64,000 bases of DNA. Origin: an uncultured Chloroflexia bacterium. Lineage in GTDB: Bacteria > Chloroflexota > Limnocylindria > Limnocylindrales > CSP1-4. The DNA is taken from positions 736,001 to 800,000 of the forward strand of contig CAVYIM010000004.1 of NCBI GenBank assembly GCA_963768655.1, given 5' to 3'. The notes under the pieces are model-generated. The model did not search any database. It saw only the letters and a program-made list of their open reading frames with translations, and was not told the origin of the DNA. A program made the position numbers and the translations under genes. Numbering within the stretch: position 1 is the first letter of the stretch; every line of letters starts with the position of its first letter. Below, in pieces: positions 1 to 64,000 of the stretch.

Positions 1-1073
1 GCCCGTCCGGATGCGGCAAAACGACGACGCTGCGCATGGCGGCCGGGTTCGAATCGCCAGACGCCGGCTCCGTCGTGGTCGACGGCGTCGACGTCACCGA
101 CGTCCCCACGAACAAACGCGGGATGGGGATGGTCTTTCAGGGGTACGCGCTCTTCCCGAATATGACGGCCGCCGAGAACGTCGAGTTCGGTCTCGCCGTG
201 CGCAAGCGGCCGCCAGCCCAGCGGCGGACGCGGGTCGCGGAACTCCTCGAACTGTTCGGGCTGGCCCACGTGGCCGGCAGCTACCCGCACCAGCTGTCCG
301 GCGGGCAGCAGCAGCGCGTGGCTCTGGCGCGGGCCGTCGCGATCCAGCCGGGAGTGCTGCTGCTCGATGAGCCTCTGAGCGCCGTCGACGCCAAGGTGCG
401 AGAGGAGCTGCGGACCGAGATCCGCCGCATGCAGGTCCAGCTGCACATCACCACGATCCTGGTCACGCACGACCAGTCCGAGGCGCTGTCCATCAGCGAC
501 CGAGTGGTGGTCATGAATCGCGGCGCGATCGAGGAGGTCGGTACGCCGGCTCAGGTCTACGCCGAGCCGCGATCGGCGTTCACCGCCGGCTTCATCGGGG
601 CGATGAACGAAATCCCCGTTCGAATCGTGTCCGGCACGCAGGGCGTCGTCGAACGTGGCGGACGTCGCGTCACGGCTCCGGGAGCCGCCGGACTCAGCGA
701 TGGGGAACTGGCGCTCTTGCTCGTCCGGCCCGAATTGCTGGAGCCCCTCGGGGCTGCGAGCGCGGCGCTCAATGGCGACCTGACGATGTTGGGGCGGGTG
801 GAGGTCCAAACGTTCCTCGGGGCCACCACCAGGCTTCTCCTGCGGGAGGTGTCGCGAGGCGCGGGCGACCTAGTTGCGCCGCCGTCGACTCGCCTGCTCG
901 CCGTCGACGTTCCGAGCGCGAGTGCCGCAAGCTGGCCGGCCGGCACCGAGATGGAAGTCAGAATCCCCGTCAAGTCGAGCCGTGTGATTGCCGGGCAATC
1001 GGCGGCCAGAGGCATCGCCTGGTCGACGTCGGCGCCGGATGCATCGGGCCCGACTGCCATGCCACACGCATGA
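1..1073 (+). CDS. ABC transporter ATP-binding subunit (PotA/CysA/PhnT-like), 5'-truncated by window edge
   Basis: Frame from base 3 reads PSGCGKTTTLRM (Walker A); signature [14 protein letters not shown]; Walker B LLLDEP; TOBE-like C-terminus. Confidence 0.9.
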   Translation, partial: PSGCGKTTTLRMAAGFESPDAGSVVVDGVDVTDVPTNKRGMGMVFQGYALFPNMTAAENVEFGLAVRKRPPAQRRTRVAELLELFGLAHVAGSYPHQLSGGQQQRVALARAVAIQPGVLLLDEPLSAVDAKVREELRTEIRRMQVQLHITTILVTHDQSEALSISDRVVVMNRGAIEEVGTPAQVYAEPRSAFTAGFIGAMNEIPVRIVSGTQGVVERGGRRVTAPGAAGLSDGELALLLVRPELLEPLGAASAALNGDLTMLGRVEVQTFLGATTRLLLREVSRGAGDLVAPPSTRLLAVDVPSASAASWPAGTEMEVRIPVKSSRVIAGQSAARGIAWSTSAPDASGPTAMPHA

Positions 1074-1113
1074 TCGTGCCCGCAGCAGTCCTACGCCACA
1101 CGAGAGGAGCTCC

Positions 1114-2049
1114 GTGAACCGCCTACCGTTCGCCATGCCCGGCCAATTCTGGCGGGGCAACCTGCACACGCACTCGACCCGCTCGGACGGGCACCTGGAT
1201 CCGGCGGCGACGGTGGCGTGGTATCGAGACAACGGCTACGACTTCGTCGCTCTGACCGATCACTTCGTCCGGCGCTTCGGCTACGGGATCACAGATACGA
1301 GGTCCCTGCGCACGGGTGGATTCACGACGCTGATCGGCGCCGAGATGCACGCCCCACGGACGCAAGTCGGGAACCTGTGGCACCTCGTAGCCGCCGGCCT
1401 GCCGATCGACTTCGCCCCGCCGGCGCCGGGCGAGACTGGCCCCCAGCTGGCGGCCCGGGCAGCGGCCGAGGGTGCGTTCGTGATCGTGGCGCATCCGGCC
1501 TACTACGGTCTGACGGTAGCCGACATCGAGACCGTCGACGCGGCCCACGCGCTGGAGATCTACAACGGGGCATCCGCGCTCGCCTACGAGATGGGGGATA
1601 GCGGCCACATCCTTGATGTCCTCATCTCGCGCGGCAGGCGCATCGACGCGTGCGCCACTGACGACGCCCATTTCGAGTATCCGGACTATCCCGATCACGG
1701 TCTCGGATGGGTGGAAGTCAAAGCCGAGGAGAACGACCCGGACGCGATCGTCGCGGCACTTCGAGCCGGTCACTTCTACGCCAGCGAGGGGCCGAAGCTC
1801 CTCGACGTGGCCATCGACGGAGACGAAGTCGTCGTCGCCAGCTCGAGCGTGATGAAGGTGATCGTCTCGGGGGGCGGCGAGCGGTATGAGTGCCGCTACG
1901 GCATCGATCTCACGGAGACTCGCGTGCCCCTCGCGACGTTCCACAACGAAGGCTTCCAGGTGGACCCGGTCCTCGGTACCCACATTCGGATCACCGTGGT
2001 GGACGCGCATGGCAAGCGAGCCTGGACAAACCCCATCTGGCTGAGCTGA
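1114..2049 (+). CDS. PHP-domain metallohydrolase (CehA/McbA-like)
   Basis: GNLHTHSTRSDG, ALTDH, AHP and DDAH motifs; GAGGAG RBS before GTG at 1114. Confidence 0.85.
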   Translation: MNRLPFAMPGQFWRGNLHTHSTRSDGHLDPAATVAWYRDNGYDFVALTDHFVRRFGYGITDTRSLRTGGFTTLIGAEMHAPRTQVGNLWHLVAAGLPIDFAPPAPGETGPQLAARAAAEGAFVIVAHPAYYGLTVADIETVDAAHALEIYNGASALAYEMGDSGHILDVLISRGRRIDACATDDAHFEYPDYPDHGLGWVEVKAEENDPDAIVAALRAGHFYASEGPKLLDVAIDGDEVVVASSSVMKVIVSGGGERYECRYGIDLTETRVPLATFHNEGFQVDPVLGTHIRITVVDAHGKRAWTNPIWLS

Positions 2050-2143
2050 GGCGCCCATCGGCGGAACAAGCGATCGGGATGAACATGTGGCCGGGTGGCG
2101 CGCGGGCCTACCGGTATGACACGCGGTTCAAGGAGGTTGCGAG

Positions 2144-2356
2144 ATGAACGTTGCGGTTCTCGAGCCTTTCGCCTCCCCAGCGCAAGATGCCGACGCCCGC
2201 GGGTGCGGGCTCGACGCGATCGTCGGCCAGGTCAGCGAATGGATCGACCCCGAAGGCGACGACTGGTTCGCCGCGATCTACCACGAGCTGGCGCAGGAGT
2301 CGCCACAGGCGACTGGCGATCGGCCGGCGTACGAGCTGGAGCACTGGTTCGAGTAG
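2144..2356 (+). CDS. small acidic hypothetical protein (70 aa)
   Basis: Strong RBS AAGGAGG upstream; protein-like composition; no recognised motif. Confidence 0.55.
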   Translation: MNVAVLEPFASPAQDADARGCGLDAIVGQVSEWIDPEGDDWFAAIYHELAQESPQATGDRPAYELEHWFE

Positions 2357-2475
2357 GCCAGGACGGGCCCGGCGAGTAGGATCAGGCCGACCGGCGGCAT
2401 CGGCCGCGACGGGCCCAACTGGCGCCGGCATCGACGGCGATCGCAAACAGGCGCATCGCCAGGAAGGACTTCGGC

Positions 2476-3000
2476 ATGCACGTCCTCGTCGCCTATGCGA
2501 GCCGCCACGGTGCGACCCAGGGGATCGCCGAGCGCATCGCGGAGACGCTCCGAACGGCCGGCCTGGATGCCGACGCCAGGCCGGCGGCGGCGGTCGAAAG
2601 CCTGAAAGGGTACGACGCGTTCGTGATCGGCAGCGCCGCCTACATGTTCCACTGGGACAAGCGGGCCGCGCGGTTCGTGCGCCGCAACCGCGCGATCCTG
2701 GCCGTGAAGCCTGTCTGGCTGTTCAGCAGCGGACCGCTGGGTGGCGCTCTGGACGCGCAGGGCCGGGACCAGAAGACCGCCGCCGTCCCCAAGGATGTAG
2801 CCGAGTTCATCGCCGCGGTCAACGCCCGTGAGCACCGTGTCTTCTTCGGCGCCTACGAGGGAGGTCGCAAGCCGATCGGGTTTGCCGAACGGTTCGTGTC
2901 GATGATGCCGGCGGCCCGGGAGGCTTTGCCCACGGGCGATTTCCGAGACTGGCCGGAGATCGAAGCCTGGGCTGCCAGCATCGCCCACGACCTCGCCTGA
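2476..3000 (+). CDS. flavodoxin-domain protein (HemG/Flavodoxin_5-like)
   Basis: YASRHGAT FMN-binding loop, VIGSAAY, WLFSSGPL, GDFRDW. Confidence 0.85.
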   Translation: MHVLVAYASRHGATQGIAERIAETLRTAGLDADARPAAAVESLKGYDAFVIGSAAYMFHWDKRAARFVRRNRAILAVKPVWLFSSGPLGGALDAQGRDQKTAAVPKDVAEFIAAVNAREHRVFFGAYEGGRKPIGFAERFVSMMPAAREALPTGDFRDWPEIEAWAASIAHDLA

Positions 3001-3035
3001 CGCCTGGCGGCCGGCGTCCCCACGAACGACCGAAG

Positions 3036-4214
3036 TCAGCGTCCGGCGTCGGGTGGAAGCTCGACCGATTCCTGGTGCACGAGGATGCCACGGCGCGCGA
3101 GGTCGGCGAAGACCAGGTGCGGCCTGAAGGCCTCCTCGGGCGTGATCACTCCGGTGCGGGCGACCTCGCCCCGGGCCAGCATCTGCGCGCCGATCGCCAT
3201 TGGAATGCCGACGTTTCGAGTGTAGGCGCGCAGCTTCTCCCATCCTGGCACGGATCCGTCCGAGGCCGGGTGAGTGTGCGTCAGCGTGTGGCGCCAGCGG
3301 CGGCCATCGGCTATCCCGGTCACCTCGACGTGCAGGGCATAGCCGTAGAGGTCCGTTTCGGTGCCCTCCCTGGAGTTGAGCAGGTATTCGGCGATGCAAT
3401 CGAGGACGCCGGCGCTGGTGTCCCCGACGCTGATCCGGTCGTTGCGCATGAAGCCCCAGTCGTACAGGGCTCGCATCAGCTGCATGTTCCTGGCCGGCCA
3501 CGTGCCGCGCACCTCGATCAGGCGCACGCCTTTGTGCCCGAGCGCCTTCGCCAGCGTCTTCGTCTCCGCATGCGGAACTACGTACTGCGTCGTCAGGCCG
3601 TAGGGTTCGGGCAGCCGAACTTCGCGTGGCCTGGCAAACGGCGGAACCTGCAGGAAGTGCCCATCCTCGAACACCACCCTGCCCGGGAGGGCGGGATCGT
3701 ACTCGTACGTGGTGGTTTCCGCGATCGAGCGCGAGAAGGCGATCGGTCTATAGGCGCCGTGGCTCACCCTTACGGTGTCGACTGCGTCGAGTTGGTCCGC
3801 CGCAGTCATGGCCATCATCTGGGTCACGCCCGGCGTCATCCCGAAGCCAGGCACGCAGGTCCGGCGATGCTCGCGGAACACCGGATCCGAGGCGTCCTCC
3901 TCGCCGAAGCCGTTGAGGTTGATGGCGTGGCAGCCGGCCCGGGCGATGAGCGCGGTGGAGAGCCCGTTCAGGGCAATGGTGGTGCCGTCCAGCACGACGT
4001 CGTAGCCGCTCATCCTGGCCATCGCCTCGTCGGCATTGTGGATGTCTATATGGGCGAAATCCACGCGCGCATCGTCGAGCTGGGCGACCACCGCCCGGGC
4101 CACGGGCTCGTTGGTGTCGGCCACGGTTATCTGCTCGAAATCGGAGAACTGGACCAGGTCGAGCGCAGCTTCCCGGCAGATCCTGCCGGCACCACCGAGG
4201 CAGAGAGCTCTCAT
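3036..4214 (-). CDS. saccharopine dehydrogenase family oxidoreductase
   Basis: N-terminal Rossmann LGGAGRI; PGFGMTPGVT; PHAET; VGIPMAIGAQML..G..GVITPE. Confidence 0.85.
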   Translation of the reverse strand: MRALCLGGAGRICREAALDLVQFSDFEQITVADTNEPVARAVVAQLDDARVDFAHIDIHNADEAMARMSGYDVVLDGTTIALNGLSTALIARAGCHAINLNGFGEEDASDPVFREHRRTCVPGFGMTPGVTQMMAMTAADQLDAVDTVRVSHGAYRPIAFSRSIAETTTYEYDPALPGRVVFEDGHFLQVPPFARPREVRLPEPYGLTTQYVVPHAETKTLAKALGHKGVRLIEVRGTWPARNMQLMRALYDWGFMRNDRISVGDTSAGVLDCIAEYLLNSREGTETDLYGYALHVEVTGIADGRRWRHTLTHTHPASDGSVPGWEKLRAYTRNVGIPMAIGAQMLARGEVARTGVITPEEAFRPHLVFADLARRGILVHQESVELPPDAGR

Positions 4215-4347
4215 GCTGGCGATCCCTTTCGAGCTGGGAGCGTGCGTGTCGGGTGGCCCCCGGCTCCCTCAGATACAGCCGCCGAGCATGCAACCAGGCC
4301 GGGCATGGAGCCAAGATCGAATGACCCGGTGATGGTCAGCGCCACGC

Positions 4348-5178
4348 TCAGGGTCGCTCGCCGAGGGCCACGCGGATTTCGATGTCGTCGAGAACGGGCG
4401 GCAGCTCGGCGATCGACTCGACCAGATAGTGAGCTCCCTGGGCGCGCAGGATCCCGGACGCCTCGCGAATGAGGCCGGCCCGTTCGCGCGGCTTCAGAGA
4501 TGCCAGCTCGTCTTCGGACAATCCCACGTAGGTCCCGGTTCGGGTCACGCCCACGGTCCAGGTTCCGGCGTTGATGCCCTCGTCGATGTCCGCCTTCGTG
4601 TCGCCGACCTTGGCCACGGCCCACGGCGGGAACACCCGCAGCGCCTCCATGACCCGCAGCAACATCCACGGCTCGGGCCGCCCGGCCGGGACCTCGTCCG
4701 CGCAGACCATCACGTCGGGCTCGTAGCCCCGACTCGCGGCCTCGCGGGCGGCGATGTCGCCGACGCTGCGCGGATAGCCCGTCGTCGATCCGACGCGATA
4801 GCCGCGCGCCCGGATCTCCGCGATGGCCTCCACGGTTCCGGGGATCAGATCGCAGAAGCGCGGCAGCACCGCCTCCTGGATCGGGACCAGGGCCTGGTAG
4901 ATCGCCTGGACATCGGTCTCGGTGCATGGGGCGTCGTGGACTCGTTGCCACTCCGCCGCCACCGCGGGATCGGCCGCGATGGCCCGGATGTGGTCGAGCT
5001 TGTATATGCCCATCGGCCCGCGCGCCTGGGCAATGGTGATCTCCACCCCGAACTGGCCGAAGGCCGAAACGAAGGCCCCAACCGGCGCCAGTGAGCCGTG
5101 ATCCTGGGTCGTTCCCGCCCAATCGAGCACGACCGCGCGCAGTCGCCGGCGAGGGTGCCTCGGCTCGGTCGCGGTCAT
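4348..5178 (-). CDS. phnX: phosphonoacetaldehyde hydrolase (phosphonatase)
   Basis: VVLDWAGTTQDHGS, PMG..KLDHIR (Schiff-base Lys), STTGY, GRPEPWM, KVGDT..DI.EG.NAG.W. Confidence 0.93.
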   Translation of the reverse strand: MTATEPRHPRRRLRAVVLDWAGTTQDHGSLAPVGAFVSAFGQFGVEITIAQARGPMGIYKLDHIRAIAADPAVAAEWQRVHDAPCTETDVQAIYQALVPIQEAVLPRFCDLIPGTVEAIAEIRARGYRVGSTTGYPRSVGDIAAREAASRGYEPDVMVCADEVPAGRPEPWMLLRVMEALRVFPPWAVAKVGDTKADIDEGINAGTWTVGVTRTGTYVGLSEDELASLKPRERAGLIREASGILRAQGAHYLVESIAELPPVLDDIEIRVALGERP

Positions 5179-6842
5179 CGGCCGGCCCCGGCGCTCGAGC
5201 TTCCCTGCGCAACTGCGTCCGCCCTCGCGGACGTGCCGGCTCCGCTCGACAACTGAGCTGCCGCGTTGACCAGCCTGGCTTCGGCGAGGGCCCGTCCCAG
5301 GGACTCGACGAAGCCGCCGAGGACCTCGAGCTCCAGTGCCCCGAGCGTGCAGACCCGGAAGGTCGTCTTCGCCGCCTGTCCGAGCCCGGCGTAGATGACG
5401 TACCCGTCGCGCTTGACGGCGTCATGCAGACGGTCGTAGTCGACGCCGTCCGGCAGCCTCAGGCTTCGAACGGATGACGACCGGTCGGCGGCGGCGACCG
5501 TCGCTTCCAGGCCCATCTTCGCGAACGCGAGGTCCAGGTAGGCGCCTCGCGCTCGGTACTCGCTGCGGCGGTGGTCGAGGCCCTCATCGAGGAGCTCATC
5601 GAGGGCCGCCTCCAGGCCATACACCGCCGGCACGGCCGGCGTGAATGGAACGCTCGACTTGCTCTGAGCCTCGAGGTAACCGGGTATGTCCAGGTACAGC
5701 GAGTGCCGTGGCGCCTCGTAGGCCCGCGCGGCACCGGCGGGGGAGAGGAGCACGAAGGCCGTTCCGGGCAAACCGTGGAGGCACTTGTTGGAAGTGCACG
5801 CCATCAGGTCGATGCCGGTGCCGGCCAGTCGCAGTTCCTCAGCCCCGAACGAGCTTATGGCGTCCACCGCGACGCGAACGTCTCGAGCTCCGGCCATTGC
5901 CGCGATCTCTTGGACGGGGTTCAGCAGGCCGGTCGTGGTCTCGTGATGGACGACCGCCACGGCGTCGATGGTGGGGTCGGCATCGAGGGCAGCGGCAACG
6001 GCCACCGGGTCGATCGGCTCGGTCTCCGCCGCGCGTAACGGCACGACGCCGATCCCCAACCGCTCGGCGATCGTGGCGAGGCGGTCGCCATAGACGCCGT
6101 TGCGGCAGACGAGCAGTCGCCGGCCTTCACGGACCGACGCACCGACCATCGCCTCCATCGCGGCCGTCCCTGATCCCGCGATCAGGGCCAGGCTCCAGTC
6201 GGAGTCGACACCCGCCACACGGAGGAGCTTCTCCTTGATGCGGACGAAGATCTCCGAGTATTCGGGTTCACGGTGGCAGAGATCCGGCCCGGCTACAGCG
6301 TGATGGATCCGATCGCTGACCACCGCAGGGCCCGGATTGAGCAGCACACGCTGGCGATGGCGCCTATCGCTCCCGTACAGAGTGGCGTCGGTGGCGGCGA
6401 GATCGTCTGGCCCGATGATGCGGTCGGGCTGACCGCGCAGCAGGGCCAGCCGGGCCGCGGATCCGTTCGTCGCGATCCCGATGACGGCCCCGGCTCCGGC
6501 GCGCCGGCCGGCCTCCAACGCGTCGCGCGAGCCGCCCAGCAGCCCCAGGCGCCGGACATCGGGCACATCCGCCGCGGCCAGTGCCACGAGGAGTCCGAAC
6601 GGCGCCGGCGGCAGCGGCCCGCGGACCACGACGTCGGCCAGCCGTCGCTCGACTGGCGTGGGCATGACATCGTCCGGGACGACCAGGACCACTGCTGCGC
6701 CATCCTTGCGGACTCGCTCCAACTCGGAGGCGAGGGTCGTCTGGGCGATCGGCGGCAGGTCGCCCGCGAACAAGGTCCATACCGAGATGGCGCGGTCCTC
6801 GGCCCAGGATCGAACGGTCGCGACGGTGTCGGCGTAGGGCAT
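5175..6842 (-). CDS. phnW: 2-aminoethylphosphonate aminotransferase (class V) with ~160-aa N-terminal degenerate HAD-like extension
   Basis: LLNPGP, DLCHRE, GSGTAAME, NGVYGDR, HHETTTG, DAISSFG, SNKCLHGLPG, FTP; coupled to phnX; start assigned after a GAGG RBS. Confidence 0.85.
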   Translation of the reverse strand: MPYADTVATVRSWAEDRAISVWTLFAGDLPPIAQTTLASELERVRKDGAAVVLVVPDDVMPTPVERRLADVVVRGPLPPAPFGLLVALAAADVPDVRRLGLLGGSRDALEAGRRAGAGAVIGIATNGSAARLALLRGQPDRIIGPDDLAATDATLYGSDRRHRQRVLLNPGPAVVSDRIHHAVAGPDLCHREPEYSEIFVRIKEKLLRVAGVDSDWSLALIAGSGTAAMEAMVGASVREGRRLLVCRNGVYGDRLATIAERLGIGVVPLRAAETEPIDPVAVAAALDADPTIDAVAVVHHETTTGLLNPVQEIAAMAGARDVRVAVDAISSFGAEELRLAGTGIDLMACTSNKCLHGLPGTAFVLLSPAGAARAYEAPRHSLYLDIPGYLEAQSKSSVPFTPAVPAVYGLEAALDELLDEGLDHRRSEYRARGAYLDLAFAKMGLEATVAAADRSSSVRSLRLPDGVDYDRLHDAVKRDGYVIYAGLGQAAKTTFRVCTLGALELEVLGGFVESLGRALAEARLVNAAAQLSSGAGTSARADAVAQGSSSAGAGR

Positions 6843-6918
6843 CGTGGCAAGAACCTCGCTGTCGGCGCGGCCGCACATAGAATCACCGCCGCCTCTGCGC
6901 GAAGGGTGCCGGGACAGC

Positions 6919-6946
6919 ATTAACGCGCCGCGAACGCCCGGTTAAC
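6919..6946. promoter_or_regulatory. PHO-box-like 11-bp-period array between divergent phnW and the phosphatase gene
   Basis: ATTAAC-N5-GCGAAC-N5-GTTAAC at 6919, 6930, 6941. Confidence 0.65.
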
Positions 6947-6996
6947 TGGCGTCGCCCACGCTCACTGGGTTGAGCACGACATCGTTGAGGTCGGGC

Positions 6997-8115
6997 ATGG
7001 CAGACACTCCTCGGATCGTCCTCCTGGCCTTCGATGGGTTTCCGCTTCGACACTTCCGACCGACTGTCACGCCGAACCTCTGGCGCCTGGGTCAGGAAGG
7101 CGGGTTCAGTCCGGAAGGCGGCCGAAGCGGTCTCCCGTCCACGACGTATCCGGGTTTTGCGTCATTGCTCACAGGCGCGAGGCAGGGAACGACGGGAGTA
7201 CGGACCACAGCTCAGAGGTCAGGGCCAGTTCCGGGATGGGCAGGCAAGGATCGGATCCTCGTCCCGACTATCGTCCACGCGGCCAATGAGGCCGGGCTGA
7301 AGACCGCAGCCGTCGTCGGCGACCACAAGCTTGCCCGAGTGCTTCGCTTCGATCAGCTGGAGCGGGCCTGGCCACCGGGGGCGACGGTGCCCGTCGGAAC
7401 GGAGCTGGACGCGCACGGCTACCCGACGAATTCCGCCGTCCGCGGTCCCGCCCTGGAGGCAATCGCCGACTCGAGTGTCGACCTGGTGTTCGTCCACCTC
7501 AACGAGACCGACACGCTCGGCCACGACCTGGGGCCGAGCGCCCCGGCAACCGCAGAGTGCGTCCGGGCCGCCGACGCGCTGGTGAGCGAGATGATCGACG
7601 CCCTGAGTCCGGATTGGGACCGGACGCTGGTGGCCGTCGTCTCCGACCACGACATGGCGCGGCGCCTGCCGCTGCCCCCCATCGACCCGAGCGCCGGCCG
7701 CGACTGCGCCGGGCTCGTCGACGACTGGATCGCGGACGGATGTGCCGCGTGGGTCCGCCTGACCCCCGGCGCCGATCATCACATGGCCATCAGCAGGCTC
7801 GCGGGGCTGGAGGGCGTCGAAAGCTGGCGCTGGCGCGAGCCCGCCACTCTTCTGCTGCTGGCCGCTCCGGGCCGCGTCTTTGCGGCTCCACGGATCCCCG
7901 CCGCGGGCGTGCACGGGTCCGCGCAGACGGCTCGAACCCTGGCCATCGTCGGCGGTGGCCATCCGGTCGCGGTCGAGCTTGGGCGCGCCATCGGCGTGCG
8001 GCCGCCGCGGCTGCGGGATTGGGCGCCGACGCTCGCGCCGGTGCTGGGCATCGACCTCCCCGACGCCGACGGGCTGAACATGCTCGAAGCGTGTGAGATC
8101 GCCTCTGCCGGCTGA
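6997..8115 (+). CDS. alkaline phosphatase superfamily enzyme (NPP/PhnA-like, Thr nucleophile)
   Basis: LLAFDG, STTYPGFASLLTG, ETDTLGH, VSDHDM, GVHG; no signal peptide. Confidence 0.85.
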   Translation: MADTPRIVLLAFDGFPLRHFRPTVTPNLWRLGQEGGFSPEGGRSGLPSTTYPGFASLLTGARQGTTGVRTTAQRSGPVPGWAGKDRILVPTIVHAANEAGLKTAAVVGDHKLARVLRFDQLERAWPPGATVPVGTELDAHGYPTNSAVRGPALEAIADSSVDLVFVHLNETDTLGHDLGPSAPATAECVRAADALVSEMIDALSPDWDRTLVAVVSDHDMARRLPLPPIDPSAGRDCAGLVDDWIADGCAAWVRLTPGADHHMAISRLAGLEGVESWRWREPATLLLLAAPGRVFAAPRIPAAGVHGSAQTARTLAIVGGGHPVAVELGRAIGVRPPRLRDWAPTLAPVLGIDLPDADGLNMLEACEIASAG

Positions 8116-8242
8116 GCCGGCCGCACCGGGGGGTCGTGCCAGGTGCCAGGGTGGGTCGCGCCGTGACCCGTCGGCGCCCGCTTGCCGCCGATGCGCTACC
8201 CTCGCGGTGGTTGCCCACAGGCGAGCGAGGTATCGCGCGAAA

Positions 8243-9202
8243 ATGAGTCGTCCCCGGCCATCCGGCTTCCAGGCGATCGCTCTCGCCCTGGTCGTCGCCG
8301 TGGCGGCCTGCTCGAACGCGGCGGGAACGTCGCCGCGCCCCAGCCCCGTTCCCTCGTCGGCGGCGCCGAGCGAGGCGCTCGGTTCATCCACGCCCACGCC
8401 GCCGGTCGCCGGGGACTCACTCCCGACCGATACGTCATCCCCGACGACGCCGGTTCCGGTCCAGCCCTCGACGCCCGCGCCGAGCCCGAAGGCAGCGTCC
8501 GGCACCTGGACCCTCGACGTCTACGACGCTCGAGCCGTGCGCTGGCAGAATCCCGACCTGGACGCATGTACCGCCGCCTCGGCTCTGATCATGCTCAACA
8601 TGGCGGACTACTGGCCGGACTACCTGCCATTGGGTGCCCTCGATCCGGTGCCGTCGCCACCGCGCGACTGGAAGCCGGACGTCACCTATGCGCGCCAGGA
8701 ATCGATCCTGGCCTATCAGCGGGCGACTGGCACGATGTCGCTCTCGTGGCCTGGTGCGGACGCTCACGGCTGGCGCAACTCGCTCAACTACTACGGCTGG
8801 GGCAGCATCAAGGCGGGCGTCTACGCCGACCAGGCATTCACCTCGTTCGACGCTGCCGTCCGAGCGACCGTCACGGCAATCGCGCTGTACCGCAAGCCCG
8901 TCGGGATCCTGAGCATGGCGGGGAATCACGCCCAGATCGTCACCGGCTACAAAGTCACGGGCGGGGATCCCCGGACGGGCACGACCAGCTTCACTGTCGT
9001 CGGCGTCTACCTGACCGATCCCCTGCAATCCCACGGCTACCGCGACTACTACGCACCTCTCGCGACCTTGAAGTCGGGTGGCAAGACGATCAGATTCACG
9101 CCCTACGAGATGACGAATTCGCCCAAGGTGGACCCCATCGACGGCCAGCAGGGCAACGCCGAATGGGACGGTAAGTGGGTGACGGTCGCGCCGGTTCGGT
9201 AG
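8243..9202 (+). CDS. lipoprotein with Pro/Ser/Thr linker and C39-like cysteine peptidase domain
   Basis: Lipobox VAAC; WQ...ACTAAS..IML, NHAQIVTGY, YLTDP (Q/C/H/D order typical of C39-like proteases). Confidence 0.65.
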   Translation: MSRPRPSGFQAIALALVVAVAACSNAAGTSPRPSPVPSSAAPSEALGSSTPTPPVAGDSLPTDTSSPTTPVPVQPSTPAPSPKAASGTWTLDVYDARAVRWQNPDLDACTAASALIMLNMADYWPDYLPLGALDPVPSPPRDWKPDVTYARQESILAYQRATGTMSLSWPGADAHGWRNSLNYYGWGSIKAGVYADQAFTSFDAAVRATVTAIALYRKPVGILSMAGNHAQIVTGYKVTGGDPRTGTTSFTVVGVYLTDPLQSHGYRDYYAPLATLKSGGKTIRFTPYEMTNSPKVDPIDGQQGNAEWDGKWVTVAPVR

Positions 9203-9254
9203 GCGGCGCCCTCGCCTGGCCCGCGCCCGCGGCCGAGGCGCCGCCGCCGCGGTC

Positions 9255-10013
9255 TCAAGGATTCAGGTCTTCGACCTCGCCCGTAGCCAGGAAAACCACG
9301 TCCTCCGCGATGTTCGTGACACGGTCGCCGATGCGCTCGAGGTAGTGCGCCGCGAACAGGATCCGCGTGCCGGGGTCGACCTTGGCCGGGTCGGTCCGCA
9401 TCTCGGCCAGGACGTCGTCGAAGCACTGGTGGTAGAGGCGATCGATCTCGTCGTCCCGAGCGGCCACCTCGCGGGCGCGCTTCTCGTCGATGTCGACCAG
9501 GGCCATCACGACGTCCCGGACCTGCCGGGCGGCAAGCGTCGCCATGGGAGTGAGCTCGTCGTAGGTCACCATGCTCACGATGCCGGCGAGCTTGCGAGCC
9601 TGCTTGGCCACAGACCCGGCGTGGTCGCCCATCCTCTCGAGTTCGTACGTAACCCGATCAAGGGCCAGCAGGAAGCGCAGGTCGCGCGCCACCGGCGCCT
9701 GGGTCGCGATCGTCATGGCCACCAGCGCCGACACGCCGCGCTGGACCTCGTTGATGCGACCGTCGGATACGATGACCTGTCGGGCCAGCTCCGCGTCGCG
9801 GTTCACGATCGACTCGAGCGCGGCCAGGATCTGCTCCTCGACATAGGTCCCCATTCGCAGAACGCCGTCCTTGACGTCCCTCATCTCCGTGTCGAGGCTC
9901 TCGCGCATGTGCTGGGCGTGTCGTTCCGCCTCGGACATCGCGTCGTCGAAGGCTGAGGTGGCAGTTCCGGATTCGGCAACCGGGGCGCCGGCCGCCCGAT
10001 CGAGTGACTGCAT
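9255..10013 (-). CDS. phoU: phosphate signalling protein PhoU
   Basis: IATQAPVARDLR, LERMGDH, DDEID, LERIGDRVTNIAE; alternative start 10043. Confidence 0.93.
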   Translation of the reverse strand: MQSLDRAAGAPVAESGTATSAFDDAMSEAERHAQHMRESLDTEMRDVKDGVLRMGTYVEEQILAALESIVNRDAELARQVIVSDGRINEVQRGVSALVAMTIATQAPVARDLRFLLALDRVTYELERMGDHAGSVAKQARKLAGIVSMVTYDELTPMATLAARQVRDVVMALVDIDEKRAREVAARDDEIDRLYHQCFDDVLAEMRTDPAKVDPGTRILFAAHYLERIGDRVTNIAEDVVFLATGEVEDLNP

Positions 10014-10039
10014 CGTCGACTCCTCGTGCTGCTGGGCGC

Positions 10040-10921
10040 TCATCCGAACCGCCCGGAGATGTAGTCCTCGGTCAGGCGCTCGTTGGGCCGGGTGAAGATG
10101 CGGCCGGTGGGGCCGACTTCGACGAGGTACCCGGCCCGGTCCTCGGCCATCGTGAAGAAGGCCGTGATGTCGCTCACGCGGGCTGCCTGCTGCATGTTGT
10201 GGGTGACGATGACGATGGTGTAGGCCTCGCGAAGCTCGCGCATCAGCTCCTCGATGCGGAGGGTCGAAACAGGGTCGAGAGCCGAGGCCGGCTCGTCCAT
10301 CAGGATGACCTCGGGGTCGGTCGCGAGGACCCGGGCGATGCAAAGGCGCTGTTGCTGGCCGCCCGAGAGGGCCAGGCCGGACTTTCGACGCAGGTCGTCC
10401 TTGACCTCGTCCCATAGCGCCGCCCGCTTGAGGCTGGTCTCGACCAGCTCGTCGAGCTTGCGTTTGTCGTTCTGGCCACGCCGCCGCGGGCCGTAGGCGA
10501 CGTTCTCGAAGATCGACATCGGAAACGGGTTGGGCCGCTGGAAGACCATGCCGACGCGGCGTCGGAGCTCGACGACGCTCACGTCCGGATCCATGACGTT
10601 CTCGCCGTCCAGGCAGACTTCGCCCCGAACGCTGGCTCCGGGGATGAGGTCGTTCATGCGGTTGAAGCAACGCAGGAACGTGCTCTTGCCGCTGCCCGAC
10701 GGGCCGATCAGGGCCAGTATCGAGCGCTCCTGGATGGTGAGCGACACGTCTCGCACGGCTACCTTTTCGCCATACGAGATCGACACGTGCTCCGTGGCGA
10801 TCTTCACTTCGGCCGGTTGTGCCGCCATGTCTTCGGCAACGCGGGACGCCGTCACCTCGACGCGCCGGAGTACGGGTTCTGGGTAGAGGGCGGTTGTGGG
10901 CATCTCGTCTCCGGTGCTCAT
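10040..10921 (-). CDS. pstB: phosphate ABC transporter ATPase
   Basis: [55 protein letters not shown]. Confidence 0.96.
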
Positions 10922-11874
10922 GCTGCGGTCAGCTTGCGGGTCAGGATGCGGCCGACGCCGCGCGCCCCGAGGTTGAATATCAGGACCATCGAGATGAGGA
11001 CGGCGGCGGAGCCGTCCACGATCTGGTTCTTGTAGGCGCCGAGGCCTTCGGAGTTGAGCTTGTAGATGTAGACCGAGAGGGTCGTGGCCGGCCGGAACGG
11101 GCTCCAGGGCGAGGCCGGGCTGAGCAGATCGAAGTTGGCGAAGTTGTAGTGGGGCGGCGTTCCGATCCCGGCCGTGAAGAGCAACACGGCGGCTTCGCCG
11201 AACACCCGGCCCGCGGTGAGGATCACGCCGGTTATCAGGCCGGGGATGGCGAGCGGTACCACCACGTGTCGGATGGTCTGCCACCTGGTAGCCCCGAGGG
11301 CGAGGCTGGCGGTGCGTTCCTCCTGGGGCACGGCCCGGAGCGCCTGTTCGGACAGGCGGGTCATGAGCGGCAGGTTGAAGAAAGTCAGGGCCAGCGCACC
11401 CGCCAGGGCAGTGAAGCCCCAGTGGGCGTCGTCGACGAAGAGGATCAAGCCGAACAGGCCCACCACGATCGATGGGACCGAGCTGATTGCCTCTTCGGCA
11501 AACCGGATGGCGCTGGTCACCGCGTTCTCGCCGGCGTATTCGGACATGTAGATGCCGCCCAGGACGCCCACGGGAACGGCGATCAGCATCGTCAGGACGA
11601 GCATGTAGCTCGAGTTCCACAGCACCGGCAGGATGCCGCCCAGCGCGGTCTCGCTCGGGTCGCTCAGGATGAAGCTCGGCGACACCACTCCCCACGCCGC
11701 GAGCGCGAAGTGGAGAAGGATGCTGCCGAGGATCAACAGGACCAGCATGCCCGTGCCCCACAGGGCCGCGGTCGCTGCCCGGTCGGCCAGGATGCTGCCC
11801 CGGGAGCCCTGGCGTCGCAGGCTGGGCTTCGGGCCGCTCGGGCGGGTGAGAGTCTGGCCGGCAGGCGCGGTCAC
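10918..11874 (-). CDS. pstA: phosphate ABC transporter permease
   Basis: [31 protein letters not shown]; operon context. Confidence 0.94.
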
Positions 11875-12851
11875 GAGGCAAACCTCCGCTTGTTGATCAC
11901 CCGTACCAGCACGACCGAGGTGATCGAGATCATCAGCAGGACCAGGCTCATGGTCCAGAGGGCGTCCTGCCAGGGCTCGCCGAAGACCGTGTTGCCCATG
12001 TCGAGCGTGATCTGCGAGGTCAGCGTCGTCAGCGGCTGGGTGATCGCCGCCGGCATCGTGGGCGAGTTACCGATGACCATCTGAACCGCGAGAGCCTCGC
12101 CGGCGGCTCGAGTCATGCCCAGAACCACGGCCGTCAGGACGCCGCTGAGAGCGGATGGCAGCAGGAGATGGCGGATCATCTGCCAGCGGGTGGTGCCCAG
12201 GGCCAGCGAGCCCGTTCGCAGCTCCTGGGGCACGGCGCGAAACGCGTCGTACGAGACGCTGGTGATCGTTGGCAGAACCATGATCGACAGCACCAGCGAG
12301 CCCGCCAGCCACGAGAAGCCGGTCAGGAACCCGGGCATGGCGAAGACCTGGCCCACGATCGGTAGTGAGATGACGAGGGGATCATGGAATGTGTCGGCCA
12401 GGAAGGGGACGAGAACCGTGATGCCGAGCCATCCCCACACCACGCTCGGAATGCCAACGAAGATCTCGAGGGACGGCTGCACGATTGCCTTGGCCCAGTT
12501 CGGCGCGACCTCAGAGAGGAACAGGGCGAGGCCTACCGACAGGGGCGTGGAGATCAACAGCGCCACGCCCGTCACGCAGATCGTGGCGGCGATGAAGGGC
12601 AGGAGGCCGAACTGTGGTCCGGCGTCGGCCAGAGGATCCCACGTCGGCGAGAAGATCTCACCGACGGACACTCCGTCCTTCACGAAGAGCTGGATGCCCT
12701 GCCAGGCTATGAATGTCATCAGCAGGGCGACGATGGCGATCATCGAGGCCGCCGCCAGGAACACGACACGCTGGGGAACGTCGATCCGTTCGAGCAGGCC
12801 CGGTCGGGCCCGCAGCCCGGTCAGGCTGTCAGTTGTCGCCAGTTGAGCCAT
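11871..12851 (-). CDS. pstC: phosphate ABC transporter permease
   Basis: [41 protein letters not shown]. Confidence 0.94.
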
Positions 12852-12880
12852 CGGCACTGCCTCGACTCGATGAGTTCGTG

Positions 12881-12928
12881 AAAAGGGAAAGGCTCCGGGT
12901 CCCGATGCGAACGGCGGGACCCGGAGCG
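12881..12928 (-). terminator. GC-rich hairpin with U-tract between pstS and pstC
   Basis: GCTCCGGGTCCCG/CGGGACCCGGAGC 13-bp stem; minus strand continues TTTCCCTTTT. Confidence 0.7.
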
Positions 12929-12940
12929 GAGGAGAGGAAC

Positions 12941-13891
12941 CTACGACATGGAGACAGGGCCGTAGGAGTCCTTAGGGATGATCGTTCCCTGGACTTCGGG
13001 TCCCATCATGAAATCGAGGAAGGCGGCGGTCAGGCCGGTGGCCGCGCCCTTGGTGTAGAGGTTGCCGTCGGCGGCGAGCTTATACGTGCCGTTGCCGACG
13101 TTGGCGATGGTGGCGTTGACGCCGTCGAGTTGCAGGCCGTTGAGCAGAGGCTTGTTGGCCGGATCGTTGTAGTAGGAGAAGCCGATGACGCTGACGGCAC
13201 CGTTGGTCGTCGTGACCGCGGTCGTGACCGCGCCGTTCGAGTCCTCGGTCAGGGTCTGGCCGCCGGTGGCCTCAGTCGCGCCGCCGAGGACGATCTTCTT
13301 GAAGGTGGCTCGAGTGCCGGACGACTGCGGGCGGAAGATCAACACGATCGGGAGGTTCGGGCCGCCAACCTGGTTCCAGTTGGTGTCCACACCGGTCCAG
13401 ATGGCGATGTTCTGCTGGGTGGTCAGGTTGGTGACCCCAGTAACATCCAGGTTGGTGACGACGATCCAGCCCTGGCGGCAAACGACGTGGTCGACGAGCG
13501 TGTCGGCGTCGGGCGTTGCCAGCTTCGTGTTGGCGAGAACGTCGGACGCGCCGATCTGGACGGAGCCCGCATCCACCTGGCTGAGGCCGGTGCCGGAGCC
13601 GCCGCCGTTGACGGTGATCGTGGCGCCCGGGCAGGCTGCGTCATAGGCGGTCGCGGCGTCCTGGATCAGCGGCTGGAGGGCGGTCGAGCCCGCTGTCGTG
13701 ATGCTGCCGGCGACGCAGTTGACGGTGGCGGCCGCACTGGGGGCGGTGGTGGGGGCGGTGGTAGCTGCCGGTTGGGTGGCAGCCGGGGGGTTCGTGGGCG
13801 CCGGGCTCGGGGTCGCGCTGGCCGAACACCCGGCCAATATCACCGTGGCCGCGACGGCCAGCGCGCTGAAGCGACGCATTCCGTTTATCAA
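12941..13891 (-). CDS. pstS: phosphate-binding lipoprotein
   Basis: Lipobox LAGC, Pro/Thr/Ala linker, AGSTALQP, GGGSGTG, GASD, SSGTRATF. Confidence 0.94.
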   Translation of the reverse strand: MINGMRRFSALAVAATVILAGCSASATPSPAPTNPPAATQPAATTAPTTAPSAAATVNCVAGSITTAGSTALQPLIQDAATAYDAACPGATITVNGGGSGTGLSQVDAGSVQIGASDVLANTKLATPDADTLVDHVVCRQGWIVVTNLDVTGVTNLTTQQNIAIWTGVDTNWNQVGGPNLPIVLIFRPQSSGTRATFKKIVLGGATEATGGQTLTEDSNGAVTTAVTTTNGAVSVIGFSYYNDPANKPLLNGLQLDGVNATIANVGNGTYKLAADGNLYTKGAATGLTAAFLDFMMGPEVQGTIIPKDSYGPVSMS

Positions 13892-13958
13892 CTCAGTGTC
13901 TCCTCATCTGTTGGGCAACCGACGATCTCTTCCTGCTTCCAGGTTCCACCCGGATGGT

Positions 13959-13997
13959 CGGAACCCGGGCTTAACGCTGTGTTGGCGGTTCGTTAAC
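13959..13997 (-). promoter_or_regulatory. PHO-box-like array upstream of pstS
   Basis: Minus strand GTTAAC-N5-GCCAAC-N5-GTTAAG-N5-GTTCCG (11-bp period), overlapping the stop codon of the upstream regulator. Confidence 0.7.
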
Positions 13998-14801
13998 GTT
14001 CGAAGGGTTGTCCTCGTCCGCCGACGGCGGATCGAACAGGTACCCCGAGCCGCGCACAGTCAACAGGTGGGCGGGATTGGCCGGGTCGCGCTCGATCTTG
14101 GTCCGGAGCCAGAAGACGTAGACGTCGACCGTCCGCTCGTTCCCGGGGACGCCGCGCCACACGTTCTTGAGCAACTCCTCGCGAGAGAAGGCCCGACCTG
14201 GATGCAGGGCCAGGAATTCCAACAAGGCCAGCTCTTTGGGCCGGAGAGAGAGGAGGTGACCGTCGCGGCGGATCGCCCGGGCTCGCAGATCGAGCTCCAC
14301 GCCGGGACCGACCGGGACTCGCTGGCTCAACGGTTGTCCGGCGCCGGGCATGCGGCGACCCGCGATGGAGAGGCGGCCCACGACCTCCATCGGGTCCGAC
14401 GCGAGGTCGACTGCGTCGTCGAAGCCCAGTTCGAGGGCGTGGAGTCGGGCTGCAACGGCCTGATGCGAACTCAGAAGGACGGCACAGGAGCGGTGGTGAG
14501 TGGCCAGCCAGCCAGCGACGCGCTGCAGATCGCCCGGCCCGGCCGGCGGGGCGATCAGCACCACCAGGCTCGGCTCAACCTCCGCCAGAGCCTCGGCGAA
14601 GGCCATCGAGCTCTCCTCGACGCGCACTTCGATATCCGGAAACAGGCGCGTGAGATCGATCGGGCCGTCGGGGTCGGCGAGGGCCAGCCAGCCCGCAACG
14701 GATTCATTGTCCGGGGGCTCGGGCGCGGGCGGGATGCGGAGCCTGCCAACCGCGAGGGTGGCTTCGGCCGCGGCAGGGACGTCGCTGTGGGCCCGCATCA
14801 T
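13971..14801 (-). CDS. OmpR/PhoB-family winged-helix regulator with degenerate receiver domain
   Basis: LRPKELALL, FSREELL, ERTVDVYVFWLRTKIE, TVRGSGY; receiver reads SLVVLIAPP with no phospho-Asp. Confidence 0.85.
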   Translation of the reverse strand: MMRAHSDVPAAAEATLAVGRLRIPPAPEPPDNESVAGWLALADPDGPIDLTRLFPDIEVRVEESSMAFAEALAEVEPSLVVLIAPPAGPGDLQRVAGWLATHHRSCAVLLSSHQAVAARLHALELGFDDAVDLASDPMEVVGRLSIAGRRMPGAGQPLSQRVPVGPGVELDLRARAIRRDGHLLSLRPKELALLEFLALHPGRAFSREELLKNVWRGVPGNERTVDVYVFWLRTKIERDPANPAHLLTVRGSGYLFDPPSADEDNPSNVNEPPTQR

Positions 14802-14823
14802 CCGCCAAATCTGGCCAGGTGCT

Positions 14824-14851
14824 GTTAACGCCGTGTTCCAGCGACGTGAAC
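14824..14851 (-). promoter_or_regulatory. PHO-box-like array upstream of the atypical regulator
   Basis: Minus strand GTTCAC-N5-TGGAAC-N5-GTTAAC. Confidence 0.65.
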
Positions 14852-14951
14852 GTTGGGACAGGAGCTACGGCTGCGCGGCCGGAGTCATAGGCGACCAGGT
14901 GGGACCGCAGATCGCCGAGCCGCGAGACTCCGGCCCCCCCGACCGCCAAAC

Positions 14952-15593
14952 CTAGGCGTGGGTCACGACGATCCGCTCGATCAGGTCCGCGACGTCCTCG
15001 CACTTGTCTATGGTGTCTTCCAGGAGGGCGTAGACATCCTTCCATTTGAGGACGTCGATCGTCTTGGTCCCATCGTCGAAGAGGCCCGCTATGGCGGACC
15101 GGACCAGCCGATCGCCTTCGTTCTCCAGGCGGTGGATCTCGACCAGGAATGGCTCCAGGCCCTTGAAGCCGCGCAGATTGGAGAGGGCCTCGTGGAGCTT
15201 CTCGCAGGCCTGGACGATCAGCGCCGCCTGCTTGACCGCGGTCTTCGTGGGGGCCTCGATGCGATACAGGATGAACGTGTCGGCGACTTCCTCGATCAGA
15301 TCCAGGATGTCGTCCAGGCCGGCGATGAGGGCGTGGATCTCGTCGCGGTCGAAGGGGGTGACGAAGGTCTGCTCGAGGCGATGGCCGATGTCGTGGCTGA
15401 TCTCGTCGCCACGGTGCTCCGTCTCACGGATCTTCTTGGCGGCCTTGTCGACGTTGTCGTACGAACGAAGCATCGCCTCCAGCTGGCGAGCACCATCGAG
15501 GACATTCGCCGCATCCTGGACGAAGAGGTCGAAGAAGCGCTCTTCGCGCGGGATCAGTCGAAAAGACGGCACCTGTACCTCCGGGAGCGTCAC
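14952..15593 (-). CDS. DUF47 (PhoU-like) phosphate transport regulator
   Basis: LIPREERFFDLF, EHRGD, TFVTPFDRDEI, LENEGD, DKCEDVA. Confidence 0.9.
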   Translation of the reverse strand: MTLPEVQVPSFRLIPREERFFDLFVQDAANVLDGARQLEAMLRSYDNVDKAAKKIRETEHRGDEISHDIGHRLEQTFVTPFDRDEIHALIAGLDDILDLIEEVADTFILYRIEAPTKTAVKQAALIVQACEKLHEALSNLRGFKGLEPFLVEIHRLENEGDRLVRSAIAGLFDDGTKTIDVLKWKDVYALLEDTIDKCEDVADLIERIVVTHA

Positions 15594-16016
15594 CGTGCGT
15601 CCAGGGCCCGGGCGAGCTCCGGCCTGGGGGGACGCGCCTGCTTTCAGTACTGCCTAGGTTAGCGGCATGTGGGCGCGGCCGCCAGCGAGCCCCAGCTGGC
15701 GGCGCCGGTCCCACCTTCACTGTCGACATGTCGGCTCTGGCCATTGCCCCGAGTTCTAGACTCTTTGATAATGCGGCCCTCTCTCGTCCTCCGGAGGGCC
15801 GTTCCCCCGGGCCCCCGCTTCCTGTCCCCACCGGCGGCGGGGGCCGCGGTGTTTGGTGCCCGCAGATCCAGGTTTGGCCCCGTAGGAGTCATCGCCTCCG
15901 CGGCCGACCGACCGGCGCGGACGGTGAGTTTGGAAAACAACCGCTGGTCAGGGTGGTTCGCACCGCCCTTGGGCGTGGCGGGCTGCCTCATATCGCTGCC
16001 TGGGGACCTTTGTGCG

Positions 16017-16874
16017 CTACAGGCCGGCTACGAAACGGGCGAGAACACGTGCCAGCCGCGGCCCGGCGGCTTCGGCGGCCGCAAGTACCTCGGCGTGGTC
16101 CAACCGGGCCCCGGTCAGGCCGGCCGCAGGGTTGGTCACCAGCGAGATGCCGCAGACCCGCATGCCCGCCCAATGGGCCGCGATCGCCTCGAGCACCGTT
16201 GACATCCCCACGGCGTCGGCGCCGAGCCCACCGAGCATGCGGACCTCCGCCGGAGTCTCGTAGCTCGGACCTGGTAGACACGCGTACACACCCTCTTCGA
16301 GTCGGACCTCTTCGGCTGCCGCCGCATCGTGCAGCCGCCTTCGCAACGCCGCGTCCCAGACCTCGGTCATGTCCGGAAAGCGCGGCCCGATCTCCGGTGC
16401 ACCCGGACCGATAAGTGGGTGCCTCCCAGTGAGGTTCAGATGGTCGGCGATGACCATGAGCGTGCCGGCGCCATACCGGGGGTTGACGCCGCCGGCCGAG
16501 TTCGTGAGCACGACCGTCTTCGCACCGAGGCGGCCCATCAGGAGCACGGGCTGGACCACGAAACCGGCCGCGTGTCCCTCGTACAGGTGGAAGCGGCCCT
16601 GCTGGACGACGGCCGGCACGCCAGAGAGGCGCCCGAAGAGGAGCCGTCCGGCGTGGCCCGGTGCGGTCGCCGGCGGCCATCCCGGTAGCTCGGCGAACGG
16701 GATCGAGATCTCCAGCTCGAGTGCGTTGGCCAGGCCGCCAAGGCCGGAGCCGAGCACGAGGCCCAACCTCGGCCGAAGATCTGTACAGCTGCGAACGGCG
16801 CGCTCGAGCGCGCCGAGGCACGCCGGCTGATCGGCCGGCGATATCTCTCGCCCGAGCTCGACCGGTGAACTCAT
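16017..16874 (-). CDS. punA: purine nucleoside phosphorylase (trimeric type)
   Basis: LVLGSGLG, PGHAG, GRFHLYEG, TNSAGG, GPSYETPAE, VGMSTVLE, VTN.AAG. Confidence 0.92.
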   Translation of the reverse strand: MSSPVELGREISPADQPACLGALERAVRSCTDLRPRLGLVLGSGLGGLANALELEISIPFAELPGWPPATAPGHAGRLLFGRLSGVPAVVQQGRFHLYEGHAAGFVVQPVLLMGRLGAKTVVLTNSAGGVNPRYGAGTLMVIADHLNLTGRHPLIGPGAPEIGPRFPDMTEVWDAALRRRLHDAAAAEEVRLEEGVYACLPGPSYETPAEVRMLGGLGADAVGMSTVLEAIAAHWAGMRVCGISLVTNPAAGLTGARLDHAEVLAAAEAAGPRLARVLARFVAGL

Positions 16875-17341
16875 CAGCTCGCCTCGTCCAGGTTCTTTGC
16901 CCGGAAGGCCTGGGGGAGCAAGTCGCCCAGGCGGGCAGCCATCACGCGGTCGCCAACACTGGAGGCCGCGAAGATCGCCACGTCGGGACCGAACTCGGCC
17001 AAGAGCTGGCGGCAGATGCCGCACGGACTGGACGGCTCCGCCGTCGAAGTGACCACCACACAGGCTCGAATTGTCGTCTCGCCGGCGGCCACGGCCGCGA
17101 CGACCGCGCTCCGCTCGGCGCAGATCGTGGCCCCGTATGACGCCGACTCGACGTTGCACCCGGCGAACGCGGCGCCGCTGCCGCCGAGGACGGCCGCACC
17201 CACCTTGAACTTCGAGTAGGGAGCCCTGGCGCGTTCCTGGACAGTCAGAGCCAGGCGGAGCAGTTCGCTGAACTCGGGAAGAAGGGCGGCGGCCTCCGCC
17301 CGGTCGATCAGCTCTATCCCTCTTCCCGTCATGACGGACAC
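16874..17341 (-). CDS. cdd: cytidine deaminase
   Basis: APYSKFKVGAA, GCNVE, ICAER, SPCGICRQ. Confidence 0.94.
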   Translation of the reverse strand: MSVMTGRGIELIDRAEAAALLPEFSELLRLALTVQERARAPYSKFKVGAAVLGGSGAAFAGCNVESASYGATICAERSAVVAAVAAGETTIRACVVVTSTAEPSSPCGICRQLLAEFGPDVAIFAASSVGDRVMAARLGDLLPQAFRAKNLDEAS

Positions 17342-17420
17342 CTCACCTGCGACTGCCGTCCTGGAGTGATAGCGTCTGCGGCGACTACCGGGTCACTGCG
17401 GACGGAGGATAGGACGACCG

Positions 17421-18284
17421 ATGGACACCAGCGGCCCCAATCAGTCTCCGGCCAGGCGCCGGGCGGACGCTCCGACCAACGAGACTGGGGCACAGTACCA
17501 CCTGCATCTCTCGGCCGGTCAGATCCCTGCCACGGTGCTGATGCCCGGCGACCCGGGCCGGGTCGAGAGGATGCGGGCAACCTGGGACGGCGGCGTCGAG
17601 CTGGCCTTCCACCGCGAGTACCGCTCTGCGCGCGGGACGTTCAAGGGCGTGCCGATCGGCGCCATCTCCAGCGGTGTCGGGGCCCCGAGCCTGGAGATCG
17701 CTACTCACGAGTTCGCCGTCATCGGTGGCGAGACTGTGATCCGCGTCGGCACGACCGGCGCCCTTGAGGCCGAGATCCGGTGCGGCGACCTGATCGTCCC
17801 GACGGCTGCCGTCCGGCGCGACGGGACGGCCGATCGCTACCTGCCTCTCGAGCACCCGGCCTTCGCCGATCCCGAAGTCTCAATGGCGCTGATCGAAGCC
17901 TGTGAGCGACTCGGCTACGCATACCACGTCGGCATCGTCTGCAGCGTCGGCTCCTTCTATGTTGGCCAGGAGCGCCCGGTCAAGGGCGGTTTCTGGCAGA
18001 CGGCGGCCGATGGCCTGATCGAGGATCTTCGCAAAGCTGGCGTGGCCTGCCTGGAGATGGAGTGCTCGGCCCTGTTCGTGCTGGCGCGGCTGTTCGGGAT
18101 GCGCAGCGGCGCCATCCTCGGCGCGGTCGCCAACCGCCAGACGAACGAGTTCGGCGACTGCGGCGCCGAGGAGCGTGCCATCAACGCCGCCAACGAGGCC
18201 GTCGTCATCCTGGACGAATGGGGACGGCTCAAGACGGCGGCCGGTAAGGCGACCTTCTTCCCGTCGCTCCTCACGCGCGGCTGA
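17421..18284 (+). CDS. udp: uridine/nucleoside phosphorylase
   Basis: QYHL, MPGDPGRV, HREY, IRVGTTG, FYVGQER, LEMEC. Confidence 0.88.
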   Translation: MDTSGPNQSPARRRADAPTNETGAQYHLHLSAGQIPATVLMPGDPGRVERMRATWDGGVELAFHREYRSARGTFKGVPIGAISSGVGAPSLEIATHEFAVIGGETVIRVGTTGALEAEIRCGDLIVPTAAVRRDGTADRYLPLEHPAFADPEVSMALIEACERLGYAYHVGIVCSVGSFYVGQERPVKGGFWQTAADGLIEDLRKAGVACLEMECSALFVLARLFGMRSGAILGAVANRQTNEFGDCGAEERAINAANEAVVILDEWGRLKTAAGKATFFPSLLTRG

Positions 18285-18325
18285 GCCCGGCGGCCCGACG
18301 AGCGGCCCCGCAGTGGCGCCGACCC

Positions 18326-19405
18326 TCAGGTCGCCGACTCCCGTTCGTAGGGTTGGCCGTCCGCGGCCGGAGCGATGCTCCGCCCGATCAGCCCTGCCAG
18401 GATGATGATCGTGATGATGTAAGGAAGCGCCTCCCAGAACTCGCCCGGGACGTACCCCATCAGCTGGCCCAGGTCGCCGGTGGGCGGCGAGATCTGGAGC
18501 GACGTGCTGAGACCAGTGGCCGAGGCGAACAGCAGGGCGGCGCCGAAGGCCCCGAGCGGCGTCCAGCGGCCGACGATCATCGCCGCCAGGCCGATGAAGC
18601 CACGTCCGGCGGTCATGTCCGCGTTGAAGTTGTTGGTCTGCTCCATGCTCAACCAGGCGCCGCCGAGCGCAGCCAGAGCGCCCGACATCACGACGTTTCG
18701 ATAGCGAAGCCGGATCACGTCGATGCCGACCGTCTCGGCAGCCCGGGGGTGCTCACCAGCCGCCCGCGTACGCAGGCCCCAGCGAGATCGGAACAGCATG
18801 ACCTGCAGGAAGATCACGATTACGATCGTCGTCAGGCCGATCGGGCCCTGGCTGAACACCGCGTTGATCAGCCAGCCCACCACCGGCAGATTGGCCACCT
18901 GGCTCGGAACCTGGAACTGGGCGAAGCTGCCGGCGCTGGTCGGCGCCTGGGAAGCGATGAGTGTGTAGAGGTAGCCGGTCACCCCGGCGGCGCCGATGTT
19001 GATGATCGTGCCGCTGATGATCTGGTCGACCCGCATCGAGATCGCCAGCCAGGCGTGCAGCAGTGACACGGCCATGCCGACCAGGATGGCCGCCGCCAGG
19101 CCCATGAGGAGCGGCAGGGTGATGCCGAAGAACGGCAGGGGCGTGCCGGCGCCCAGCACTCCTGAGGCAGCGACGCCGACTACCCAGCCGACGAACGCCG
19201 CCGACAGCATGATGCCCTCGATGCCGATGTTGACCACGCCCGAACGCTCGCACATGACGCCGGTCAGGGCGGCCAGCGTGATCGGTACCGCGACGGCGAC
19301 CGTGGTCTGTGACATGTAGCCCAAATTCGCGAGCATGTAACCGAGGAACTGGAAGAGGAGGCCGAGGACCGGCAGGGCATCCAGGGCTTGCGGGACGCCG
19401 TTCAT
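18326..19405 (-). CDS. nucleoside/sugar ABC transporter permease (YufQ/NupQ-like)
   Basis: ERSGVVNIGIEG, GLRTRAAGEHP, GRGFIGLAA, ALPYI. Confidence 0.9.
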   Translation of the reverse strand: MNGVPQALDALPVLGLLFQFLGYMLANLGYMSQTTVAVAVPITLAALTGVMCERSGVVNIGIEGIMLSAAFVGWVVGVAASGVLGAGTPLPFFGITLPLLMGLAAAILVGMAVSLLHAWLAISMRVDQIISGTIINIGAAGVTGYLYTLIASQAPTSAGSFAQFQVPSQVANLPVVGWLINAVFSQGPIGLTTIVIVIFLQVMLFRSRWGLRTRAAGEHPRAAETVGIDVIRLRYRNVVMSGALAALGGAWLSMEQTNNFNADMTAGRGFIGLAAMIVGRWTPLGAFGAALLFASATGLSTSLQISPPTGDLGQLMGYVPGEFWEALPYIITIIILAGLIGRSIAPAADGQPYERESAT

Positions 19406-20603
19406 GCGACGCCCTCCGCCGCCTGGGCAGTGCCGGCGCCAATCGATGGCGTCGGTTTCGCCGCTCTGCGATCCAGCCAGCGCCTCAACGCGTTCACCAC
19501 GAGGAAGACGAGGATGATCGCCTGAAGCGCGTCCACGAGCTCGGCCGGAACTCCGGCCTGAATCTGCATGGTCTGGGAGCCGGCCCGCATCGCTCCCAAC
19601 AGAAGGCCGGCAAAGAGGACGCCCACGGGGTTGGACCGTCCCAGCAACGCCACGGTGATGGCGTCGAATCCGACCGTCGTGTCGTAGCCTGGCTCGATCT
19701 GATGGACGACGCCCAGGAGAGTCGTCGCGCCGGCCAGGCCGCACATCAGGCCGGCGATCGACATGGTCAGCACGATCAGCCGGTTGGTCTTCATCCCGCC
19801 ATAGCGGGCCGCGTCGGGGTTTGCGCCGGCAGACTCGGATCTCGAACCCGAGCGTCGTCCGATAGAGCAGGAACCACATGACCGGCACCGCCAACAGCGC
19901 GATCAGGATCCCGACATGGCCGCCCCGGCCGAAGTTGATGAGCCCGTCCGGGCCAAGGAGGATCGGCAGGGCCGCGTTCCGATTGCTCACGTCGGCGGTG
20001 ATTGGCTGGTGAGCGTTGGGCAGGACCAGCGGCCCGCTGATGGCCCAGTAGGTCACGAACACGAAGACGTAGTTGAGCATGATCGTGGTCACGACCTCGT
20101 GGGCCCCTGACGTGGCCTTGAGGAAGCCCGGGATGAACCCTGCCGCGGCTCCGAACAGCGCCCCGACGACGAGGGCTAGCGGCACCGTGATGTACGAGCT
20201 CTGGGTCGATCCCACCGTCGTGGCCACGGCCATAGCCCCGACAGTGCCGAACAGGAACTGGCCGCGCCCGCCGATGTTGAACAGTCCGGCCTTGAAGCCC
20301 AGGCCCACGCCCAGACCAGCGAGTATCAGCGGCGTGGCGTAGACGAGCGTCGACGTGAGGCCGTTTGGGCTTGCCACTCCTGCCAGCAGGGCGCTGTAAG
20401 CGGCCACGGGCAAGCCGATGTCGAAGCTCGAATGGCCAGCCGGCGAGACCGCTGAACGCGGTGATGCCGACGGCCCCCACGAGGAGTGCAAGGACGATGG
20501 CGACGAGAGGCTCGGCGATCGGCTGGACCGACGCAGCCACGACGCGGAAGACGACCTTCCGAGCGCGAGCCGGCGGCGGATCGATGGGATCGGAAGGTCT
20601 CAC
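19402..20603 (-). pseudogene. nucleoside ABC permease (YufP/NupP-like) with two +1 frameshifts (probably sequence errors)
   Basis: Three ORF pieces join into one permease (GLFNIGGRGQ, HEVVTTIMLNY, GANPDAARYGG, GFDAITVALLG); shifts near 20430 and 19832. Confidence 0.8.
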
Positions 20604-22168
20604 GCCAATGCCTCCTTCTGAGTCGCAACCCCATCGCTGCCCCCCGTGGCCATCAACAGGCCAACTTCGCTCTTGTCCGCGGTGCGTCCATCCAGCTCGG
20701 CCACCACTCGGCCGCGGTACATCACGACAATTCGGTCGGACATCTCCATGACCTCGTCGAGTTCGGCCGAGACCAGGAGCACGGCGGTACCCGCGTCGCG
20801 CTTGGCGATGATCTGGCGGTGAATGAACTCGATGCTGCCGACGTCCAGACCGCGTGTGGGCTGGTCAAGAATGAGCATCTTCAGCTCCCGGTCGAACTCC
20901 CGGGCTACGACCACCTTCTGCTGGTTCCCGCCCGAGAGAGTCGATGACCGCGCACTGGCCGACGGCGTACGAATGTCAAAGCGCTCGACCTGGGCGGCTG
21001 CGGACTCGAAGATGGCCGAATCGTTGCGCAGCGGGCCACGAGCGAAGGGCCGACGGTAGTAGCTGGTCAGAACCAGGTTGTCGTAGACCGGGAACGACAG
21101 GATCAAGCCGAAACGATGTCGGTCGCCCGGGACGTAGCCGACACCGGCTTCGTTCATCCGTCGCGGCGACAGACCCGTGACGTCACGACCCATCAACGTG
21201 ACCTTTCCACCCAGCGACCGTCGCAGGCCGATCAGGGCCTGGACCAGCTCGTCCTGGCCGTTGCCCGCGACGCCGGCCACGCCCAGGATCTCGCCGGCCC
21301 TTATTTCGAAGCTGACATCGGGGACGACTTCGTGATGGCGATCGTCCGCGACACGCAGTCCCTCGACCGTCAGGACAGGCTCGCCGGGATGCGACTCGCC
21401 TCGGTCTACGGTCAGCTCGACTTCGCGGCCGACCATCAACGCGGCGAGCTCCTCCTCCGTGGTTTCGCCGGGTCTCCTCTCGGCGATCACGCGGCCCCGA
21501 CGGATGACGGTGATTCTGTCGGCCACCTCCAGGACTTCGTAGAGCTTGTGGCTGATGAACACGATCGAACGCCCGTCGGCGGCCAGGCGTCGAAGCAGGG
21601 CGAAGATCTCTCCTGTCTCACCGGGCGTCAGAACCGCTGTCGGCTCGTCGAGGACCAGGATCCGGGCGTCTCGATAGAGCGCCTTGAGGATCTCGACTCG
21701 CTGTTGCAGTCCGACCGACAACGAGCCCACCTTCACGTCCGGGTCCAGGTTGAAGCCGAAGCGCGCGGCCAGGGCCGCGATCCGTTTGCTCGCCTCCCGT
21801 CGATCCACGAACACGGGGTTGGACATCGTCTCGCAGCCAAGGATCACGTTCTCGGCGACCGTCAGAACTGGCACCAGCATGAAGTGCTGATGGACCATGC
21901 TGATCCCCCGGGCGATCGCATCGGAGGGCCCGGCTATCTGCACCGTCTGGCCATCGATCAGGATCCGGCCCTCGTCCGGGCGAGCCAGCCCGTACAGCAC
22001 GTTCATGAGGGTCGTCTTGCCCGCGCCGTTCTCGCCCAGGAGGGCGTGGATCTCGCCTCGCCGAACGTCGAGGTCGATATGGTCGTTGGCCACGACGCCG
22101 GGGTAACGCTTGGTTATGCCCCGCATCTCCAGGGCTGGGGCGTTGCCGCCTTGGGCGACCTCGGACAT
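20600..22168 (-). CDS. nucleoside/sugar ABC transporter double-domain ATPase
   Basis: GENGAGKTT, MVHQHFML, LDEPTAVLTP, GVAGNGQ, LSGGNQQK, QPTRGLDV. Confidence 0.93.
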   Translation of the reverse strand: MSEVAQGGNAPALEMRGITKRYPGVVANDHIDLDVRRGEIHALLGENGAGKTTLMNVLYGLARPDEGRILIDGQTVQIAGPSDAIARGISMVHQHFMLVPVLTVAENVILGCETMSNPVFVDRREASKRIAALAARFGFNLDPDVKVGSLSVGLQQRVEILKALYRDARILVLDEPTAVLTPGETGEIFALLRRLAADGRSIVFISHKLYEVLEVADRITVIRRGRVIAERRPGETTEEELAALMVGREVELTVDRGESHPGEPVLTVEGLRVADDRHHEVVPDVSFEIRAGEILGVAGVAGNGQDELVQALIGLRRSLGGKVTLMGRDVTGLSPRRMNEAGVGYVPGDRHRFGLILSFPVYDNLVLTSYYRRPFARGPLRNDSAIFESAAAQVERFDIRTPSASARSSTLSGGNQQKVVVAREFDRELKMLILDQPTRGLDVGSIEFIHRQIIAKRDAGTAVLLVSAELDEVMEMSDRIVVMYRGRVVAELDGRTADKSEVGLLMATGGSDGVATQKEALA

Positions 22169-22205
22169 GGCTTCCTCGATAGGCCGCAGACCGGCCGGAT
22201 GCAAT

Positions 22206-22238
22206 GAGCGGGCCGCGCCGTCAGGGCACGACCCGCTC
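22206..22238. terminator. hairpin between the BMP lipoprotein gene and the ATPase gene
   Basis: GAGCGGG...CCCGCTC inverted repeat. Confidence 0.4.
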
Positions 22239-22267
22239 GAGGGTGTACTGGTGCTACCTGGACTCGA

Positions 22268-23488
22268 CTACTGACCGGACCAGGTGCCGCACTTGGCGGG
22301 GCACGTCGTAAGCGTGCCCGCCTTCATGCCGGCCAGCGCGGCGTCGAGCTTGCCCTGGAGGTCGGACGGGAACGTCACCGACGTATTCTCGTTGAGGGGC
22401 GCGTAGCCGACGCCGTTGTTGGCGGCGTTGAACTTCGCGATGCCGTCTTTGACGATCGTCCCGTTGGTGATCGTCCCATTGGCGATCGCGGTGACCGTCT
22501 GGTTCACGGCGGCAGAGACATTCTTCTCGGCCGACGTGACGATGCACTTGTCGGCGCTCGGGTAGGTCTGGAACTCGTCCACATCCACGCCGATGCCGTA
22601 GATGCCGGCAGCGCAGGCCGCGTCGAGGGCCCCGTTACCGGTGCTGCCCGCGACCTGGAAGAGAACGTCGACACCCTGCTGCTTGATGAACTGCGTGCTG
22701 TAGGTCTTGCCCCAGACGGGGTCGCCGTAGGCCTTGGTCAGGTCGCCGGTCGAGAACCAGCCGGTCTTGACCTTGATGCTGGGGTTGTAGGAGGCGGCGC
22801 CAAGCTCGTAGCCCTGCATGTAGCGGACGACGGCCGGGTTGTTGTCGATGCCGCCGATCTGGCCGACGACGCCGGTCTTGCTCACGGCTGCGGCGACGAT
22901 GCCCGCGAGGTAGCCCGCCTGGTCCTCTTCGAACTGGATCCCGATCAGCTTGGGCAGCAGCGTGGCCGCGTCGCCCTTGCAGGCAAACGTGTCGTCGGGT
23001 GCGCCGGTCGCGTCCACGCACGGGGCCACGTCGACCGCGATGAACCAGATGTTGGGGTTGGCCTTGGCGGCGGTGACAGTGGCATCGCCCAGGTTGAAGC
23101 CCACCGTCACGATGATGTTGTAGTTCTGGTCCACGAACCCCTGGATGTCCTTGGTGTAGTCCGAGGCATCGGCCGGGACCGCGACATTGACGGTGGCGCC
23201 CAGAGCCGTGGCGGCTGCCTTGGCGCCTTCATACGAGTACTGGTTGAAGGTGTGGTCGGTGACCGAGCCGACATCTGTGACCACGCCGATCTTGAGATTC
23301 GAACTCGGCGCGGCGGTCGGCGCGGTCGTCGGGGCAGCGGTCGGCGCGGTCGTCGGGGCGGCGGTCGGCGCCATCGACGGGGCGGCGGTCGGCGCGGCAG
23401 TCGGCGCCGGGGTTGCAGTAGAGCTGCAGGCCGCCACCAATGCGGCTGTGGCAAGCAGCGCGAACGCTGTCCTGAGCTTTCCGGTCAT
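22268..23488 (-). CDS. BMP-family (nucleoside-binding) ABC substrate-binding lipoprotein
   Basis: Lipobox VAAC, PTAAP repeats, DHTFNQ, EDQAGYLAG, AGSTGNG, IGVDVD, TSAEK. Confidence 0.92.
   Translation of the reverse strand: MTGKLRTAFALLATAALVAACSSTATPAPTAAPTAAPSMAPTAAPTTAPTAAPTTAPTAAPSSNLKIGVVTDVGSVTDHTFNQYSYEGAKAAATALGATVNVAVPADASDYTKDIQGFVDQNYNIIVTVGFNLGDATVTAAKANPNIWFIAVDVAPCVDATGAPDDTFACKGDAATLLPKLIGIQFEEDQAGYLAGIVAAAVSKTGVVGQIGGIDNNPAVVRYMQGYELGAASYNPSIKVKTGWFSTGDLTKAYGDPVWGKTYSTQFIKQQGVDVLFQVAGSTGNGALDAACAAGIYGIGVDVDEFQTYPSADKCIVTSAEKNVSAAVNQTVTAIANGTITNGTIVKDGIAKFNAANNGVGYAPLNENTSVTFPSDLQGKLDAALAGMKAGTLTTCPAKCGTWSGQ
23308..23412 (-). repeat. coding tandem repeat (PTAA/PTTA linker)
   Basis: Repeated 12-bp units such as GCGGTCGGCGCG encoding TPAPTAAPTAAPSMAPTAAPTTAP. 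Confidence 0.7.
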
Positions 23489-23644
23489 CTGACCCTCCCT
23501 GTGGTCGGAACGACTGAGGTTCTTGGGCGAACCTCCTCTATGCAGATTGTATAGCGGCCCGGCCGCGGTCCGCCGTCAGGACTGCCGGAGGCCGGCGATC
23601 GGTTGCTTGATGCCGAACGGCCCCGGGTATGCCATGCTCGATGC

Positions 23645-25762
23645 ATGGATGCTGTCGTGGTCCTGTTCATCGGCGTCCTTGCCTCCCTGCTGGGCTGGGC
23701 TCTCGCGGTGGCGGTATCGCGTGGGCGCACGCTGGAGCGCCTGCGCGACGCAACGGGCGCGATGGACACCGATGATGTCGAGCGGCGGGTCCGGGACGCC
23801 CTTGAACGGGCCGATGATGCCCGCTGGGAGGCCGGGCAGACGCTCCATGACACCGACTACCTGACGGAGCTCCTCACAGCCGGCGTCGTACGACTTCGGG
23901 ACGACCTCACCGTCCAGTTCGCCAACGGGGCCGCCCACGTGATGCTGGAACGGCGCCCGGGCACGATGGCCGGCCGATCGGCATTGGAGGCCTTCGTCGA
24001 CGCTCGAATCGAGGGCATAGCCCGAGCGGCTATGGAACTCGGATCGGCCAACGGCGAACTCACGATCCGTTCCAGCGGCGGCCCTACGGTCGCCGTCCGC
24101 GCCCGCCGCTCGCCGGTGTCGGGAGTGTGGCTGGTCCTGGAGGATGTCTCCGAGTTGCGGCGCCTCCAGAGGATCCGAGCGGAGTTCATCGACAACCTCT
24201 CGCACGAGCTGCGAACGCCGCTGACGACGATCAGCCTGCTGGCGGAAACGGCCGCCCGGGAGGCCGAGACGGCTACACCCCGACTGCGCGACCGCATCGC
24301 CAAGATCGAGGTCGAGACCGGGCACCTGACGCAGATGGTCAACGAGCTGCTCGACCTGACGCGCATCGAGAGCGGCACGGCCCAGCTGCTGCTGGACGAC
24401 GTGGACATGATCCGGCTGGTCCGGTCCACGGCTGAACGGCTGCGGCTCTTCGCCGAGCGGCAGGGCCTGCAGATCGCGCTGGAATTGCCGGACCGCGTTT
24501 CGCCGGTTCGCGGCGACGAGGATCGGCTGGGCCAGGTCCTGGTAAATCTGCTCCACAACGCCGTCAAGTTCAGCCCCAACGGCGGCACGATCGTCGTCGG
24601 CATGTCCGAGACCGCAGACGAAGTCACGGTCTGGGTCCGCGATCCCGGCATCGGCGTTCCGCGGGCCGATCTGACCCGCATATTCGAACGGTTCTACAAG
24701 GTCGACCGGGCGCGCGCCCGGGGCCGCGGAGGCACAGGCCTGGGTCTGTCCATCGCCCGGCACGTCGTCAACGCGCATGGTGGCCGCATCTGGGTGGAGT
24801 CGGAGGAGGGCCAGGGCTCGAAGTTCTCGTTCACAATTCCGGCCGCGCCCGGTGTTCCGACAGCGCCCGGTGAGACTTCCCCTGGCAGGGAGTTGCTCCA
24901 ACAGGCAACGGCATCGCCCAGGGCTGAGCCACCGCCTCCCGGCCATCGGCGGCGTGTCCGGTCTGCCCGCCTACGGGTTGAGATCTTCGACCGCACCGGT
25001 CGAGAGGAACACGACCTCCTCGGCGATGTTCGTGACTCGGTCGCCGATCCGCTCGAAGTGTTTGGCCGCGAACAGCAGGTGAGCGCCGGACTCGACCCAG
25101 CCGGGCTCGCCCCGCATCCGTTCGAGCGTGCGATCGAAGTAGGCGTGGTACAGCCGGTCGATGTCGTCATCCTGGGACGCGACCTTGCGGGCGGCCTCCG
25201 CGTCGAGGTCCACCAGTGCCAGCAGCACGCCATGCAGGATCGCGCTGGCCAGTTCGCCCATCCGGTCCAGGCCCGCAGCGCCACTGGCCCGCCTGCCATC
25301 GATTTCGCTCGCGACCAGTTTGGCGACCTGACGGGCCACGCCCGCCGCGTGGTCCCCGATGCGCTCCAGCTCGTACGTGACGTGGTACAGCGAGACCAGA
25401 AACTGCAGGTCACCGGCTACGGGGGACTGAGTGGCGATCGTCGTGATGATCAGCGACGTCAGCTCCGTCTGGGCGAGATTGATCGCGGCGTCGTTGGCCA
25501 CGACTGCGGCGGCCGCCTGCAGGTCTCTGCGCGACAGGGCGCCGATGGCCCCGTCGATGGCCGTGGCCACGAGCTCGCCCATGCGCACCACGCCGCCGCG
25601 AACCTGTTGCAGCTCGCTGTCGAAGACGTCCCGGTGACCATGAGCGACGAAGCGATCGCTGTCCTGCACACCCGACCCCAAGACCCTGGGCGAGGCGTCG
25701 GCCGGCGGGATTGCGGGTGCAATGAGATGCCGCACGGGGACGCTTACTGGCCGAAAGCATAG
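23645..25762 (+). CDS. phoR: PhoR-like sensor histidine kinase; homology ends near 24850 but the frame stays open to 25762
   Basis: One TM helix, PAS, EFIDNLSHELRTPL, NLLHNAVKF, DPGIG, FERFYKVDRAR, GGTGLGLSI, FSFTIP. Confidence 0.8.
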   Translation: MDAVVVLFIGVLASLLGWALAVAVSRGRTLERLRDATGAMDTDDVERRVRDALERADDARWEAGQTLHDTDYLTELLTAGVVRLRDDLTVQFANGAAHVMLERRPGTMAGRSALEAFVDARIEGIARAAMELGSANGELTIRSSGGPTVAVRARRSPVSGVWLVLEDVSELRRLQRIRAEFIDNLSHELRTPLTTISLLAETAAREAETATPRLRDRIAKIEVETGHLTQMVNELLDLTRIESGTAQLLLDDVDMIRLVRSTAERLRLFAERQGLQIALELPDRVSPVRGDEDRLGQVLVNLLHNAVKFSPNGGTIVVGMSETADEVTVWVRDPGIGVPRADLTRIFERFYKVDRARARGRGGTGLGLSIARHVVNAHGGRIWVESEEGQGSKFSFTIPAAPGVPTAPGETSPGRELLQQATASPRAEPPPPGHRRRVRSARLRVEIFDRTGREEHDLLGDVRDSVADPLEVFGREQQVSAGLDPAGLAPHPFERAIEVGVVQPVDVVILGRDLAGGLRVEVHQCQQHAMQDRAGQFAHPVQARSATGPPAIDFARDQFGDLTGHARRVVPDALQLVRDVVQRDQKLQVTGYGGLSGDRRDDQRRQLRLGEIDRGVVGHDCGGRLQVSARQGADGPVDGRGHELAHAHHAAANLLQLAVEDVPVTMSDEAIAVLHTRPQDPGRGVGRRDCGCNEMPHGDAYWPKA
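24971..25735 (-). CDS. phoU: second PhoU paralog
   Basis: IATQSPVAGDL, LERIGDHA, DDDIDR, FERIGDRVTNIAE, ends EDLNP like the first phoU; start uncertain. Confidence 0.88.
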   Translation of the reverse strand: MRHLIAPAIPPADASPRVLGSGVQDSDRFVAHGHRDVFDSELQQVRGGVVRMGELVATAIDGAIGALSRRDLQAAAAVVANDAAINLAQTELTSLIITTIATQSPVAGDLQFLVSLYHVTYELERIGDHAAGVARQVAKLVASEIDGRRASGAAGLDRMGELASAILHGVLLALVDLDAEAARKVASQDDDIDRLYHAYFDRTLERMRGEPGWVESGAHLLFAAKHFERIGDRVTNIAEEVVFLSTGAVEDLNP

Positions 25763-25817
25763 CGTTGTCGATGCGGTCGAAGGACTTCGTCCGGCGCGCA
25801 TGCTCGTGGCTGGAGAG

Positions 25818-26018
25818 TTACGCGTCAGGTGCGCCCAGGAGCTCCAGGATGGCGCAATACGAGAGGTTCGTCCGGCGCGAGATCAGCGTGGCGACACGGC
25901 GCGGGTTGCGCCGGACCCGGCCGGGACGGGGATACTCGAGGCGAGGCCACAGCGCCAGGGCCCGGGCGTAGTAGTCGGGGGCGGGCGGTGGGGGCGTTCC
26001 GTCTACGGAGCTATTCAT
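25818..26018 (-). CDS. small basic hypothetical protein (66 aa)
   Basis: GAGG RBS; start overlaps the upstream ORF end; ALWPRL...RVATLISRRT...ILELL. Confidence 0.55.
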   Translation of the reverse strand: MNSSVDGTPPPPAPDYYARALALWPRLEYPRPGRVRRNPRRVATLISRRTNLSYCAILELLGAPDA

Positions 26019-26286
26019 CCATCCTCACTACCTCCAGCTCGTCGTCCGTATCCCCGGCCGATCTGTCAGACTCGAGCTCCAGCCAGCGCATGGCGTAGGC
26101 AAGGTCGAGAACCTCCGCGGCAGAGCCGGCAGCAAGGACCGGCGTCGCGAGCCGGCACAGCGACTCACGTCGATACGACTCCAGTAGAGCCACGCGGCTT
26201 CTGATTGGCTCGAGCTGAGCCCGAACGAGAGCGACACGGTCGGCCAGCGCCGGTGTGGCCACCGACTCCATTTCGACTGGCGGCAT
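26011..26286 (-). CDS. small hypothetical protein (91 aa)
   Basis: AAGGAGG RBS; helical composition; downstream of a PHO-like box. Confidence 0.6.
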   Translation of the reverse strand: MPPVEMESVATPALADRVALVRAQLEPIRSRVALLESYRRESLCRLATPVLAAGSAAEVLDLAYAMRWLELESDRSAGDTDDELEVVRMDE

Positions 26287-26368
26287 CGTCGATAGGCCTC
26301 CTTCTCCACCGGGCGCGGCTGGCGACGCGTGTCCGATCGGTGGACGAGGCCGAGCGTGGCCGGGGTTG

Positions 26369-26396
26369 TTGATCGGCCCGTGAACCGTGCGTTAAC
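26369..26396 (-). promoter_or_regulatory. PHO-box-like array upstream of the small-ORF/phoU2 unit
   Basis: Minus strand GTTAAC-N5-GTTCAC-N5-GATCAA. Confidence 0.65.
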
Positions 26397-26509
26397 GCGA
26401 CGTCATATCGCGCCCGACTTGGAGGCGGCGAGCAGGACGGCCCCAGCCTGCCTGGCGCTCACCCGGCGGGCAGGCAGGCCGCTCAGTATTGGATGTCGGC
26501 CGGCCAGAG

Positions 26510-27172
26510 CTAGCGGGCGGTGCGGCTGACCAGCTTGTAGAGCGCGGCGCCGCAGCTCGGGCAGGTTCCGGACAGCGCCGCCCCTCCGTTGGCGGTGACG
26601 ACAGGCTTTGGTTCCACCATCTGGACGCGCTTCTTCTCGCGCAGGCAGTAGGCTTCGATGGGCTGCTCGACAGAGGATGCCGGCGCGGCCTCGGCCCTCG
26701 GAGCGCGGCTCCTGGCGGTGGCCTTCGCCTTGGCCTCGGTGGTAGGCGCTGCCACCTTCGGGTCGGCCGCAGCCTTCGCGGCAGCCCGGCCAGCGGCCGC
26801 CTTGCCGTTCGAACGAGGCTCCGGCGCCGGCTTGGTGGCCGGGTTCGTCCCCGGCTTGGGCGCTTTCGCCGCTTTGCCCGGAACGGGCGAAGACGATGTC
26901 TTGACCGCGTCGAGGGTGGCCTCGAGGCGCTGCCGGCGCCAGCGCGCTTTCTCCAGTCTCCGAACTCGCTTCGCTTCTGCTCGGGCTGCGTCGGCCAGCT
27001 GCCGCTCGAGCCGCCGAAGCTGCTTGCGGGCCTTGCCGTCTGCTCTGGGCTTCGCCTCGGGAACCGACCCGGCCGCGGGAGTCTCGGCGGGCCCGGAGGT
27101 CCCGGTCTCGGACTTCACGCCGGCAGCGTCCGGCTTGGCCTGCTTCGACTTGCGAACGCGACGCTTGGCCAT
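26510..27172 (-). CDS. Lys/Ala/Arg-rich protein with C-terminal DUF5679-like zinc ribbon
   Basis: C-terminal EAYCLREKK...GTCPSCGAALYK; basic low-complexity N-terminus with a coiled coil; GGGGAG RBS. Confidence 0.75.
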   Translation of the reverse strand: MAKRRVRKSKQAKPDAAGVKSETGTSGPAETPAAGSVPEAKPRADGKARKQLRRLERQLADAARAEAKRVRRLEKARWRRQRLEATLDAVKTSSSPVPGKAAKAPKPGTNPATKPAPEPRSNGKAAAGRAAAKAAADPKVAAPTTEAKAKATARSRAPRAEAAPASSVEQPIEAYCLREKKRVQMVEPKPVVTANGGAALSGTCPSCGAALYKLVSRTAR

Positions 27173-27420
27173 CGAGAGCATCTCCCCGTTATCGTCACGA
27201 CGGCGGCGCGCACTCGACTCCGGTGCGCCTGCGACGTCCGGGCGCAATAGTGCCACCACGTCGGGCTGCCGTACATACGTGCGCTTCGAGTCCGTGGTTC
27301 CAGGGGGAGCGGGCCGGCCGCCTCCCGCGCTCCGGCGGCCCGTCGCTCAGGCCTTCCGCGCCGCCGTCGCTCCGGCGCTCCTCGCCGGAGCGGCCGCCGG
27401 CCGCGCCCTCAGCCGCGCCC

Positions 27421-27921
27421 TCAGCCCCGCGCAGTCAGAAGATCGGGCGGGAGGAGCCAGCGGAGCACTCCGCCTCCAGGCTCGAGTGGACGCGTCAGAT
27501 CGATACGAACCAGGGCGCCCTTTCGAACTGGCAGTTCGGCGACTCCGATCAGCAGGGCCGCCAGCTCGCCGAAATCCGGGTCGTGGCCGACCAGCATCGG
27601 CCGCGCCGGATCCCCGGCCCCGGCCAGCAGAGCCTCCAGCGAGGCCATGTCCAGCCCGCCTGCCAGCACATCGTCCACCCTGACCGGCAGGCCGAGTGGC
27701 GCCGCCACGAGCCTGGCCGTCTCGAGAGCCCGCGTCTTGGGGGAGCTGACGATGGCGTCGGGCGCGAAGCCGGCGGCGGCGAGAAAGAGGCCCAGGCGCT
27801 CGGCCTGGAGGCGGCCCCTCTCGGAGAGCGGCCGGACGTCATCGGGCCCGGACCACTTGAGCGGGTCGCCGGCGTGGGCGTGGCGCAGGAGATGCAGCTG
27901 GATCTCGGAGCGGGCGTTCAC
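27421..27921 (-). CDS. sixA: SixA-like phosphohistidine phosphatase
   Basis: LLRHAHA, D..RPLSERG, SSP..RA.ETA, LVGHDP, KG. Confidence 0.85.
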   Translation of the reverse strand: MNARSEIQLHLLRHAHAGDPLKWSGPDDVRPLSERGRLQAERLGLFLAAAGFAPDAIVSSPKTRALETARLVAAPLGLPVRVDDVLAGGLDMASLEALLAGAGDPARPMLVGHDPDFGELAALLIGVAELPVRKGALVRIDLTRPLEPGGGVLRWLLPPDLLTARG

Positions 27922-27990
27922 CGCCGGATCATCGCACCGGAGCCGGGTCGCCGCGAATCGGCGACGCCCCCTGCCGCCGAGGGGCTCCTG

Positions 27991-29763
27991 CTATAGCGCA
28001 GCAGTCGCTCGGCCAAGAGCTCGCCGGAAGGGGGCTCCCGCGACCGCGCGCCAGACCGGCCCGAGCGCCCGGCGGCGGCGCGCGAGCTCGCGCTCGCGCG
28101 AGTGGAGGTATGCGCCGATGGCCTCCGTCTCTGCTCGCGACAGTTCCCCGGCACGGGCCACCAGGACGTCGCGGGCCAGCTTGGCCGCGACGTCGGCGTC
28201 GTGCAGGCAGCCCAGGAAGTCCTGCAGGGCGACAACCCGCTCGAGAAGCCGATCCGAATCCCGGCCCAGCGTCTCGCCGAAGAACTCCAGGTCGTAGCGC
28301 AGCCACTTGGTCGCGATCCGCAGCTGATGGAGCGTCTCGACGTCCGCCCAGGGCAGCACCAGCTCGAACGCCCGGACCGCTTCGTAGGCGGCCCAGATTT
28401 GCGACGGGACGCGGTCCCTGATGCGATGGGGCAGAGTGGGGGAGGCGACGTTCGCGGCCTCGTTGGCGCCGGCGTCGAGGAATTCCTTCATCTCGTCGAG
28501 GAATTCCGCGTAGCGGCCGGAGTCCAGCTCGTCGACAAGCAGATCTCTGTCCGTGCTGCGCTGGCGGCGCCAGAGTGCCAGCAGGGGCTCCAGGCCCGGC
28601 TGCTGTTCCGGATCCAGGCCCCGCCGGTACGTCTCGAGGCCGTCGATCAACACGTCCAGATCTCGGACCGCGCCCAGGCGATCGGCCAGGATCCGCAGCC
28701 GGCGGCGCAGCTTCCGGGTCTTGCCCGGCTTGAAGGCGTCGTCGAAGACGCGCCATGCGGCGCGCATCCGTCGAGTGGCCACGCGCATGTCGTGGAGATC
28801 CTCCAGGTCCGATCCTTCGCGCGTACCGCGCTCCTTTGCCCGCATCCGGGCAAAGTTGTACTTGATCACCTTGCGGGCGGCCTCCGGCAGGCTGTCGTCG
28901 GGAAGGACCCCGATGGCCCGCGGCCCGTTCGCGTGAGCGGGCGCGGAGACGCGCTCAAGTTGAGGAGAGGTCGAGACGTCTGTGGATGACGTCTCGGGAG
29001 CCGTTTCGGCGGGCGGGGCCGTCTCTTCCGCACTCATTCGAGCTTCGGCCCGCGAGCGTCCCCGGCGGCCGCCGAGGAGTGCCGGCGGCGCCTCCAGCCA
29101 GTGCTGGTGGACTTCTTCCGGCAACGTGGGGAGCGCCTTGCGGACGGCCCGGATCGCCCGGTCCAGCTTGGATCGGGACGATCGGCGCAGGCCCTCGTCT
29201 CGATCGAGGATCTCGCCGACGGCCTGCAGCTGCTCCTCCGACCCGGCGTCCAGCTCCACTTCGAGCTCGTCGAAACGGTCGAGGGTCCGGTCGCCGACGA
29301 GCACTTCCACCGCGTCGACGCTGAGGTCGGCGGTCGTCTCAGCGGCTGCGAGCCGGCGGATTCGGCGCACCTGGCGGATCGTCAGCAGCTCCACCAGGGG
29401 GGCGTCGCCGCAATGCTCCAGAACGACCGAGCGGGCCGGCGAGGCAGGCCAGCTCGCCGGCGGCGCGCCGGCGTCCGCCGGCCCTTCGAGTTCCTCGCGA
29501 CGGTGCAGCCGGCCCTCCGGCGTGGCCCCGCGCTTGAGGCCGATGACGGTCTCTCCTCCGGTCCGTCGGAGCCTGGCGGCGAAACCTGCCCTGGTGAGGG
29601 CCCAGTCCGCCGAGTCGAGATAACGATCCTCTACCTGCACGATGCGGACCTGACCGGCCGGCTTGAACGGTCCCAGCTCGGGAGCCACCAGATAGCGATC
29701 GGCACTGTCAGGTGACCTGAGCTGATACTTCATCTCGACCTCGACCTTCCGCCCCGAAACCAT
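27991..29763 (-). CDS. CYTH-CHAD fusion protein (polyphosphate-associated)
   Basis: EVEMKY, Y.D, ELEVEL (CYTH); LHDMRVATRRMR, LGAVRDLDV, LHQLRI..K.LRY, QDFLG.LHD (CHAD). Confidence 0.9.
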   Translation of the reverse strand: MVSGRKVEVEMKYQLRSPDSADRYLVAPELGPFKPAGQVRIVQVEDRYLDSADWALTRAGFAARLRRTGGETVIGLKRGATPEGRLHRREELEGPADAGAPPASWPASPARSVVLEHCGDAPLVELLTIRQVRRIRRLAAAETTADLSVDAVEVLVGDRTLDRFDELEVELDAGSEEQLQAVGEILDRDEGLRRSSRSKLDRAIRAVRKALPTLPEEVHQHWLEAPPALLGGRRGRSRAEARMSAEETAPPAETAPETSSTDVSTSPQLERVSAPAHANGPRAIGVLPDDSLPEAARKVIKYNFARMRAKERGTREGSDLEDLHDMRVATRRMRAAWRVFDDAFKPGKTRKLRRRLRILADRLGAVRDLDVLIDGLETYRRGLDPEQQPGLEPLLALWRRQRSTDRDLLVDELDSGRYAEFLDEMKEFLDAGANEAANVASPTLPHRIRDRVPSQIWAAYEAVRAFELVLPWADVETLHQLRIATKWLRYDLEFFGETLGRDSDRLLERVVALQDFLGCLHDADVAAKLARDVLVARAGELSRAETEAIGAYLHSRERELARRRRALGPVWRAVAGAPFRRALGRATAAL

Positions 29764-29787
29764 CTGGCTGCCACCCCCGGATAGAGA

Positions 29788-31954
29788 CTACGCCCTGGGG
29801 TCGAGAGAGCCCGTACCGGCGTGAGGCCGTCGAGGCGCGACCGCCTCGACGGCAACGGAGGCAATCGACCGCGCCTGCAGAGTCTCGAACGTGTCGATCG
29901 TACCCGGAACGCCGGTCAATTCCTCGGTCCGATGATAGGCACCGTCCGCGCCGAGCTGCCACGAGCGGCGATCGTCTGAAAGCATCACCTCTACCAGCGA
30001 GCGGATCTTGGCCTGGGCCTCCAGATCCTCGACCGGCACGATGGCCTCCACGCGGCGGTCCAGGTTCCGCTCCATCAGGTCGGCGGAACCGATGTACCAC
30101 TCCGGCCGGCCGTCATTGGCGAAGCTGAAGATGCGCGAATGCTCGAGGTACTGGCCCACGATGGAGCGAACCCGGATCCCCTCGCTCACGCCCGTCAGAC
30201 CGGGCCACAGCGAGCAGATGCCGCGAATCAGCAGATCCACCTGGACGCCGGCCTGGGACGCCGCGTAGAGGGCGGCGACGCAGGCCGGATCGACGAGGGA
30301 GTTGAGCTTGAGGATGATTCGGGCTGGTTTGCCGGCGCGAGCGTGGTTCGCCTCGCGCTCGATCATCGACAGGATCCAGTTGCGTAGATTCATCGGCGCC
30401 ACGATCAGACGCCGGAAGTCTCGCTGACGCGACAGCCCCGTGAGGACGTTGAACAGGTCGCTGACGTCGGCGCCCAGCTCCGGCCGGGACGAGAGAAGGC
30501 CCAGGTCCGTATACAGGCGAGCCGTCCCCGGGTTGTAGTTGCCCGTGCCGATGTGAACGTAGCGGCGCAGCGCGGAGCCCTCGCGGCGGACCACCAGGCT
30601 GGTCTTGGAGTGCGTCTTGAGACCGACCAGCCCGTAGACGACGTGCGCCCCCGCCTGCTCGAGCTTGCGGGCCCATTCGATGTTGGCCTGCTCGTCGAAG
30701 CGGGCCTTGATCTCGACCAGGACCACCACCTGCTTGCCGCGCTCCGCGGCGGAGATCAGGTCGCGCACGATGGGCGAGTCGCCGCTGGTCCGATACAGGG
30801 TCATCTTGATGGAGAGGACTTCCGGATCCGCCGCCGCCTGGTTGATGAACCTCTGCGTGGACGCGGCGAAGCTCTCGTAGGGGTGGTGGACCAGAAGATC
30901 TCCGGACCGAATGGCGGCGAAGACGTCGGCCTGCTCGTCCTCGTCCGGCGGCGCGAGGCGCGGCGGCACGACCGGCGCGTAGGGAACGAGCTTGAGGTCC
31001 GGCCGGTCGAGGCTGGCCAGCTGCATCAGGCCGGTGTGGTCGAGCATGCCGCCGACCTCGTAGCAGTCCTCGGGGCCGACGCCGACGCCACGCTCCAGGA
31101 TCTGCCGCATCGACGCCGGCATGTCGCGGTCCACTTCCAGGCGCACGGCGTCGCCGAAGCGGCGCCGCCTCAACTCTTCCTCGATCGCGAGGAGCAGGTC
31201 GTCGGCCTCGTCCTCTTCGAGCTCCAGGTCGGCGTTGCGGGTGACGCGGAAGAAGTGCGTCTCGCGGATCGTCATGCCCGAGAAGAGCATGTCCAGGTTG
31301 GCGGCAATGACCTCCTCGACCAGGACGAACTTGCTCGGCTCGATCTCGATCAGGCGTGGGAGCAGGGAGGGCACCTTGACGCGGGCGAAGCGCTCCTCCC
31401 CGCCGTCGGGGTCCTCGATCCGGATCGCCAGCGACAGGCTGAGAGTGCTGATGTACGGGAACGGATGCCCGGGGTCGACGGCCAGCGGCGTGAGGACGGG
31501 ATAGATCTCATCGATGAAGCGCTGCCGCAGGGCTTCGTGGTGCTCGGGCACGTCGCCGTATCCCACGATCGAGATGCCCGCGTCGCTCAAGGCGGCGCAG
31601 ACTCGCTCGAAAGCCTGGCCCTGCTCCAGCAGCATCTCCCGGACCCGCGTCCGTATCGCTGCCAGCTGCTCAGCCGCGGGCTTGTCGCCCGGGACTCGAG
31701 GGCGCGGCTTTCGCCTGCGCCTGCTCCACCAGCCCCGAAACCCTGATCTGGAAGAACTCATCCATGTTGCTGGCGAAGATCGCCAGGAACTTGACCCTCT
31801 CCAGGAGCGGGTTTCGGTCGTCCCCGGCCTCGAACAGGACACGCCGGTTGAACTCGAGCGAGCTGAGCTCGCGATTGATGTACGGGAACTCGGGGCTCGC
31901 CTCGTGCGGGGGCGAGCTCTTCGGTGTCGAGTCCCTGCGAACGATTGCCGTCAC
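29788..31954 (-). CDS. ppk1: polyphosphate kinase 1, with an apparent +1 frameshift near 31690
   Basis: N-terminal piece INRELS...[10 protein letters not shown]; main piece [46 protein letters not shown]. Confidence 0.92.
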
Positions 31955-32155
31955 TTCACCCCGCGCACTCGTGGCGCCGCTGTTTGCCCGGCGCCGCCGT
32001 TACCTGGCGCCGCCACCTGGCAGCGCGACAACTCATCTGGCCGCGCCGCGTATCGGCCCATTCTCGTCAGGCGCGCGCCGGGCGCAATAGGGAGGCTCCC
32101 CGGCGCGCAGCGCGGGCCCATCGTGCCGCCGCGACGCGGACGCGGGTCGTCCCCG

Positions 32156-32503
32156 TCAGCCTTCGGCGCGGTACCTCCGCTCCCCGGTCCGTGGATCCAC
32201 GAAGACCCGCATGCGACGGCGGCTCGTCGGGTCGAGGAAGACCTCGTTCGTCGGCAGGAAGCGCGGCTCGAGCAAGCCGTCCTCGCCACCGCCCGGGCCC
32301 GGCTCCTCACGTGTGACATCGGCCGAGTCGGAGCGATAGCGCGAGCGCTGCAGAACGGCCACGATCATGATGGCCGCCCCCAGGATGATCGCCTCCACGC
32401 CCGTGGCCACGTCCGAGCCGCCGGTCGAGGCGGCGGCGAACCCGCCGAGGATCAGCAGCGCTCCAATTCCAAAGGCGAGCCACCTTATCCACGAGGACAG
32501 CAT
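32156..32503 (-). CDS. small membrane protein (2 TM)
   Basis: GGAGG RBS; two hydrophobic helices; C-terminal F.PTNEVF.DP...MRVFVDP.TGERRY. Confidence 0.75.
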   Translation of the reverse strand: MLSSWIRWLAFGIGALLILGGFAAASTGGSDVATGVEAIILGAAIMIVAVLQRSRYRSDSADVTREEPGPGGGEDGLLEPRFLPTNEVFLDPTSRRRMRVFVDPRTGERRYRAEG

Positions 32504-32617
32504 TCAACCCTCCTGGCCCGGCTCCGGAGATCTCGGCCGCCTCTGTGCCGGCGGCGCCACTCCAGGCATGCGGAAGGGACGGCGCCGTCGGCAGCTCGGA
32601 CTCGCGAACGGGACCGA

Positions 32618-32962
32618 CTACTCGACGGCCGGCTTTGCGTTCGCGTCGGGGACGACGACGACCGCGGTCCCGTAGGCCACGATCTCGGACATCGACGTGC
32701 CGATCTCGGACGAGTCGAAGCGCATCGAGATGACCGCGTTGGCGCCCATCGTCGTGGCGTTCTGGACCATTCGGTCGAGCGCCTGGCGCCGCGTGTCCTC
32801 GAGCAGCTCCGTGTACTCGTGGATCTCGCCACCAACGAGCGAGCGGAGGCCGGCCGCGAAGTTGCCGGCGAAGCCGCGGCTTCGGACGACCAGGCCGAAG
32901 ACCTGTCCCTTGACCTCGGTGACCCGATAGCCGGCCAGATAGGGTGTCGTGGCGACGATCAT
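32618..32962 (-). CDS. YbjQ/UPF0145 family protein
   Basis: MIVATT, GLRSLVGGEI, GANAVISMRFD, EIVAYGTAV. Confidence 0.9.
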   Translation of the reverse strand: MIVATTPYLAGYRVTEVKGQVFGLVVRSRGFAGNFAAGLRSLVGGEIHEYTELLEDTRRQALDRMVQNATTMGANAVISMRFDSSEIGTSMSEIVAYGTAVVVVPDANAKPAVE

Positions 32963-33012
32963 GCGATCTCCTTCGATAGTCGTTTGGCCCACATTCCTGC
33001 GTCGAGGCTAGC

Positions 33013-33363
33013 CTAAGACCGACGGCGAGAAAGTGCGGTGCATTCGGCACAGGGACAGTTCTCGCGGAGCGATTCGAACGTGTAGTAGCCGGTGTCGTGG
33101 CCGTCGGCCCAGGTTGGGGCCAGCGCGTAGGCGCCGATCAGCCTCACGTCCGTGAGCTGGGTCTGGATCGAGGTGAGCGTCGGGTTGGTGTCGAGCCAGC
33201 CCGGCCGGCCGGCCTCGCCCTGGCAGAAGGCGCACGGACAGAGCAGGCGAAGGGTCTCCGCGTCGAACTCGCTGCGGTGGCCGTCGGCCCATTCGATCGT
33301 CAGGCGTCCCGCCGTCCGATCGACGTTGATGTTCACTGGCTTGCCCGCCGGGCTCAGACTCAT
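33013..33363 (-). CDS. DUF971 / GBBH-like N-terminal domain protein
   Basis: IEWADGH, LR..CPCA.C, G.YA....W.DGHDTGYY; TAGAAT -10 just upstream (leaderless). Confidence 0.85.
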   Translation of the reverse strand: MSLSPAGKPVNINVDRTAGRLTIEWADGHRSEFDAETLRLLCPCAFCQGEAGRPGWLDTNPTLTSIQTQLTDVRLIGAYALAPTWADGHDTGYYTFESLRENCPCAECTALSRRRS

Positions 33364-33514
33364 GCTTCATTCTAGGTGCGGCGTCGTGGGGGACGCCGCG
33401 ACGCGTGAACACGGGGCAGGGAGCGGTCCAGCCTCCTGGCTCTCACCAGAACAGACTTCGTCACGCTCGCGCCGGGTTCGGTCACCGCTGAGCCCCACGG
33501 CCGCATGGCGGCCC

Positions 33515-33559
33515 TGTAAAGCTGGCTTGACAGTGATCGGTTGTCAAGCTAACTTGACA
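33515..33559. promoter_or_regulatory. two 18-bp palindromic operators of the XRE regulator
   Basis: TGTAAAG-N4-CTTGACA (33515-33532) and TGTCAAG-N4-CTTGACA (33542-33559), directly before the ATG at 33563. Confidence 0.75.
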
Positions 33560-33562
33560 GTC

Positions 33563-33763
33563 ATGCAGAACGACGTCCGAAAACTCCGCGAGGATCGAGC
33601 CCTCAGCCAGGGCGACCTGGCCAGGCACCTGGGCGTCTCGCGCCAGACGGTGAATGCGATCGAAACCGGACGTTATCTGCCATCTTTGCCGCTCGCGTTC
33701 GCCATCGGGCGGTTCTTCGGACGGGCGGTCGAGGAGGTCTTCCATGACGACAGGCATGAATAG
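33563..33763 (+). CDS. XRE-family HTH transcriptional regulator (66 aa)
   Basis: LSQGDLARHLGVSRQTVNAIETGRYLPSLPLA. Confidence 0.9.
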   Translation: MQNDVRKLREDRALSQGDLARHLGVSRQTVNAIETGRYLPSLPLAFAIGRFFGRAVEEVFHDDRHE

Positions 33764-34130
33764 GTGGCTCGTCCCGGCGGTCGGGTTCGTGATCGGTCTG
33801 CTGATGTCGGCCGCCTTGCTTGGCAAGCATGCGGCCCCGTGGCAGGCGGTCCTGACATTCGCGATCGTCGCCGGGTACGCGCTGGGCCTGCGTCTGCTGC
33901 AGTCGAAGAGCGAAACGGCCAGCCTGCTTTCCGGGCTGCCGGTGGACGAGCGCTGGGAGTCCATCAACGACCATGCTCTGGCACTGGCGGCCCAGGCTGT
34001 AGCGGTGATCCTTTTGGTCGCGTTTCTGGTCACACAGTTCGGGGGAGGCGATGCGATGCCGTATGCCTGGGTCGGAGCGGCGTTCGCGATCGTCTACCTC
34101 GGCGGGATCATCTGGTACAAGTTCCGGTAG
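33744..34130 (+). CDS. membrane protein (DUF2178-like)
   Basis: GAGGAGG RBS; 4 TM helices with a DER motif; usual partner of small XRE regulators. Confidence 0.7.
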   Translation: MTTGMNRWLVPAVGFVIGLLMSAALLGKHAAPWQAVLTFAIVAGYALGLRLLQSKSETASLLSGLPVDERWESINDHALALAAQAVAVILLVAFLVTQFGGGDAMPYAWVGAAFAIVYLGGIIWYKFR

Positions 34131-34203
34131 CGAACGTCCGCAGGACGGTCGTCCCCGGGCCGGCTGGGCTCGTCCGGGCGGCGCGTCCCGATTGGGAGTG
34201 GCC

Positions 34204-35148
34204 ATGTCTCTGGTGATCGACTCGGTCTACAAGCGCTTCGGCGACGTCCAGGCCCTCGACGACGTGTCCCTGGAGATCAAGCCGGGCGAGGTGTTCGGCT
34301 TCCTGGGCGCCAACGGCGCGGGCAAGACGACCGCGATGCGGATAGTCCTCGACATCCTGCGGCCGGACTCGGGAACGATCGCCTGGAACGGCAGGCTCAA
34401 CACGGAAGTCCCGCGCGACACCTGGGGCTACCTGCCCGAGGAGCGCGGACTGTACGCGAAGATGAAGGTCCTCGAGCAGCTCGTCTTCTTCGCCAAGCTC
34501 CACGGCGTGAAGCCCCGGAAGGCCGAGCAGGAGACGCGCGACTGGCTGGAGCGCTTCCGCATCCCGGAGTACGCCGACAAGCGCGCCGAGGAGCTCTCCA
34601 AAGGCAATCAGCAGAAGATCCAGTTCATCGCCGCGATCCTGCACGACCCGCAGGTGCTGCTGATGGACGAGCCGTTCACCGGCCTGGACCCCGTCAACGC
34701 GGCGCTTCTCAAGGAGGCGTTCCAGGAGATGAAGGAGCGCGGCAAGACCATGCTCTTCTCGACGCACCAGATGGACACGGTCGAGGAGCTGTGTGAGTCG
34801 ATCGCCATCCTGGACCGCGGCCGCGTCGTCGTCGGGGGCACCGTCCGCGACGTCCGCCGCTCAACGGGACGCCAGGTAGTTCGGTTGGCCGTGGAAGGCG
34901 ACTCCGACATCGATTGGCTCGGGACCCTGGACGGGGTTCGCGTCACCAGGCGCGGCCAGGACTACACCGAGGCGGAAGTTGCCCGGAGTCATGACCCCGC
35001 CACCGTCCTGCAAGCCGCCCTGGCACGGGGCTGCAAGATCCGCCACTTCGAGATCGCCGACCCATCGCTGGAAGAGATCTTCATCGAGCACGTCGGCCAG
35101 ATCGACACCAGTGAGCGAACGCTCGCTCCTCGGGGGACATACGCATGA
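34204..35148 (+). CDS. ABC-2 exporter ATPase (NatA/YhaQ-like)
   Basis: GANGAGKTT, GYLPEERGLY, LSKGNQQK, DEPFTGLDPVN. Confidence 0.92.
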   Translation: MSLVIDSVYKRFGDVQALDDVSLEIKPGEVFGFLGANGAGKTTAMRIVLDILRPDSGTIAWNGRLNTEVPRDTWGYLPEERGLYAKMKVLEQLVFFAKLHGVKPRKAEQETRDWLERFRIPEYADKRAEELSKGNQQKIQFIAAILHDPQVLLMDEPFTGLDPVNAALLKEAFQEMKERGKTMLFSTHQMDTVEELCESIAILDRGRVVVGGTVRDVRRSTGRQVVRLAVEGDSDIDWLGTLDGVRVTRRGQDYTEAEVARSHDPATVLQAALARGCKIRHFEIADPSLEEIFIEHVGQIDTSERTLAPRGTYA

Positions 35149-36443
35149 ACGGCTGGCGCACGCTCTTCCCCAACGCCTGGTACATCTCCGCCCGCGAGTT
35201 CCGAAGCCGGGCCAGGAGCCGGAGCTTCGTCATCGGCACCGTTCTGCTGGCGGTGATCGCCTTCGCGGCAACGCAGCTGCCGGTCCTGATCGATTTCGCG
35301 ATGAGCACGAGCCAGACTCGCCTGGAGGTGGTCAGCGCCCCGGACATGCCGTCCGATTCGCCCGCCACCCTGACCGCGGAGCTCGATGGCCAGGCCACGT
35401 CGGCCACCCAGCCGCCGTTCGTCGTCACCTGGCTGCCGCAAGGAGACCTTTCGTCGGCTCAGGCGGACTTGAAGCGGGGCGAATTCGATGCTCTCCTGAT
35501 CGTCTCCCGTGATCCAGTCACCAGGAACCTCGGTTTCACGCTCCAAACCGACCTCGCCGCGGACGGACAGGTCGTGGGGACCATCAACTCCGCGGCGGAC
35601 TGGCTCGCGCTCGACGACGGCCTGGCCCGCGCCGGAACCTCTATCGGCGCGGTGCAGGCGACGCCGTTCAAGGTGGAGCCGGTCAATCCATCGGCCGGTG
35701 CCGCCAACAGCGTCAGCCAGGAGGTCTCCACCAATCTGCTGTCGACCGGGCTGATCGTGCTGATCTTCATGGCCATCGTGACCTATGGCATATGGGTGGC
35801 GATGAGCGTGGCCGAGGAGAAGGGCAGCCGTGTCATGGAGCTGATGCTCAACGCTACGACGCCGCTCCAGATGCTCGCCGGCAAGGTGATCGGGAACGGG
35901 GCGGCCGGACTGACGCAGTACGGCATCATCCTGGCCGCGGTGGTCGGCGGCCTGCTGGCCGAGGGTCCGATTCACCGGGCAGTTCTGGGCTCCGGATCGA
36001 GTGCTCCGTTCGGCGGGCTCGATCCCGTGACGCTGGTGGCCTTCGCCGTGCTGTTCGTGCTCGGCTTCTTGTTCTACTCGCTCCTGTACGCGGCTCTCGG
36101 GTCGCTCGTGAGCAGGCAGGAGGACGTCCAGAGCGCCACGTCGCCGCTGATGATGCTGATCTTCCTCGGCTACTTCATGTCGATCTTCGCCCTTCAGGCG
36201 ATCGATGAAACGTGGGTCAAGGTCGCGTCGTTCGTGCCGTTCTTCAGCCCATACCTGATGCTGGCGCGGGTCTCGGCCGGCCACGTGGCTCCCTGGGAGT
36301 TCGCCCTGGCGGTCGTCTTCCTGCTGGCCGGCATCGCCGTTGCGCTCGTCGTGGCGGCGCGCATCTACAGCGCGGGCGTTCTGCTCTACGGCCAGCGCCT
36401 CGGGCTGCGCCAGGTCCTCAAGGCGGCCCGCGTCTCGCGCTAG
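35145..36443 (+). CDS. ABC-2 exporter permease (NatB/YhaP-like)
   Basis: VAEEKGSRVMEL, GKVIG, LYAALGSLVSRQED, PFFSP. Confidence 0.9.
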   Translation: MNGWRTLFPNAWYISAREFRSRARSRSFVIGTVLLAVIAFAATQLPVLIDFAMSTSQTRLEVVSAPDMPSDSPATLTAELDGQATSATQPPFVVTWLPQGDLSSAQADLKRGEFDALLIVSRDPVTRNLGFTLQTDLAADGQVVGTINSAADWLALDDGLARAGTSIGAVQATPFKVEPVNPSAGAANSVSQEVSTNLLSTGLIVLIFMAIVTYGIWVAMSVAEEKGSRVMELMLNATTPLQMLAGKVIGNGAAGLTQYGIILAAVVGGLLAEGPIHRAVLGSGSSAPFGGLDPVTLVAFAVLFVLGFLFYSLLYAALGSLVSRQEDVQSATSPLMMLIFLGYFMSIFALQAIDETWVKVASFVPFFSPYLMLARVSAGHVAPWEFALAVVFLLAGIAVALVVAARIYSAGVLLYGQRLGLRQVLKAARVSR

Positions 36444-36518
36444 GAAGCGGGGAGCGGCCGGGCGGCGGCGCCGCCACGCTAGACCGGCGGCCCCGAGCCC
36501 GAGCGGCGCGAGGCGACG

Positions 36519-37244
36519 TCAATCGTCGAACGGCAGCCGCTGGATGAGGGCCAGGACCGGCCGCGTCGGAGCGATCGGATCGGGCAACAGGTGGAGCGGC
36601 ACTTCGCCGGGCTGCGTCGGAATCCAGCGCCACAGGTCGCTGCGGCGGCCGGGCAGATACGGGCTGCGCAAGTGGCGGGCCATGACTCCGGCAAGTCCTT
36701 GCTGCGCGACTGCGGAATGCAGGTCGAGGCCGTCGCTCACGACGCCCGGCACCACGATCAGCTCGGGGCTGGGCGTCACGACCTTCGCCAGGTGCTCGCG
36801 GCGCTTCAGCAGCGGCTGGGCGACGAGCGGCCGCCCGCCGGCCCAGAGCAAGTCGAAGACGAGATAGACCGGGCTCAGGCCGGTGGTCTGCCCATCGGCC
36901 AGGCGTCCCGCCAGTGCCTCGTGGTCCATCCGGCCGGCCCGGTCGGGCACGACCAGCTCGCCGTCCAGGATCGCCGGCGGCTCGCCGACGAGATCAGCGA
37001 TGTAGGCCAGCTCCGGAAGATGCGGCGCCAGATCGCGTCCCTCGGCATCCAGCAGTCGTAGGGTCGGCCTGCCCGGGCGCCCCGGCTCGATGAATGCCAG
37101 CGCCCGCCGGCCGCCCCAGCTCGGCTCGAAGACGTGGTCGACCGAGTCGAACGGCGCCTCCGCCGACCTGGGCATCATCGGCCGCAGTGTGCGCGGGAGG
37201 CGCGCCACGTCCCCGGTGAGGCTCAGGTTCAGCTGGTCGGACAC
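36519..37244 (-). CDS. ATP-dependent DNA ligase adenylation-domain homolog lacking the catalytic Lys
   Basis: PM, FEPSWGGRR (canonical FEPKWDG.R), LDGELVV, VFDLL, Y.PGRRS..W; no OB domain. Confidence 0.8.
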   Translation of the reverse strand: MSDQLNLSLTGDVARLPRTLRPMMPRSAEAPFDSVDHVFEPSWGGRRALAFIEPGRPGRPTLRLLDAEGRDLAPHLPELAYIADLVGEPPAILDGELVVPDRAGRMDHEALAGRLADGQTTGLSPVYLVFDLLWAGGRPLVAQPLLKRREHLAKVVTPSPELIVVPGVVSDGLDLHSAVAQQGLAGVMARHLRSPYLPGRRSDLWRWIPTQPGEVPLHLLPDPIAPTRPVLALIQRLPFDD

Positions 37245-37395
37245 CTCTCGATGGTACGCCCCGGCGCCAGTGCGGCCGCCGGCGATCGGCCCGAGGCGCA
37301 GCGGCTCGGACGGCGGGCGCCTTGACGGGGCAAGGGGCCTCGCCCACGATCACGGCAGACCGCGCGGGGCGCACGGAGGGCCGTGTGGAGCCCGG

Positions 37396-37602
37396 ATGGG
37401 CTGGGAGACCAAAGACGCGGCGGCCGACTGGGTGCTCCCGCGCCTGCCTCCGGAGCACCGGCCGGTCCTCGAGCACGCCCGGGCGATCTACCTCGGCGAC
37501 GCGGCAGACGAGTGGGGCGATTTGCGGCCGCGAGTTCGGCCGCACGTCGATCGCGTCCTCGGCGAGATACAGCGCCTGCGGGTACAGGGCGACGAGGTTT
37601 GA
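37396..37602 (+). pseudogene. C-terminal fragment of an AadA/ANT-like aminoglycoside adenylyltransferase (DUF4111)
   Basis: KDAAADWVLPRLPPEHRPVLEHARAIYLG resembles the AadA C-terminus as recalled; no nucleotidyltransferase domain upstream. Confidence 0.6.
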
Positions 37603-37605
37603 GGC

Positions 37606-38592
37606 TCAGTACTCGTCCGGGACGAAGTGCTGGCTGAAGATCGGCGGGCGGATGTAGCCCTCCTCGGTCTGGCGGGGCGGCAGCTCGATCTTCGGCTCGA
37701 CGATGTCCTCGTACGGAATCATGCTCAGCAAGTGCCGGATCGTGTTCAGGCGGGCGCGCTTCTTGTCGTCGGCGGCGACGACCCACCAGGGGGCTTCGGG
37801 GATGTCGGTCGCGGAGAACATGGCGTCCTTGGCCCGCGAGTATTCGACCCACTTGGCGCGCGACATCACGTCCATCGGCGATAGCTTCCAGTGCTTGGTG
37901 GGATCGGCGAGGCGGTCCTGGAATCGCTTCTCCTGCTCCTCGTTGCCGACCGAGAACCAGTACTTGAGCAGGATGATTCCCGAGCGCAACAGCAGCCGCT
38001 CGAACTCGGGGCAGGAGCGCAGGAACTCCGCGTACTCCTCCTGCGTGCAGAAGCCCATCACGTGCTCGACGCCGGCGCGGTTGTACCAGCTGCGGTCGAA
38101 CAGCACCATCTCGCCGGCGGCGGGGAGCTGGGCCACGTAGCGCTGGAAATACCATTGCGTCTTCTCGCGGTCGGTCGGGGTGCCCAGGGCGACGACACGG
38201 CAGACGCGAGGGTTGAGCGGCGCCGAGATCGTCTTGATCGCGCCGCCCTTGCCGGCAGCGTCGCGGCCCTCGAACAGGACTACGACCTTGAGACCGCGGG
38301 ACTTGATCCACTCCTGGAGCTTGACCAGCTCGACGTTGAGGCGGGCCAGCTCCGTCAGGTAGAGCTTGAGCTCGAGCTTCTTGCGCGTCTCCTGGCGGTA
38401 GTCGCCTTCGGGGGTCAGCTCTGGGGCCGGGCGCGCGGCATGGGCCTTGGCGGCCGCTCGGGCGAGGGCGCGCTCCCGCGCCACGACAGAGGCCGCGGCG
38501 GACACGGCCGCCTTGTTGAAGTCGCCGGGATCGGGCGGGGCCGGTGTCGGACGGACGCTCGCCCGGTGTTGTTCGTGTTGACGCTTAGCCAT
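37606..38592 (-). CDS. ppk2: polyphosphate kinase 2 (single domain)
   Basis: FEGRDAAGKGG, QWYFQRY, FDRSWYNRAGVE, WKLSPMD, DKKRARLN. Confidence 0.95.
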   Translation of the reverse strand: MAKRQHEQHRASVRPTPAPPDPGDFNKAAVSAAASVVARERALARAAAKAHAARPAPELTPEGDYRQETRKKLELKLYLTELARLNVELVKLQEWIKSRGLKVVVLFEGRDAAGKGGAIKTISAPLNPRVCRVVALGTPTDREKTQWYFQRYVAQLPAAGEMVLFDRSWYNRAGVEHVMGFCTQEEYAEFLRSCPEFERLLLRSGIILLKYWFSVGNEEQEKRFQDRLADPTKHWKLSPMDVMSRAKWVEYSRAKDAMFSATDIPEAPWWVVAADDKKRARLNTIRHLLSMIPYEDIVEPKIELPPRQTEEGYIRPPIFSQHFVPDEY

Positions 38593-38725
38593 CGACAGCT
38601 CCCTGGTGGGCAAAGGAGACGTCGGCGACCGGTGCCGGCTTCCGTAGCGTAGCGCGACGCGGCGGCGATGCTCAAACGTCGTTCGCGTGAGTGAGCTGTG
38701 CGGGTGGCCGCTAACATCTCATCCA

Positions 38726-39973
38726 ATGCGCTGGCTGCGAGCACTGTATGTCTCCAACGGCCTGGCCATCGGCGCGCTGTACGGCTTCGTGCCCGTCCTG
38801 CTGCAGTCGAGGGGCTTCGACCCGGCCCTGATCGGCCTGACGACGGGTCTCGGCTCGCTCGCGTACGCGATCGCCCTGCCGGCCTGGGGCCACATGGGCG
38901 ACATCGTCAGCGGCCCGCGCCGCACGCTGCAGCTGGCCTGCATTCCGGCGGCCATCTTCGCCATCGGCCTCAGCGCACCGATCCCGGCGATCGCCATCAT
39001 CTTCTGCCAGCTGGTGATCAGCGCCGGCGGGGGGCCGACCCTGGCCCTGACCGATGCCATGGCCGTGCCAACGCTGGCGAATGCCTCGCGCGAGTACTCG
39101 AGGCTCCGGCTTCTGACAAGCCTGGGCGCGGCCAGCGCAGCCGTCGGTTGCGGTTTCCTCTACGCGCAGACGGGCTACCTGGCCGCACCGTTCGTGTACT
39201 TCTTCACCATGGCGGCGACCGTGGTCTGCGTCATGTTCGTGCCGCTCGGCCGCGACAGCGAACGCCGCCGCATGGCCCGCAGGGCCGCCGAAGGGCGCGC
39301 CCAGGCTGCTCCGGTGCGCGGCCGGTTCGGTTCCGTCGGGGAGGCCTTCAAAGTCGAACCGCGGCTCGTCGGCGTCCTGGTCTCGGTCACGCTCGTCTTC
39401 CTTGGCTGCATGTCCGCGGCCACCTACATCACCATCAGGATCGCCGACCTCGGGGGCGGGCCGGTCGAGGTCGGCCTCTCGAATGGCCTCGGCTCGGTCG
39501 CGGAGGTCCCGGGCCTCATCCTGGCTGGCTGGCTCGCGAGCCGGATCGGGATTCGGATCGTCCTGGCGGTCTCGGCAATCGGATTCGCGGCCTGCATGAT
39601 GAGCTGGATCGTCCTCGTCGGAGCCGGCCCGATCCTGGCCACTCGCTTCGTGTCGGGGATCTTCTTCGGGGGGATCTTCTTCTCGTTCGTGTTGACGATG
39701 GCGAGGATGCTGCCGGTGCGCCTTCAGGCCACGGGCCAGACGCTCTTCCAGGCGGCGTGCTTCGGTGTCGCGGCCATCGTCGCGAATCTCGGCGGCGGGG
39801 TCCTGTATACCCTGGCAGGTCCGCTCGGGGTCTTCGGCGTCGGCGGGGTCTGCGCGATCGCGGGCGGGCTGGTGGGCCTGGCCGTCCTGCCCGGGGCCTC
39901 CGCGGCGAGTGCCAACGCTGGGGCCAGCGCGGCTGCGGAGCCGGCTCTTCCGCCGTCCCCATCGACGACCTGA
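38726..39973 (+). CDS. MFS transporter
   Basis: About 12 TM helices; WG..GD..G.RR, Y.RLRL..SLG, AEVP, ATGQ. Confidence 0.85.
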   Translation: MRWLRALYVSNGLAIGALYGFVPVLLQSRGFDPALIGLTTGLGSLAYAIALPAWGHMGDIVSGPRRTLQLACIPAAIFAIGLSAPIPAIAIIFCQLVISAGGGPTLALTDAMAVPTLANASREYSRLRLLTSLGAASAAVGCGFLYAQTGYLAAPFVYFFTMAATVVCVMFVPLGRDSERRRMARRAAEGRAQAAPVRGRFGSVGEAFKVEPRLVGVLVSVTLVFLGCMSAATYITIRIADLGGGPVEVGLSNGLGSVAEVPGLILAGWLASRIGIRIVLAVSAIGFAACMMSWIVLVGAGPILATRFVSGIFFGGIFFSFVLTMARMLPVRLQATGQTLFQAACFGVAAIVANLGGGVLYTLAGPLGVFGVGGVCAIAGGLVGLAVLPGASAASANAGASAAAEPALPPSPSTT

Positions 39974-40054
39974 CCCGCCCGCCCTGACGCCCGGTGCGCC
40001 TCCGTGCCTCAGGACCCGGTACCATGCCGTCAGCGGCGCGACGGAGGAGGATCC

Positions 40055-41470
40055 ATGCGGCTCTGGGGCGGTCGGTTCGAAGGCACGACGGACGAGCGGG
40101 TGGCCGACTTCACCCGTTCGATCGAGCTCGACCGCGCGCTGGCGATCGACGACATCGCCGGCTCGATCGCCCATGTTCACGGGCTGGGGCGGGCCGGGCT
40201 GCTCGCGGACGACGAAGTGGCCACGATCGTCGCCGGCCTCGAAGGCCTGCGCGGCGAGGTAGAGACCGGCACGCTGGTCTGGGACCCGGCGCTCGAGGAC
40301 GTGCACATGAACCTGGAGGCGGCGCTGCGGGACCGAATCGGGCCCATCGCCGGACGCCTCCATACCGGACGATCCCGAAACGACCAGGTCGCCACGGACC
40401 TGCGGCTCTGGCTGCGCCGCACGATCGATAACCTGGACGGGGCGATCCTGGACATGGAGCGGGCGCTCGTCGGCGTGGCGGTTCGTGACGGTGAGGCCGT
40501 CATGCCGGGCGCCACACACATCCAGCCGGCCCAGCCGGTGCTGCTGGCACATCACCTGCTGGCCTACGTCGAAATGCTCGAGCGCGACCGCGGTCGACTG
40601 GCGGACTGCCGGCGGCGGACCAACGTCTCGCCCCTGGGCTCGGGCGCTCTGGCGGGCGCGGGCTACCCGTTCGATCGCGAGACGACGGCGAAGGAGCTCG
40701 GGTTCGAAGGCGTGACGGCCAACTCGCTCGACGCCGTAAGCGACCGGGACTTCGTCGTGGAGGCACTGGCCGCCATGGCGCTGTGCATGGTTCACCTGTC
40801 GCGGCTGGCCGAGGAGATCACCTGGTGGTCGAACCCGCGCTTCGGCTTCATCCGGGCGGCCGATTCGTTCTCGACGGGCTCGTCGATGATGCCGAACAAG
40901 AAGAACCCCGACCCGGCCGAGCTGGTGCGGGGCCGGGCGGCGCGCGTGATCGGGTCACTGACGGGGATGCTGGCGCTGCTGAAGGGGCTGCCGCTCGCGT
41001 ATCAGCGCGATCTGCAGGAGGACAAGGCCCCGTTGTTCGAGTCGGCCGCGACGCTGGAGGCGTCGCTCGGCGTCATGGCCGGGATGATCTCGACTCTGAC
41101 CGTCGATCGCGAGCGGATGCGGGCCGCGGCCCAGGAGGGGTACGTCACTGCCACGGCCGTCGCCGACGCCCTCGTCCGGCGGGGAGTGGCTTTTCGGGCG
41201 GCCCACCATATCGTGGCCACGCTGGTCGCCGAAGCGGAGAGGGGCGGCGTCGGGCTCGAAGCGCTGGACGACGCCACGATCGCCGCGACGCTGGCCGCAT
41301 CCGACGACGGCATGGCGGTCGCGATCGTGGGAGATGCCGCGCTCCCCGGGGAGCTGCGCGACGCCGCGGGGCTCGATGGCGCGCTGGCCGGCTGCGACGT
41401 CGTCGGCGGCACAGCGCCTCGTCGTGTGGCCGCGGCCCTGACCGCGGCGAGGGCTCGCCTGGGCGTGTAG
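40055..41470 (+). CDS. argH: argininosuccinate lyase
   Basis: LWGGRF, EDVH, GRSRNDQVATD, GSSMMPNKKNPD, AYQRDLQEDK. Confidence 0.96.
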   Translation: MRLWGGRFEGTTDERVADFTRSIELDRALAIDDIAGSIAHVHGLGRAGLLADDEVATIVAGLEGLRGEVETGTLVWDPALEDVHMNLEAALRDRIGPIAGRLHTGRSRNDQVATDLRLWLRRTIDNLDGAILDMERALVGVAVRDGEAVMPGATHIQPAQPVLLAHHLLAYVEMLERDRGRLADCRRRTNVSPLGSGALAGAGYPFDRETTAKELGFEGVTANSLDAVSDRDFVVEALAAMALCMVHLSRLAEEITWWSNPRFGFIRAADSFSTGSSMMPNKKNPDPAELVRGRAARVIGSLTGMLALLKGLPLAYQRDLQEDKAPLFESAATLEASLGVMAGMISTLTVDRERMRAAAQEGYVTATAVADALVRRGVAFRAAHHIVATLVAEAERGGVGLEALDDATIAATLAASDDGMAVAIVGDAALPGELRDAAGLDGALAGCDVVGGTAPRRVAAALTAARARLGV

Positions 41471-41494
41471 CCACGGCTGCGCGGGCCCGCGGTG

Positions 41495-41580
41495 ACCGAT
41501 CGCCGGCCCGATCGCCGGCAGGCCGCCTGACCGCTCGCCGGCAGGCCGCCTGGCCGCTCGCCAACCAGCCGGGCCGCTCG
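41495..41580. repeat. short GC-rich direct repeats
   Basis: CCG(A/C)TCGCCGGC(AGGCCGCCTG) units repeated. Confidence 0.5.
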
Positions 41581-41720
41581 TTCGGCCGCCGGCGCCGCCA
41601 TCGTCCCGATTTGTCACCGAATCTGCGCCGCTTCGATCTCGCATTCGGTGGCCGCACCGGCGTAGTCTGATGTCGCGCGGCAGGTGGGCCGCGGGTGCGC
41701 CGCGCCAGTCAGGTGGACGG

Positions 41721-41984
41721 ATGAAGCTGCACGAGTACGAGCCGGTCGAGGGAGAGTCCAAACCCCGCGCCGTGCACCGCGAGGGATCGTCTGTGCTGAC
41801 CTGCGCCGCCTGCGGCTGCCGCCTCCTCGCCCGCGAATCTCTGCCGGACGGCGGCGGCTACGGCCCGGACGCGGCCTGGCGCCATTACCACGGCAACACC
41901 CAGGAGACGGACGCCCGGGGCTGCCGGGTCGTGTGCGTTGATCGCCCGCACCGCACGATCCCGGTGGAGCAGCTCGCCTCCTAG
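41721..41984 (+). CDS. small Cys/His-rich putative metal-binding protein (87 aa)
   Basis: CAACGCRL...W.H...DARGC...C...H; GGTGG RBS; TAGTCT -10-like site at 41663. Confidence 0.65.
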   Translation: MKLHEYEPVEGESKPRAVHREGSSVLTCAACGCRLLARESLPDGGGYGPDAAWRHYHGNTQETDARGCRVVCVDRPHRTIPVEQLAS

Positions 41985-42094
41985 CGCCACGCGCCGCGCC
42001 GCCACACGCCGCCACGCACCGGGCCGCCACGCCGGCACGCGCCCGGCCGCCACGCGCGCGCCGCGCCACACTGCCGGTCCCGCCACCCGAGCCC

Positions 42095-42184
42095 CGTCCT
42101 GAACGGCAACCGTCGCGCCACCGCAGCGCCACCGCCGGGTCACTCGACCGGTACTGATTCGGGCGAGCTCGCTACGTACGCTTC
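42095..42184 (+). promoter_or_regulatory. conserved nitrogen-regulon promoter cassette, copy 1 (amt1)
   Basis: CGTCCTGAACG, then GCAAC/GCCAC/GCCAC/GTCAC at 42106, 42117, 42128, 42139; CTGATT(42154)-N17-TACGCT(42177). Confidence 0.85.
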
Positions 42185-42241
42185 GGCCGGCCGCATCGAC
42201 ACGGGTCGTTTGCTGCGGCGTGGAGCGAAGGAGACAACAGC

Positions 42242-43483
42242 GTGAACCCCGCCTCGAGCGCCATCAACTCCGGCGACACCGCCTGGGTCCTGACCTCGGC
42301 CGCGCTCGTCATGCTCATGACGCCGGGCCTGGCTCTGTTCTATGGCGGCCTTGTCCGCCGCAAGAACGTGCTCAGCACGATCATGCACAGCATCTTCATC
42401 CTCGCCCTGGTCAGCGTGACATGGGTTCTGGTCGGCTTCACGCTGGCCTTCGGCAAAGACGTGAACGGCTGGGGAATAATCGGCGGCCTCGACTTCGTCG
42501 GCCTGCGGGGCGTCGGCAAGGATCCGCTCACGCAATACGCGCCTAGCATTCCCGGTTCCGCCTTCATGGCCTTCCAGATGATGTTCGCCGTGATCACGCC
42601 GGCCCTCATCACCGGTGCCTTCGCCGAGCGCAAGCGCTTCAAGGCTTTCGTGCTGTTCTCGCTGCTGTGGACGCTCATCGTCTATTCGCCGATCGCCCAC
42701 TGGGTCTGGGGCGAAGGCGGTTGGCTCCGCAACCTGGGCGTCCTCGACTTCGCCGGCGGCACAGTCGTCCACATCAGCTCGGGTGTCGCGGCCCTCGTCG
42801 CCGCGCTGGTCCTTGGACCGCGGGTCAAGCGCGAGTCGGACCGCTTCGAGCCGCACGACGTCCGCCTGACGGTCATCGGCGCGGGCCTGCTCTGGTTCGG
42901 CTGGTTCGGCTTCAACGGCGGCTCCGCCCTGGCGGCCAACGGCACTGCCGCCAACGCGTTCGTCGTTACGAACACGGCCGCCGGCATGGCGGCCCTCACC
43001 TGGGTCACGATGAGCTGGCTGCACAAGGGCACGCCGAGCGTCGTGGGCGCCGTCGCGGGCGGCGTCGCCGGTCTCGTGGCCATCACCCCCGCGTCGGGGT
43101 TTGTCGACGCGAGCGCCGCGATCATCATCGGCTTCGCGGCCGGTGCGGTCTGCTACAGCGCCATCCTGCTGCGCGAGCGGCTCAAGATCGACGACGCGCT
43201 CGATGTCTGGGCGGTCCACGGCGTCGGCGGCACGCTCGGCGCGATCCTGACGGGTGTATTCGCCGTGGCCGCGGTCGGCGGCGCGTCCGGCCTCGTCGAC
43301 GGCAATCCCGGCCAGGTCGGAACGCAGCTGGTGGCTGTGGCCGCGACCTGGATCTACAGCGGCATCGCCACCTTCATCATCCTCAAGGTAGTCGACTTCT
43401 TCGTCGGGCTTCGCGTCGACGAGGCCGAAGAGGAAGCGGGCCTGGACTCCTCGCAGCATGGCGAGGTGGCCTGGCAGCTCTAG
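42242..43483 (+). CDS. amt: ammonium transporter
   Basis: MTPGLALFYGG, FQMMFA, DFAGGTVVH, WFGWFGFNGGS, DDALDV..VHG, EEAGLD..QHGE. Confidence 0.96.
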   Translation: MNPASSAINSGDTAWVLTSAALVMLMTPGLALFYGGLVRRKNVLSTIMHSIFILALVSVTWVLVGFTLAFGKDVNGWGIIGGLDFVGLRGVGKDPLTQYAPSIPGSAFMAFQMMFAVITPALITGAFAERKRFKAFVLFSLLWTLIVYSPIAHWVWGEGGWLRNLGVLDFAGGTVVHISSGVAALVAALVLGPRVKRESDRFEPHDVRLTVIGAGLLWFGWFGFNGGSALAANGTAANAFVVTNTAAGMAALTWVTMSWLHKGTPSVVGAVAGGVAGLVAITPASGFVDASAAIIIGFAAGAVCYSAILLRERLKIDDALDVWAVHGVGGTLGAILTGVFAVAAVGGASGLVDGNPGQVGTQLVAVAATWIYSGIATFIILKVVDFFVGLRVDEAEEEAGLDSSQHGEVAWQL

Positions 43484-43620
43484 CGGGCGCACACGCCGGG
43501 GCAGCGGCGCGGCCGCGCCGCTCGAGCCGGCACCAATCGGCAACCTCGAACCTTTGAAGGGCCCGCCGAGAGGGCCCTCGAGAACCGCCAGCCGAGCCAG
43601 CGGGCCCGGTCGCCACAACG

Positions 43621-43710
43621 CGTCCCGAACGACAACCCTCGCGCCACCAGAGCGCCACCCGAGGGTCACTCGGTCGTAACTGATTCCCGACGCCTCGCTC
43701 CATACGCTTC
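43621..43710 (+). promoter_or_regulatory. conserved nitrogen-regulon promoter cassette, copy 2 (amt2)
   Basis: CGTCCCGAACG, then ACAAC/GCCAC/GCCAC/GTCAC at 43632, 43643, 43654, 43665; CTGATT(43680)-N17-TACGCT(43703). Confidence 0.85.
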
Positions 43711-43767
43711 CCCGGGCCGCTTTCGCGGCATTCGTCCGTTGCGATTGGGAAGCGAAGGAGTCTCGGC

Positions 43768-44994
43768 GTGATCAATGGTGGCGACACCGCCTGGGTATTG
43801 ACCGCCACGGCGCTGGTCATGTTGATGACGCCCGGTCTGGCCCTCTTCTACGGTGGCCTGGTCCGCCGCAAGAACGTCCTCAGCATCCTCATGCAGTGCA
43901 TGTTCATCCTCGGCCTGGTCAGCGTGACCTGGGTGCTGGTCGGCTACACCCTGGCCTTCGGGCCGGACGTCAACGGCTGGGGCATCATCGGCGGCCTGGA
44001 CAACATCGGCCTCAAGGGCGTCGGTATCGCTCCGGGCCCGTACGCGGCGACCATCCCGGCGACCGCGTTCGCGCTGTTCCAGATGATGTTCGCCATCATC
44101 ACCCCGGCCCTGATCATCGGCGCCTTCGCCGAGCGCAAGCGCTTCAAGGCCTTCGTCCTCTTCGCCTTGCTGTGGAGCCTGCTCGTCTACTCGCCGATCT
44201 GCCACTGGGTCTGGGGCGAGGGCGGCTGGCTGCGCAACATGGGCGTGCTCGACTACGCCGGCGGCACGGTCGTCCACATCAGCTCCGGCGTCGCGGCCCT
44301 GGTGGCGGCGCTCGTCCTGGGCCCGCGCGTCCGGCGCGAGTCCGAGCGCTTCGAGCCCCACGACGTCCGGCTGACGGTCATCGGCGCCGGCATCCTGTGG
44401 TTCGGCTGGTTCGGCTTCAACGGCGGCTCGGCGCTCGCCGCGAACGGCCTCGCCGTCAATGCGGTCCTGGTGACGAACACCGCCGCCGGAATGGGCGCGC
44501 TGACCTGGATGACGATGAGCTGGCTGCACAAGGGTTCGCCGAGCGTCATCGGCGCCGTGTCGGGCGCGATCGCCGGCGAGGTCGGCATCACGCCGGCCTC
44601 CGGCTTCGTCGACCCAAGCTCCGCAATCCTGATCGGCTTCATCGCCGGCGTCGTCTGCTACAGCGCGATCCTGCTGCGCGAGCGCATGAAGATCGACGAC
44701 GCCCTAGACGTCTGGGCTGTCCACGGTGTCGGGGGCACGCTGGGCGTCCTGCTCACCGGCGTCCTGGCGACGACCGCTGTGAATACCGTGGGCCGGGGCT
44801 GGATCGACGGCAACTTCGGCCAGATCGGCATCCAGCTCGTCGCCATCGTCGCCGTGTGGGTCTACAGCGCGGTGGCGACCTTCGTGATACTCAAGCTCGT
44901 GGACGTGGCCGTGGGGCTCCGAGTCGGCGAGGCCGAGGAGGAGGCCGGGCTGGATGCCAGCCAGCACGGCGAGACGGTCGCCTTCCAGAACTGA
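43768..44994 (+). CDS. amt: ammonium transporter paralog
   Basis: Same motifs as the upstream paralog, with DYAGG and GAIAGEV variants. Confidence 0.96.
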   Translation: MINGGDTAWVLTATALVMLMTPGLALFYGGLVRRKNVLSILMQCMFILGLVSVTWVLVGYTLAFGPDVNGWGIIGGLDNIGLKGVGIAPGPYAATIPATAFALFQMMFAIITPALIIGAFAERKRFKAFVLFALLWSLLVYSPICHWVWGEGGWLRNMGVLDYAGGTVVHISSGVAALVAALVLGPRVRRESERFEPHDVRLTVIGAGILWFGWFGFNGGSALAANGLAVNAVLVTNTAAGMGALTWMTMSWLHKGSPSVIGAVSGAIAGEVGITPASGFVDPSSAILIGFIAGVVCYSAILLRERMKIDDALDVWAVHGVGGTLGVLLTGVLATTAVNTVGRGWIDGNFGQIGIQLVAIVAVWVYSAVATFVILKLVDVAVGLRVGEAEEEAGLDASQHGETVAFQN

Positions 44995-45011
44995 GCCGTT
45001 CTGCCTTTCGC

Positions 45012-45059
45012 GAAGGACGGCGCCGCCTTCTCCCCCTCGGGCGGCGCCGTTCTCCTCTT
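45012..45059 (+). terminator. intrinsic terminator-like hairpin after amt2
   Basis: GACGGCGCCGCC...GGCGGCGCCGTT followed by CTCCTCTT. Confidence 0.65.
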
Positions 45060-45102
45060 GCGCGCCGCCCCGTTGCGCGTGAAGCCGATCTGCGAGCCGC
45101 TA

Positions 45103-45296
45103 TCTCGCCAGACTTGCCTGGAGTGGAAGTTGGGAGCGACAAGGGGCCGGCGTAAGGGGTGCGGGATCCGGTGCCGAGCAGGCGCCGTCTCGATTTCACG
45201 CTCGACGACCCCGACACCCGGACAGAGCCAGGGCTGACCCGGTCGAGTGAGGCCCGCAATCAGCGCCAACTTTCACCTGGGGCAAGTTTGGCCAGA
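45103..45296. mobile_element. MITE-like element with ~30-bp imperfect terminal inverted repeats, copy A
   Basis: Left TCTCGCCAGACTTGCCTGGAGTGGAAGTTGG; reverse complement of right end TCTGGCCAAACTTGCCCCAGGTGAAAGTTGG; related to 58509-58721. Confidence 0.55.
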
Positions 45297-45324
45297 AGTG
45301 GGCTCGCGAATGCGCCGTGCCGTG

Positions 45325-45393
45325 GTCGCGCCGCCGTCGCGCCCGGGTCGCGCCGCCGTCGCGCCCGGGTCGCGGGTCCGCGCCTGGGTCGCG
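45325..45393. repeat. tandem GTCGCGCC(CGG/GCC) repeats
   Basis: 11/22-bp units GTCGCGCCGCCGTCGCGCCCGG. Confidence 0.6.
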
Positions 45394-45404
45394 AACGGGC
45401 GAAA

Positions 45405-45494
45405 CGTCCCGAACGGCAACTGTCGTGTCACCGGAGCGTCACCGAAAGTCCACCCTCGCGCTACTGATTTGGGCCGACTCCTTCCATAGACTTC
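45405..45494 (+). promoter_or_regulatory. conserved nitrogen-regulon promoter cassette, copy 3 (small peptide gene)
   Basis: CGTCCCGAACG, then GCAAC/GTCAC/GTCAC/TCCAC at 45416, 45427, 45438, 45449; CTGATT(45464)-N17-TAGACT(45487). Confidence 0.85.
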
Positions 45495-45547
45495 CAGTCA
45501 ATGAAACGGGACCGAGGGTCCCAGAGCTCAGCCGAAGGAGCTAAGAA

Positions 45548-45631
45548 ATGATCGTCGCAGCCGCTTTCCTCAGTTTCGGTCTCCTGGTCGTGGCCTGGTT
45601 CGTCGCTCCGTCCCACGCGGCGGCCGAGTAG
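45548..45631 (+). CDS. 27-aa single-pass membrane peptide MIVAAAFLSFGLLVVAWFVAPSHAAAE
   Basis: GAAGGAG RBS 7 nt upstream; GC3-biased codons; own promoter cassette and terminator; below the ORF-track size cut-off. Confidence 0.75.
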   Translation: MIVAAAFLSFGLLVVAWFVAPSHAAAE

Positions 45632-45725
45632 CAGCGGTCGTTTCCGCGGCCTCGACCGGTAGCAGTGCCGGTCTCCCGGGCGCCTCGCCTCTGACGCGCC
45701 ACCCAACAGGCAAACCCACACGCCG

Positions 45726-45768
45726 GCCCGCGCACCTTTTCGGCAGGTTGCGCGGGCTTCGTGTTTGT
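45726..45768 (+). terminator. intrinsic terminator after the peptide gene
   Basis: GCCCGCGCACCT...AGGTTGCGCGGGC followed by TTCGTGTTTGT. Confidence 0.7.
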
Positions 45769-45951
45769 GGGCGGCGGGGGACCCCACGGAATCCGGAGGC
45801 GCGGCGCCAACCATCCCGTCATTTACCAACGGGGGCAGCACGAGAATGACTTCTCGGGCAAGATCGCGGACCCACCCAAATCCTGCGGCGACGTCAGGGC
45901 CTCCAGGTTCTGGGAGCCGCCGCTAGGTTCGCGGGCCGGCCGGGCCCCGCG

Positions 45952-46040
45952 CCGCCGCCCGATCGCGCCAGTGCCGCCGCCCCGGCGCCCGATCGCGCCA
46001 GTGCCGCCGCGCCGCGCCCGCGCCACGCGCCAGTGCCGCG
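45952..46040. repeat. direct repeats downstream of the response regulator
   Basis: CGCCCGATCGCGCCAGTGCCGCCGC twice plus a partial third copy. Confidence 0.6.
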
Positions 46041-46099
46041 CCCCACGCAACGCGCCGCCGCCCCGCCCCCCTGCCGCCCCCGCCGCTCGGCGCCGCGCG

Positions 46100-46813
46100 T
46101 TACTCCACGTCTTCGAGCCGGTAGCCCACGCCGCGGACCGAGGCCGGCACCGGCGCGCCGGACTCCTCCAGCTTGGAGCGCAGGCGTGCCAGATGAGGTT
46201 TGAGCCACTGCGGATCGGGGTTCGGCTCACCGGGCCAGCCCGCGGCGAGCAGCGAGCTGTGCGAGACCACGTGGCCGGCCGCGGCGACGAGCGAGGCGAG
46301 CAGGCTGTACTCGGTGCGGGTCAGGACGAGCTCCGCGCCGGCGACGGAGGCTGTGTGGCGGCCGCGGTCGAGGACGATCGAGCCCCACCGCAGCTCCCCG
46401 GCGCCGCGTGGCTCCGCCTCGTTGCCGCGTCGGCGCATCACGGCCCGGATGCGGGCCAGCAGCTCCTGCTTGCCGAACGGCTTGACCACGTAGTCGTCCG
46501 CGCCCGTGTCCAGCGCCTCGACCTTGGCGCGCTCGTCGGCCTCGCCCGTGAGGACGATGATCGGCGTCTGCGACATGCGCCGGATAGCGCGGCAGACCTC
46601 GACGCCGTCGAGCCCGGGCATGGCCAGGTCCAACAGCACCAGGTCCGGGCGTTCCTCGGAGAAGCGGCGCAGCGCGGCGTTGCCGTCGTACGCGGTGACG
46701 ACGCGATGTCCGGCGCGACCGACCAGGGCCGACACGGCGCCCACCATGGCCGGCTCGTCGTCGACGACGAGGATCAGCAGGCTCGCCTCCGTCACCGGAC
46801 CCGTGGTGCTCAA
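46100..46813 (-). CDS. OmpR-family response regulator (KdpE/PhoB-like)
   Basis: LVVDDE, VLLDLAMP (Asp intact), GADDYVVKPF, LTRTEY, LARLRSKL, VRGVGY. Confidence 0.92.
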   Translation of the reverse strand: MSTTGPVTEASLLILVVDDEPAMVGAVSALVGRAGHRVVTAYDGNAALRRFSEERPDLVLLDLAMPGLDGVEVCRAIRRMSQTPIIVLTGEADERAKVEALDTGADDYVVKPFGKQELLARIRAVMRRRGNEAEPRGAGELRWGSIVLDRGRHTASVAGAELVLTRTEYSLLASLVAAAGHVVSHSSLLAAGWPGEPNPDPQWLKPHLARLRSKLEESGAPVPASVRGVGYRLEDVE

Positions 46814-46861
46814 CTTGTGGCCTCCGCTCCAATCTGCGCTGACGCGCTGAGCTGCCCTTCG

Positions 46862-48292
46862 CTACCCGTCCGAGCCGGCCTCGGACATGACGCCGGCCTC
46901 GGGGCCGTCGCCGTCCCCCGAAGTGTCGCGCATCTCGGGCACCGCAACCATAAAGCGACTGCCGCCGTACCCATTTGATTCCAACCAGACACGTCCGCCC
47001 ATAGCGTTCATGAGCCGCCGGGCCGCGTAGAGCCCGATTCCGGAGCCTCTCGGTCGCGTCGCCGTCCGGACATACGCGTCGAAGACCGACTGCCATTCGG
47101 CCTCGGGGATCCCGGGCCCGTCGTCGGTGACGTAGATCCTGACTTCGCCATCCCCTCGCGATGCCCCGACGCTGACCGACCCGCCGTCGGGCGAATACTT
47201 CACCTCGTTCTCCAGCAGATGCTCCAGGACCTGGCGGAAGCGCCCCTCGTCGCCCACGCCCATCAGCTCCTCCCAGGTGCCGGTGCGGCGCAGCGGATGC
47301 TCTCGCAGCAGCGGCGACATCTCGCCGATCGTGTCGTTCACGGCGCGAGCGACGTCGAACGGGAGCCGCGCCAGACCCGCCGCCAGTCCCTCGCCGCGGA
47401 CCGATGCCAGGATCGAATCCACCAGCCGATCCAGGCGCGTCACCTGCCCGATCGCCTGGCTGCGCCACTCTTCGACGAGCGTCGGGTCGGGCCCGGCGCC
47501 GCTGCCCGCAGCGTCGGCGGCCGCGTCCGACAGCAGATCCACATACGCCCGCACGACCGCCAGCGGCGTCCGCAGCTCGTGCGTCACGACCGCCAGCAGC
47601 TCGGCCCGGGCGCCGTCGAGAGCCGTGAGGGTCTGGAGCTGCTCTTCCGCCTCGGCCTGGAGCCGCCCTTTCTCGACGATGCCGCCCAGGAGCGCCCCGA
47701 TCGTGACCAGGAACTCGACCTCCTCCGGGGAGAAGAGGCGGGTTTCGATCGCCTGGACGTTGATGACGCCGATGATCGTGTCGTTCCACGGCAGCGGCAC
47801 CGAGAGCATCGAGACGAACTGCGACTGGTCGAAGCCGGGCACCCACTTGAAGCGCGGATCGACCCGAACGTCGGGCGAGGCGACCGGCCGGCCGAGCATC
47901 GCGGCGCGACCCGTCAGGCCTTCGCCCAGGCCCAGCGTGACGCGTCCGATCTGATCGCGGTCGAGGCCGTTCGTGGCGGCCAGCCGAAGGCACGACTCGT
48001 CGCGCTCCATGAGGTAGACGGAGCAGACCTCGACGTCCAGGGCGGTCGTGGTTCGATCCACGATCGTCCGCATCAGCTCGTCCCAGTTGCGCGCCGTGGT
48101 GAGCAGCTTGGCGAACTCGTGCAGGAACTCGAGCTCGCGCAGCTTGCGCTCGGCGTCGAACGGCGCGTCGACCTTCGGGCCCGAGAGTCCGGTCGAGCCC
48201 GGAGGTCCTTCCGGCTCGAGTCCCTGAGCAGTGGCAGGTGCGGGCTCGGGTCGCGGGCCGCGCTCGCTTTGCTCGCCTTCGGGCCCGTTCAT
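46862..48292 (-). CDS. soluble GAF-domain sensor histidine kinase
   Basis: GAF (EVCSVYL...ATNGL...GEGLTG...PRFK), THELRTPL, LLENEVKYS, DDGPGI, GSGIGL; no TM segment; 2-nt gap after argG. Confidence 0.9.
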   Translation of the reverse strand: MNGPEGEQSERGPRPEPAPATAQGLEPEGPPGSTGLSGPKVDAPFDAERKLRELEFLHEFAKLLTTARNWDELMRTIVDRTTTALDVEVCSVYLMERDESCLRLAATNGLDRDQIGRVTLGLGEGLTGRAAMLGRPVASPDVRVDPRFKWVPGFDQSQFVSMLSVPLPWNDTIIGVINVQAIETRLFSPEEVEFLVTIGALLGGIVEKGRLQAEAEEQLQTLTALDGARAELLAVVTHELRTPLAVVRAYVDLLSDAAADAAGSGAGPDPTLVEEWRSQAIGQVTRLDRLVDSILASVRGEGLAAGLARLPFDVARAVNDTIGEMSPLLREHPLRRTGTWEELMGVGDEGRFRQVLEHLLENEVKYSPDGGSVSVGASRGDGEVRIYVTDDGPGIPEAEWQSVFDAYVRTATRPRGSGIGLYAARRLMNAMGGRVWLESNGYGGSRFMVAVPEMRDTSGDGDGPEAGVMSEAGSDG

Positions 48293-48294
48293 CG

Positions 48295-49581
48295 CTACCT
48301 CGCGGCCGTGGCCGGCGCGTCGTAGACCTTCGTCGGCAGCTCGGCGAGCAGCGGCTCGGTCCACGTCCAGGCCGCGCCGTAGTGGCGACCCACGGCCCCG
48401 TGCCGGGCCGCCTCCGTCCGCAGCGGAAGCCCGAAGATCTCGATGAACCCGACGGCGCTGGCGTGGTCGAAGGCATCGTCCGCGTCGTACGTCGCCAGAG
48501 CCTTGTCGTACAGGGAGAGCGGGCTGCGCCGGCCGACCACGATGGCGTTGCCGTGGTCGAGCCGGACCCGGACGTCGCCGCTGACGACGCGCTGGCTGCT
48601 GGCGGCGTAGCCGCGCAGGTCGCGGTGCAGGGCGCTGAACCACAGCCCGTCGTAGGTGAGCTGGGCCAGCTCGTCGGCCACCGTGCGATTGAAGCGGAGC
48701 GTGTCCTTGGTGAGAGTCAGCCCCTCCAGGGCGCGGTGGGCCCGGTGGATGACCGTCGCGGCGGGCGCCTCGTAGATCTCGCGGCTCTTGATGCCGACCA
48801 GGCGGTCCTCGACGTGGTCCACGCGACCGACGCCGTGGGCGCAGGCGAGGTCGTGCAGCTTCTCGACCAGCACGACCGGATCGAGCCGCTCGCCGTCGAG
48901 AGACACGGGGACGCCGCCCTCGAAGCCGATCACGATCTCGACCGGATCGGGCGCCGCCTCAGGGTCGACGGTCCAGCGGTAGACGTCCGCTCGTGGCGCC
49001 GTCCAGGGATCCTCGAGGATGCCGGCTTCGATGGAGCGACCCCACAGGTTCACGTCGATCGAGTAGATCGAGTCCTTCGTGATGGTGATCTCGATGTTGC
49101 GGGCCTTCGCGTACTCGATCTCCTGCTCGCGGGACAGACCCATGCCGACGCGCATCGGGGCGATGACGGCCAGCGATGGATCGAGGGCGTGCGTCGCGAC
49201 ATCGAAGCGGACCTGGTCGTTGCCCTTGCCGGTGCAGCCGTGGGCGACCGCGTCGGCCCCTTCCTTGTGAGCGACCTCGACCAGGAGCTGGGCGATCATC
49301 GGCCGGGCCATGGCAGTGGCCAGGGGATACACGCCCTGGTAGAGCGCCCCGGCCTGGACGTGGGGCCAGCAGAAGTCGCGCACGAAGCGCTCGCGGCCGT
49401 CGACGACGTAGGCCCGGCTGGCGCCGGCGCTGATGGCCCGGCGATCGACGTCCTCCTTGAGCACGCCGCCGCCGAGATCGACGGTCAGAGTGACCACCTC
49501 GACGTTGTACTGCTCGCGCAGCCAGGCGACGGCGACCGAGGTGTCGAGTCCACCGGAATAGGCGAGCACCACCTTGTTCAT
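48295..49581 (-). CDS. argG: argininosuccinate synthase
   Basis: VVLAYSGGLDTS, HGCTGKGNDQVRF, RLVGIKSREIYEAP. Confidence 0.96.
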   Translation of the reverse strand: MNKVVLAYSGGLDTSVAVAWLREQYNVEVVTLTVDLGGGVLKEDVDRRAISAGASRAYVVDGRERFVRDFCWPHVQAGALYQGVYPLATAMARPMIAQLLVEVAHKEGADAVAHGCTGKGNDQVRFDVATHALDPSLAVIAPMRVGMGLSREQEIEYAKARNIEITITKDSIYSIDVNLWGRSIEAGILEDPWTAPRADVYRWTVDPEAAPDPVEIVIGFEGGVPVSLDGERLDPVVLVEKLHDLACAHGVGRVDHVEDRLVGIKSREIYEAPAATVIHRAHRALEGLTLTKDTLRFNRTVADELAQLTYDGLWFSALHRDLRGYAASSQRVVSGDVRVRLDHGNAIVVGRRSPLSLYDKALATYDADDAFDHASAVGFIEIFGLPLRTEAARHGAVGRHYGAAWTWTEPLLAELPTKVYDAPATAAR

Positions 49582-50120
49582 CGAGGAGCCTCCGAGTGAA
49601 CGAACAGTCGTGCGTTCGGCCCGGCCGACGCGTCCGACGATTGGAATGTCCCGAAGCGGATCAGCCACCGCTCGAGGGCGGCTTCGGTCTCGAACAGGAC
49701 CAGCACGGTGTTGTCGCCCGCAAGGGTGCCGACCTGATCGGCCAGGCTCGACTGATCGATCGCCTGGGCGATCGCGCCGGCCGACCCGGGCGTCGCCACG
49801 AGCACCAGGCTCAGGCCGCTGCGACCTATCTGGACGGGGATGTCAGCGAGCAGCCTGCGGAGCCGGGCGTCGTAGGCGTTTCCCGTGGCGGCCGTCTCCG
49901 GAGTAGCGTAGACGTGGCGGTCGCCGCGCGGCACCTTCACCAGGCCCATCTCCGCGGCGTCTCGGCTGACCGTCGCCTGGGTGACCTCGAAGCCTCTCTC
50001 GCGGAGAAGCTCGACCAGCTCCTCCTGGCTCCCGATCGGCGAATGCGAGATCAGATCGAGCAGGGCGCGCTGCCGGCGCTGCTTGACGTTCGGCTGGCTG
50101 CCGTTGATGGCCATGATCAC
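49578..50120 (-). CDS. argR: arginine repressor
   Basis: SQEELV..L...G..VTQATVSRD, TPGSA, GTLAGD. Confidence 0.93.
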   Translation of the reverse strand: MIMAINGSQPNVKQRRQRALLDLISHSPIGSQEELVELLRERGFEVTQATVSRDAAEMGLVKVPRGDRHVYATPETAATGNAYDARLRRLLADIPVQIGRSGLSLVLVATPGSAGAIAQAIDQSSLADQVGTLAGDNTVLVLFETEAALERWLIRFGTFQSSDASAGPNARLFVHSEAPR

Positions 50121-50129
50121 GATCCGATC

Positions 50130-50951
50130 TCAGGCCGTCGCGGGGGTTTCGGTGGCGGCGGGCGCCGCGGGCGCTGCCAGAGTGGCATGCCCCGCCGTGA
50201 TGCGCGTGCCGAACGCCGCATCGTGCAGTGCCCGGCTCAGGGCGTGCGGATCGCCGGAATCGCAGATGACGGCCTCGGCTCCGGGCCAGCTCACGGCCTG
50301 GAGCGCGGCCCTGATCTTGGGCACCATGCCGCCCTTGATCACGCCGTCGGCGATGAGCTGCTCGGCTTCGTCCGCGGTCATGGTGGCGAGCTTCCGACCC
50401 GCCGCGTCACGGATGCCGTCGACATCGGTCATCAGCACCAGCTGGCGGGCGCCCAGGCCGGCGGCTATCCCGGCTGCGGCGTCGTCGGCGTTGACGTTGC
50501 AGACGATGCCCTGCTCGTCGCGGGCGAGTGGAGCGACGACGGCCACCTCTCCGGCCACGAGCAGCGCGTCCAGGAAGTCGCGCCGCAGCCCCACGACATG
50601 GGCCACGAGCCCCAGGCCGGGCACGCGTTCGGCGATCATCAGGCCGCCGTCGACGCCCGAAAGGCCCACGGCGTCCACGCCGCGGTCGCGCAGGTCCGAA
50701 ACGAGCTCCGAATTCACGACGCCCCGGAGCACGGCCGCGGCGACGTCCAGCGCCGCCTGGTCCGTGACCCGGAGGCCGCCCTCGAAGCGGCTGGGCACGC
50801 CCAGGCGCTCGAGCCATTCGGTGATCCGCTTTCCGCCGCCGTGGACGAGCACGACCGGCCGCTCGCGCGCGACCGAGGCGACCTCGTCGAGGACGTGCGC
50901 CTGGTCGGCCAGCGTCGTGCCGCCGAGCTTGAGGACGAGGACTTCGCTCAC
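50130..50951 (-). CDS. argB: acetylglutamate kinase
   Basis: VLKLGG, VHGGG, GLRVTD, NVNADD, MTDVDG, GGMVPK. Confidence 0.93.
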   Translation of the reverse strand: MSEVLVLKLGGTTLADQAHVLDEVASVARERPVVLVHGGGKRITEWLERLGVPSRFEGGLRVTDQAALDVAAAVLRGVVNSELVSDLRDRGVDAVGLSGVDGGLMIAERVPGLGLVAHVVGLRRDFLDALLVAGEVAVVAPLARDEQGIVCNVNADDAAAGIAAGLGARQLVLMTDVDGIRDAAGRKLATMTADEAEQLIADGVIKGGMVPKIRAALQAVSWPGAEAVICDSGDPHALSRALHDAAFGTRITAGHATLAAPAAPAATETPATA

Positions 50952-52387
50952 GTGGTGTACTCCGCGTTCTCGATGACGTAACCCTCGGTCAGGTCGCAGC
51001 CGAATGCCTCGCCGGATCCCTTGCCCAGGCCGAGGTCCAGGCGGATGAGCACCTCCGGCGCGTCCATCGCCTTTCGAACGGCCTCGCGGTCGAAGGGGAG
51101 GGGAGCGCCGGCGGCGAAGACCAGGCACCCGGCAATGCCGATGCTCAGCCGCTCCAGGTCGAACTCGGGTCCGCGGCCGGCGCGCGGCATGGCCTCGGTG
51201 TGGTGCAGGCCGGCCGCCTCGAGGAGCTCCTCGTCGGGCAGGCGGGCGTTTCCGGCGGCGCTGGCCACGCGTCCCCAGTTCGGGTCGCGGCCGTGGACAG
51301 CGGCCTTGAGGAGGCTGCTGGCGACGACGGAGCGGGCGACCGCCCGGGCGTCGTGATCGTCGACGGCGCCGCTGACCTGGCACGTGATGAGGGTCGAGGC
51401 GCCCTCACCGTCGGCGGCCTGCTGGCGCGCCAGGGATCGCGCCACTGCTTCGATCGCCGCGCCGAGCGCGGCGGCTTCGGGGCTGGCCGTTGCCACGGGC
51501 CTCGCTCGGGCCGCGCCCGACGCGAGCAGGAAGACGGTGTCGTTGGTGCTCGTGTCGCCGTCGACGCTCAGTTGATTCCACGTCCGCTGGACTATTGGAG
51601 TGAGCAGCCCGAAGAGCGTGTCCGGCGCGGCTGTCGCGTCGGTCAGGATGACGCCCAGCATCGTGGCCATGCGGGGGTGGATCATCCCCACGCCCTTGGC
51701 GATGCCGGAGACGGTCACCCGTACCGGCGAGCCATCCGGGCCGGGCAACTCGACGCAGGCCGTGGCGAGCTTGATCTTCGTGTCGGTGGTCATCATCGCC
51801 CCCGCCACGGCCGCGAGGGCTTCGGCTGTCGCGGCGAGCTGCGGGACCAGCCGCGCGATCCCGTCGCGGATCTTCACCGTGGGCAGCCGTACGCCGATGA
51901 CGCCAGTGGAGAGTGCAAGGGTCCGTTCGGCTCGCGTCCCGAGCGCGGCAGCGACCGCCTTGCAGACCTCGGCTTGATCGGTGTCTCCTTCCACGCCCGT
52001 GGCCGCGTTCGCTGCGCCGGCCGTCACGACGATCGCGTCCGCCCAGCCGAATCGGCCGCCGCCGCCGATCTCGGTGGCGTTGAGGTGGGCCTGAGAGACG
52101 CGGATGGGAGCCGCCACGACCTGGTTGCGGGTGAAGACGGCGGCCGCGGCCGCGGGCCCGCGGAGAGTGGCGATTATTCCCAGATCCGGGCGCCCCGAGG
52201 CCTTGATGCCGGCGGCCGCGGCGCCGGCCCGGAAGCCGCCGGGCAGCACGGCCCGCTCTTCGATCGGCGGCAGCGCGACAGGAAGAGCCTCGAGAGCGGC
52301 GAGGTGGCCGTCTCCGGTGGCGCTGGACACGGCGCCGGACACCGGGCCGCCAACCGGGGCCGAAGGATCGAGTGCTCCGGGTTGCAT
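50948..52387 (-). CDS. argJ: ornithine acetyltransferase
   Basis: GIKASGRPDL, STGVIG, MTTDT, KGVGMIHPRMATML, DGDTSTND, DGEGAS, DPNWGR, GCDLTEGYV.ENAEYTT. Confidence 0.95.
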   Translation of the reverse strand: MQPGALDPSAPVGGPVSGAVSSATGDGHLAALEALPVALPPIEERAVLPGGFRAGAAAAGIKASGRPDLGIIATLRGPAAAAAVFTRNQVVAAPIRVSQAHLNATEIGGGGRFGWADAIVVTAGAANAATGVEGDTDQAEVCKAVAAALGTRAERTLALSTGVIGVRLPTVKIRDGIARLVPQLAATAEALAAVAGAMMTTDTKIKLATACVELPGPDGSPVRVTVSGIAKGVGMIHPRMATMLGVILTDATAAPDTLFGLLTPIVQRTWNQLSVDGDTSTNDTVFLLASGAARARPVATASPEAAALGAAIEAVARSLARQQAADGEGASTLITCQVSGAVDDHDARAVARSVVASSLLKAAVHGRDPNWGRVASAAGNARLPDEELLEAAGLHHTEAMPRAGRGPEFDLERLSIGIAGCLVFAAGAPLPFDREAVRKAMDAPEVLIRLDLGLGKGSGEAFGCDLTEGYVIENAEYTT

Positions 52388-52427
52388 GGGCTGTAGCTTC
52401 CTTACGCTCGGCGCGGCTGCGGCGTGG

Positions 52428-53597
52428 CTAGGGTGCGATCGGGTACTGTTCGAGCCCCGTTGTCTCGGGCAGGCCGAAGAGGACGTTGAGGGCCTGGACC
52501 GCCTGCCCGGCCGCCCCCTTGACCAGGTTGTCGATGACGCCCAGCGCCAGGATGCGGCCGCTGCGCGGATCGACCCGGCACCACACCCGGCACATGTTGC
52601 TGCCATAGACGTGCTTGGTGGCCGGCGGATCGGTGACGACCTGGACGAACGGCTCGTCGCGATAGGCCTCCGCGTACAGCGCGTCCAGCTCCGCCTGGGT
52701 GACGGGGCGGGTCGGCCGCACATGGCAGCTGACGAGGATTCCACGCGTCATCGGAATGAGGTGCGGCAGGAAATCAACCACGGCTACGCCCGGGTTGGCG
52801 TCGCGGCTGCCGAGCGCGCCGCGCTCTCCCTGCTGCTGGAGCTCCTGCTCCATCTCGGCGGTGTGGCGGTGGGTGAACATGCCGTAGGCCTTGACGCTCT
52901 CGTTGATCTCGGAGAAGAGCAGATCGGGCTTGGGCTCGCGGCCCGCCCCCGACACCCCGCTCTTGGCATCGACTGCGAGATCGCCGATCAGCCCGGCCCG
53001 GGCCAGCGGGGCGAGGGTCAGGATCGTCGCGGTCGGGTAGCAGCCGGGCAGCCCGATGACGCTCGAATTCTGCTCGGCGGCGGCGCGGATCTCCTCCCGG
53101 TGCAACTCCGGGAGGCCGTATACGGCCCGAGCCAGGAGCTCGGGCGCTGGATGGTCGAGCTTGTACCAGCGCGGATAGTCGGCCGGATCGTGGAGCCGGA
53201 AGTCCGGCCCGACGTCCAGCAGGGCGGAGCCGCGGGCCGTGATCTCGGCGGCCATCTCGGCGGCCACGCCGTGCGGCAGCGCTGTGAAGATGGCGTCGGC
53301 CTCGGGCATGGCCGCATCGATGACCAGGCCCGATGCGGCGAGGTGCGGATGAGACTCCGCGATCGAGACGTTGTCGCGGTTGCGGCCGTACAGGCCTGCC
53401 AGCCGGACGCGCGGGTGGTTCAGCAGCAGCCGAACCAGCTCGCCGCCTGCATAGCCGGTGGCGCCGACGATGCCGACGGTGATCGTCCGGCTGCCCTGTC
53501 GAGCGCGGACCGTGCGAGCCCCCAGCGAGGCAGGCGCAGGCTTCTTCCCGGAGCTGGCTGTCGAAACGCCGTCGGGCGTGGGTCTGGTGGAGGTCAT
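52428..53597 (-). CDS. argC: N-acetyl-gamma-glutamyl-phosphate reductase
   Basis: GATGYAG, ALPHG, DFRL, YGLPE, PGCYPT, SGVSGAGR, HRH..E, DNLVKGAAGQA. Confidence 0.95.
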   Translation of the reverse strand: MTSTRPTPDGVSTASSGKKPAPASLGARTVRARQGSRTITVGIVGATGYAGGELVRLLLNHPRVRLAGLYGRNRDNVSIAESHPHLAASGLVIDAAMPEADAIFTALPHGVAAEMAAEITARGSALLDVGPDFRLHDPADYPRWYKLDHPAPELLARAVYGLPELHREEIRAAAEQNSSVIGLPGCYPTATILTLAPLARAGLIGDLAVDAKSGVSGAGREPKPDLLFSEINESVKAYGMFTHRHTAEMEQELQQQGERGALGSRDANPGVAVVDFLPHLIPMTRGILVSCHVRPTRPVTQAELDALYAEAYRDEPFVQVVTDPPATKHVYGSNMCRVWCRVDPRSGRILALGVIDNLVKGAAGQAVQALNVLFGLPETTGLEQYPIAP

Positions 53598-53636
53598 GGC
53601 GCATGAGTATACGGTTCAGTGAATAGTCATGCAAGC
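53598..53636 (-). promoter_or_regulatory. argC promoter overlapped by tandem ARG boxes
   Basis: Minus strand TTGCAT-N17-TATACT; boxes TGCATGACTATTCA and CGTATACTCATGCG; ATG 8 nt after the -10 (leaderless). Confidence 0.85.
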
Positions 53637-53706
53637 TCGGCGCTCGGCGCTCGCGGCACCGCCACCCGCCCGCGACCCGCCGCCCGCGGCCCACGACCGG
53701 CGCCGA

Positions 53707-54381
53707 TCAGATGTAGCCGGCCGCGACCAGAATGATGCCCGCGACCATGAACCAGTGGAGCAGCCAGCCCCAGACGAACGAGCGCGTGCGCCAGGCCAGG
53801 ATGCCGAAGAAGACGCCCCCCGCGATCGTCGACAGCACCTCGAGCTCGGGCTTCCAGACATGCATCAGGGCGAACGGGATCATCTGCAGCCAGATCGCGT
53901 CGGTGCCGTACCTGGGCCGGAAGGATCCCAGCAGCCAACCCCGGAAGAAGAACTCCCAGGCGAACATGTCGACGCCGGAGTCCAGGACGATCCGCCAGGC
54001 TGGTCTCTGCCCCGCGAGCAGTGTGTAGAAGACGCGGAAGTCCGGCAATTGCCCCAGGATCGCGATGACGACCGACATGATGGCGATGCCGGCGATCGCC
54101 ACCGGCAACCCGAGCCTCCAGTCGCCCAGGACCATGCCGTAGCGACGCGGACTCTCGCGCCAGACCAGGACGATGACGGTCATCGGGACCAGCGCTTCGA
54201 GCACCAGGTGCGCGTACTCGGGCTGGCCGTAGGTGTTGTCGTACGCGACCAGCAGGACGAGCATGGCGGCCGTAATGGCCTGGACCATCCTGGCATCGAA
54301 GTCCACCCCCCAGATCCGCCAGGTCGTCCCGGCTCGGACTTCCGGCGTGGCTTCGTCCCCAGCCGAGGCTGCCTGAGACAC
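53707..54381 (-). CDS. CPBP/CAAX family intramembrane metalloprotease
   Basis: WEFFFRG, FALMH..KP..E, LLHW. Confidence 0.85.
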   Translation of the reverse strand: MSQAASAGDEATPEVRAGTTWRIWGVDFDARMVQAITAAMLVLLVAYDNTYGQPEYAHLVLEALVPMTVIVLVWRESPRRYGMVLGDWRLGLPVAIAGIAIMSVVIAILGQLPDFRVFYTLLAGQRPAWRIVLDSGVDMFAWEFFFRGWLLGSFRPRYGTDAIWLQMIPFALMHVWKPELEVLSTIAGGVFFGILAWRTRSFVWGWLLHWFMVAGIILVAAGYI

Positions 54382-54633
54382 CGACCATCCCTCCAGGGCT
54401 TGCGCACTCCTGGTCACTCGGTGGGCGGGCGCCTCAGCCGGGGCGGCGCGGTCGGAGCGTCCGCGTCGGCGGGGCGATGATATCAATCTGCGCCCGCCCG
54501 AAGCCCGGCCCGGGCCGGTTTGGGGGGCGCCGACCCCGGCCGTGGCGCGCCACCATCTGGCGCCGCGCCACGGCCAGCACGCCGCGGCCGGGCGCCGCGG
54601 CCCGCCGCCCAACGGCCGGCCGAAGCCAGTAGG

Positions 54634-55125
54634 TCAGACCGACAGCACGTCCTTCATCGGCCCGGTGACGACGACCTCGCCCGCCTCCTCGGCCGGCCCG
54701 TTCGCGGCCCCGGCCCCGCGCCGGATCTGGTAGCGATGGCTTATCCGGGCCACGCCGGAGGCGAACTGCGCGCTCACGGTGCAGTACTTCGTGGCCGACA
54801 GCTCGATGGAGCGCCGGACGGCCTCAGTCTCGACGTCGCCGTCTACGACGTGGAGGACGATCATGTCGGTGAAGACGTTGGGTGCTTTGTCGCGCTGGAC
54901 GCCGCTGACCTCGACGGTGTAGCCCGTGACGGCCTGCCGCTTCTTGGCCAGGATGTCGACGACGTCCATGGCCGTACAGCCGGCGATCGCCGCCAGCACG
55001 ACCTCGGTCGGGCGTGGCCCGGTATTGCCGGCCGCGTTGTCCATGACTATGTCGTGCCCGGAACCGGTGGCCGCCACGAACCGAAGGCCGCCCTCGTGCC
55101 GGAGGCTGATTCGCTTCTCGCCCAA
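54634..55125 (-). CDS. OsmC/YhfA family protein
   Basis: GPRPTE, AGCTAMDV, KYCTVS. Confidence 0.9.
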   Translation of the reverse strand: MGEKRISLRHEGGLRFVAATGSGHDIVMDNAAGNTGPRPTEVVLAAIAGCTAMDVVDILAKKRQAVTGYTVEVSGVQRDKAPNVFTDMIVLHVVDGDVETEAVRRSIELSATKYCTVSAQFASGVARISHRYQIRRGAGAANGPAEEAGEVVVTGPMKDVLSV

Positions 55126-55151
55126 TCCACGATCTCCTTGCTGCTTGGCCG

Positions 55152-57095
55152 CTATGCCGGCTCCGCCGCCAGGGCTTCCCGCGCCGATGGCAGCCTGCCC
55201 GTCTCCGCGGTTCCCTGGCGCGCGAACTGCGTTTGGTACAGCTCTGAGTAAACTCCGCCGGCGGCCAGCAGGTCGTCATGCGTGCCCCGCTCGACGATGC
55301 ACCCCTCCACGACGACGAGGATCTGATCGGCCTCGCGCACCGTTGAGAGACGGTGGGCGATGACGACGGAGGTGCGGCCGGTGAGCGCCGTCCGGAGCGC
55401 CAGCTGAACCGCTACCTCCGACTCGGAATCGAGGTGGGCCGTCGCCTCGTCGAGCACGACGATCGTCGGCGCCTTGAGCAACAGCCGGGCGATCGCGATG
55501 CGCTGCTTCTCGCCCCCCGACAGCCGGTAGCCGCGATCGCCGACGACCGTGTCCAGGCCGGCCGGCAGCGATTCGATCAGCGGCATGATCTGGGCGGCCT
55601 GGAGGGCCTCGAGCAGCTCCTCTTCAGAGGCTTGGGGCTTCGCGTACAGCAGGTTGGCCCGGATCGTGTCGTGGAACATGTGCGCATCCTGGGTGACCAC
55701 TCCAATCTCGCGGCGGATCGAGGCCAGAGTCGCGTCGCGCACGTCCACTCCGTTGATGCGGATGGCGCCCGAGCGCACGTCGTACAGGCGCGGGATCAGA
55801 TGACTCATCGTGGTCTTCCCGCCGCCGGACGGACCTACCAGCGCCACCAGCTCGCCCGGCCGGGCCGTGAACGACACGTCGAAGAGAACCTGCTGCGAGG
55901 GGGCCTGGTCGAGCACCGCGACCGACTCCAGCGAAGCCAGAGACACTTCCTCCGCCCGCGGATAGCTGAAGTCGACGTGGTCGAATTCGATGGTCGCGGG
56001 ACCGGTCGGGATTGCCACGGCATCCGGCTTCTCCGCGACCATGGGCTCGAGGTCGAGCACTTCGAAGACGCGATCGAAGCTGACCAGCGCGGTCATGATG
56101 TCGACCTGCACGTTCGAGAGGGCGGTCAGCGGGGCGTAGAGCCGGTTGAGGTACGCCGTCAGGGCGACGACCGTGCCGACCTGCAGCGCGCCACCGGCGG
56201 CAAGCACGCCGCCCCAGCCGTAGACGAGGGCGGTGGCGAGTGACGCGGTGAGCAGAATGGCGGCCATGAACACCCGCGTGTACATGGCCTGCGTGACCCC
56301 GATGTCGCGCACCCGGCCGGCCCTGTCCTCGAAGCTATGGATCTCGCGCATGGGCTCGCCGAAGAGCTTCACCAGGAGCGCCCCGGCCACGTTGAAGCGC
56401 TCGGTCATCATCGAGGTCATCTTGGCGTTGAGGTTGTAGCTCTCGCGGGTGAGAGCCTGGATCCGGCGACCGACCCAGCGAGCCGGCAGCAAGATGATCG
56501 GCAGGAGCGCCAGCGCCACCAGCGTGATAGGCCACGACAGCAGCAGCATGGCGGCGAGGGTGATGGCCACCGTGATGACGTTGCCGACAACCGACGAGAA
56601 CGTGTCGGTGAACGCCTGCTGCGCGTCCAGCACGTCGTTGTTGAGCCGGCTCACCAGGGCGCCGGTCTGAGTCCGGGTGAAGAAGGCGATGGGCATGCGC
56701 TGGAAGTGCGCGAACACCTGCGTGCGCATGTCGAAGATGAGGCCCTCGCCGACCCGCGCGGAGATCCACCGCTCCCAGAGAGACAGTGCCGCGTCCGACA
56801 CTGCCAGTACGCCGAGCAAGAGGGCCAGCTGCACCACCAGGCCGGAATCGTGGGGCAGGATGCCGTTGTCGATGATGGCCCGGTAGATGAGCGGGTTCGC
56901 GGCGCCCAACAGGGCGTCCAGGATGATCAGCACGAGGAAGATCGCCAGCATCCGCCGATACGGCGCCGCGAAGCGCGCGATCCGCCGCAGGATGCCGGGC
57001 GAGAGCTTCTGGGAGGTCACCGACTCGTCGCGACGGAATGAGCGCATCAGTCCCCAGCCGCCGCCTCCGCCACCCATGCCCCGGCGCATGCTCAT
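55152..57095 (-). CDS. ABC exporter half-transporter (TMD+NBD)
   Basis: FFTRTQTGALVSRLNND, GPSGGGKTT, LSGGEKQR, LDEATAHLD. Confidence 0.93.
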   Translation of the reverse strand: MSMRRGMGGGGGGWGLMRSFRRDESVTSQKLSPGILRRIARFAAPYRRMLAIFLVLIILDALLGAANPLIYRAIIDNGILPHDSGLVVQLALLLGVLAVSDAALSLWERWISARVGEGLIFDMRTQVFAHFQRMPIAFFTRTQTGALVSRLNNDVLDAQQAFTDTFSSVVGNVITVAITLAAMLLLSWPITLVALALLPIILLPARWVGRRIQALTRESYNLNAKMTSMMTERFNVAGALLVKLFGEPMREIHSFEDRAGRVRDIGVTQAMYTRVFMAAILLTASLATALVYGWGGVLAAGGALQVGTVVALTAYLNRLYAPLTALSNVQVDIMTALVSFDRVFEVLDLEPMVAEKPDAVAIPTGPATIEFDHVDFSYPRAEEVSLASLESVAVLDQAPSQQVLFDVSFTARPGELVALVGPSGGGKTTMSHLIPRLYDVRSGAIRINGVDVRDATLASIRREIGVVTQDAHMFHDTIRANLLYAKPQASEEELLEALQAAQIMPLIESLPAGLDTVVGDRGYRLSGGEKQRIAIARLLLKAPTIVVLDEATAHLDSESEVAVQLALRTALTGRTSVVIAHRLSTVREADQILVVVEGCIVERGTHDDLLAAGGVYSELYQTQFARQGTAETGRLPSAREALAAEPA

Positions 57096-57273
57096 CGAGC
57101 GCACCTCATGGTTCGCCGGGGGAGCGCATGTGCGGTTGATAGGGCGAAGCGGTGGCGATCACCGCCGAGGAAAGACATCAGGACTCCACTGCGCAATGCA
57201 CACGCTACCAGGGGTGCCCGCCGGTCGCCTGAACCGGCCCCGGCCGGCCGGCTCGCACGCCGTCCCGGTCTCG

Positions 57274-58362
57274 TTACCGAGCGGAAACGGCGCTCGCGGC
57301 CGCGCCGGCAGCTGCGTGCGCCTCCTCGGCCTCGAGCCAGCGCTCCGCGTCGATGGCGGCGCGGCAGCCTTCTCCGGCCGCCGTCACAGCCTGGCGATAG
57401 CGGTGGTCGTCGACGTCGCCCGCCACGAAGACGCCATCGATGTTCGAGGCGGTCGTCGGTCCTTCGGCCCGCAGATAGCCCTTCTCGTCGAGATCGAGCC
57501 AGTCGCGGAAGACCGCCACGTTGGGCCGGTGGCCGATGGCGACGAAGAAGCCGTCGACCGGCAGGATCTCTTCGCCCGCCCCGTCGGTCCTGCCGAGCCG
57601 CAGCCCCTCGACGTGCTCGGCCCCGAGCACTTCTTCGACCGTCCGGTTCAGGTGCAGCTCGATCCTGGGGTTCGAGGCGGCTCTGGCCTGCATGATCTTG
57701 CTGCCGCGAAACGCGTCGCGGCGATGGATCAGGTGCACCTTGCTGGCGAAGCGCGTCAGGAAGAGGGCCTCCTCGAGGGCGCTGTCGCCGCCGCCGACGA
57801 TGCCGACCTCCTTGCCGCGGAAGAAGAAGCCGTCGCACGTCGCGCAAGCGCTCACGCCCCGGCCGCGCAGGCGCGTCTCGCTCTCGATGCCGAGCCAGAT
57901 CGCCTCGGCGCCGGTCGCCACGATCAAGGCCTCGGCGCGGTACTCGACGCCCGCGGCCCACAGCCGGAAGGGGCGACCGCTGAGGTCCACACGCTCGACG
58001 TCCGCGTCGACGATCAGCGCCCCAAAGCGCTCGGCCTGTTTGCGGAAGAGGCCCATCAGCTCGGGGCCCTGGACGCCGTCTGGGAAGCCCGGGTAGTTCT
58101 CGACCTCGCTCGTGATCATGAGCTGCCCGCCGGCCGCGACGCCGCCGAGAACGATCGGCGCCAGGTTGGCGCGCGCGGTGTAGATCGCGGCGGTGAGCCC
58201 GGCCGGACCCGATCCGACGATGACGATGCGCGCCTCGAGCGGTTTGCCGGTTCCGCCGGCGGGGGACTGGCTCACGGGCGCGCTGCCGTCTGCCGCGGGA
58301 ATGAAGTTCAGGCTGATGCCGCCCAGCCCAGGCGTCTTGTTGGTGGTCTCGCCGTCGCTCAT
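57274..58362 (-). CDS. trxB: thioredoxin reductase
   Basis: GSGPAGLTAA, GGQL, ENYPGF, SACATCDG, GGGDSA.EEA, AGDV, YRQAVTAAG. Confidence 0.95.
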   Translation of the reverse strand: MSDGETTNKTPGLGGISLNFIPAADGSAPVSQSPAGGTGKPLEARIVIVGSGPAGLTAAIYTARANLAPIVLGGVAAGGQLMITSEVENYPGFPDGVQGPELMGLFRKQAERFGALIVDADVERVDLSGRPFRLWAAGVEYRAEALIVATGAEAIWLGIESETRLRGRGVSACATCDGFFFRGKEVGIVGGGDSALEEALFLTRFASKVHLIHRRDAFRGSKIMQARAASNPRIELHLNRTVEEVLGAEHVEGLRLGRTDGAGEEILPVDGFFVAIGHRPNVAVFRDWLDLDEKGYLRAEGPTTASNIDGVFVAGDVDDHRYRQAVTAAGEGCRAAIDAERWLEAEEAHAAAGAAASAVSAR

Positions 58363-58445
58363 GTCGTCATCGTAGCACGGGGCCGATACTCCTGGGGAGT
58401 ATACCGCGGCACGGGGCGGGTCGGCCGACGGCGCGGCCGGTCCAT

Positions 58446-58506
58446 CCCGGGTCGTGACGCCCGGGTCGTGGCGCCCGGGTCGTGGCGCCCGGGTCGTGGC
58501 GCCCGG
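58446..58506. repeat. tandem 14-bp repeat (GCCCGGGTCGTGGC) x~4
   Basis: Seen directly; abuts MITE-like copy B. Confidence 0.8.
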
Positions 58507-58508
58507 CA

Positions 58509-58721
58509 TCTGGTCAAACTTGCCTCAGGCGGGAGTTACGCCAGACGAGACGGCGCCTGGGCTGGCTCGAATCATCCTTGCGGCCCCGGACCGGTCATTG
58601 ATCGCTCTCGCAGTCCGGCGCTCGAGCGTCGCCCTGCGCTCTGACGGCTCCGCGCCGCCACCCGGCCCGCTGAAGGCTGCGGTTGGATGGCTGACTCTCA
58701 CCCCGGGCAAATCTGACCATA
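58509..58721. mobile_element. MITE-like element with imperfect terminal inverted repeats, copy B
   Basis: Left TCTGGTCAAACTTGCCTCAGGCGGGAGTTA; reverse complement of right end TATGGTCAGATTTGCCCGGGGTGAGAGTCA. Confidence 0.55.
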
Positions 58722-58782
58722 AAGCAATGCCCCGAGCCGATCATCGCGCCGCCAGACAGCCGAGGGCAGTGGATCAGACCGG

Positions 58783-59676
58783 CTAGATCGTCTTCGGCTC
58801 CAGGGCGTGGACCGCCGGGATGACGTCCCGGCCGATGGCTTCGAGGTTCCGAATGTCCCAGGCGTTGGCGAGGTTGAAGATCACGTGCTGGACGCCGACC
58901 CGTGCCAGCCCGCCGAAGCGATCGACCACCTGGGCCGCCGTCTCGCGGCCGAGGTCGACCGACTGGAGGTTCGTTCGCTCGATCTCCTCGAACGGCCTGC
59001 CGACCTCCGCGCAGCGCTCGCGCAGGACCGCGAACTTGTGGGTCAGCTGGTCGGGCCCGCCGAAGACGTTGCACGCGTCGGCGTATGTGGCCACCAGGCG
59101 AAGAGTCTTGTGCTCACCGCCGCCGCCGATGAGGATCTTCGGGTGCGGCCGGCTGATCGACTGCGGGGAGTTCAGCAGGCGGGTCGCTTGATAGTGCTTG
59201 CCCTCGAATGCCGCCTGCGAGCCGCGTTCCTCCTTCCACATCTCGTGGCAGATGCGCAGCGTCTCCTCGAGCATCTCGAAACGGACCCCGAGAGGGGGCA
59301 TCGGGAAGCCAAGGCCGTGGCTTTCCTCTTCGTTCCAGGCGGCCCCGATGCCCAGGTAGGCTCGCCCGCCGCTCAGGACGTCGAGCGTTGTGGCGGCCTT
59401 GGCCCACAGCGCGGCCTGGCGGTAGTGGACGCCGCCGACCATCAGCCCCAGCGTCGCCTGCTTCGAGTGGGCGGCCATATACCCGAGCGCCGTCCAGCCT
59501 TCGAGCATCGGCTCCTCGGGCTTGCCGACGCCGCGGATCTGGAAGAAGTGGTCCATCACCCACAGCGAGTCGAAGCCGGCTGAGTCGGCCGTCTCGGCGA
59601 TTCGGGCGAGAGTCGGGCCGATGGCCGCGTCGCCGCCAGGCCAGGAGAACGAGGGAACTTGCAGACCGATCTTCAC
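58783..59676 (-). CDS. LLM-class F420-dependent oxidoreductase
   Basis: WVMDHFFQ, EPMLEG, TLDVLSGGRA.LGIGAAW...E, IGGGGE..TLRLVA.YADACN. Confidence 0.9.
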   Translation of the reverse strand: MKIGLQVPSFSWPGGDAAIGPTLARIAETADSAGFDSLWVMDHFFQIRGVGKPEEPMLEGWTALGYMAAHSKQATLGLMVGGVHYRQAALWAKAATTLDVLSGGRAYLGIGAAWNEEESHGLGFPMPPLGVRFEMLEETLRICHEMWKEERGSQAAFEGKHYQATRLLNSPQSISRPHPKILIGGGGEHKTLRLVATYADACNVFGGPDQLTHKFAVLRERCAEVGRPFEEIERTNLQSVDLGRETAAQVVDRFGGLARVGVQHVIFNLANAWDIRNLEAIGRDVIPAVHALEPKTI

Positions 59677-59796
59677 AGCGAGCCTCCGAGGGCAATCGGC
59701 GGAGCCGGCGCGCGGGCCGTCGGCGTTGGTGGCAACGGCGACAGGTTAGCACCGGTGCGGTTCGGCGCCGATCCAGGGCGCGGTCCGAGTCCTCGT

Positions 59797-60820
59797 CTAG
59801 ATCCCGGCGATGCGGCGGTGTGCGAAGCGGGCGCCGCGGCGAGGAATCGCAATCCCGGAGACCTCCAGCAGCCGAATCACCCGGGCGCGCTGGCCGGCGT
59901 ACGGCGCCAGAATCTCGAGCATCCGGGCGTCATCGGCGCGGGGCTCACCGGCGAGGGCCCACGCGACCAGATCGGGGAGATGGGCGTCACCGACGCTGAC
60001 GGCATCCGGGTCGCCGAACGCGGTACGGGTCGCCTCCGCCGCCGTCCAGGGGCCGATTCCTGCGATCGTCAGCAGATGGGCGCGAGCTTCCTCCGGTGCG
60101 AGTGCCGTCCACGACTCGATCTGCGCGCCCTGGCGGCCGAGGCGGCGCAGCACTTCCGCTCGACGTCGCTCCAGCCCGAGAGGATGGAACTCGAAGTAGG
60201 GGAGTGCGGCAAGATCGGCGGCAGCCGGCGGCAGGAGCAACGCCACGGGCCCCGGGGCGGGCCTGCCCAGGCGGCGAGTCAGCCCGACGTACGCGGCGTG
60301 GGCTTCGGGCGCGGTCACCTTCTGCTCCGTCACGGCCGGGATCAACGACGCCAGGAGCTGGCCGGAGCGCGGCAGGCGCAGGGCGGAGAAGCGGCGTGCC
60401 AGCTCGTGGACCAGGGGGTGGTGCGGGACGAGCCGGCTCGGGTCGTCGAGCAGCCCGGCCAGGCCCGGCGCGGCCTCCAGGGCCAGTTCCGTGCCCGGGC
60501 CCCACGCCTCGGCCACGATCGCTCCAGCCTCCGCCTCCACTGCGGCCTCGGCCGCCAGCCGGAGAGTGGCGGGTCCGGCGGCCGTGGCCCGCGCCATCCA
60601 CACACCGTCGGCCGCGAATTCGAATCGTCGGGTCGTCGCGCCCGTGGCGCAGGGGCGCGAGGGTCAGTCGCAGATCGATCGGCGAGGGGAGCGGGAAGCG
60701 CGCGACAAGAGACCCGGCCGCTCCGCCCGCCGCGGCGCCCGCTCCGCCCGCAGCCGCCGCTCCGCCAGCCACGGCGCCTGCGGCCGCCGCTCCGCTCGCC
60801 ACGCCCGAGCGTCGGGTCAC
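59797..60820 (-). CDS. AlkA-like HhH-GPD DNA glycosylase, with an apparent +1 frameshift near 60619
   Basis: EQKVT..EA, GIGPWTA, GDPDAVSVGD.HL, L.PY.GQR; N-terminal TLAPLRHG..DPT lies in a second frame coupled to cofE. Confidence 0.82.
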
Positions 60821-61623
60821 TGGAAGAGGTCGAACTCGCGCGGCATCAGTAGGTCTGCGATGCGGCCCTCGCCCCGGGTCGGGCCCGCGCCGCGCACGAC
60901 TGCCGCTGGCCGCCGGGCGGTCTTGCCGAAGGCCAGCTCTGCGGCCGTGGCAATCTCATCGGCCGTGGCGCGGATCGTGCTCCGCATGATCCGCCCGTCC
61001 GCGTCGGGCGTGCCGCGCAGGTCGTCGATCGGCTTCATGCCGCTCACGCCGATCGCCACGTCCGTGATTCCCCACCGCCACGGGCGCCCGAAACTGTCGG
61101 ACACGATGACCGGTACATCGACGCCGAACGCGGCGCGGACGGCGGCCCGGATCCGGTCGGCGGAGGCATCCGGGTCGACCGGGAGCAGGGTCACGATGCT
61201 GCCACTTTCCGGGCCGACGTTCGAGGCGTCGACGCCGCCGTTGGCGCAGACGAAGCCGTGGGGCGTTTCGGTGATCAGGACGCCGTTCTGCCACCGAACC
61301 ACACGGCGAGCCTGGCGGAGCACGACCTCGAGCTGGCGCGGGTCGCGATCCCAGCGTTGGGCGAACTCGACCGCCTCCGGGCGCGGCTCGATCGTCATCA
61401 GGTCGACGATTGCGCCTTCGGCCTTGGAGACGATCTTTTGCGTCACCACCAGAACGTCGTCCTCGCGCAGCGGCAGCGCGTCGGTCAGCCGGCGCAGCGC
61501 CGCGATGAGCAGCGCCGGCAGGTCGTCGCCCGGCCGGATCTCGGGAATGCCTTCGAGGGCGAAGACCTCCACATGGCCGCCCCCTCGACCGCCCGCTCGC
61601 CCGCCCACGACCCCATCGCTCAC
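60817..61623 (-). CDS. cofE: coenzyme F420-0:L-glutamate ligase
   Basis: GIPEIRPGDDL, VVTQKIVSKAEG, ANGGVDASN, LP.DPDASA, DSFGRPWR.G. Confidence 0.93.
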   Translation of the reverse strand: MSDGVVGGRAGGRGGGHVEVFALEGIPEIRPGDDLPALLIAALRRLTDALPLREDDVLVVTQKIVSKAEGAIVDLMTIEPRPEAVEFAQRWDRDPRQLEVVLRQARRVVRWQNGVLITETPHGFVCANGGVDASNVGPESGSIVTLLPVDPDASADRIRAAVRAAFGVDVPVIVSDSFGRPWRWGITDVAIGVSGMKPIDDLRGTPDADGRIMRSTIRATADEIATAAELAFGKTARRPAAVVRGAGPTRGEGRIADLLMPREFDLFQ

Positions 61624-62267
61624 CGGCCGGCCTCATGGTCCAGGCCCGTCTTGTCAGCCTCGAGCAGGTCTTCGGGCGTGTCCACGTCGAAGGAGAGCGG
61701 CCCGTCCAGCTCCACGTACGCCGCCCCGGCCGCCGCGGCCTCGGCCGCGTGAGCCGCCCGGCTCCCCTCGCCGAACCGGAATGGGATGGCGTCGGGCGGG
61801 GTCACGAGCAGCGCGTTCGTGCCCGTGCCGTGTCTGTCCGAGACCAGCACCACCACCGCCCGATCGAGTGCGCCGGCGGCCGTCTGGCCGGCCACCTCGG
61901 CCAGCCGATCGATCTCCTCGGCGGTAACCCCCGGCAGATCCGCCGGAAGCACGAGCAGAGCCGTGGCCTCGGCGCAGGCCGAATCCCGCGTTTCCGTCAG
62001 GCCTTCGTTCAGCCCGTCGCTCTCCTGCAGGAGAGACGCCGCGCCCATCGCCCGGGCCTGGGCCAGCAGGTCGGCGTCCTGCGACACCACCGCGACTCCG
62101 TCCAGGCGTCGCGACGCCAGCGCCGCCGCCACCGTCCTTCGCAGCAGGGCGAGGACCAGGTCGGCCCGCTCCTCGGGGTCGAGCGGCTCCCCGAGGCGGG
62201 ACTTTGCGCCGCTGAGCGACCGTACCGGCACGATGGCCACGATCCGGGAGAGATCCGCGCCGCTCAT
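61620..62267 (-). CDS. cofC: 2-phospho-L-lactate/PEP guanylyltransferase
   Basis: IVPV....AKSRL, GLN, PADLP, GTGTNAL, FG.GS..AH, DVDTPEDL. Confidence 0.92.
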   Translation of the reverse strand: MSGADLSRIVAIVPVRSLSGAKSRLGEPLDPEERADLVLALLRRTVAAALASRRLDGVAVVSQDADLLAQARAMGAASLLQESDGLNEGLTETRDSACAEATALLVLPADLPGVTAEEIDRLAEVAGQTAAGALDRAVVVLVSDRHGTGTNALLVTPPDAIPFRFGEGSRAAHAAEAAAAGAAYVELDGPLSFDVDTPEDLLEADKTGLDHEAGR

Positions 62268-63214
62268 GCCTGCGCCGCCGTCGCCGCGGCCAGAACGTCG
62301 CGCGCCAGCCGTATGCGAGCCGCGACGTCGGTCATGACCGTGTCCGTGACCACGACTCCGAGCCCTAGCGCTCTCACCTCGCCGGCCAGCGACTCGTCCA
62401 GCCAATCGATCACCAGCGTGTCCAGCAGCTGCACCGACGCATACCGCCGCGCGATCCCGAGCGCGCTCGCCTCCTCGCCCAGGCCGACCATCATCCTGTC
62501 GGCCGGTCCGCGCAGGGCCTTGCCGCCGACGATGCCCGAGACCCCCACCGCCCGAACGCCTCGACCCCTGGCCGCGGCGATCTCCTCGCGCATCCCGCCC
62601 ACCGCCAGGATCGGGCCGATCGAGACGATCGGATTGGAGGGCGCCACGACGATCGCCTCGGCCGCCTGAAATGCCTCCGCGATCTCGGGCGTGATCCTCG
62701 CGCCCGCCGCTCCGTCGAACCGAACCTCGTGCACTTCCGGTTCCTGGTGCAGGCGGACGAAGTAGTCCTGGAAGTCGAGCCAGCCTTCCTCCGTTCGGAC
62801 CCGAGTGCGGACGGGCTCGTCGGTCATCGGCAGGATCCGGGATGGAACGCCGAGCGCCCGGCCCAGCGCGAGAGCCACCTCCGTCGGACGCTCGCCGCGT
62901 CGCAGCCTTTCGGTCCGATAAAGATGAGTCGCGATGTCCCGGTCGCCGAGGCGGAACCAGGTCCCCTCGCCCAGCCTGGCCAGCTCGCCCGTGACGTGCC
63001 AGGTCTCGCCCGCCAGCCCCCAGCCTTCGGGCCCGGCGATCCCGGCCAGCGTGTACATCACCGTGTCGTGGTCCGGGCAGATCGTCAGCGAGTGGCGCTC
63101 CAGGTCGTCGCCGGTGTTGACGATGACGGTCAGCTCGCCGGGCGCCAGCGTCCGCTGCAACCCATCGGCGAGCTTCGCTCCGCCGACGCCTCCGGCCAGG
63201 CACACAACGCGCAT
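62264..63214 (-). CDS. cofD: 2-phospho-L-lactate transferase
   Basis: LAGGVGGAK, VNTGDD, CPD.DT.MY, WF.LGDRD, PMTD, FQDYFV, PSNP.VSIGPIL. Confidence 0.94.
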   Translation of the reverse strand: MRVVCLAGGVGGAKLADGLQRTLAPGELTVIVNTGDDLERHSLTICPDHDTVMYTLAGIAGPEGWGLAGETWHVTGELARLGEGTWFRLGDRDIATHLYRTERLRRGERPTEVALALGRALGVPSRILPMTDEPVRTRVRTEEGWLDFQDYFVRLHQEPEVHEVRFDGAAGARITPEIAEAFQAAEAIVVAPSNPIVSIGPILAVGGMREEIAAARGRGVRAVGVSGIVGGKALRGPADRMMVGLGEEASALGIARRYASVQLLDTLVIDWLDESLAGEVRALGLGVVVTDTVMTDVAARIRLARDVLAAATAAQA

Positions 63215-63380
63215 CGTCTCCCCGCGATCCTTCAGCGAGTTCCTGCGCCGCAAGGTTAGCGCCGGCCGATGGCGGTGTCCTGGGTGGCGAAGAACTTGCG
63301 GACGTCGCTACCATTCGCAGGTGCCGTGCGGAGCGGCAGGGAGTACTCCGGCAGGTACCTCTGGTGGGCTGTCGACCAGT

Positions 63381-63520
63381 CGCCGCCCGCCTTAGCATCG
63401 CCAGGTTGCCGTGGCCTGCGGCATCGACGCGCCTGGGAGGGCCGTTTCACGTCGTCTGCATGCGCGTCGACACCATCCGAACTTGACCTCACGCCTCGAG
63501 GTTGGCTGAGGCGGGCAGCG
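63381..63520 (+). ncRNA. candidate structured 5' leader (four-way junction)
   Basis: P1 63381-96/63505-20, P3 63424-32/63462-70, plus two side hairpins; ends 11 nt before the AGGAGG RBS; no family recognised. Confidence 0.35.
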
Positions 63521-63545
63521 TGTTGAAGCACAGGAGGGCCGCCAC

Positions 63546-64000
63546 ATGCGCGGTTTCGATCGAATCGCCCGAACCGGACGAAGGACGAGCTCGATGACGG
63601 AGTCGCGCCAGCCGCGTCTCCGCGCACCCCGCGCCCTGCTGCGGCTGGGCCCCGCCCTCGCCGTCGCCGCCCTGGTCCTCGCTCTCTTCCCGACATCGGT
63701 GATGGCCGACGGCGGCAGCGCGACCCAGTTCTCGGTGACAGGGCCGACCGAAGTCACGGCCGGTGAGTCGAATTCGTACACGGTCACCGCGCTGGACGCG
63801 GACGATGGTGTGGTCTTGGACTACGCGGGCACCGTCGACATCACCTGTACCGACTTGGGCTCCGGTGTCTCGTGCCCGAGCCCCTTGGTACCCGATGACT
63901 TCACTTCGGGTGTCGCCACTGTCGACGTCACTTTCGTGACCGCTGCCTCGCAGACCGTCACCGCCACGGACGAGGCGGATGCCTCTATCACGGGCACGTC
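63546..64000 (+). CDS. secreted/surface protein with Thr/Ser/Asp-rich Ig-like domain (3'-truncated by window edge)
   Basis: AGGAGG RBS; signal-like LAVAALVLALFPTSVMA; VTAGES..YTVTALD...DYAGTV...QTVTATD; frame open to the window end. Confidence 0.75.
   Translation, partial: MRGFDRIARTGRRTSSMTESRQPRLRAPRALLRLGPALAVAALVLALFPTSVMADGGSATQFSVTGPTEVTAGESNSYTVTALDADDGVVLDYAGTVDITCTDLGSGVSCPSPLVPDDFTSGVATVDVTFVTAASQTVTATDEADASITGT

Follow-up and report, generated by a model that had tools for sequence, protein, structure and literature searches.

The locus described here raises the question of how ammonium uptake is controlled in a bacterium whose genome gives no match to PII. It lies in a stretch of 64,000 nucleotides (the window) from the metagenome-assembled Limnocylindrales (Chloroflexota) genome of an uncultured peat-soil bacterium; that genome comprises 3.37 Mb and is 88.6% complete, and genome-wide absences are read at that completeness. 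The original prediction, covering positions 42095-48292, was that a kinase and an adjacent response regulator act on two ammonium transporter genes and a small peptide gene through one promoter cassette. All of the elements that it named (kinase, regulator, amt1, amt2, peptide, and cassettes) are present where it placed them, and its interpretation is partly borne out; the system beside the amt genes probably represents a form of nitrogen-uptake control that has so far gone undescribed. The features of the locus, in window coordinates, are:

40004..41470, + strand: argH, argininosuccinate lyase (Pfam), bounding the cluster on the side away from the other arg genes
41602..41668, + strand: promoter of the Cys/His ORF, short box array CGTCCCGATTTGTCACC with a -10 TAGTCT at 41663-41668
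41721..41984, + strand: 87-aa Cys/His-rich protein (tblastn, 22-sequence alignment)
42095..42182, + strand: cassette 1, upstream of amt1, six 11-bp boxes with a -10 TACGCT at 42177-42182
42242..43483, + strand: amt1, ammonium transporter of 413 aa (Pfam Ammonium_transp, E 1.2e-130)
43621..43708, + strand: cassette 2, upstream of amt2, six 11-bp boxes with a -10 TACGCT at 43703-43708
43768..44994, + strand: amt2, ammonium transporter of 408 aa (Pfam PF00909, E 6.5e-129; TIGR00836)
45405..45492, + strand: cassette 3, upstream of the peptide gene, six 11-bp boxes, a -35-like CTGATT and a -10 TAGACT at 45487-45492
45548..45631, + strand: gene for a 27-aa single-helix membrane peptide (tblastn, codon-position entropy, hydropathy 2.53)
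46100..46813, - strand: OmpR/PhoB-family response regulator (Pfam Response_reg and Trans_reg_C, translation)
46862..48292, - strand: soluble sensor histidine kinase (Pfam, translation, NCBIfam, PDB matches, hydropathy)
48295..49668, - strand: argG, argininosuccinate synthase (Pfam), the gene just before the kinase, read in the same direction; the limits given come from the mechanical ORF, and translation probably starts further in
49578..50120, - strand: argR, arginine repressor (Pfam)
50130-53597, - strand: argB, argJ, and argC (Pfam), upstream of argR

The kinase and regulator genes converge on the amt1, amt2, and peptide genes, which lie on the opposite strand. A whole-genome search with PF00909 found only these two Amt genes, which are tandem paralogues. 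The 27-aa peptide (MIVAAAFLSFGLLVVAWFVAPSHAAAE) has its own Shine-Dalgarno sequence (GAAGGAG) as well as its own cassette and was kept in 35 of 36 tblastn matches. Entropy summed per codon position was 8.25/5.40/20.22 and, judged from these alignments, coding selection acts on the peptide in 35 relatives.

The absence of a glnK/PII gene beside either amt, on which the original prediction laid weight, was borne out, and no match to PF00543 was present anywhere in the 88.6% complete genome. PII was found in only 2 of the 121 genomes of the order. This absence is less special than had been implied, since it is common in Chloroflexota (no PII match in 200 of 301 sampled genomes). GlnE was not found in the window's own genome, and Sigma54_activat gave weak partial matches only, of at most 32 bits.

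Alignment of the regions upstream of the three units, with a mean column identity of 74%, bears out a common cassette with 11-bp boxes. Its plan, over ~90 nt, is six 11-bp direct repeats of CGnnACC, the last of which lies over a weak -35, followed by a -10 of the form TAnnCT. Across 54 aligned copies of the cassette (window and relatives), AC is invariant at five positions spaced exactly 11 bp apart, while the spacers vary; the sixth box, upstream, is more degenerate (CGTCCC). A profile of the cassette matched three places only in the whole 3.37-Mb genome (E 2e-23 to 2e-24, next best E 0.76), and a position-weight-matrix scan of 6.7 million positions returned nine three-box and six four-box arrays, all inside the three cassettes. 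Arrays of three or more boxes were absent from the rest of the genome, including the phosphate genes. This promoter architecture is that expected of an OmpR/PhoB-type activator, and the weak -35 (CTGATT), together with the lack of a detectable sigma-70-like promoter in 41400-46200, fits with activator-dependent promoters.

A genome-wide motif scan had been expected to reveal sites before glnA, urea, amino-acid, or nitrate genes, an expectation that failed: no box arrays were found at any of these, and none of 14 aligned glnA upstream regions contained boxes, indicating that the regulon is much narrower than a global nitrogen regulon. The sole other site of note was a related two-box site in the gltB promoter, the best match outside the cassettes to the 17-nt left end of the cassette among 6.7 million positions. 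It lies within a block that is conserved when the window's own upstream region is aligned with 13 others of its genus, 14 in all, and overlies the upstream edge of a good -35; its spacing is 9 bp, compared to 11 bp in the cassettes, and the site may therefore not belong to the same protein.

Comparison with relatives, which had been proposed as a check, showed that the kinase, the regulator, and box-bearing nitrogen genes stay close across genera despite rearrangements. Of 47 close relatives, 34 have the peptide and/or a cassette next to argG-kinase-regulator, in some cases immediately and in others separated by an insert of ~7 kb (cydABDC in L014, the one locus examined), and three more carry three cassettes just beyond the stretch compared. 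The cassette model, built from one genus, gave weak matches (E 5e-7 to 8e-4) in ten genomes of other genera; in six of these, the sole match was 0.4-8.4 kb from the kinase on the same contig, and in four it was on a different contig. Within stretches of 8-18 kb searched in each of L052, L053, L057, L058, and L059, the best three-box array immediately preceded the Cys/His ORF adjacent to the kinase-regulator pair, and in L061 the best array was directly upstream of a paralogous kinase operon itself, which suggests autoregulation. The array-bearing targets are nitrogen genes: amt (window, L055), a gltB paralogue (L054, L059), and a Cys/His ORF-gltB pair (L059). G404 and G405, both close relatives, have lost amt and the peptide and show no match to the cassette model, but they keep argG, the kinase, and the regulator along with the Cys/His ORF, its boxes adjoining the regulator, indicating that the kinase-regulator pair is not dedicated to amt alone.

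Just outside the coordinates first described (42095-48292), the 87-aa Cys/His ORF is a fourth box-bearing unit. The protein has no Pfam or NCBIfam match and belongs to no known family; its invariant residues in a 22-sequence alignment are C28, C31, G32, C33, R34, L35, H55, D64, R66, G67, C68, R69, C72, and H77. The ORF was present in 74 of 78 family genomes (window's own excluded) and accompanies the kinase family across genera, within 15 kb of a kinase match in 58 of 75 genomes; it is unlinked to the kinase in one genus. Promoters of relatives contain two to three boxes at 11-bp spacing, e.g. CGTCCCGATCCGACACTGAATCGACACC, and the third box is degenerate in the window.

As predicted, the regulator is an intact OmpR-family protein, with receiver motifs VVDDE, LLDLAMPG, and KPF followed by a winged helix. 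Its recognition helix, WLKPHLARLRSKL, occurs once in its own genome, and the pattern GWP.E.DPD..WLKPHLARLR.K is invariant in 13 of 14 aligned regulators drawn from several genera, both paralogue groups, and a sister family. Binding of the boxes by this regulator is supported, short of proof, because the arrays stay near the kinase-regulator family through varied gene orders and because this helix is invariant. The cassette might instead be an OmpR-family activator site bound by a different regulator, either a PhoB/PhoP-type phosphate regulator or another of the ~15 Trans_reg_C proteins, with the GAF pair here only through its arg neighbourhood and controlling something else. The genome has 16 Trans_reg_C matches, so the boxes, which end in CACC as do actinobacterial PHO boxes, could be bound by another OmpR-family protein; moreover, the pair is kept in two genomes without amt and cassettes, and argG-kinase-regulator is the most constant adjacency. 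In Streptomyces, according to the available text of the sources, the OmpR-family regulators GlnR and PhoP share the amtB and glnA promoters (PMC2691820, PMC3561978) and compete there (PMC3561978), so a similar box could serve a phosphate regulator. We nevertheless consider this unlikely, as the arrays accompany the kinase family also in loci without an adjoining argG (L052, L053, L057, L058, L061), one precedes a paralogous kinase operon, the recognition helix stays invariant while gene order changes, and no arrays occur elsewhere in the genome, such as at phosphate genes.

Upstream, argC-J-B-R-G-kinase-regulator form one co-directional gene string. The kinase ATG is 2 nt past the argG stop in the junction sequence, indicating that the kinase and regulator are the tail of the arg operon, and the amount of sensor would therefore probably also be under ArgR/arginine control. 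The original prediction took in neither this arg context, nor the Cys/His ORF, nor the coding selection on the peptide, nor the boxes before a gltB paralogue in other genera. The argG-kinase-regulator adjacency was present in every close-relative locus reaching far enough upstream and in a sister family (L077). This operon context points to arginine as a signal as much as to glutamine or 2-oxoglutarate.

The kinase begins with a disordered N-terminus, followed by a GAF domain at residues ~47-212, HisKA with the H-box VVTHELRTPL, and HATPase_c. With a 19-residue hydropathy of at most 1.29, it contains no transmembrane segment, in agreement with its description as soluble. By sequence, the GAF domain is PtsP-type, as had been claimed: it matches the N-terminal part of NCBIfam PRK11061 (positions 5-171 of 748, E 5.6e-29) and the solved PtsP GAF structures 3trc and 3ci6 (E 1e-16 to 1e-17). 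In PtsP, glutamine and alpha-ketoglutarate bind to the GAF domain and modulate autophosphorylation, as stated in the available text of PMC13104625 and PMC4848567, and by analogy these are the most likely ligands here. It is also conceivable, though we regard it as rather improbable, that the pair does bind the cassettes but that its GAF domain senses arginine, an arg-pathway intermediate, a cyclic nucleotide, redox state, or a protein partner, with ammonium uptake tuned to arginine synthesis and not to general nitrogen status. The position of the kinase within the argR-containing arg string and its conserved adjacency to argG are consistent with this, as is the range of ligands bound by GAF domains, of which the cGMP phosphodiesterase and NifA-like classes were also matched weakly. 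However, the PtsP-type matches outscore the other classes by at least 30 bits, the target genes encode ammonium uptake and GOGAT functions and not arginine synthesis, and the paralogous pairs of other genera are not arg-linked yet have the same boxes and the same kind of targets.

That the cassette simply arose when an amt promoter was duplicated in tandem, or that it is a small mobile or repeat element, with no dedicated regulator and an incidental 11-bp periodicity, is very improbable: amt1 and amt2 are tandem paralogues and there are just three full-length copies of the cassette, which span no more than 3.4 kb, but the third copy drives an unrelated peptide gene, box positions are invariant in 54 copies whose spacers vary, the Cys/His ORF and gltB of other genera are preceded by box arrays that lack the remaining cassette sequence, and Rfam gave no match above threshold.

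On balance, we lean towards a lineage-specific two-component system that controls ammonium assimilation in PII-lacking bacteria. The cytoplasmic kinase would read an intracellular nitrogen-status metabolite through its PtsP-type GAF domain, most likely glutamine (inhibitory) and/or 2-oxoglutarate (stimulatory). When nitrogen is short, it would phosphorylate the OmpR-type regulator, as gene adjacency and intact catalytic and acceptor motifs suggest. The phosphorylated regulator would occupy the six head-to-tail CGnnACC repeats, probably as up to three dimers, and would recruit RNA polymerase in the manner of PhoB, since the last repeat overlies a poor -35. Binding would turn on amt1, amt2, and the 27-aa membrane peptide, and the 87-aa Cys/His protein from its shorter array.

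Among known systems, PhoR-PhoB offers a comparable promoter geometry. Pho boxes are 11-bp tandem direct repeats that end over a missing or weak -35, the regulator substituting for -35 recognition, and the cassette geometry matches such promoters. The signal and regulon differ (phosphate versus ammonium uptake), and there are six repeats here compared to the canonical two to four. NtrB-NtrC resembles the present system in pairing a cytoplasmic kinase with a response regulator that turns on amt and nitrogen genes under nitrogen limitation, as would be the case here. NtrB is signalled to via PII, and NtrC is a sigma-54 enhancer-binding AAA+ protein, whereas the present genome gave no PII match, its regulator belongs to the winged-helix OmpR type, the -10 elements are sigma-70-type, and Sigma54_activat matches are only weak and partial. 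PtsP (EI-Ntr) has a sensor GAF domain of the same type by sequence; PtsP passes phosphate from PEP to NPr and EIIA-Ntr through a phosphotransferase relay, whereas the domain described here is part of a HisKA/HATPase kinase, which would feed a transcription factor.

Actinobacterial GlnR, an orphan regulator, has an atypical receiver and lacks a cognate kinase, and its boxes have an 11-nt unit length and a GTnAC-type consensus. The regulator here differs in having an intact acidic pocket, an adjacent kinase, and a recognition helix unlike the usual family consensus. Actinobacteria also keep amtB-glnK-glnD, whereas no PII was found in the genome studied here. The likeness to actinobacterial GlnR/PhoP, as far as the available text of PMC2691820 and PMC3561978 describes them, is that of an OmpR/PhoB-family regulator with direct-repeat boxes before amt and nitrogen-assimilation genes in a high-GC genome. 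Finally, the free-living 'Candidatus Pelagibacter ubique' is described in the available text of PMC3870248 as lacking GlnB, GlnK, GlnD, and NtrBC yet responding to nitrogen limitation, with no mention of a GAF kinase paired with an OmpR regulator; this would be a PII-independent nitrogen response like that proposed here, in another phylum.

The two ammonium transporter genes in the window, the gene of a 27-residue membrane peptide and a GAF-HisKA-HATPase_c kinase with its OmpR-type response regulator belong, on balance probably, to a PII-less nitrogen-responsive system in which the kinase and regulator act on shared promoter boxes. The architecture of the box array, its restriction to these promoters, its persistent neighbourhood with this kinase-regulator family, the nitrogen-related targets, the PtsP-type domain and the absence of PII are all observations. 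The window is part of an uncultured Chloroflexota genome (class Limnocylindria, order Limnocylindrales). Gene order in the window, which has a G+C content of about 70%, was assigned with Pfam and NCBIfam:

40004-41470, plus strand, argH (Pfam/NCBIfam)
41721-41984, plus strand, 87-residue ORF rich in conserved Cys and His (Cys/His ORF)
42242-43483, plus strand, amt1 (Ammonium_transp)
43768-44994, plus strand, amt2 (Ammonium_transp)
45548-45631, plus strand, 27-residue ORF (membrane peptide)
46100-46813, minus strand, OmpR-type regulator
46862-48292, minus strand, GAF-HisKA-HATPase kinase
48295-~49600, minus strand, argG
49578-50120, minus strand, argR
52428-53597, minus strand, argC, first gene of the converging string and followed by argJ and argB

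The stop codon of argG lies 2 nt from the ATG of the kinase, and 48 nt separate the kinase stop from the regulator start, so that, judging from these junctions, the kinase-regulator pair very probably shares a transcript with the arg genes. This position at the tail of an arg operon was absent from the original prediction. The genes argC, argJ, argB, argR and argG (48295-53597, minus strand) all run in one direction, with the kinase and regulator at the end of the string; argH lies beyond the amt cluster on the opposite strand, an arrangement that looks like an argG-argH junction opened by insertion of the nitrogen cluster. Both amt products align with nearly the whole Ammonium_transp model (positions 1-398 and 1-397 of 399), score above the TIGR00836 cut-off and are the sole Amt proteins encoded in the genome.

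The regions upstream of amt1, amt2 and the peptide gene can be aligned over ~94 nt with 74% column identity, and a profile built from these three cassettes matched the 3.37-Mb assembly at those three places only (E about 1e-23), the next best match having an E value of 0.76. In a gap-free alignment of 54 copies (3 from the window and 51 from relatives), the conserved positions resolve into six 11-bp units, each reading CGnnAC(C/T), which bears out the earlier claim of a common promoter cassette with boxes of 11-bp period. Five of the six units contain an AC that never varies, at columns 18/19, 29/30, 40/41, 51/52 and 62/63 of alignment A2, where the -10 occupies columns 86-91. The last unit, CGCTACTGATT, overlies the -35 position, which reads CTGATT, and an invariant TA..CT hexamer (TACGCT or TAGACT) follows 17 nt downstream; no sigma-70 consensus promoter was detectable in the cassette region. 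Repeats of ~11 bp, a proximal repeat over the -35 and a poor -35 hexamer characterize PhoB-type (class II) activator promoters, and the spacing resembles the textbook geometry of PhoB-type promoters. Taken from sequence, the geometry of the cassette is that of a PhoB/OmpR-type activator site. A genome scan with a matrix of the single box returned nine three-box and six four-box matches, all within the three cassettes; two-box matches, before a P-type ATPase gene and other unrelated genes, were scattered and were judged to be due to chance. No Rfam family scored above threshold in 41000-46300, where a 6C RNA match of 28.8 bits, short of the gathering score of 47, was dismissed. The intergenic spacers at 41480-41560, 41985-42090, 45310-45380 and 45930-46080 hold short G+C-rich direct repeats, with CGATCGCGCCAGTGCCGCCG present twice at ~45960-46010 and GCCGCCACGC-like units repeated at 41985-42090.

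The closest relatives of the kinase, at 75-95% identity, come from 47 loci in fen, peat and lake genomes assembled, and labelled, from metagenomes. Every one of these loci that reaches far enough carries argG, kinase and regulator in that arrangement. The peptide gene, the cassettes or both were found in 34 of the 47, either directly past the regulator or behind an insert of ~7 kb, and in three further loci the three cassettes lie just beyond the fetched stretch; another eight end too early to be judged. The remaining two (L016 and L038) have no cassettes and no amt gene anywhere in the genome, and retain a box-bearing Cys/His ORF immediately adjoining the regulator. In the one locus inspected for the content of this insert (L014:10336-16182), the regulator and the peptide gene are separated by a ~7-kb cydA-cydB-cydD-cydC block, encoding a cytochrome bd oxidase and its ABC exporter; the block is absent from the window, and many other close-relative loci have a gap of similar length there by match spacing.

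In other genera the kinase family falls into two identity groups, an argG-linked group at 57-67% and a second group at 46-52%, and members of both adjoin nitrogen genes. These include amt (L055, L058), the Cys/His ORF (L052, L053, L057, L058, L061) and a gltB paralogue with a cassette-like array upstream (L054, L059), and L077, from a sister family within the class, has argH, argG, kinase and regulator in that order, facing gltB. Outside the genus the cassette model matched in ten genomes, six of which have their sole match on the kinase contig, at a distance of 0.4-8.4 kb from the kinase, and four of which have it on another contig. The predicted synteny of kinase and regulator with amt or other box-bearing nitrogen genes was thus kept in close relatives and, rearranged, in other genera. 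A divergent second gltB adjoins the kinase-regulator pair at L054:9399-14191, L055:5587-9966, L057:10828-15288, L058:10342-14590, L059:7006-8271 and L077:10680-14993, in other genera and the sister family, with 37-47% identity to the gltB of the window's own genome (C5:168858); the window's genus seems to lack a second gltB at the locus. More distant kinase homologues (33-36% identity) from another Chloroflexota family are found 2-3 kb from an amt gene, but their partners are stand-alone receivers and a CBS protein, and this link was set aside as too weak. The streamlined sister family f2, with genomes of ~1 Mb, could not serve as a negative control because it lacks both amt (absent from five of five genomes tested) and the full-length GAF kinase (absent, as is the Cys/His ORF by profile, from all 42 searched).

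The regulator was read at the outset as an intact member of the OmpR family, and it matches both Response_reg (E 1.8e-32) and Trans_reg_C (E 2.2e-14), with the acidic pocket (VVDDE), acceptor aspartate (LLDLAMPG) and conserved lysine (VVKPF) of a receiver all present in the translation. Among NCBIfam equivalogs none passed its threshold; MtrA scored highest, with 190 bits where 300 are required. The recognition helix is common to the argG-linked, second and sister-family groups (invariant in 13 of 14 aligned regulators) and occurs once in the window's own genome. The boxes might instead be bound by a different OmpR-family protein, an alternative that we regard as unlikely. One genus carries an additional OmpR-type regulator between amt and the next box array (L055:4635-5294, minus strand); at 39% identity to the window's regulator, with no acidic DD pocket and with RP replacing KP, this atypical orphan paralogue recalls the GlnR of actinobacteria, and it has no orthologue in the window's genome. 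In a genus with two kinase paralogues (genome G099), the argG-linked kinase (L060:7130-8311) has no detectable adjoining regulator gene and the second paralogue retains both regulator and Cys/His ORF, so one regulator may there be fed by two kinases.

The kinase itself is of the HisKA class (HisKA E 1.4e-11, HATPase_c E 1.2e-22), with an H-box (VVTHELRTPL) and a G-box stretch (DDGPGI...GSGIGL) in its translation, and contains no hydrophobic segment (19-residue hydropathy maximum 1.29). Residues ~47-212 match the N-terminal GAF domain of PtsP, as the original prediction had it: NCBIfam PRK11061 is matched over positions 5-171 of 748 (100.9 bits, E 5.6e-29), and the solved PtsP GAF structures 3trc and 3ci6 score 67 and 64 bits, compared with 32 bits for a cGMP phosphodiesterase GAF. 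In PtsP, according to two papers, this is the domain that binds glutamine, which inhibits, and alpha-ketoglutarate, which stimulates, and ligand binding there sets autophosphorylation (PMC13104625, PMC4848567). A homology search with the kinase returned close relatives only, under generic names and with no functional lead, and the Geobacter GnfL/GnfM pair was rejected as a relative, being a PAS kinase and a sigma-54 activator (PMC2995071). The signal may be something other than general nitrogen status, for example arginine, a reading to which the arg operon context lends itself; with a PtsP-type GAF in the kinase and ammonium transporters among the targets, we regard it as quite unlikely.

The original prediction had found no PII gene beside either amt, and a PF00543 search extended this to the whole of the window's own genome, an assembly that is 88.6% complete; GlnE was not found in it either. 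PII was present in 2 of 121 genomes of the order, in none of 32 other genomes in a class sample, in none of 42 f2 genomes and in 101 of 301 genomes in a sample of Chloroflexota, the last count indicating that the lack is widespread in the phylum and not peculiar to this lineage. The expectation that a genome-wide motif scan would find glnA among the targets failed, as none of 14 glnA upstream regions from the genus, including that of the window's own genome, has CGnnACC boxes. At gltB, 14 aligned upstream regions share a block, CC.A.TCGCAACCTT.GCAACC, that immediately precedes a good -35; the block is the genome's best non-cassette match to the left end of the cassette in a matrix scan, and its two boxes are 9 bp apart, compared with 11 in the cassettes. 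The glnA upstream regions (G000:C3, start 21301, in the window's genome, and L103-L116) hold an invariant GCCAC.ATA about 60-70 nt before the start, which reads GCCACAATA in 13 of 14. An AGACTTC-like sequence also lies on the opposite strand upstream of both glnA and gltB, which suggests that TAGACTTCC is a general strong -10 region of the genus.

The 27-residue ORF is, from its pattern of conservation, a genuine gene. The peptide, (M/V)IAAAF.SF..LVV.WF.APS(R/H), and its Shine-Dalgarno sequence are retained in 35 of 36 tblastn matches, and variation falls mostly at third codon positions (summed entropy 8.25, 5.40 and 20.22 for positions 1, 2 and 3). For the Cys/His ORF no Pfam or NCBIfam family was found. 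In 22 aligned homologues residues C28, C31, G32, C33, R34, L35, H55, D64, R66, G67, C68, R69, C72 and H77 are invariant; an AlphaFold2 model from this 22-row alignment has a mean pLDDT of 55.6, too low to support a fold search, and ESM Atlas returned 'hypothetical protein' clusters only (0.90-0.91), which serve as leads. Its profile matches a single copy in 74 of 78 other genomes of the family, the same distribution as that of the full-length kinase (also 74 of 78). Counting these and the window's own genome (n = 75), the ORF lies within 3 kb of the kinase match in 45, at 3-15 kb in 13 and farther in 5, and in 12 it is on another contig or there is no kinase match. In the window's genus and four others, the promoter of this ORF holds two or three of the cassette boxes, spaced 11 bp apart. 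That the cassette is a duplication by-product with no dedicated regulator would fit a full-length cassette present in three copies, all within 3.4 kb, and is highly improbable beside boxes that recur before this ORF and gltB in other genera. In one genus (L052 and L053) a second small ORF follows the Cys/His ORF; it encodes a conserved 29-residue membrane peptide, ...WW(R/K)GP(E/D)IP..., at L052:9235-9321 (minus strand) and the equivalent site in L053, and may be the counterpart of the window's 27-residue peptide (...AWFVAPSR...).

In the kinase-regulator system that we favour, the kinase would be switched on at low glutamine, high 2-oxoglutarate or both, by analogy with PtsP, and would phosphorylate the regulator; with the six boxes occupied by up to three regulator dimers, RNA polymerase would be recruited to the weak -35, giving more ammonium uptake and more of both small proteins. 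At gltB, where the -35 is good, the site may tune expression and not act as a switch, and sensor levels would track ArgR through transcription with the arg operon. A more far-reaching version, which we consider decidedly improbable, makes the kinase, the regulator, the candidate metal-binding Cys/His protein and the membrane peptide a complete PII-independent control system, in which the kinase senses glutamine and 2-oxoglutarate directly and the small proteins form a post-translational arm. The membrane peptide would then gate the Amt channels in place of GlnK. The role of the Cys/His protein would be to restrain GOGAT/GS or to act back on the kinase, in the manner of the small inhibitor proteins of cyanobacteria. 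Both small genes are box-bearing and under purifying selection, and within the family the Cys/His gene and the kinase gene are equally widespread, which is consistent with this version.

The regulon is small, PII absence is common in the phylum, and both key mechanistic steps are putative in an organism that is uncultured. Peat, fen and lake microbiomes are rich in Limnocylindria, of which the sampled members show almost no PII. If the favoured reading is true, a metabolite-sensing GAF kinase stands in for the PII/NtrB step and drives ammonium uptake by way of an OmpR-type activator whose regulon is small and very clean, giving a testable model of nitrogen sensing for an uncultured and ecologically important lineage. 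It would also provide a compact set of promoter, regulator and sensor that could be rebuilt in a heterologous host, and would place two small uncharacterized proteins in a defined regulatory context.

Nitrogen control in bacteria is usually explained by PII proteins. NtrB-NtrC pairs a kinase under PII control with a sigma-54 enhancer-binding AAA+ regulator, whereas the window's regulator has no AAA+ domain, PII was not found, and matches to Sigma54_activat in the genome are weak and partial (best 32 bits). Actinobacterial GlnR is an orphan with an atypical, phosphorylation-independent receiver; the regulator here, in contrast, has intact receiver motifs and a kinase gene 48 nt upstream in the same operon. 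The amtB-glnK pairing is likewise not seen, as the genome has no PF00543 match. The original suggestion of a logic distinct from NtrBC and from orphan GlnR agrees with both comparisons. No earlier description of such a system was found in the literature searched, which had limited coverage and lacked most subscription journals. Each part, a two-component system, an OmpR-type activator array and a PtsP-type GAF, is of a known kind; what is new, as far as is known, is their combination, its placement in PII-less lineages and the two small regulated proteins.

Follow-up and report, generated by a model that had tools for sequence, protein, structure and literature searches.

Organization of the amt locus

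The window, by which we mean the whole 64,000-nucleotide stretch of DNA analysed here, carries two ammonium transporter genes, amt1 and amt2, followed by a very short open reading frame (ORF) and by a convergent OmpR-type regulator and kinase, beyond which lie argG, argR, argB, argJ and argC; argH lies upstream of amt1. The preliminary description of this DNA had singled out the short ORF as an unannotated membrane micro-protein gene, and our reading agrees with it in position and product length of 27 residues, with an ATG start on the plus strand (Table 1). Its codons are GC3-biased as described (21 of 26, or 0.81), which in a window of 69% GC is weak evidence when taken alone. The single transmembrane helix was likewise borne out, with a Kyte-Doolittle maximum of 2.53 over 19 residues and an AlphaFold2 helix for a homologue from one of the related loci (L067; pLDDT 93-95 over residues 1-20). 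With one membrane helix and fewer than 50 residues, the product has the dimensions of a small membrane protein. GC-rich short tandem repeats flank the promoters and the end of the regulator gene, at 45305-45384 (11-bp period), 41989-42058 and 45943-46098.

Table 1. Features of the amt-peptide-regulator region, in window coordinates
Feature	Position	Strand	Basis
amt1, ammonium transporter without signal peptide, inferred partner	42242..43483	+	Pfam PF00909, TIGR00836
amt2, ammonium transporter without signal peptide, inferred partner	43768..44994	+	Pfam PF00909, TIGR00836
Operator and promoter of the same type, before amt1	42095..42182	+	repeat, matrix
Operator and promoter of the same type, before amt2	43621..43708	+	repeat, matrix
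Operator of the ORF, six pentamers with 11-bp period	45405..45464	+	repeat, matrix, relatives
Sigma70-like promoter, CTGATT, 17 nt, TAGACT	45464..45492	+	inferred from conservation
Short 5'-UTR hairpin, GGGACC-GAG-GGTCCC	45508..45522	+	by eye, most loci
Extended ribosome-binding site, CAGCCGAAGGAG	45529..45540	+	identical in 32/35 loci
27-aa single-helix membrane protein gene	45548..45631	+	ATG start, translation, relatives, hydropathy, AlphaFold2
Terminator-like hairpin, loop complementary to the gene's own ribosome-binding site	45725..45757	+	93% identical across loci
OmpR/PhoB-family response regulator, inferred activator of the operator	46100..46813	-	best NCBIfam MtrA, below cut-off
Soluble GAF-HisKA-HATPase kinase, inferred glutamine sensor	46862..48292	-	GAF close to PtsP (EI-Ntr) GAF

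A conserved family of single-helix membrane proteins

Relatives of the locus were retrieved from GTDB genomes through alignment of the kinase, which gave 72 loci. Wherever a last copy of the promoter element follows amt, the same ORF follows that copy (37/37 cases, in 36 loci and the window), with a length of 27 residues in 32, 26 in four and 39 in one, and all of these sequences are distinct. A profile of the 37 ORFs recovered the member in L047, seven distant homologues of 36-46 residues and a second, 32-residue copy in L045, at E values from 1e-5 to 0.6, each of them immediately 3' of an amt. Over 20 core codons in 38 sequences the pooled pairwise dN/dS is 0.18 (0.08-0.33 in a codon bootstrap over 19 of the 20), 18 of the 20 columns are variable at the third position, and the other frames range from 1.5 to 3.9 except for the antisense mirror frame at 0.28, which has stops in 3; the pairs are phylogenetically non-independent, and the contrast between frames is nonetheless clear. 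The ORF is therefore under frame-specific purifying selection, and its start, ribosome-binding site and stop are conserved. Had it not been conserved, as the preliminary description allowed, the transcript could have been a small RNA; the ORF is conserved in all 37 loci with the third promoter, and we reject the sRNA-only reading because a dN/dS of 0.18 demands a protein. On these sequence comparisons, the ORF at 45548-45631 is a real, conserved protein gene.

Protein searches widened the family considerably, giving 352 matches at E<=10 among 3467 candidates and 112 representatives (50% identity) at E<=0.001. The names of the matches go no further than "hypothetical", and both JGI and NCBI annotate family members as hypothetical proteins; a few matches are repeat proteins or mis-called starts. 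Among 23 members searched, none matched an NCBIfam model and one matched Pfam, at E=0.065 only, so that no Pfam family was assigned; the best hit of a PDB sequence search had E=0.73, again with no PDB family, and Foldseek returned no match of the helix to the PDB. Look-up in the ESM Atlas gave unnamed clusters only, plasmid searches with two distant homologues as queries gave no match, and longer or fused forms were absent at E<=1, which is weak evidence. The curated models of the AcrZ, MgtS, MgtR, KdpF and CydX families did not match the peptide. The peptide belongs to a small membrane protein family that is real, conserved and uncharacterised, and that no curated model covers.

Family members form integral helices in proteins of 26-46 residues, and their conservation is concentrated on one side. 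In an alignment of 115 homologues, the majority of whose rows were chosen by profile, F9, W16 and P20 (L067 numbering) never vary and A5 and L12 hardly do; the five positions are A6, F10, L13, W17 and P21 in the window peptide. Conservation recurs with a 100-degree period (p=0.0004, 5000 permutations), and one face of the helix is therefore a likely contact surface. The N-terminal flank is negatively charged in 63/115 homologues and positively charged in 0/115, and the six residues past the proline are positive in 62/115 and negative in 23/115, which suggests an N-out/C-in orientation by flank charge. The remaining tail is short, variable and devoid of any ligand-sensing motif.

A shared operator, promoter and ribosome-binding site

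The preliminary description had credited the ORF with its own promoter cassette, and this cassette proved to be the third copy of a repeat of about 92-100 nt, with copies at 42095, 43621 and 45405 that precede amt1, amt2 and the ORF. A matrix built on the two amt copies only scored the ORF copy at 65 bits and the next best at 0.9, and with a second matrix, built from 43 amt-side copies, these copies and the 37 peptide promoters outscored every other one of 2.41 million positions. The operator of the ORF consists of the pentamers CGTCC, GCAAC, GTCAC, GTCAC, TCCAC and GCTAC, within which an exact GTnAC-n6-GTnAC falls at 45427-45442. This exact form occurs in the window and in 14/37 promoters, and the looser GnnAC-n6-GnnAC, the pentamer GCAAC and the ending of each of the last five pentamers in AC are each found in 37/37 peptide promoters. 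The operator core also precedes a glutamate-synthase-type gene in six distant loci, with a Pfam check made on the L067 gene. A strict promoter scan made no call at the ORF, and a consensus fold of the 5' UTR, with 3 pairs only, did not recover the short hairpin listed in Table 1.

The ribosome-binding site is common to the three genes as well. The sequence CGAAGGAG stands at 42226 for amt1, 43753 for amt2 and 45533 for the ORF, in agreement with the preliminary description, and has six occurrences in the window with both strands counted; among relatives it is found in 23/55 amt upstream regions, compared with counts of 0-2 in every one of the 13 other gene classes. By sequence, the shared operator and operon-like spacing mark the peptide gene as co-regulated with the transporter, and amt1, amt2 and the peptide gene read as being under copies of one operator.

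Downstream of the gene, the proposed terminator corresponds to a 12-bp hairpin and T-rich tail some 95 nt past the stop, present in 35/37 loci and missed by the consensus scan. The hairpin is conserved at 93%, the coding sequence at 75% and the 3' UTR at 29%. Pairing of the hairpin loop with the ribosome-binding site has a median energy of -14 kcal/mol; in full-length folds, in a model that leaves loop-loop kissing outside its scope, the hairpin stays shut and the median long-range pairing probability is 0.0. The window yielded no Rfam hit at gathering scores; near the gene there was one chance-level match (E=0.2).

The adjacent regulator and kinase

The convergent pair at 46100-48292 (-) is conserved in 72 loci, usually beside amt, gltB-type or arg genes, and named homologues of the kinase come from Ca. 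Limnocylindrales; the host of the window DNA is itself a member of this group, in the Chloroflexota. The kinase has no membrane helix, with a maximum hydrophobicity of 1.29, and among solved structures its GAF domain is nearest to an unnamed conserved-domain protein (E=2e-20), followed by two PtsP GAFs (E=2e-16 and 3e-16). The GAF of EI-Ntr binds glutamine (PMC4848567). The regulator was also considered as a GlnR and rejected, its score against the GlnR N-terminal model (GlnR_1st) being 18.3 bits against a cut-off of 27 (E=0.002). Probably, the six-pentamer promoter is read by the adjacent OmpR regulator together with the PtsP-like GAF kinase; we infer that the pair senses nitrogen status and activates the operator, and regard it as a candidate nitrogen two-component system of Limnocylindria. 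In L032 and L039 the arg genes, amt and the peptide are all missing and the kinase and regulator are kept.

The candidate regulon would comprise the GAF kinase, the OmpR regulator, the six-pentamer operator, amt and the gltB-type gene along with three small proteins, and would belong to an uncultured lineage of Chloroflexota with genomes from peat, soil and groundwater. An 87-aa Cys/His-rich ORF lies at window 41721-41984 (+) and matches neither Pfam nor NCBIfam; its family pattern recurs in 18 loci and the window, and its ESM Atlas look-alikes are unnamed, with recognition below the usual range. A further conserved ORF of 56 aa, without Pfam match, follows the peptide gene in L060, L063, L067 (18362-18532 +) and L070, four distant loci in which the gene order is gltB-amt-peptide-56 aa. 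In many close-clade loci, and absent from the window, a cydAB and cydDC-type operon follows the regulator, examples being L011 (12543-18371, +), L005, L008 and L009. A leader-peptide role for the ORF was considered and dropped because the cydAB- and cydDC-type genes that come next in many loci lie on the other strand.

Linkage of the peptide gene to amt

Among the 72 loci, the peptide gene stands beside amt in 43 of the 48 that carry an amt; in one further locus it lies at a contig end with no amt in view. The ORF starts 15-40 nt past the amt stop, with its own ribosome-binding site, in L060, L063, L067, L070 and the second L045 copy, and in one protein match (P0322) the C-terminus of an Amt reads into a more distant family member. 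In four loci, viewed from the regulator as far as argH, MFS or ppk2, amt and the peptide are both absent; as evidence for linkage this joint absence is weakened by the possibility that each is a single block deletion, since the two genes adjoin. Another 13 open-ended loci show neither gene, and six have no regulator in view.

No peptide was found within the fetched DNA of five amt-bearing loci (L048 and L050-L053). Their Amts carry an N-terminal signal-peptide-like segment that is absent from the peptide-linked Amts, and in the tree, which includes four of the five, they make up a clade of their own (branch 0.91, support 100/100). This separate Amt type occurs exactly where the peptide is missing; a literature search, of partial coverage, found no account of signal peptides on Amts. 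In the same five loci an ORF of the 87-aa type sits 3' of amt, behind the operator core.

A predicted complex with the Amt trimer

Structure prediction with Amt was carried out on two copies of the L067 Amt with their own 36-aa peptide, as a stand-in for the window pair, because the window peptide is shorter than 30 residues. The complex scored 0.63 and the best of three controls, whose partners need not have been membrane helices, 0.00, which passes a mark reached by 116/157 solved complexes and 2/215 mismatched pairs, a rough guide here given our own alignments and three chains. Runs agreed in at least 76% of contacts, and the pLDDT of the partner was at least 63. In the model the peptide contacts one subunit at residues 241-256 and 281-290 and its neighbour at 55-59 and 129-136, segments that we assign by sequence to M7, M9, M2 and M4; the contacts of lowest error involve peptide residues 5, 12 and 16, all on the conserved face, and the orientation agrees with the charge rule. 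The model predicts that the peptide binds Amt in the lipid cleft between subunits. The cleft between M2/M4 and M6/M7 is described as lipid-bound in NeRh50 and AmtB and as filled by M0 in RhCG (bioRxiv 10.64898/2026.09.17.752382, PMC10794816). M0 fills this cleft, so the success of the model may owe something to a likeness to M0, and may partly reflect a general liking of hydrophobic helices for the site.

Conservation of the Amt surface matches the predicted interface. The contact residues M241, T248, G255, I286 and L136 are kept in 44/44 peptide-linked Amts and changed in 3/3 peptide-less Amts aligned, and both window Amts retain the held residues. At 12/29 contact positions and 29/366 others, all three aligned peptide-less Amts have residues never seen in the 44 peptide-linked ones. 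Of the positions at which the peptide-less type differs, 10/16 contact positions and 15/87 others are kept across both peptide-linked clades (p=4e-4). The peptide-less Amts form one clade, so that the contrast amounts to a single phylogenetic comparison and Fisher p-values overstate its independence. At the equivalents of M241, T245, T248 and S283, a reading by eye finds other residues in A. fulgidus Amt-1 and E. coli AmtB, whose solved structures show no such partner.

Proposed role and alternative readings

We consider it probable, at about 0.6, that the peptide serves the Amt trimer as an accessory subunit. When nitrogen runs short, the OmpR regulator would be phosphorylated by the soluble GAF kinase, bind the 11-bp repeats and activate amt1, amt2 and the peptide gene together. 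The helix is predicted to be inserted N-out/C-in, with its A-F-L-W-P face packed against M7/M9 of one Amt subunit and M2/M4 of its neighbour in the lipid-facing cleft between them, and with up to three peptides per trimer. Filling of the cleft might then stabilise the trimer or tune transport, as proposed for RhCG M0, and this last step is the least certain; from co-induction and the analogy with M0, a stabilising effect is favoured over a negative one. The preliminary description had suggested that the peptide may regulate or stabilise Amt in place of GlnK. Its general idea is carried forward by the conserved gene, the amt promoter and the predicted binding, and its "in place of GlnK" stays conjectural: the peptide is predicted to sit in a cleft within the membrane, and GlnK acts as a plug of the cytoplasmic pore (PMC10710835).

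The same predicted binding is compatible with a peptide that occupies this cleft as a negative regulator, either an inhibitor or an MgtR-like proteolysis adaptor acting when nitrogen returns. MgtR offers a precedent (PMC10710835), a crude PII motif is missing beside amt, and the C-terminus is Ala-Ala, an element of ClpXP degrons (PMC7142297), in 86/95 and 52/94 members of 33-70 aa in two match lists; yet this ending occurs in 0/38 close-clade peptides, the window peptide included, the short variable tail has no ligand-sensing motif, the predicted site lies clear of the pore, and a promoter common with amt fits a helper more simply. We therefore hold negative regulation to be unlikely, though worth keeping in view. 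Rather less likely is a nitrogen-starvation peptide whose function is independent of Amt, for example a type I toxin-like brake on growth or a partner for another membrane protein. Its size and hydrophobicity, the possession of a promoter and terminator of its own in the close clade, and a loop complementarity to the ribosome-binding site that recalls the 5'-3' sequestration of type I toxin mRNAs (PMC8594479) would suit this role. Against it stand the operon-like place behind amt in five loci, the matching conservation on the Amt surface, a fixed chromosomal position beside the arg genes, a long-range pairing probability of about 0 in full-length folds and the occurrence of an antisense -35/-10-like site, by a crude pattern, in 0/35 loci.

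A regulatory RNA role for the transcript, as a second or even its main function, with the hairpin loop base-pairing to CGAAGG ribosome sites on its own or the amt mRNAs, would account for a hairpin better conserved than both the coding sequence and the 3' UTR and for the enrichment of CGAAGGAG at amt genes. This reading appears very improbable: selection demands a protein, the loop pairs weakly with the sites at amt, in most cases at about -7 kcal/mol, Rfam offers no match, L044 and L049 show no compensating loop change for their altered ribosome-binding sites, and covariation gives little support because the stem barely varies. The least probable of all is that the peptide feeds back on the neighbouring kinase, as the preliminary description's feedback on the system might imply, or is a CydX-like subunit of the facing cytochrome bd operon. 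The peptide gene does adjoin the two-component genes in all loci, and cydAB/cydDC-type genes converge on it in many close-clade loci. Feedback is nevertheless unlikely because the kinase is soluble and lacks a membrane helix, the cyd genes lie on the opposite strand and are missing beside the peptide in the window and many loci, and the peptide has no CydX-type family match.

Building on the accessory-subunit reading, we tentatively propose, at somewhat short of even odds, that such peptides are free-standing "M0 helices": membrane subunits from a separate gene that fill the inter-subunit cleft of bacterial Amts (3:3) and are made together with them under a glutamine-sensing GAF-kinase/OmpR system, in Chloroflexota without an amt-adjacent glnK. 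A literature search of partial coverage found no such Amt-linked peptide, and a predicted wedge between transporter subunits would be an undescribed way to support or tune ammonium uptake.

Comparison with known systems

The regulatory arrangement recalls the actinomycete GlnR regulon, in which an OmpR-family regulator acts and GTnAC-n6-GTnAC-like boxes precede amt and gltB-type genes, the consensus in S. venezuelae being GTnAC-n6-GTnAC (PMC3087709). It differs in that the regulator sits beside a GAF kinase, is nearer to MtrA/RegX3 and faces an operator of six pentamers. Like GlnK/PII, the peptide is the product of a small, amt-linked gene under nitrogen control, presumed in its case; PII is a soluble trimer of a fold of about 112 residues whose T-loop plugs the pore, whereas the peptide is a 27-aa hydrophobic helix with neither similarity nor a Pfam match to PII, and the crude motif for a PII signature was found in none of the 72 loci nor in the window. 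The Amt regulators tabulated in the accessible part of PMC10710835 are PII proteins only. sP36 of Methanosarcina mazei is another small protein of nitrogen control that binds an Amt, as is predicted for the peptide; it has 61 residues, is cytoplasmic under nitrogen limitation, and as a hexamer bridges GlnK1 to the cytoplasmic face of AmtB1 (PMC10714827), a description that sets it apart from an integral helix predicted in a bilayer cleft. The Amt regulators described in these sources, PII/GlnK and sP36, are soluble, and the proposal, if true, would mean that Amt is also controlled from within the membrane.

KdpF is a small membrane protein of the transporter-binding kind. So are AcrZ, which binds AcrB, MgtS, which binds MgtA and PitA, and MgtR and MgtU, which bind MgtA/B (PMC10710835). 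The peptide resembles these four in being a single helix within the range of 26-50 aa, in its expected co-expression with its transporter and in its predicted packing on the membrane surface of that transporter (PMC10710835); it differs in having no match to their sequence families and in having an Amt trimer as its target. It most likely works like AcrZ, MgtS or MgtU, outside their families.

The M0 helix of human RhCG is N-terminal, and its orientation is opposite to the inferred N-out orientation of the peptide. M0 (TM0) lies in the monomer-monomer cleft of an Amt/Mep/Rh trimer, where the peptide too is predicted to lie, and has been proposed to stabilise the trimer (PMC10794816, bioRxiv 10.64898/2026.09.17.752382). 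M0 is part of the Rh chain, whereas the peptide helix is encoded by a gene of its own. The peptide would be a parallel to Rh chains with their built-in helix, and a dedicated cleft subunit would provide a 27-aa reagent that, together with point mutants, allows a direct test of what the cleft does for trimer stability and transport.
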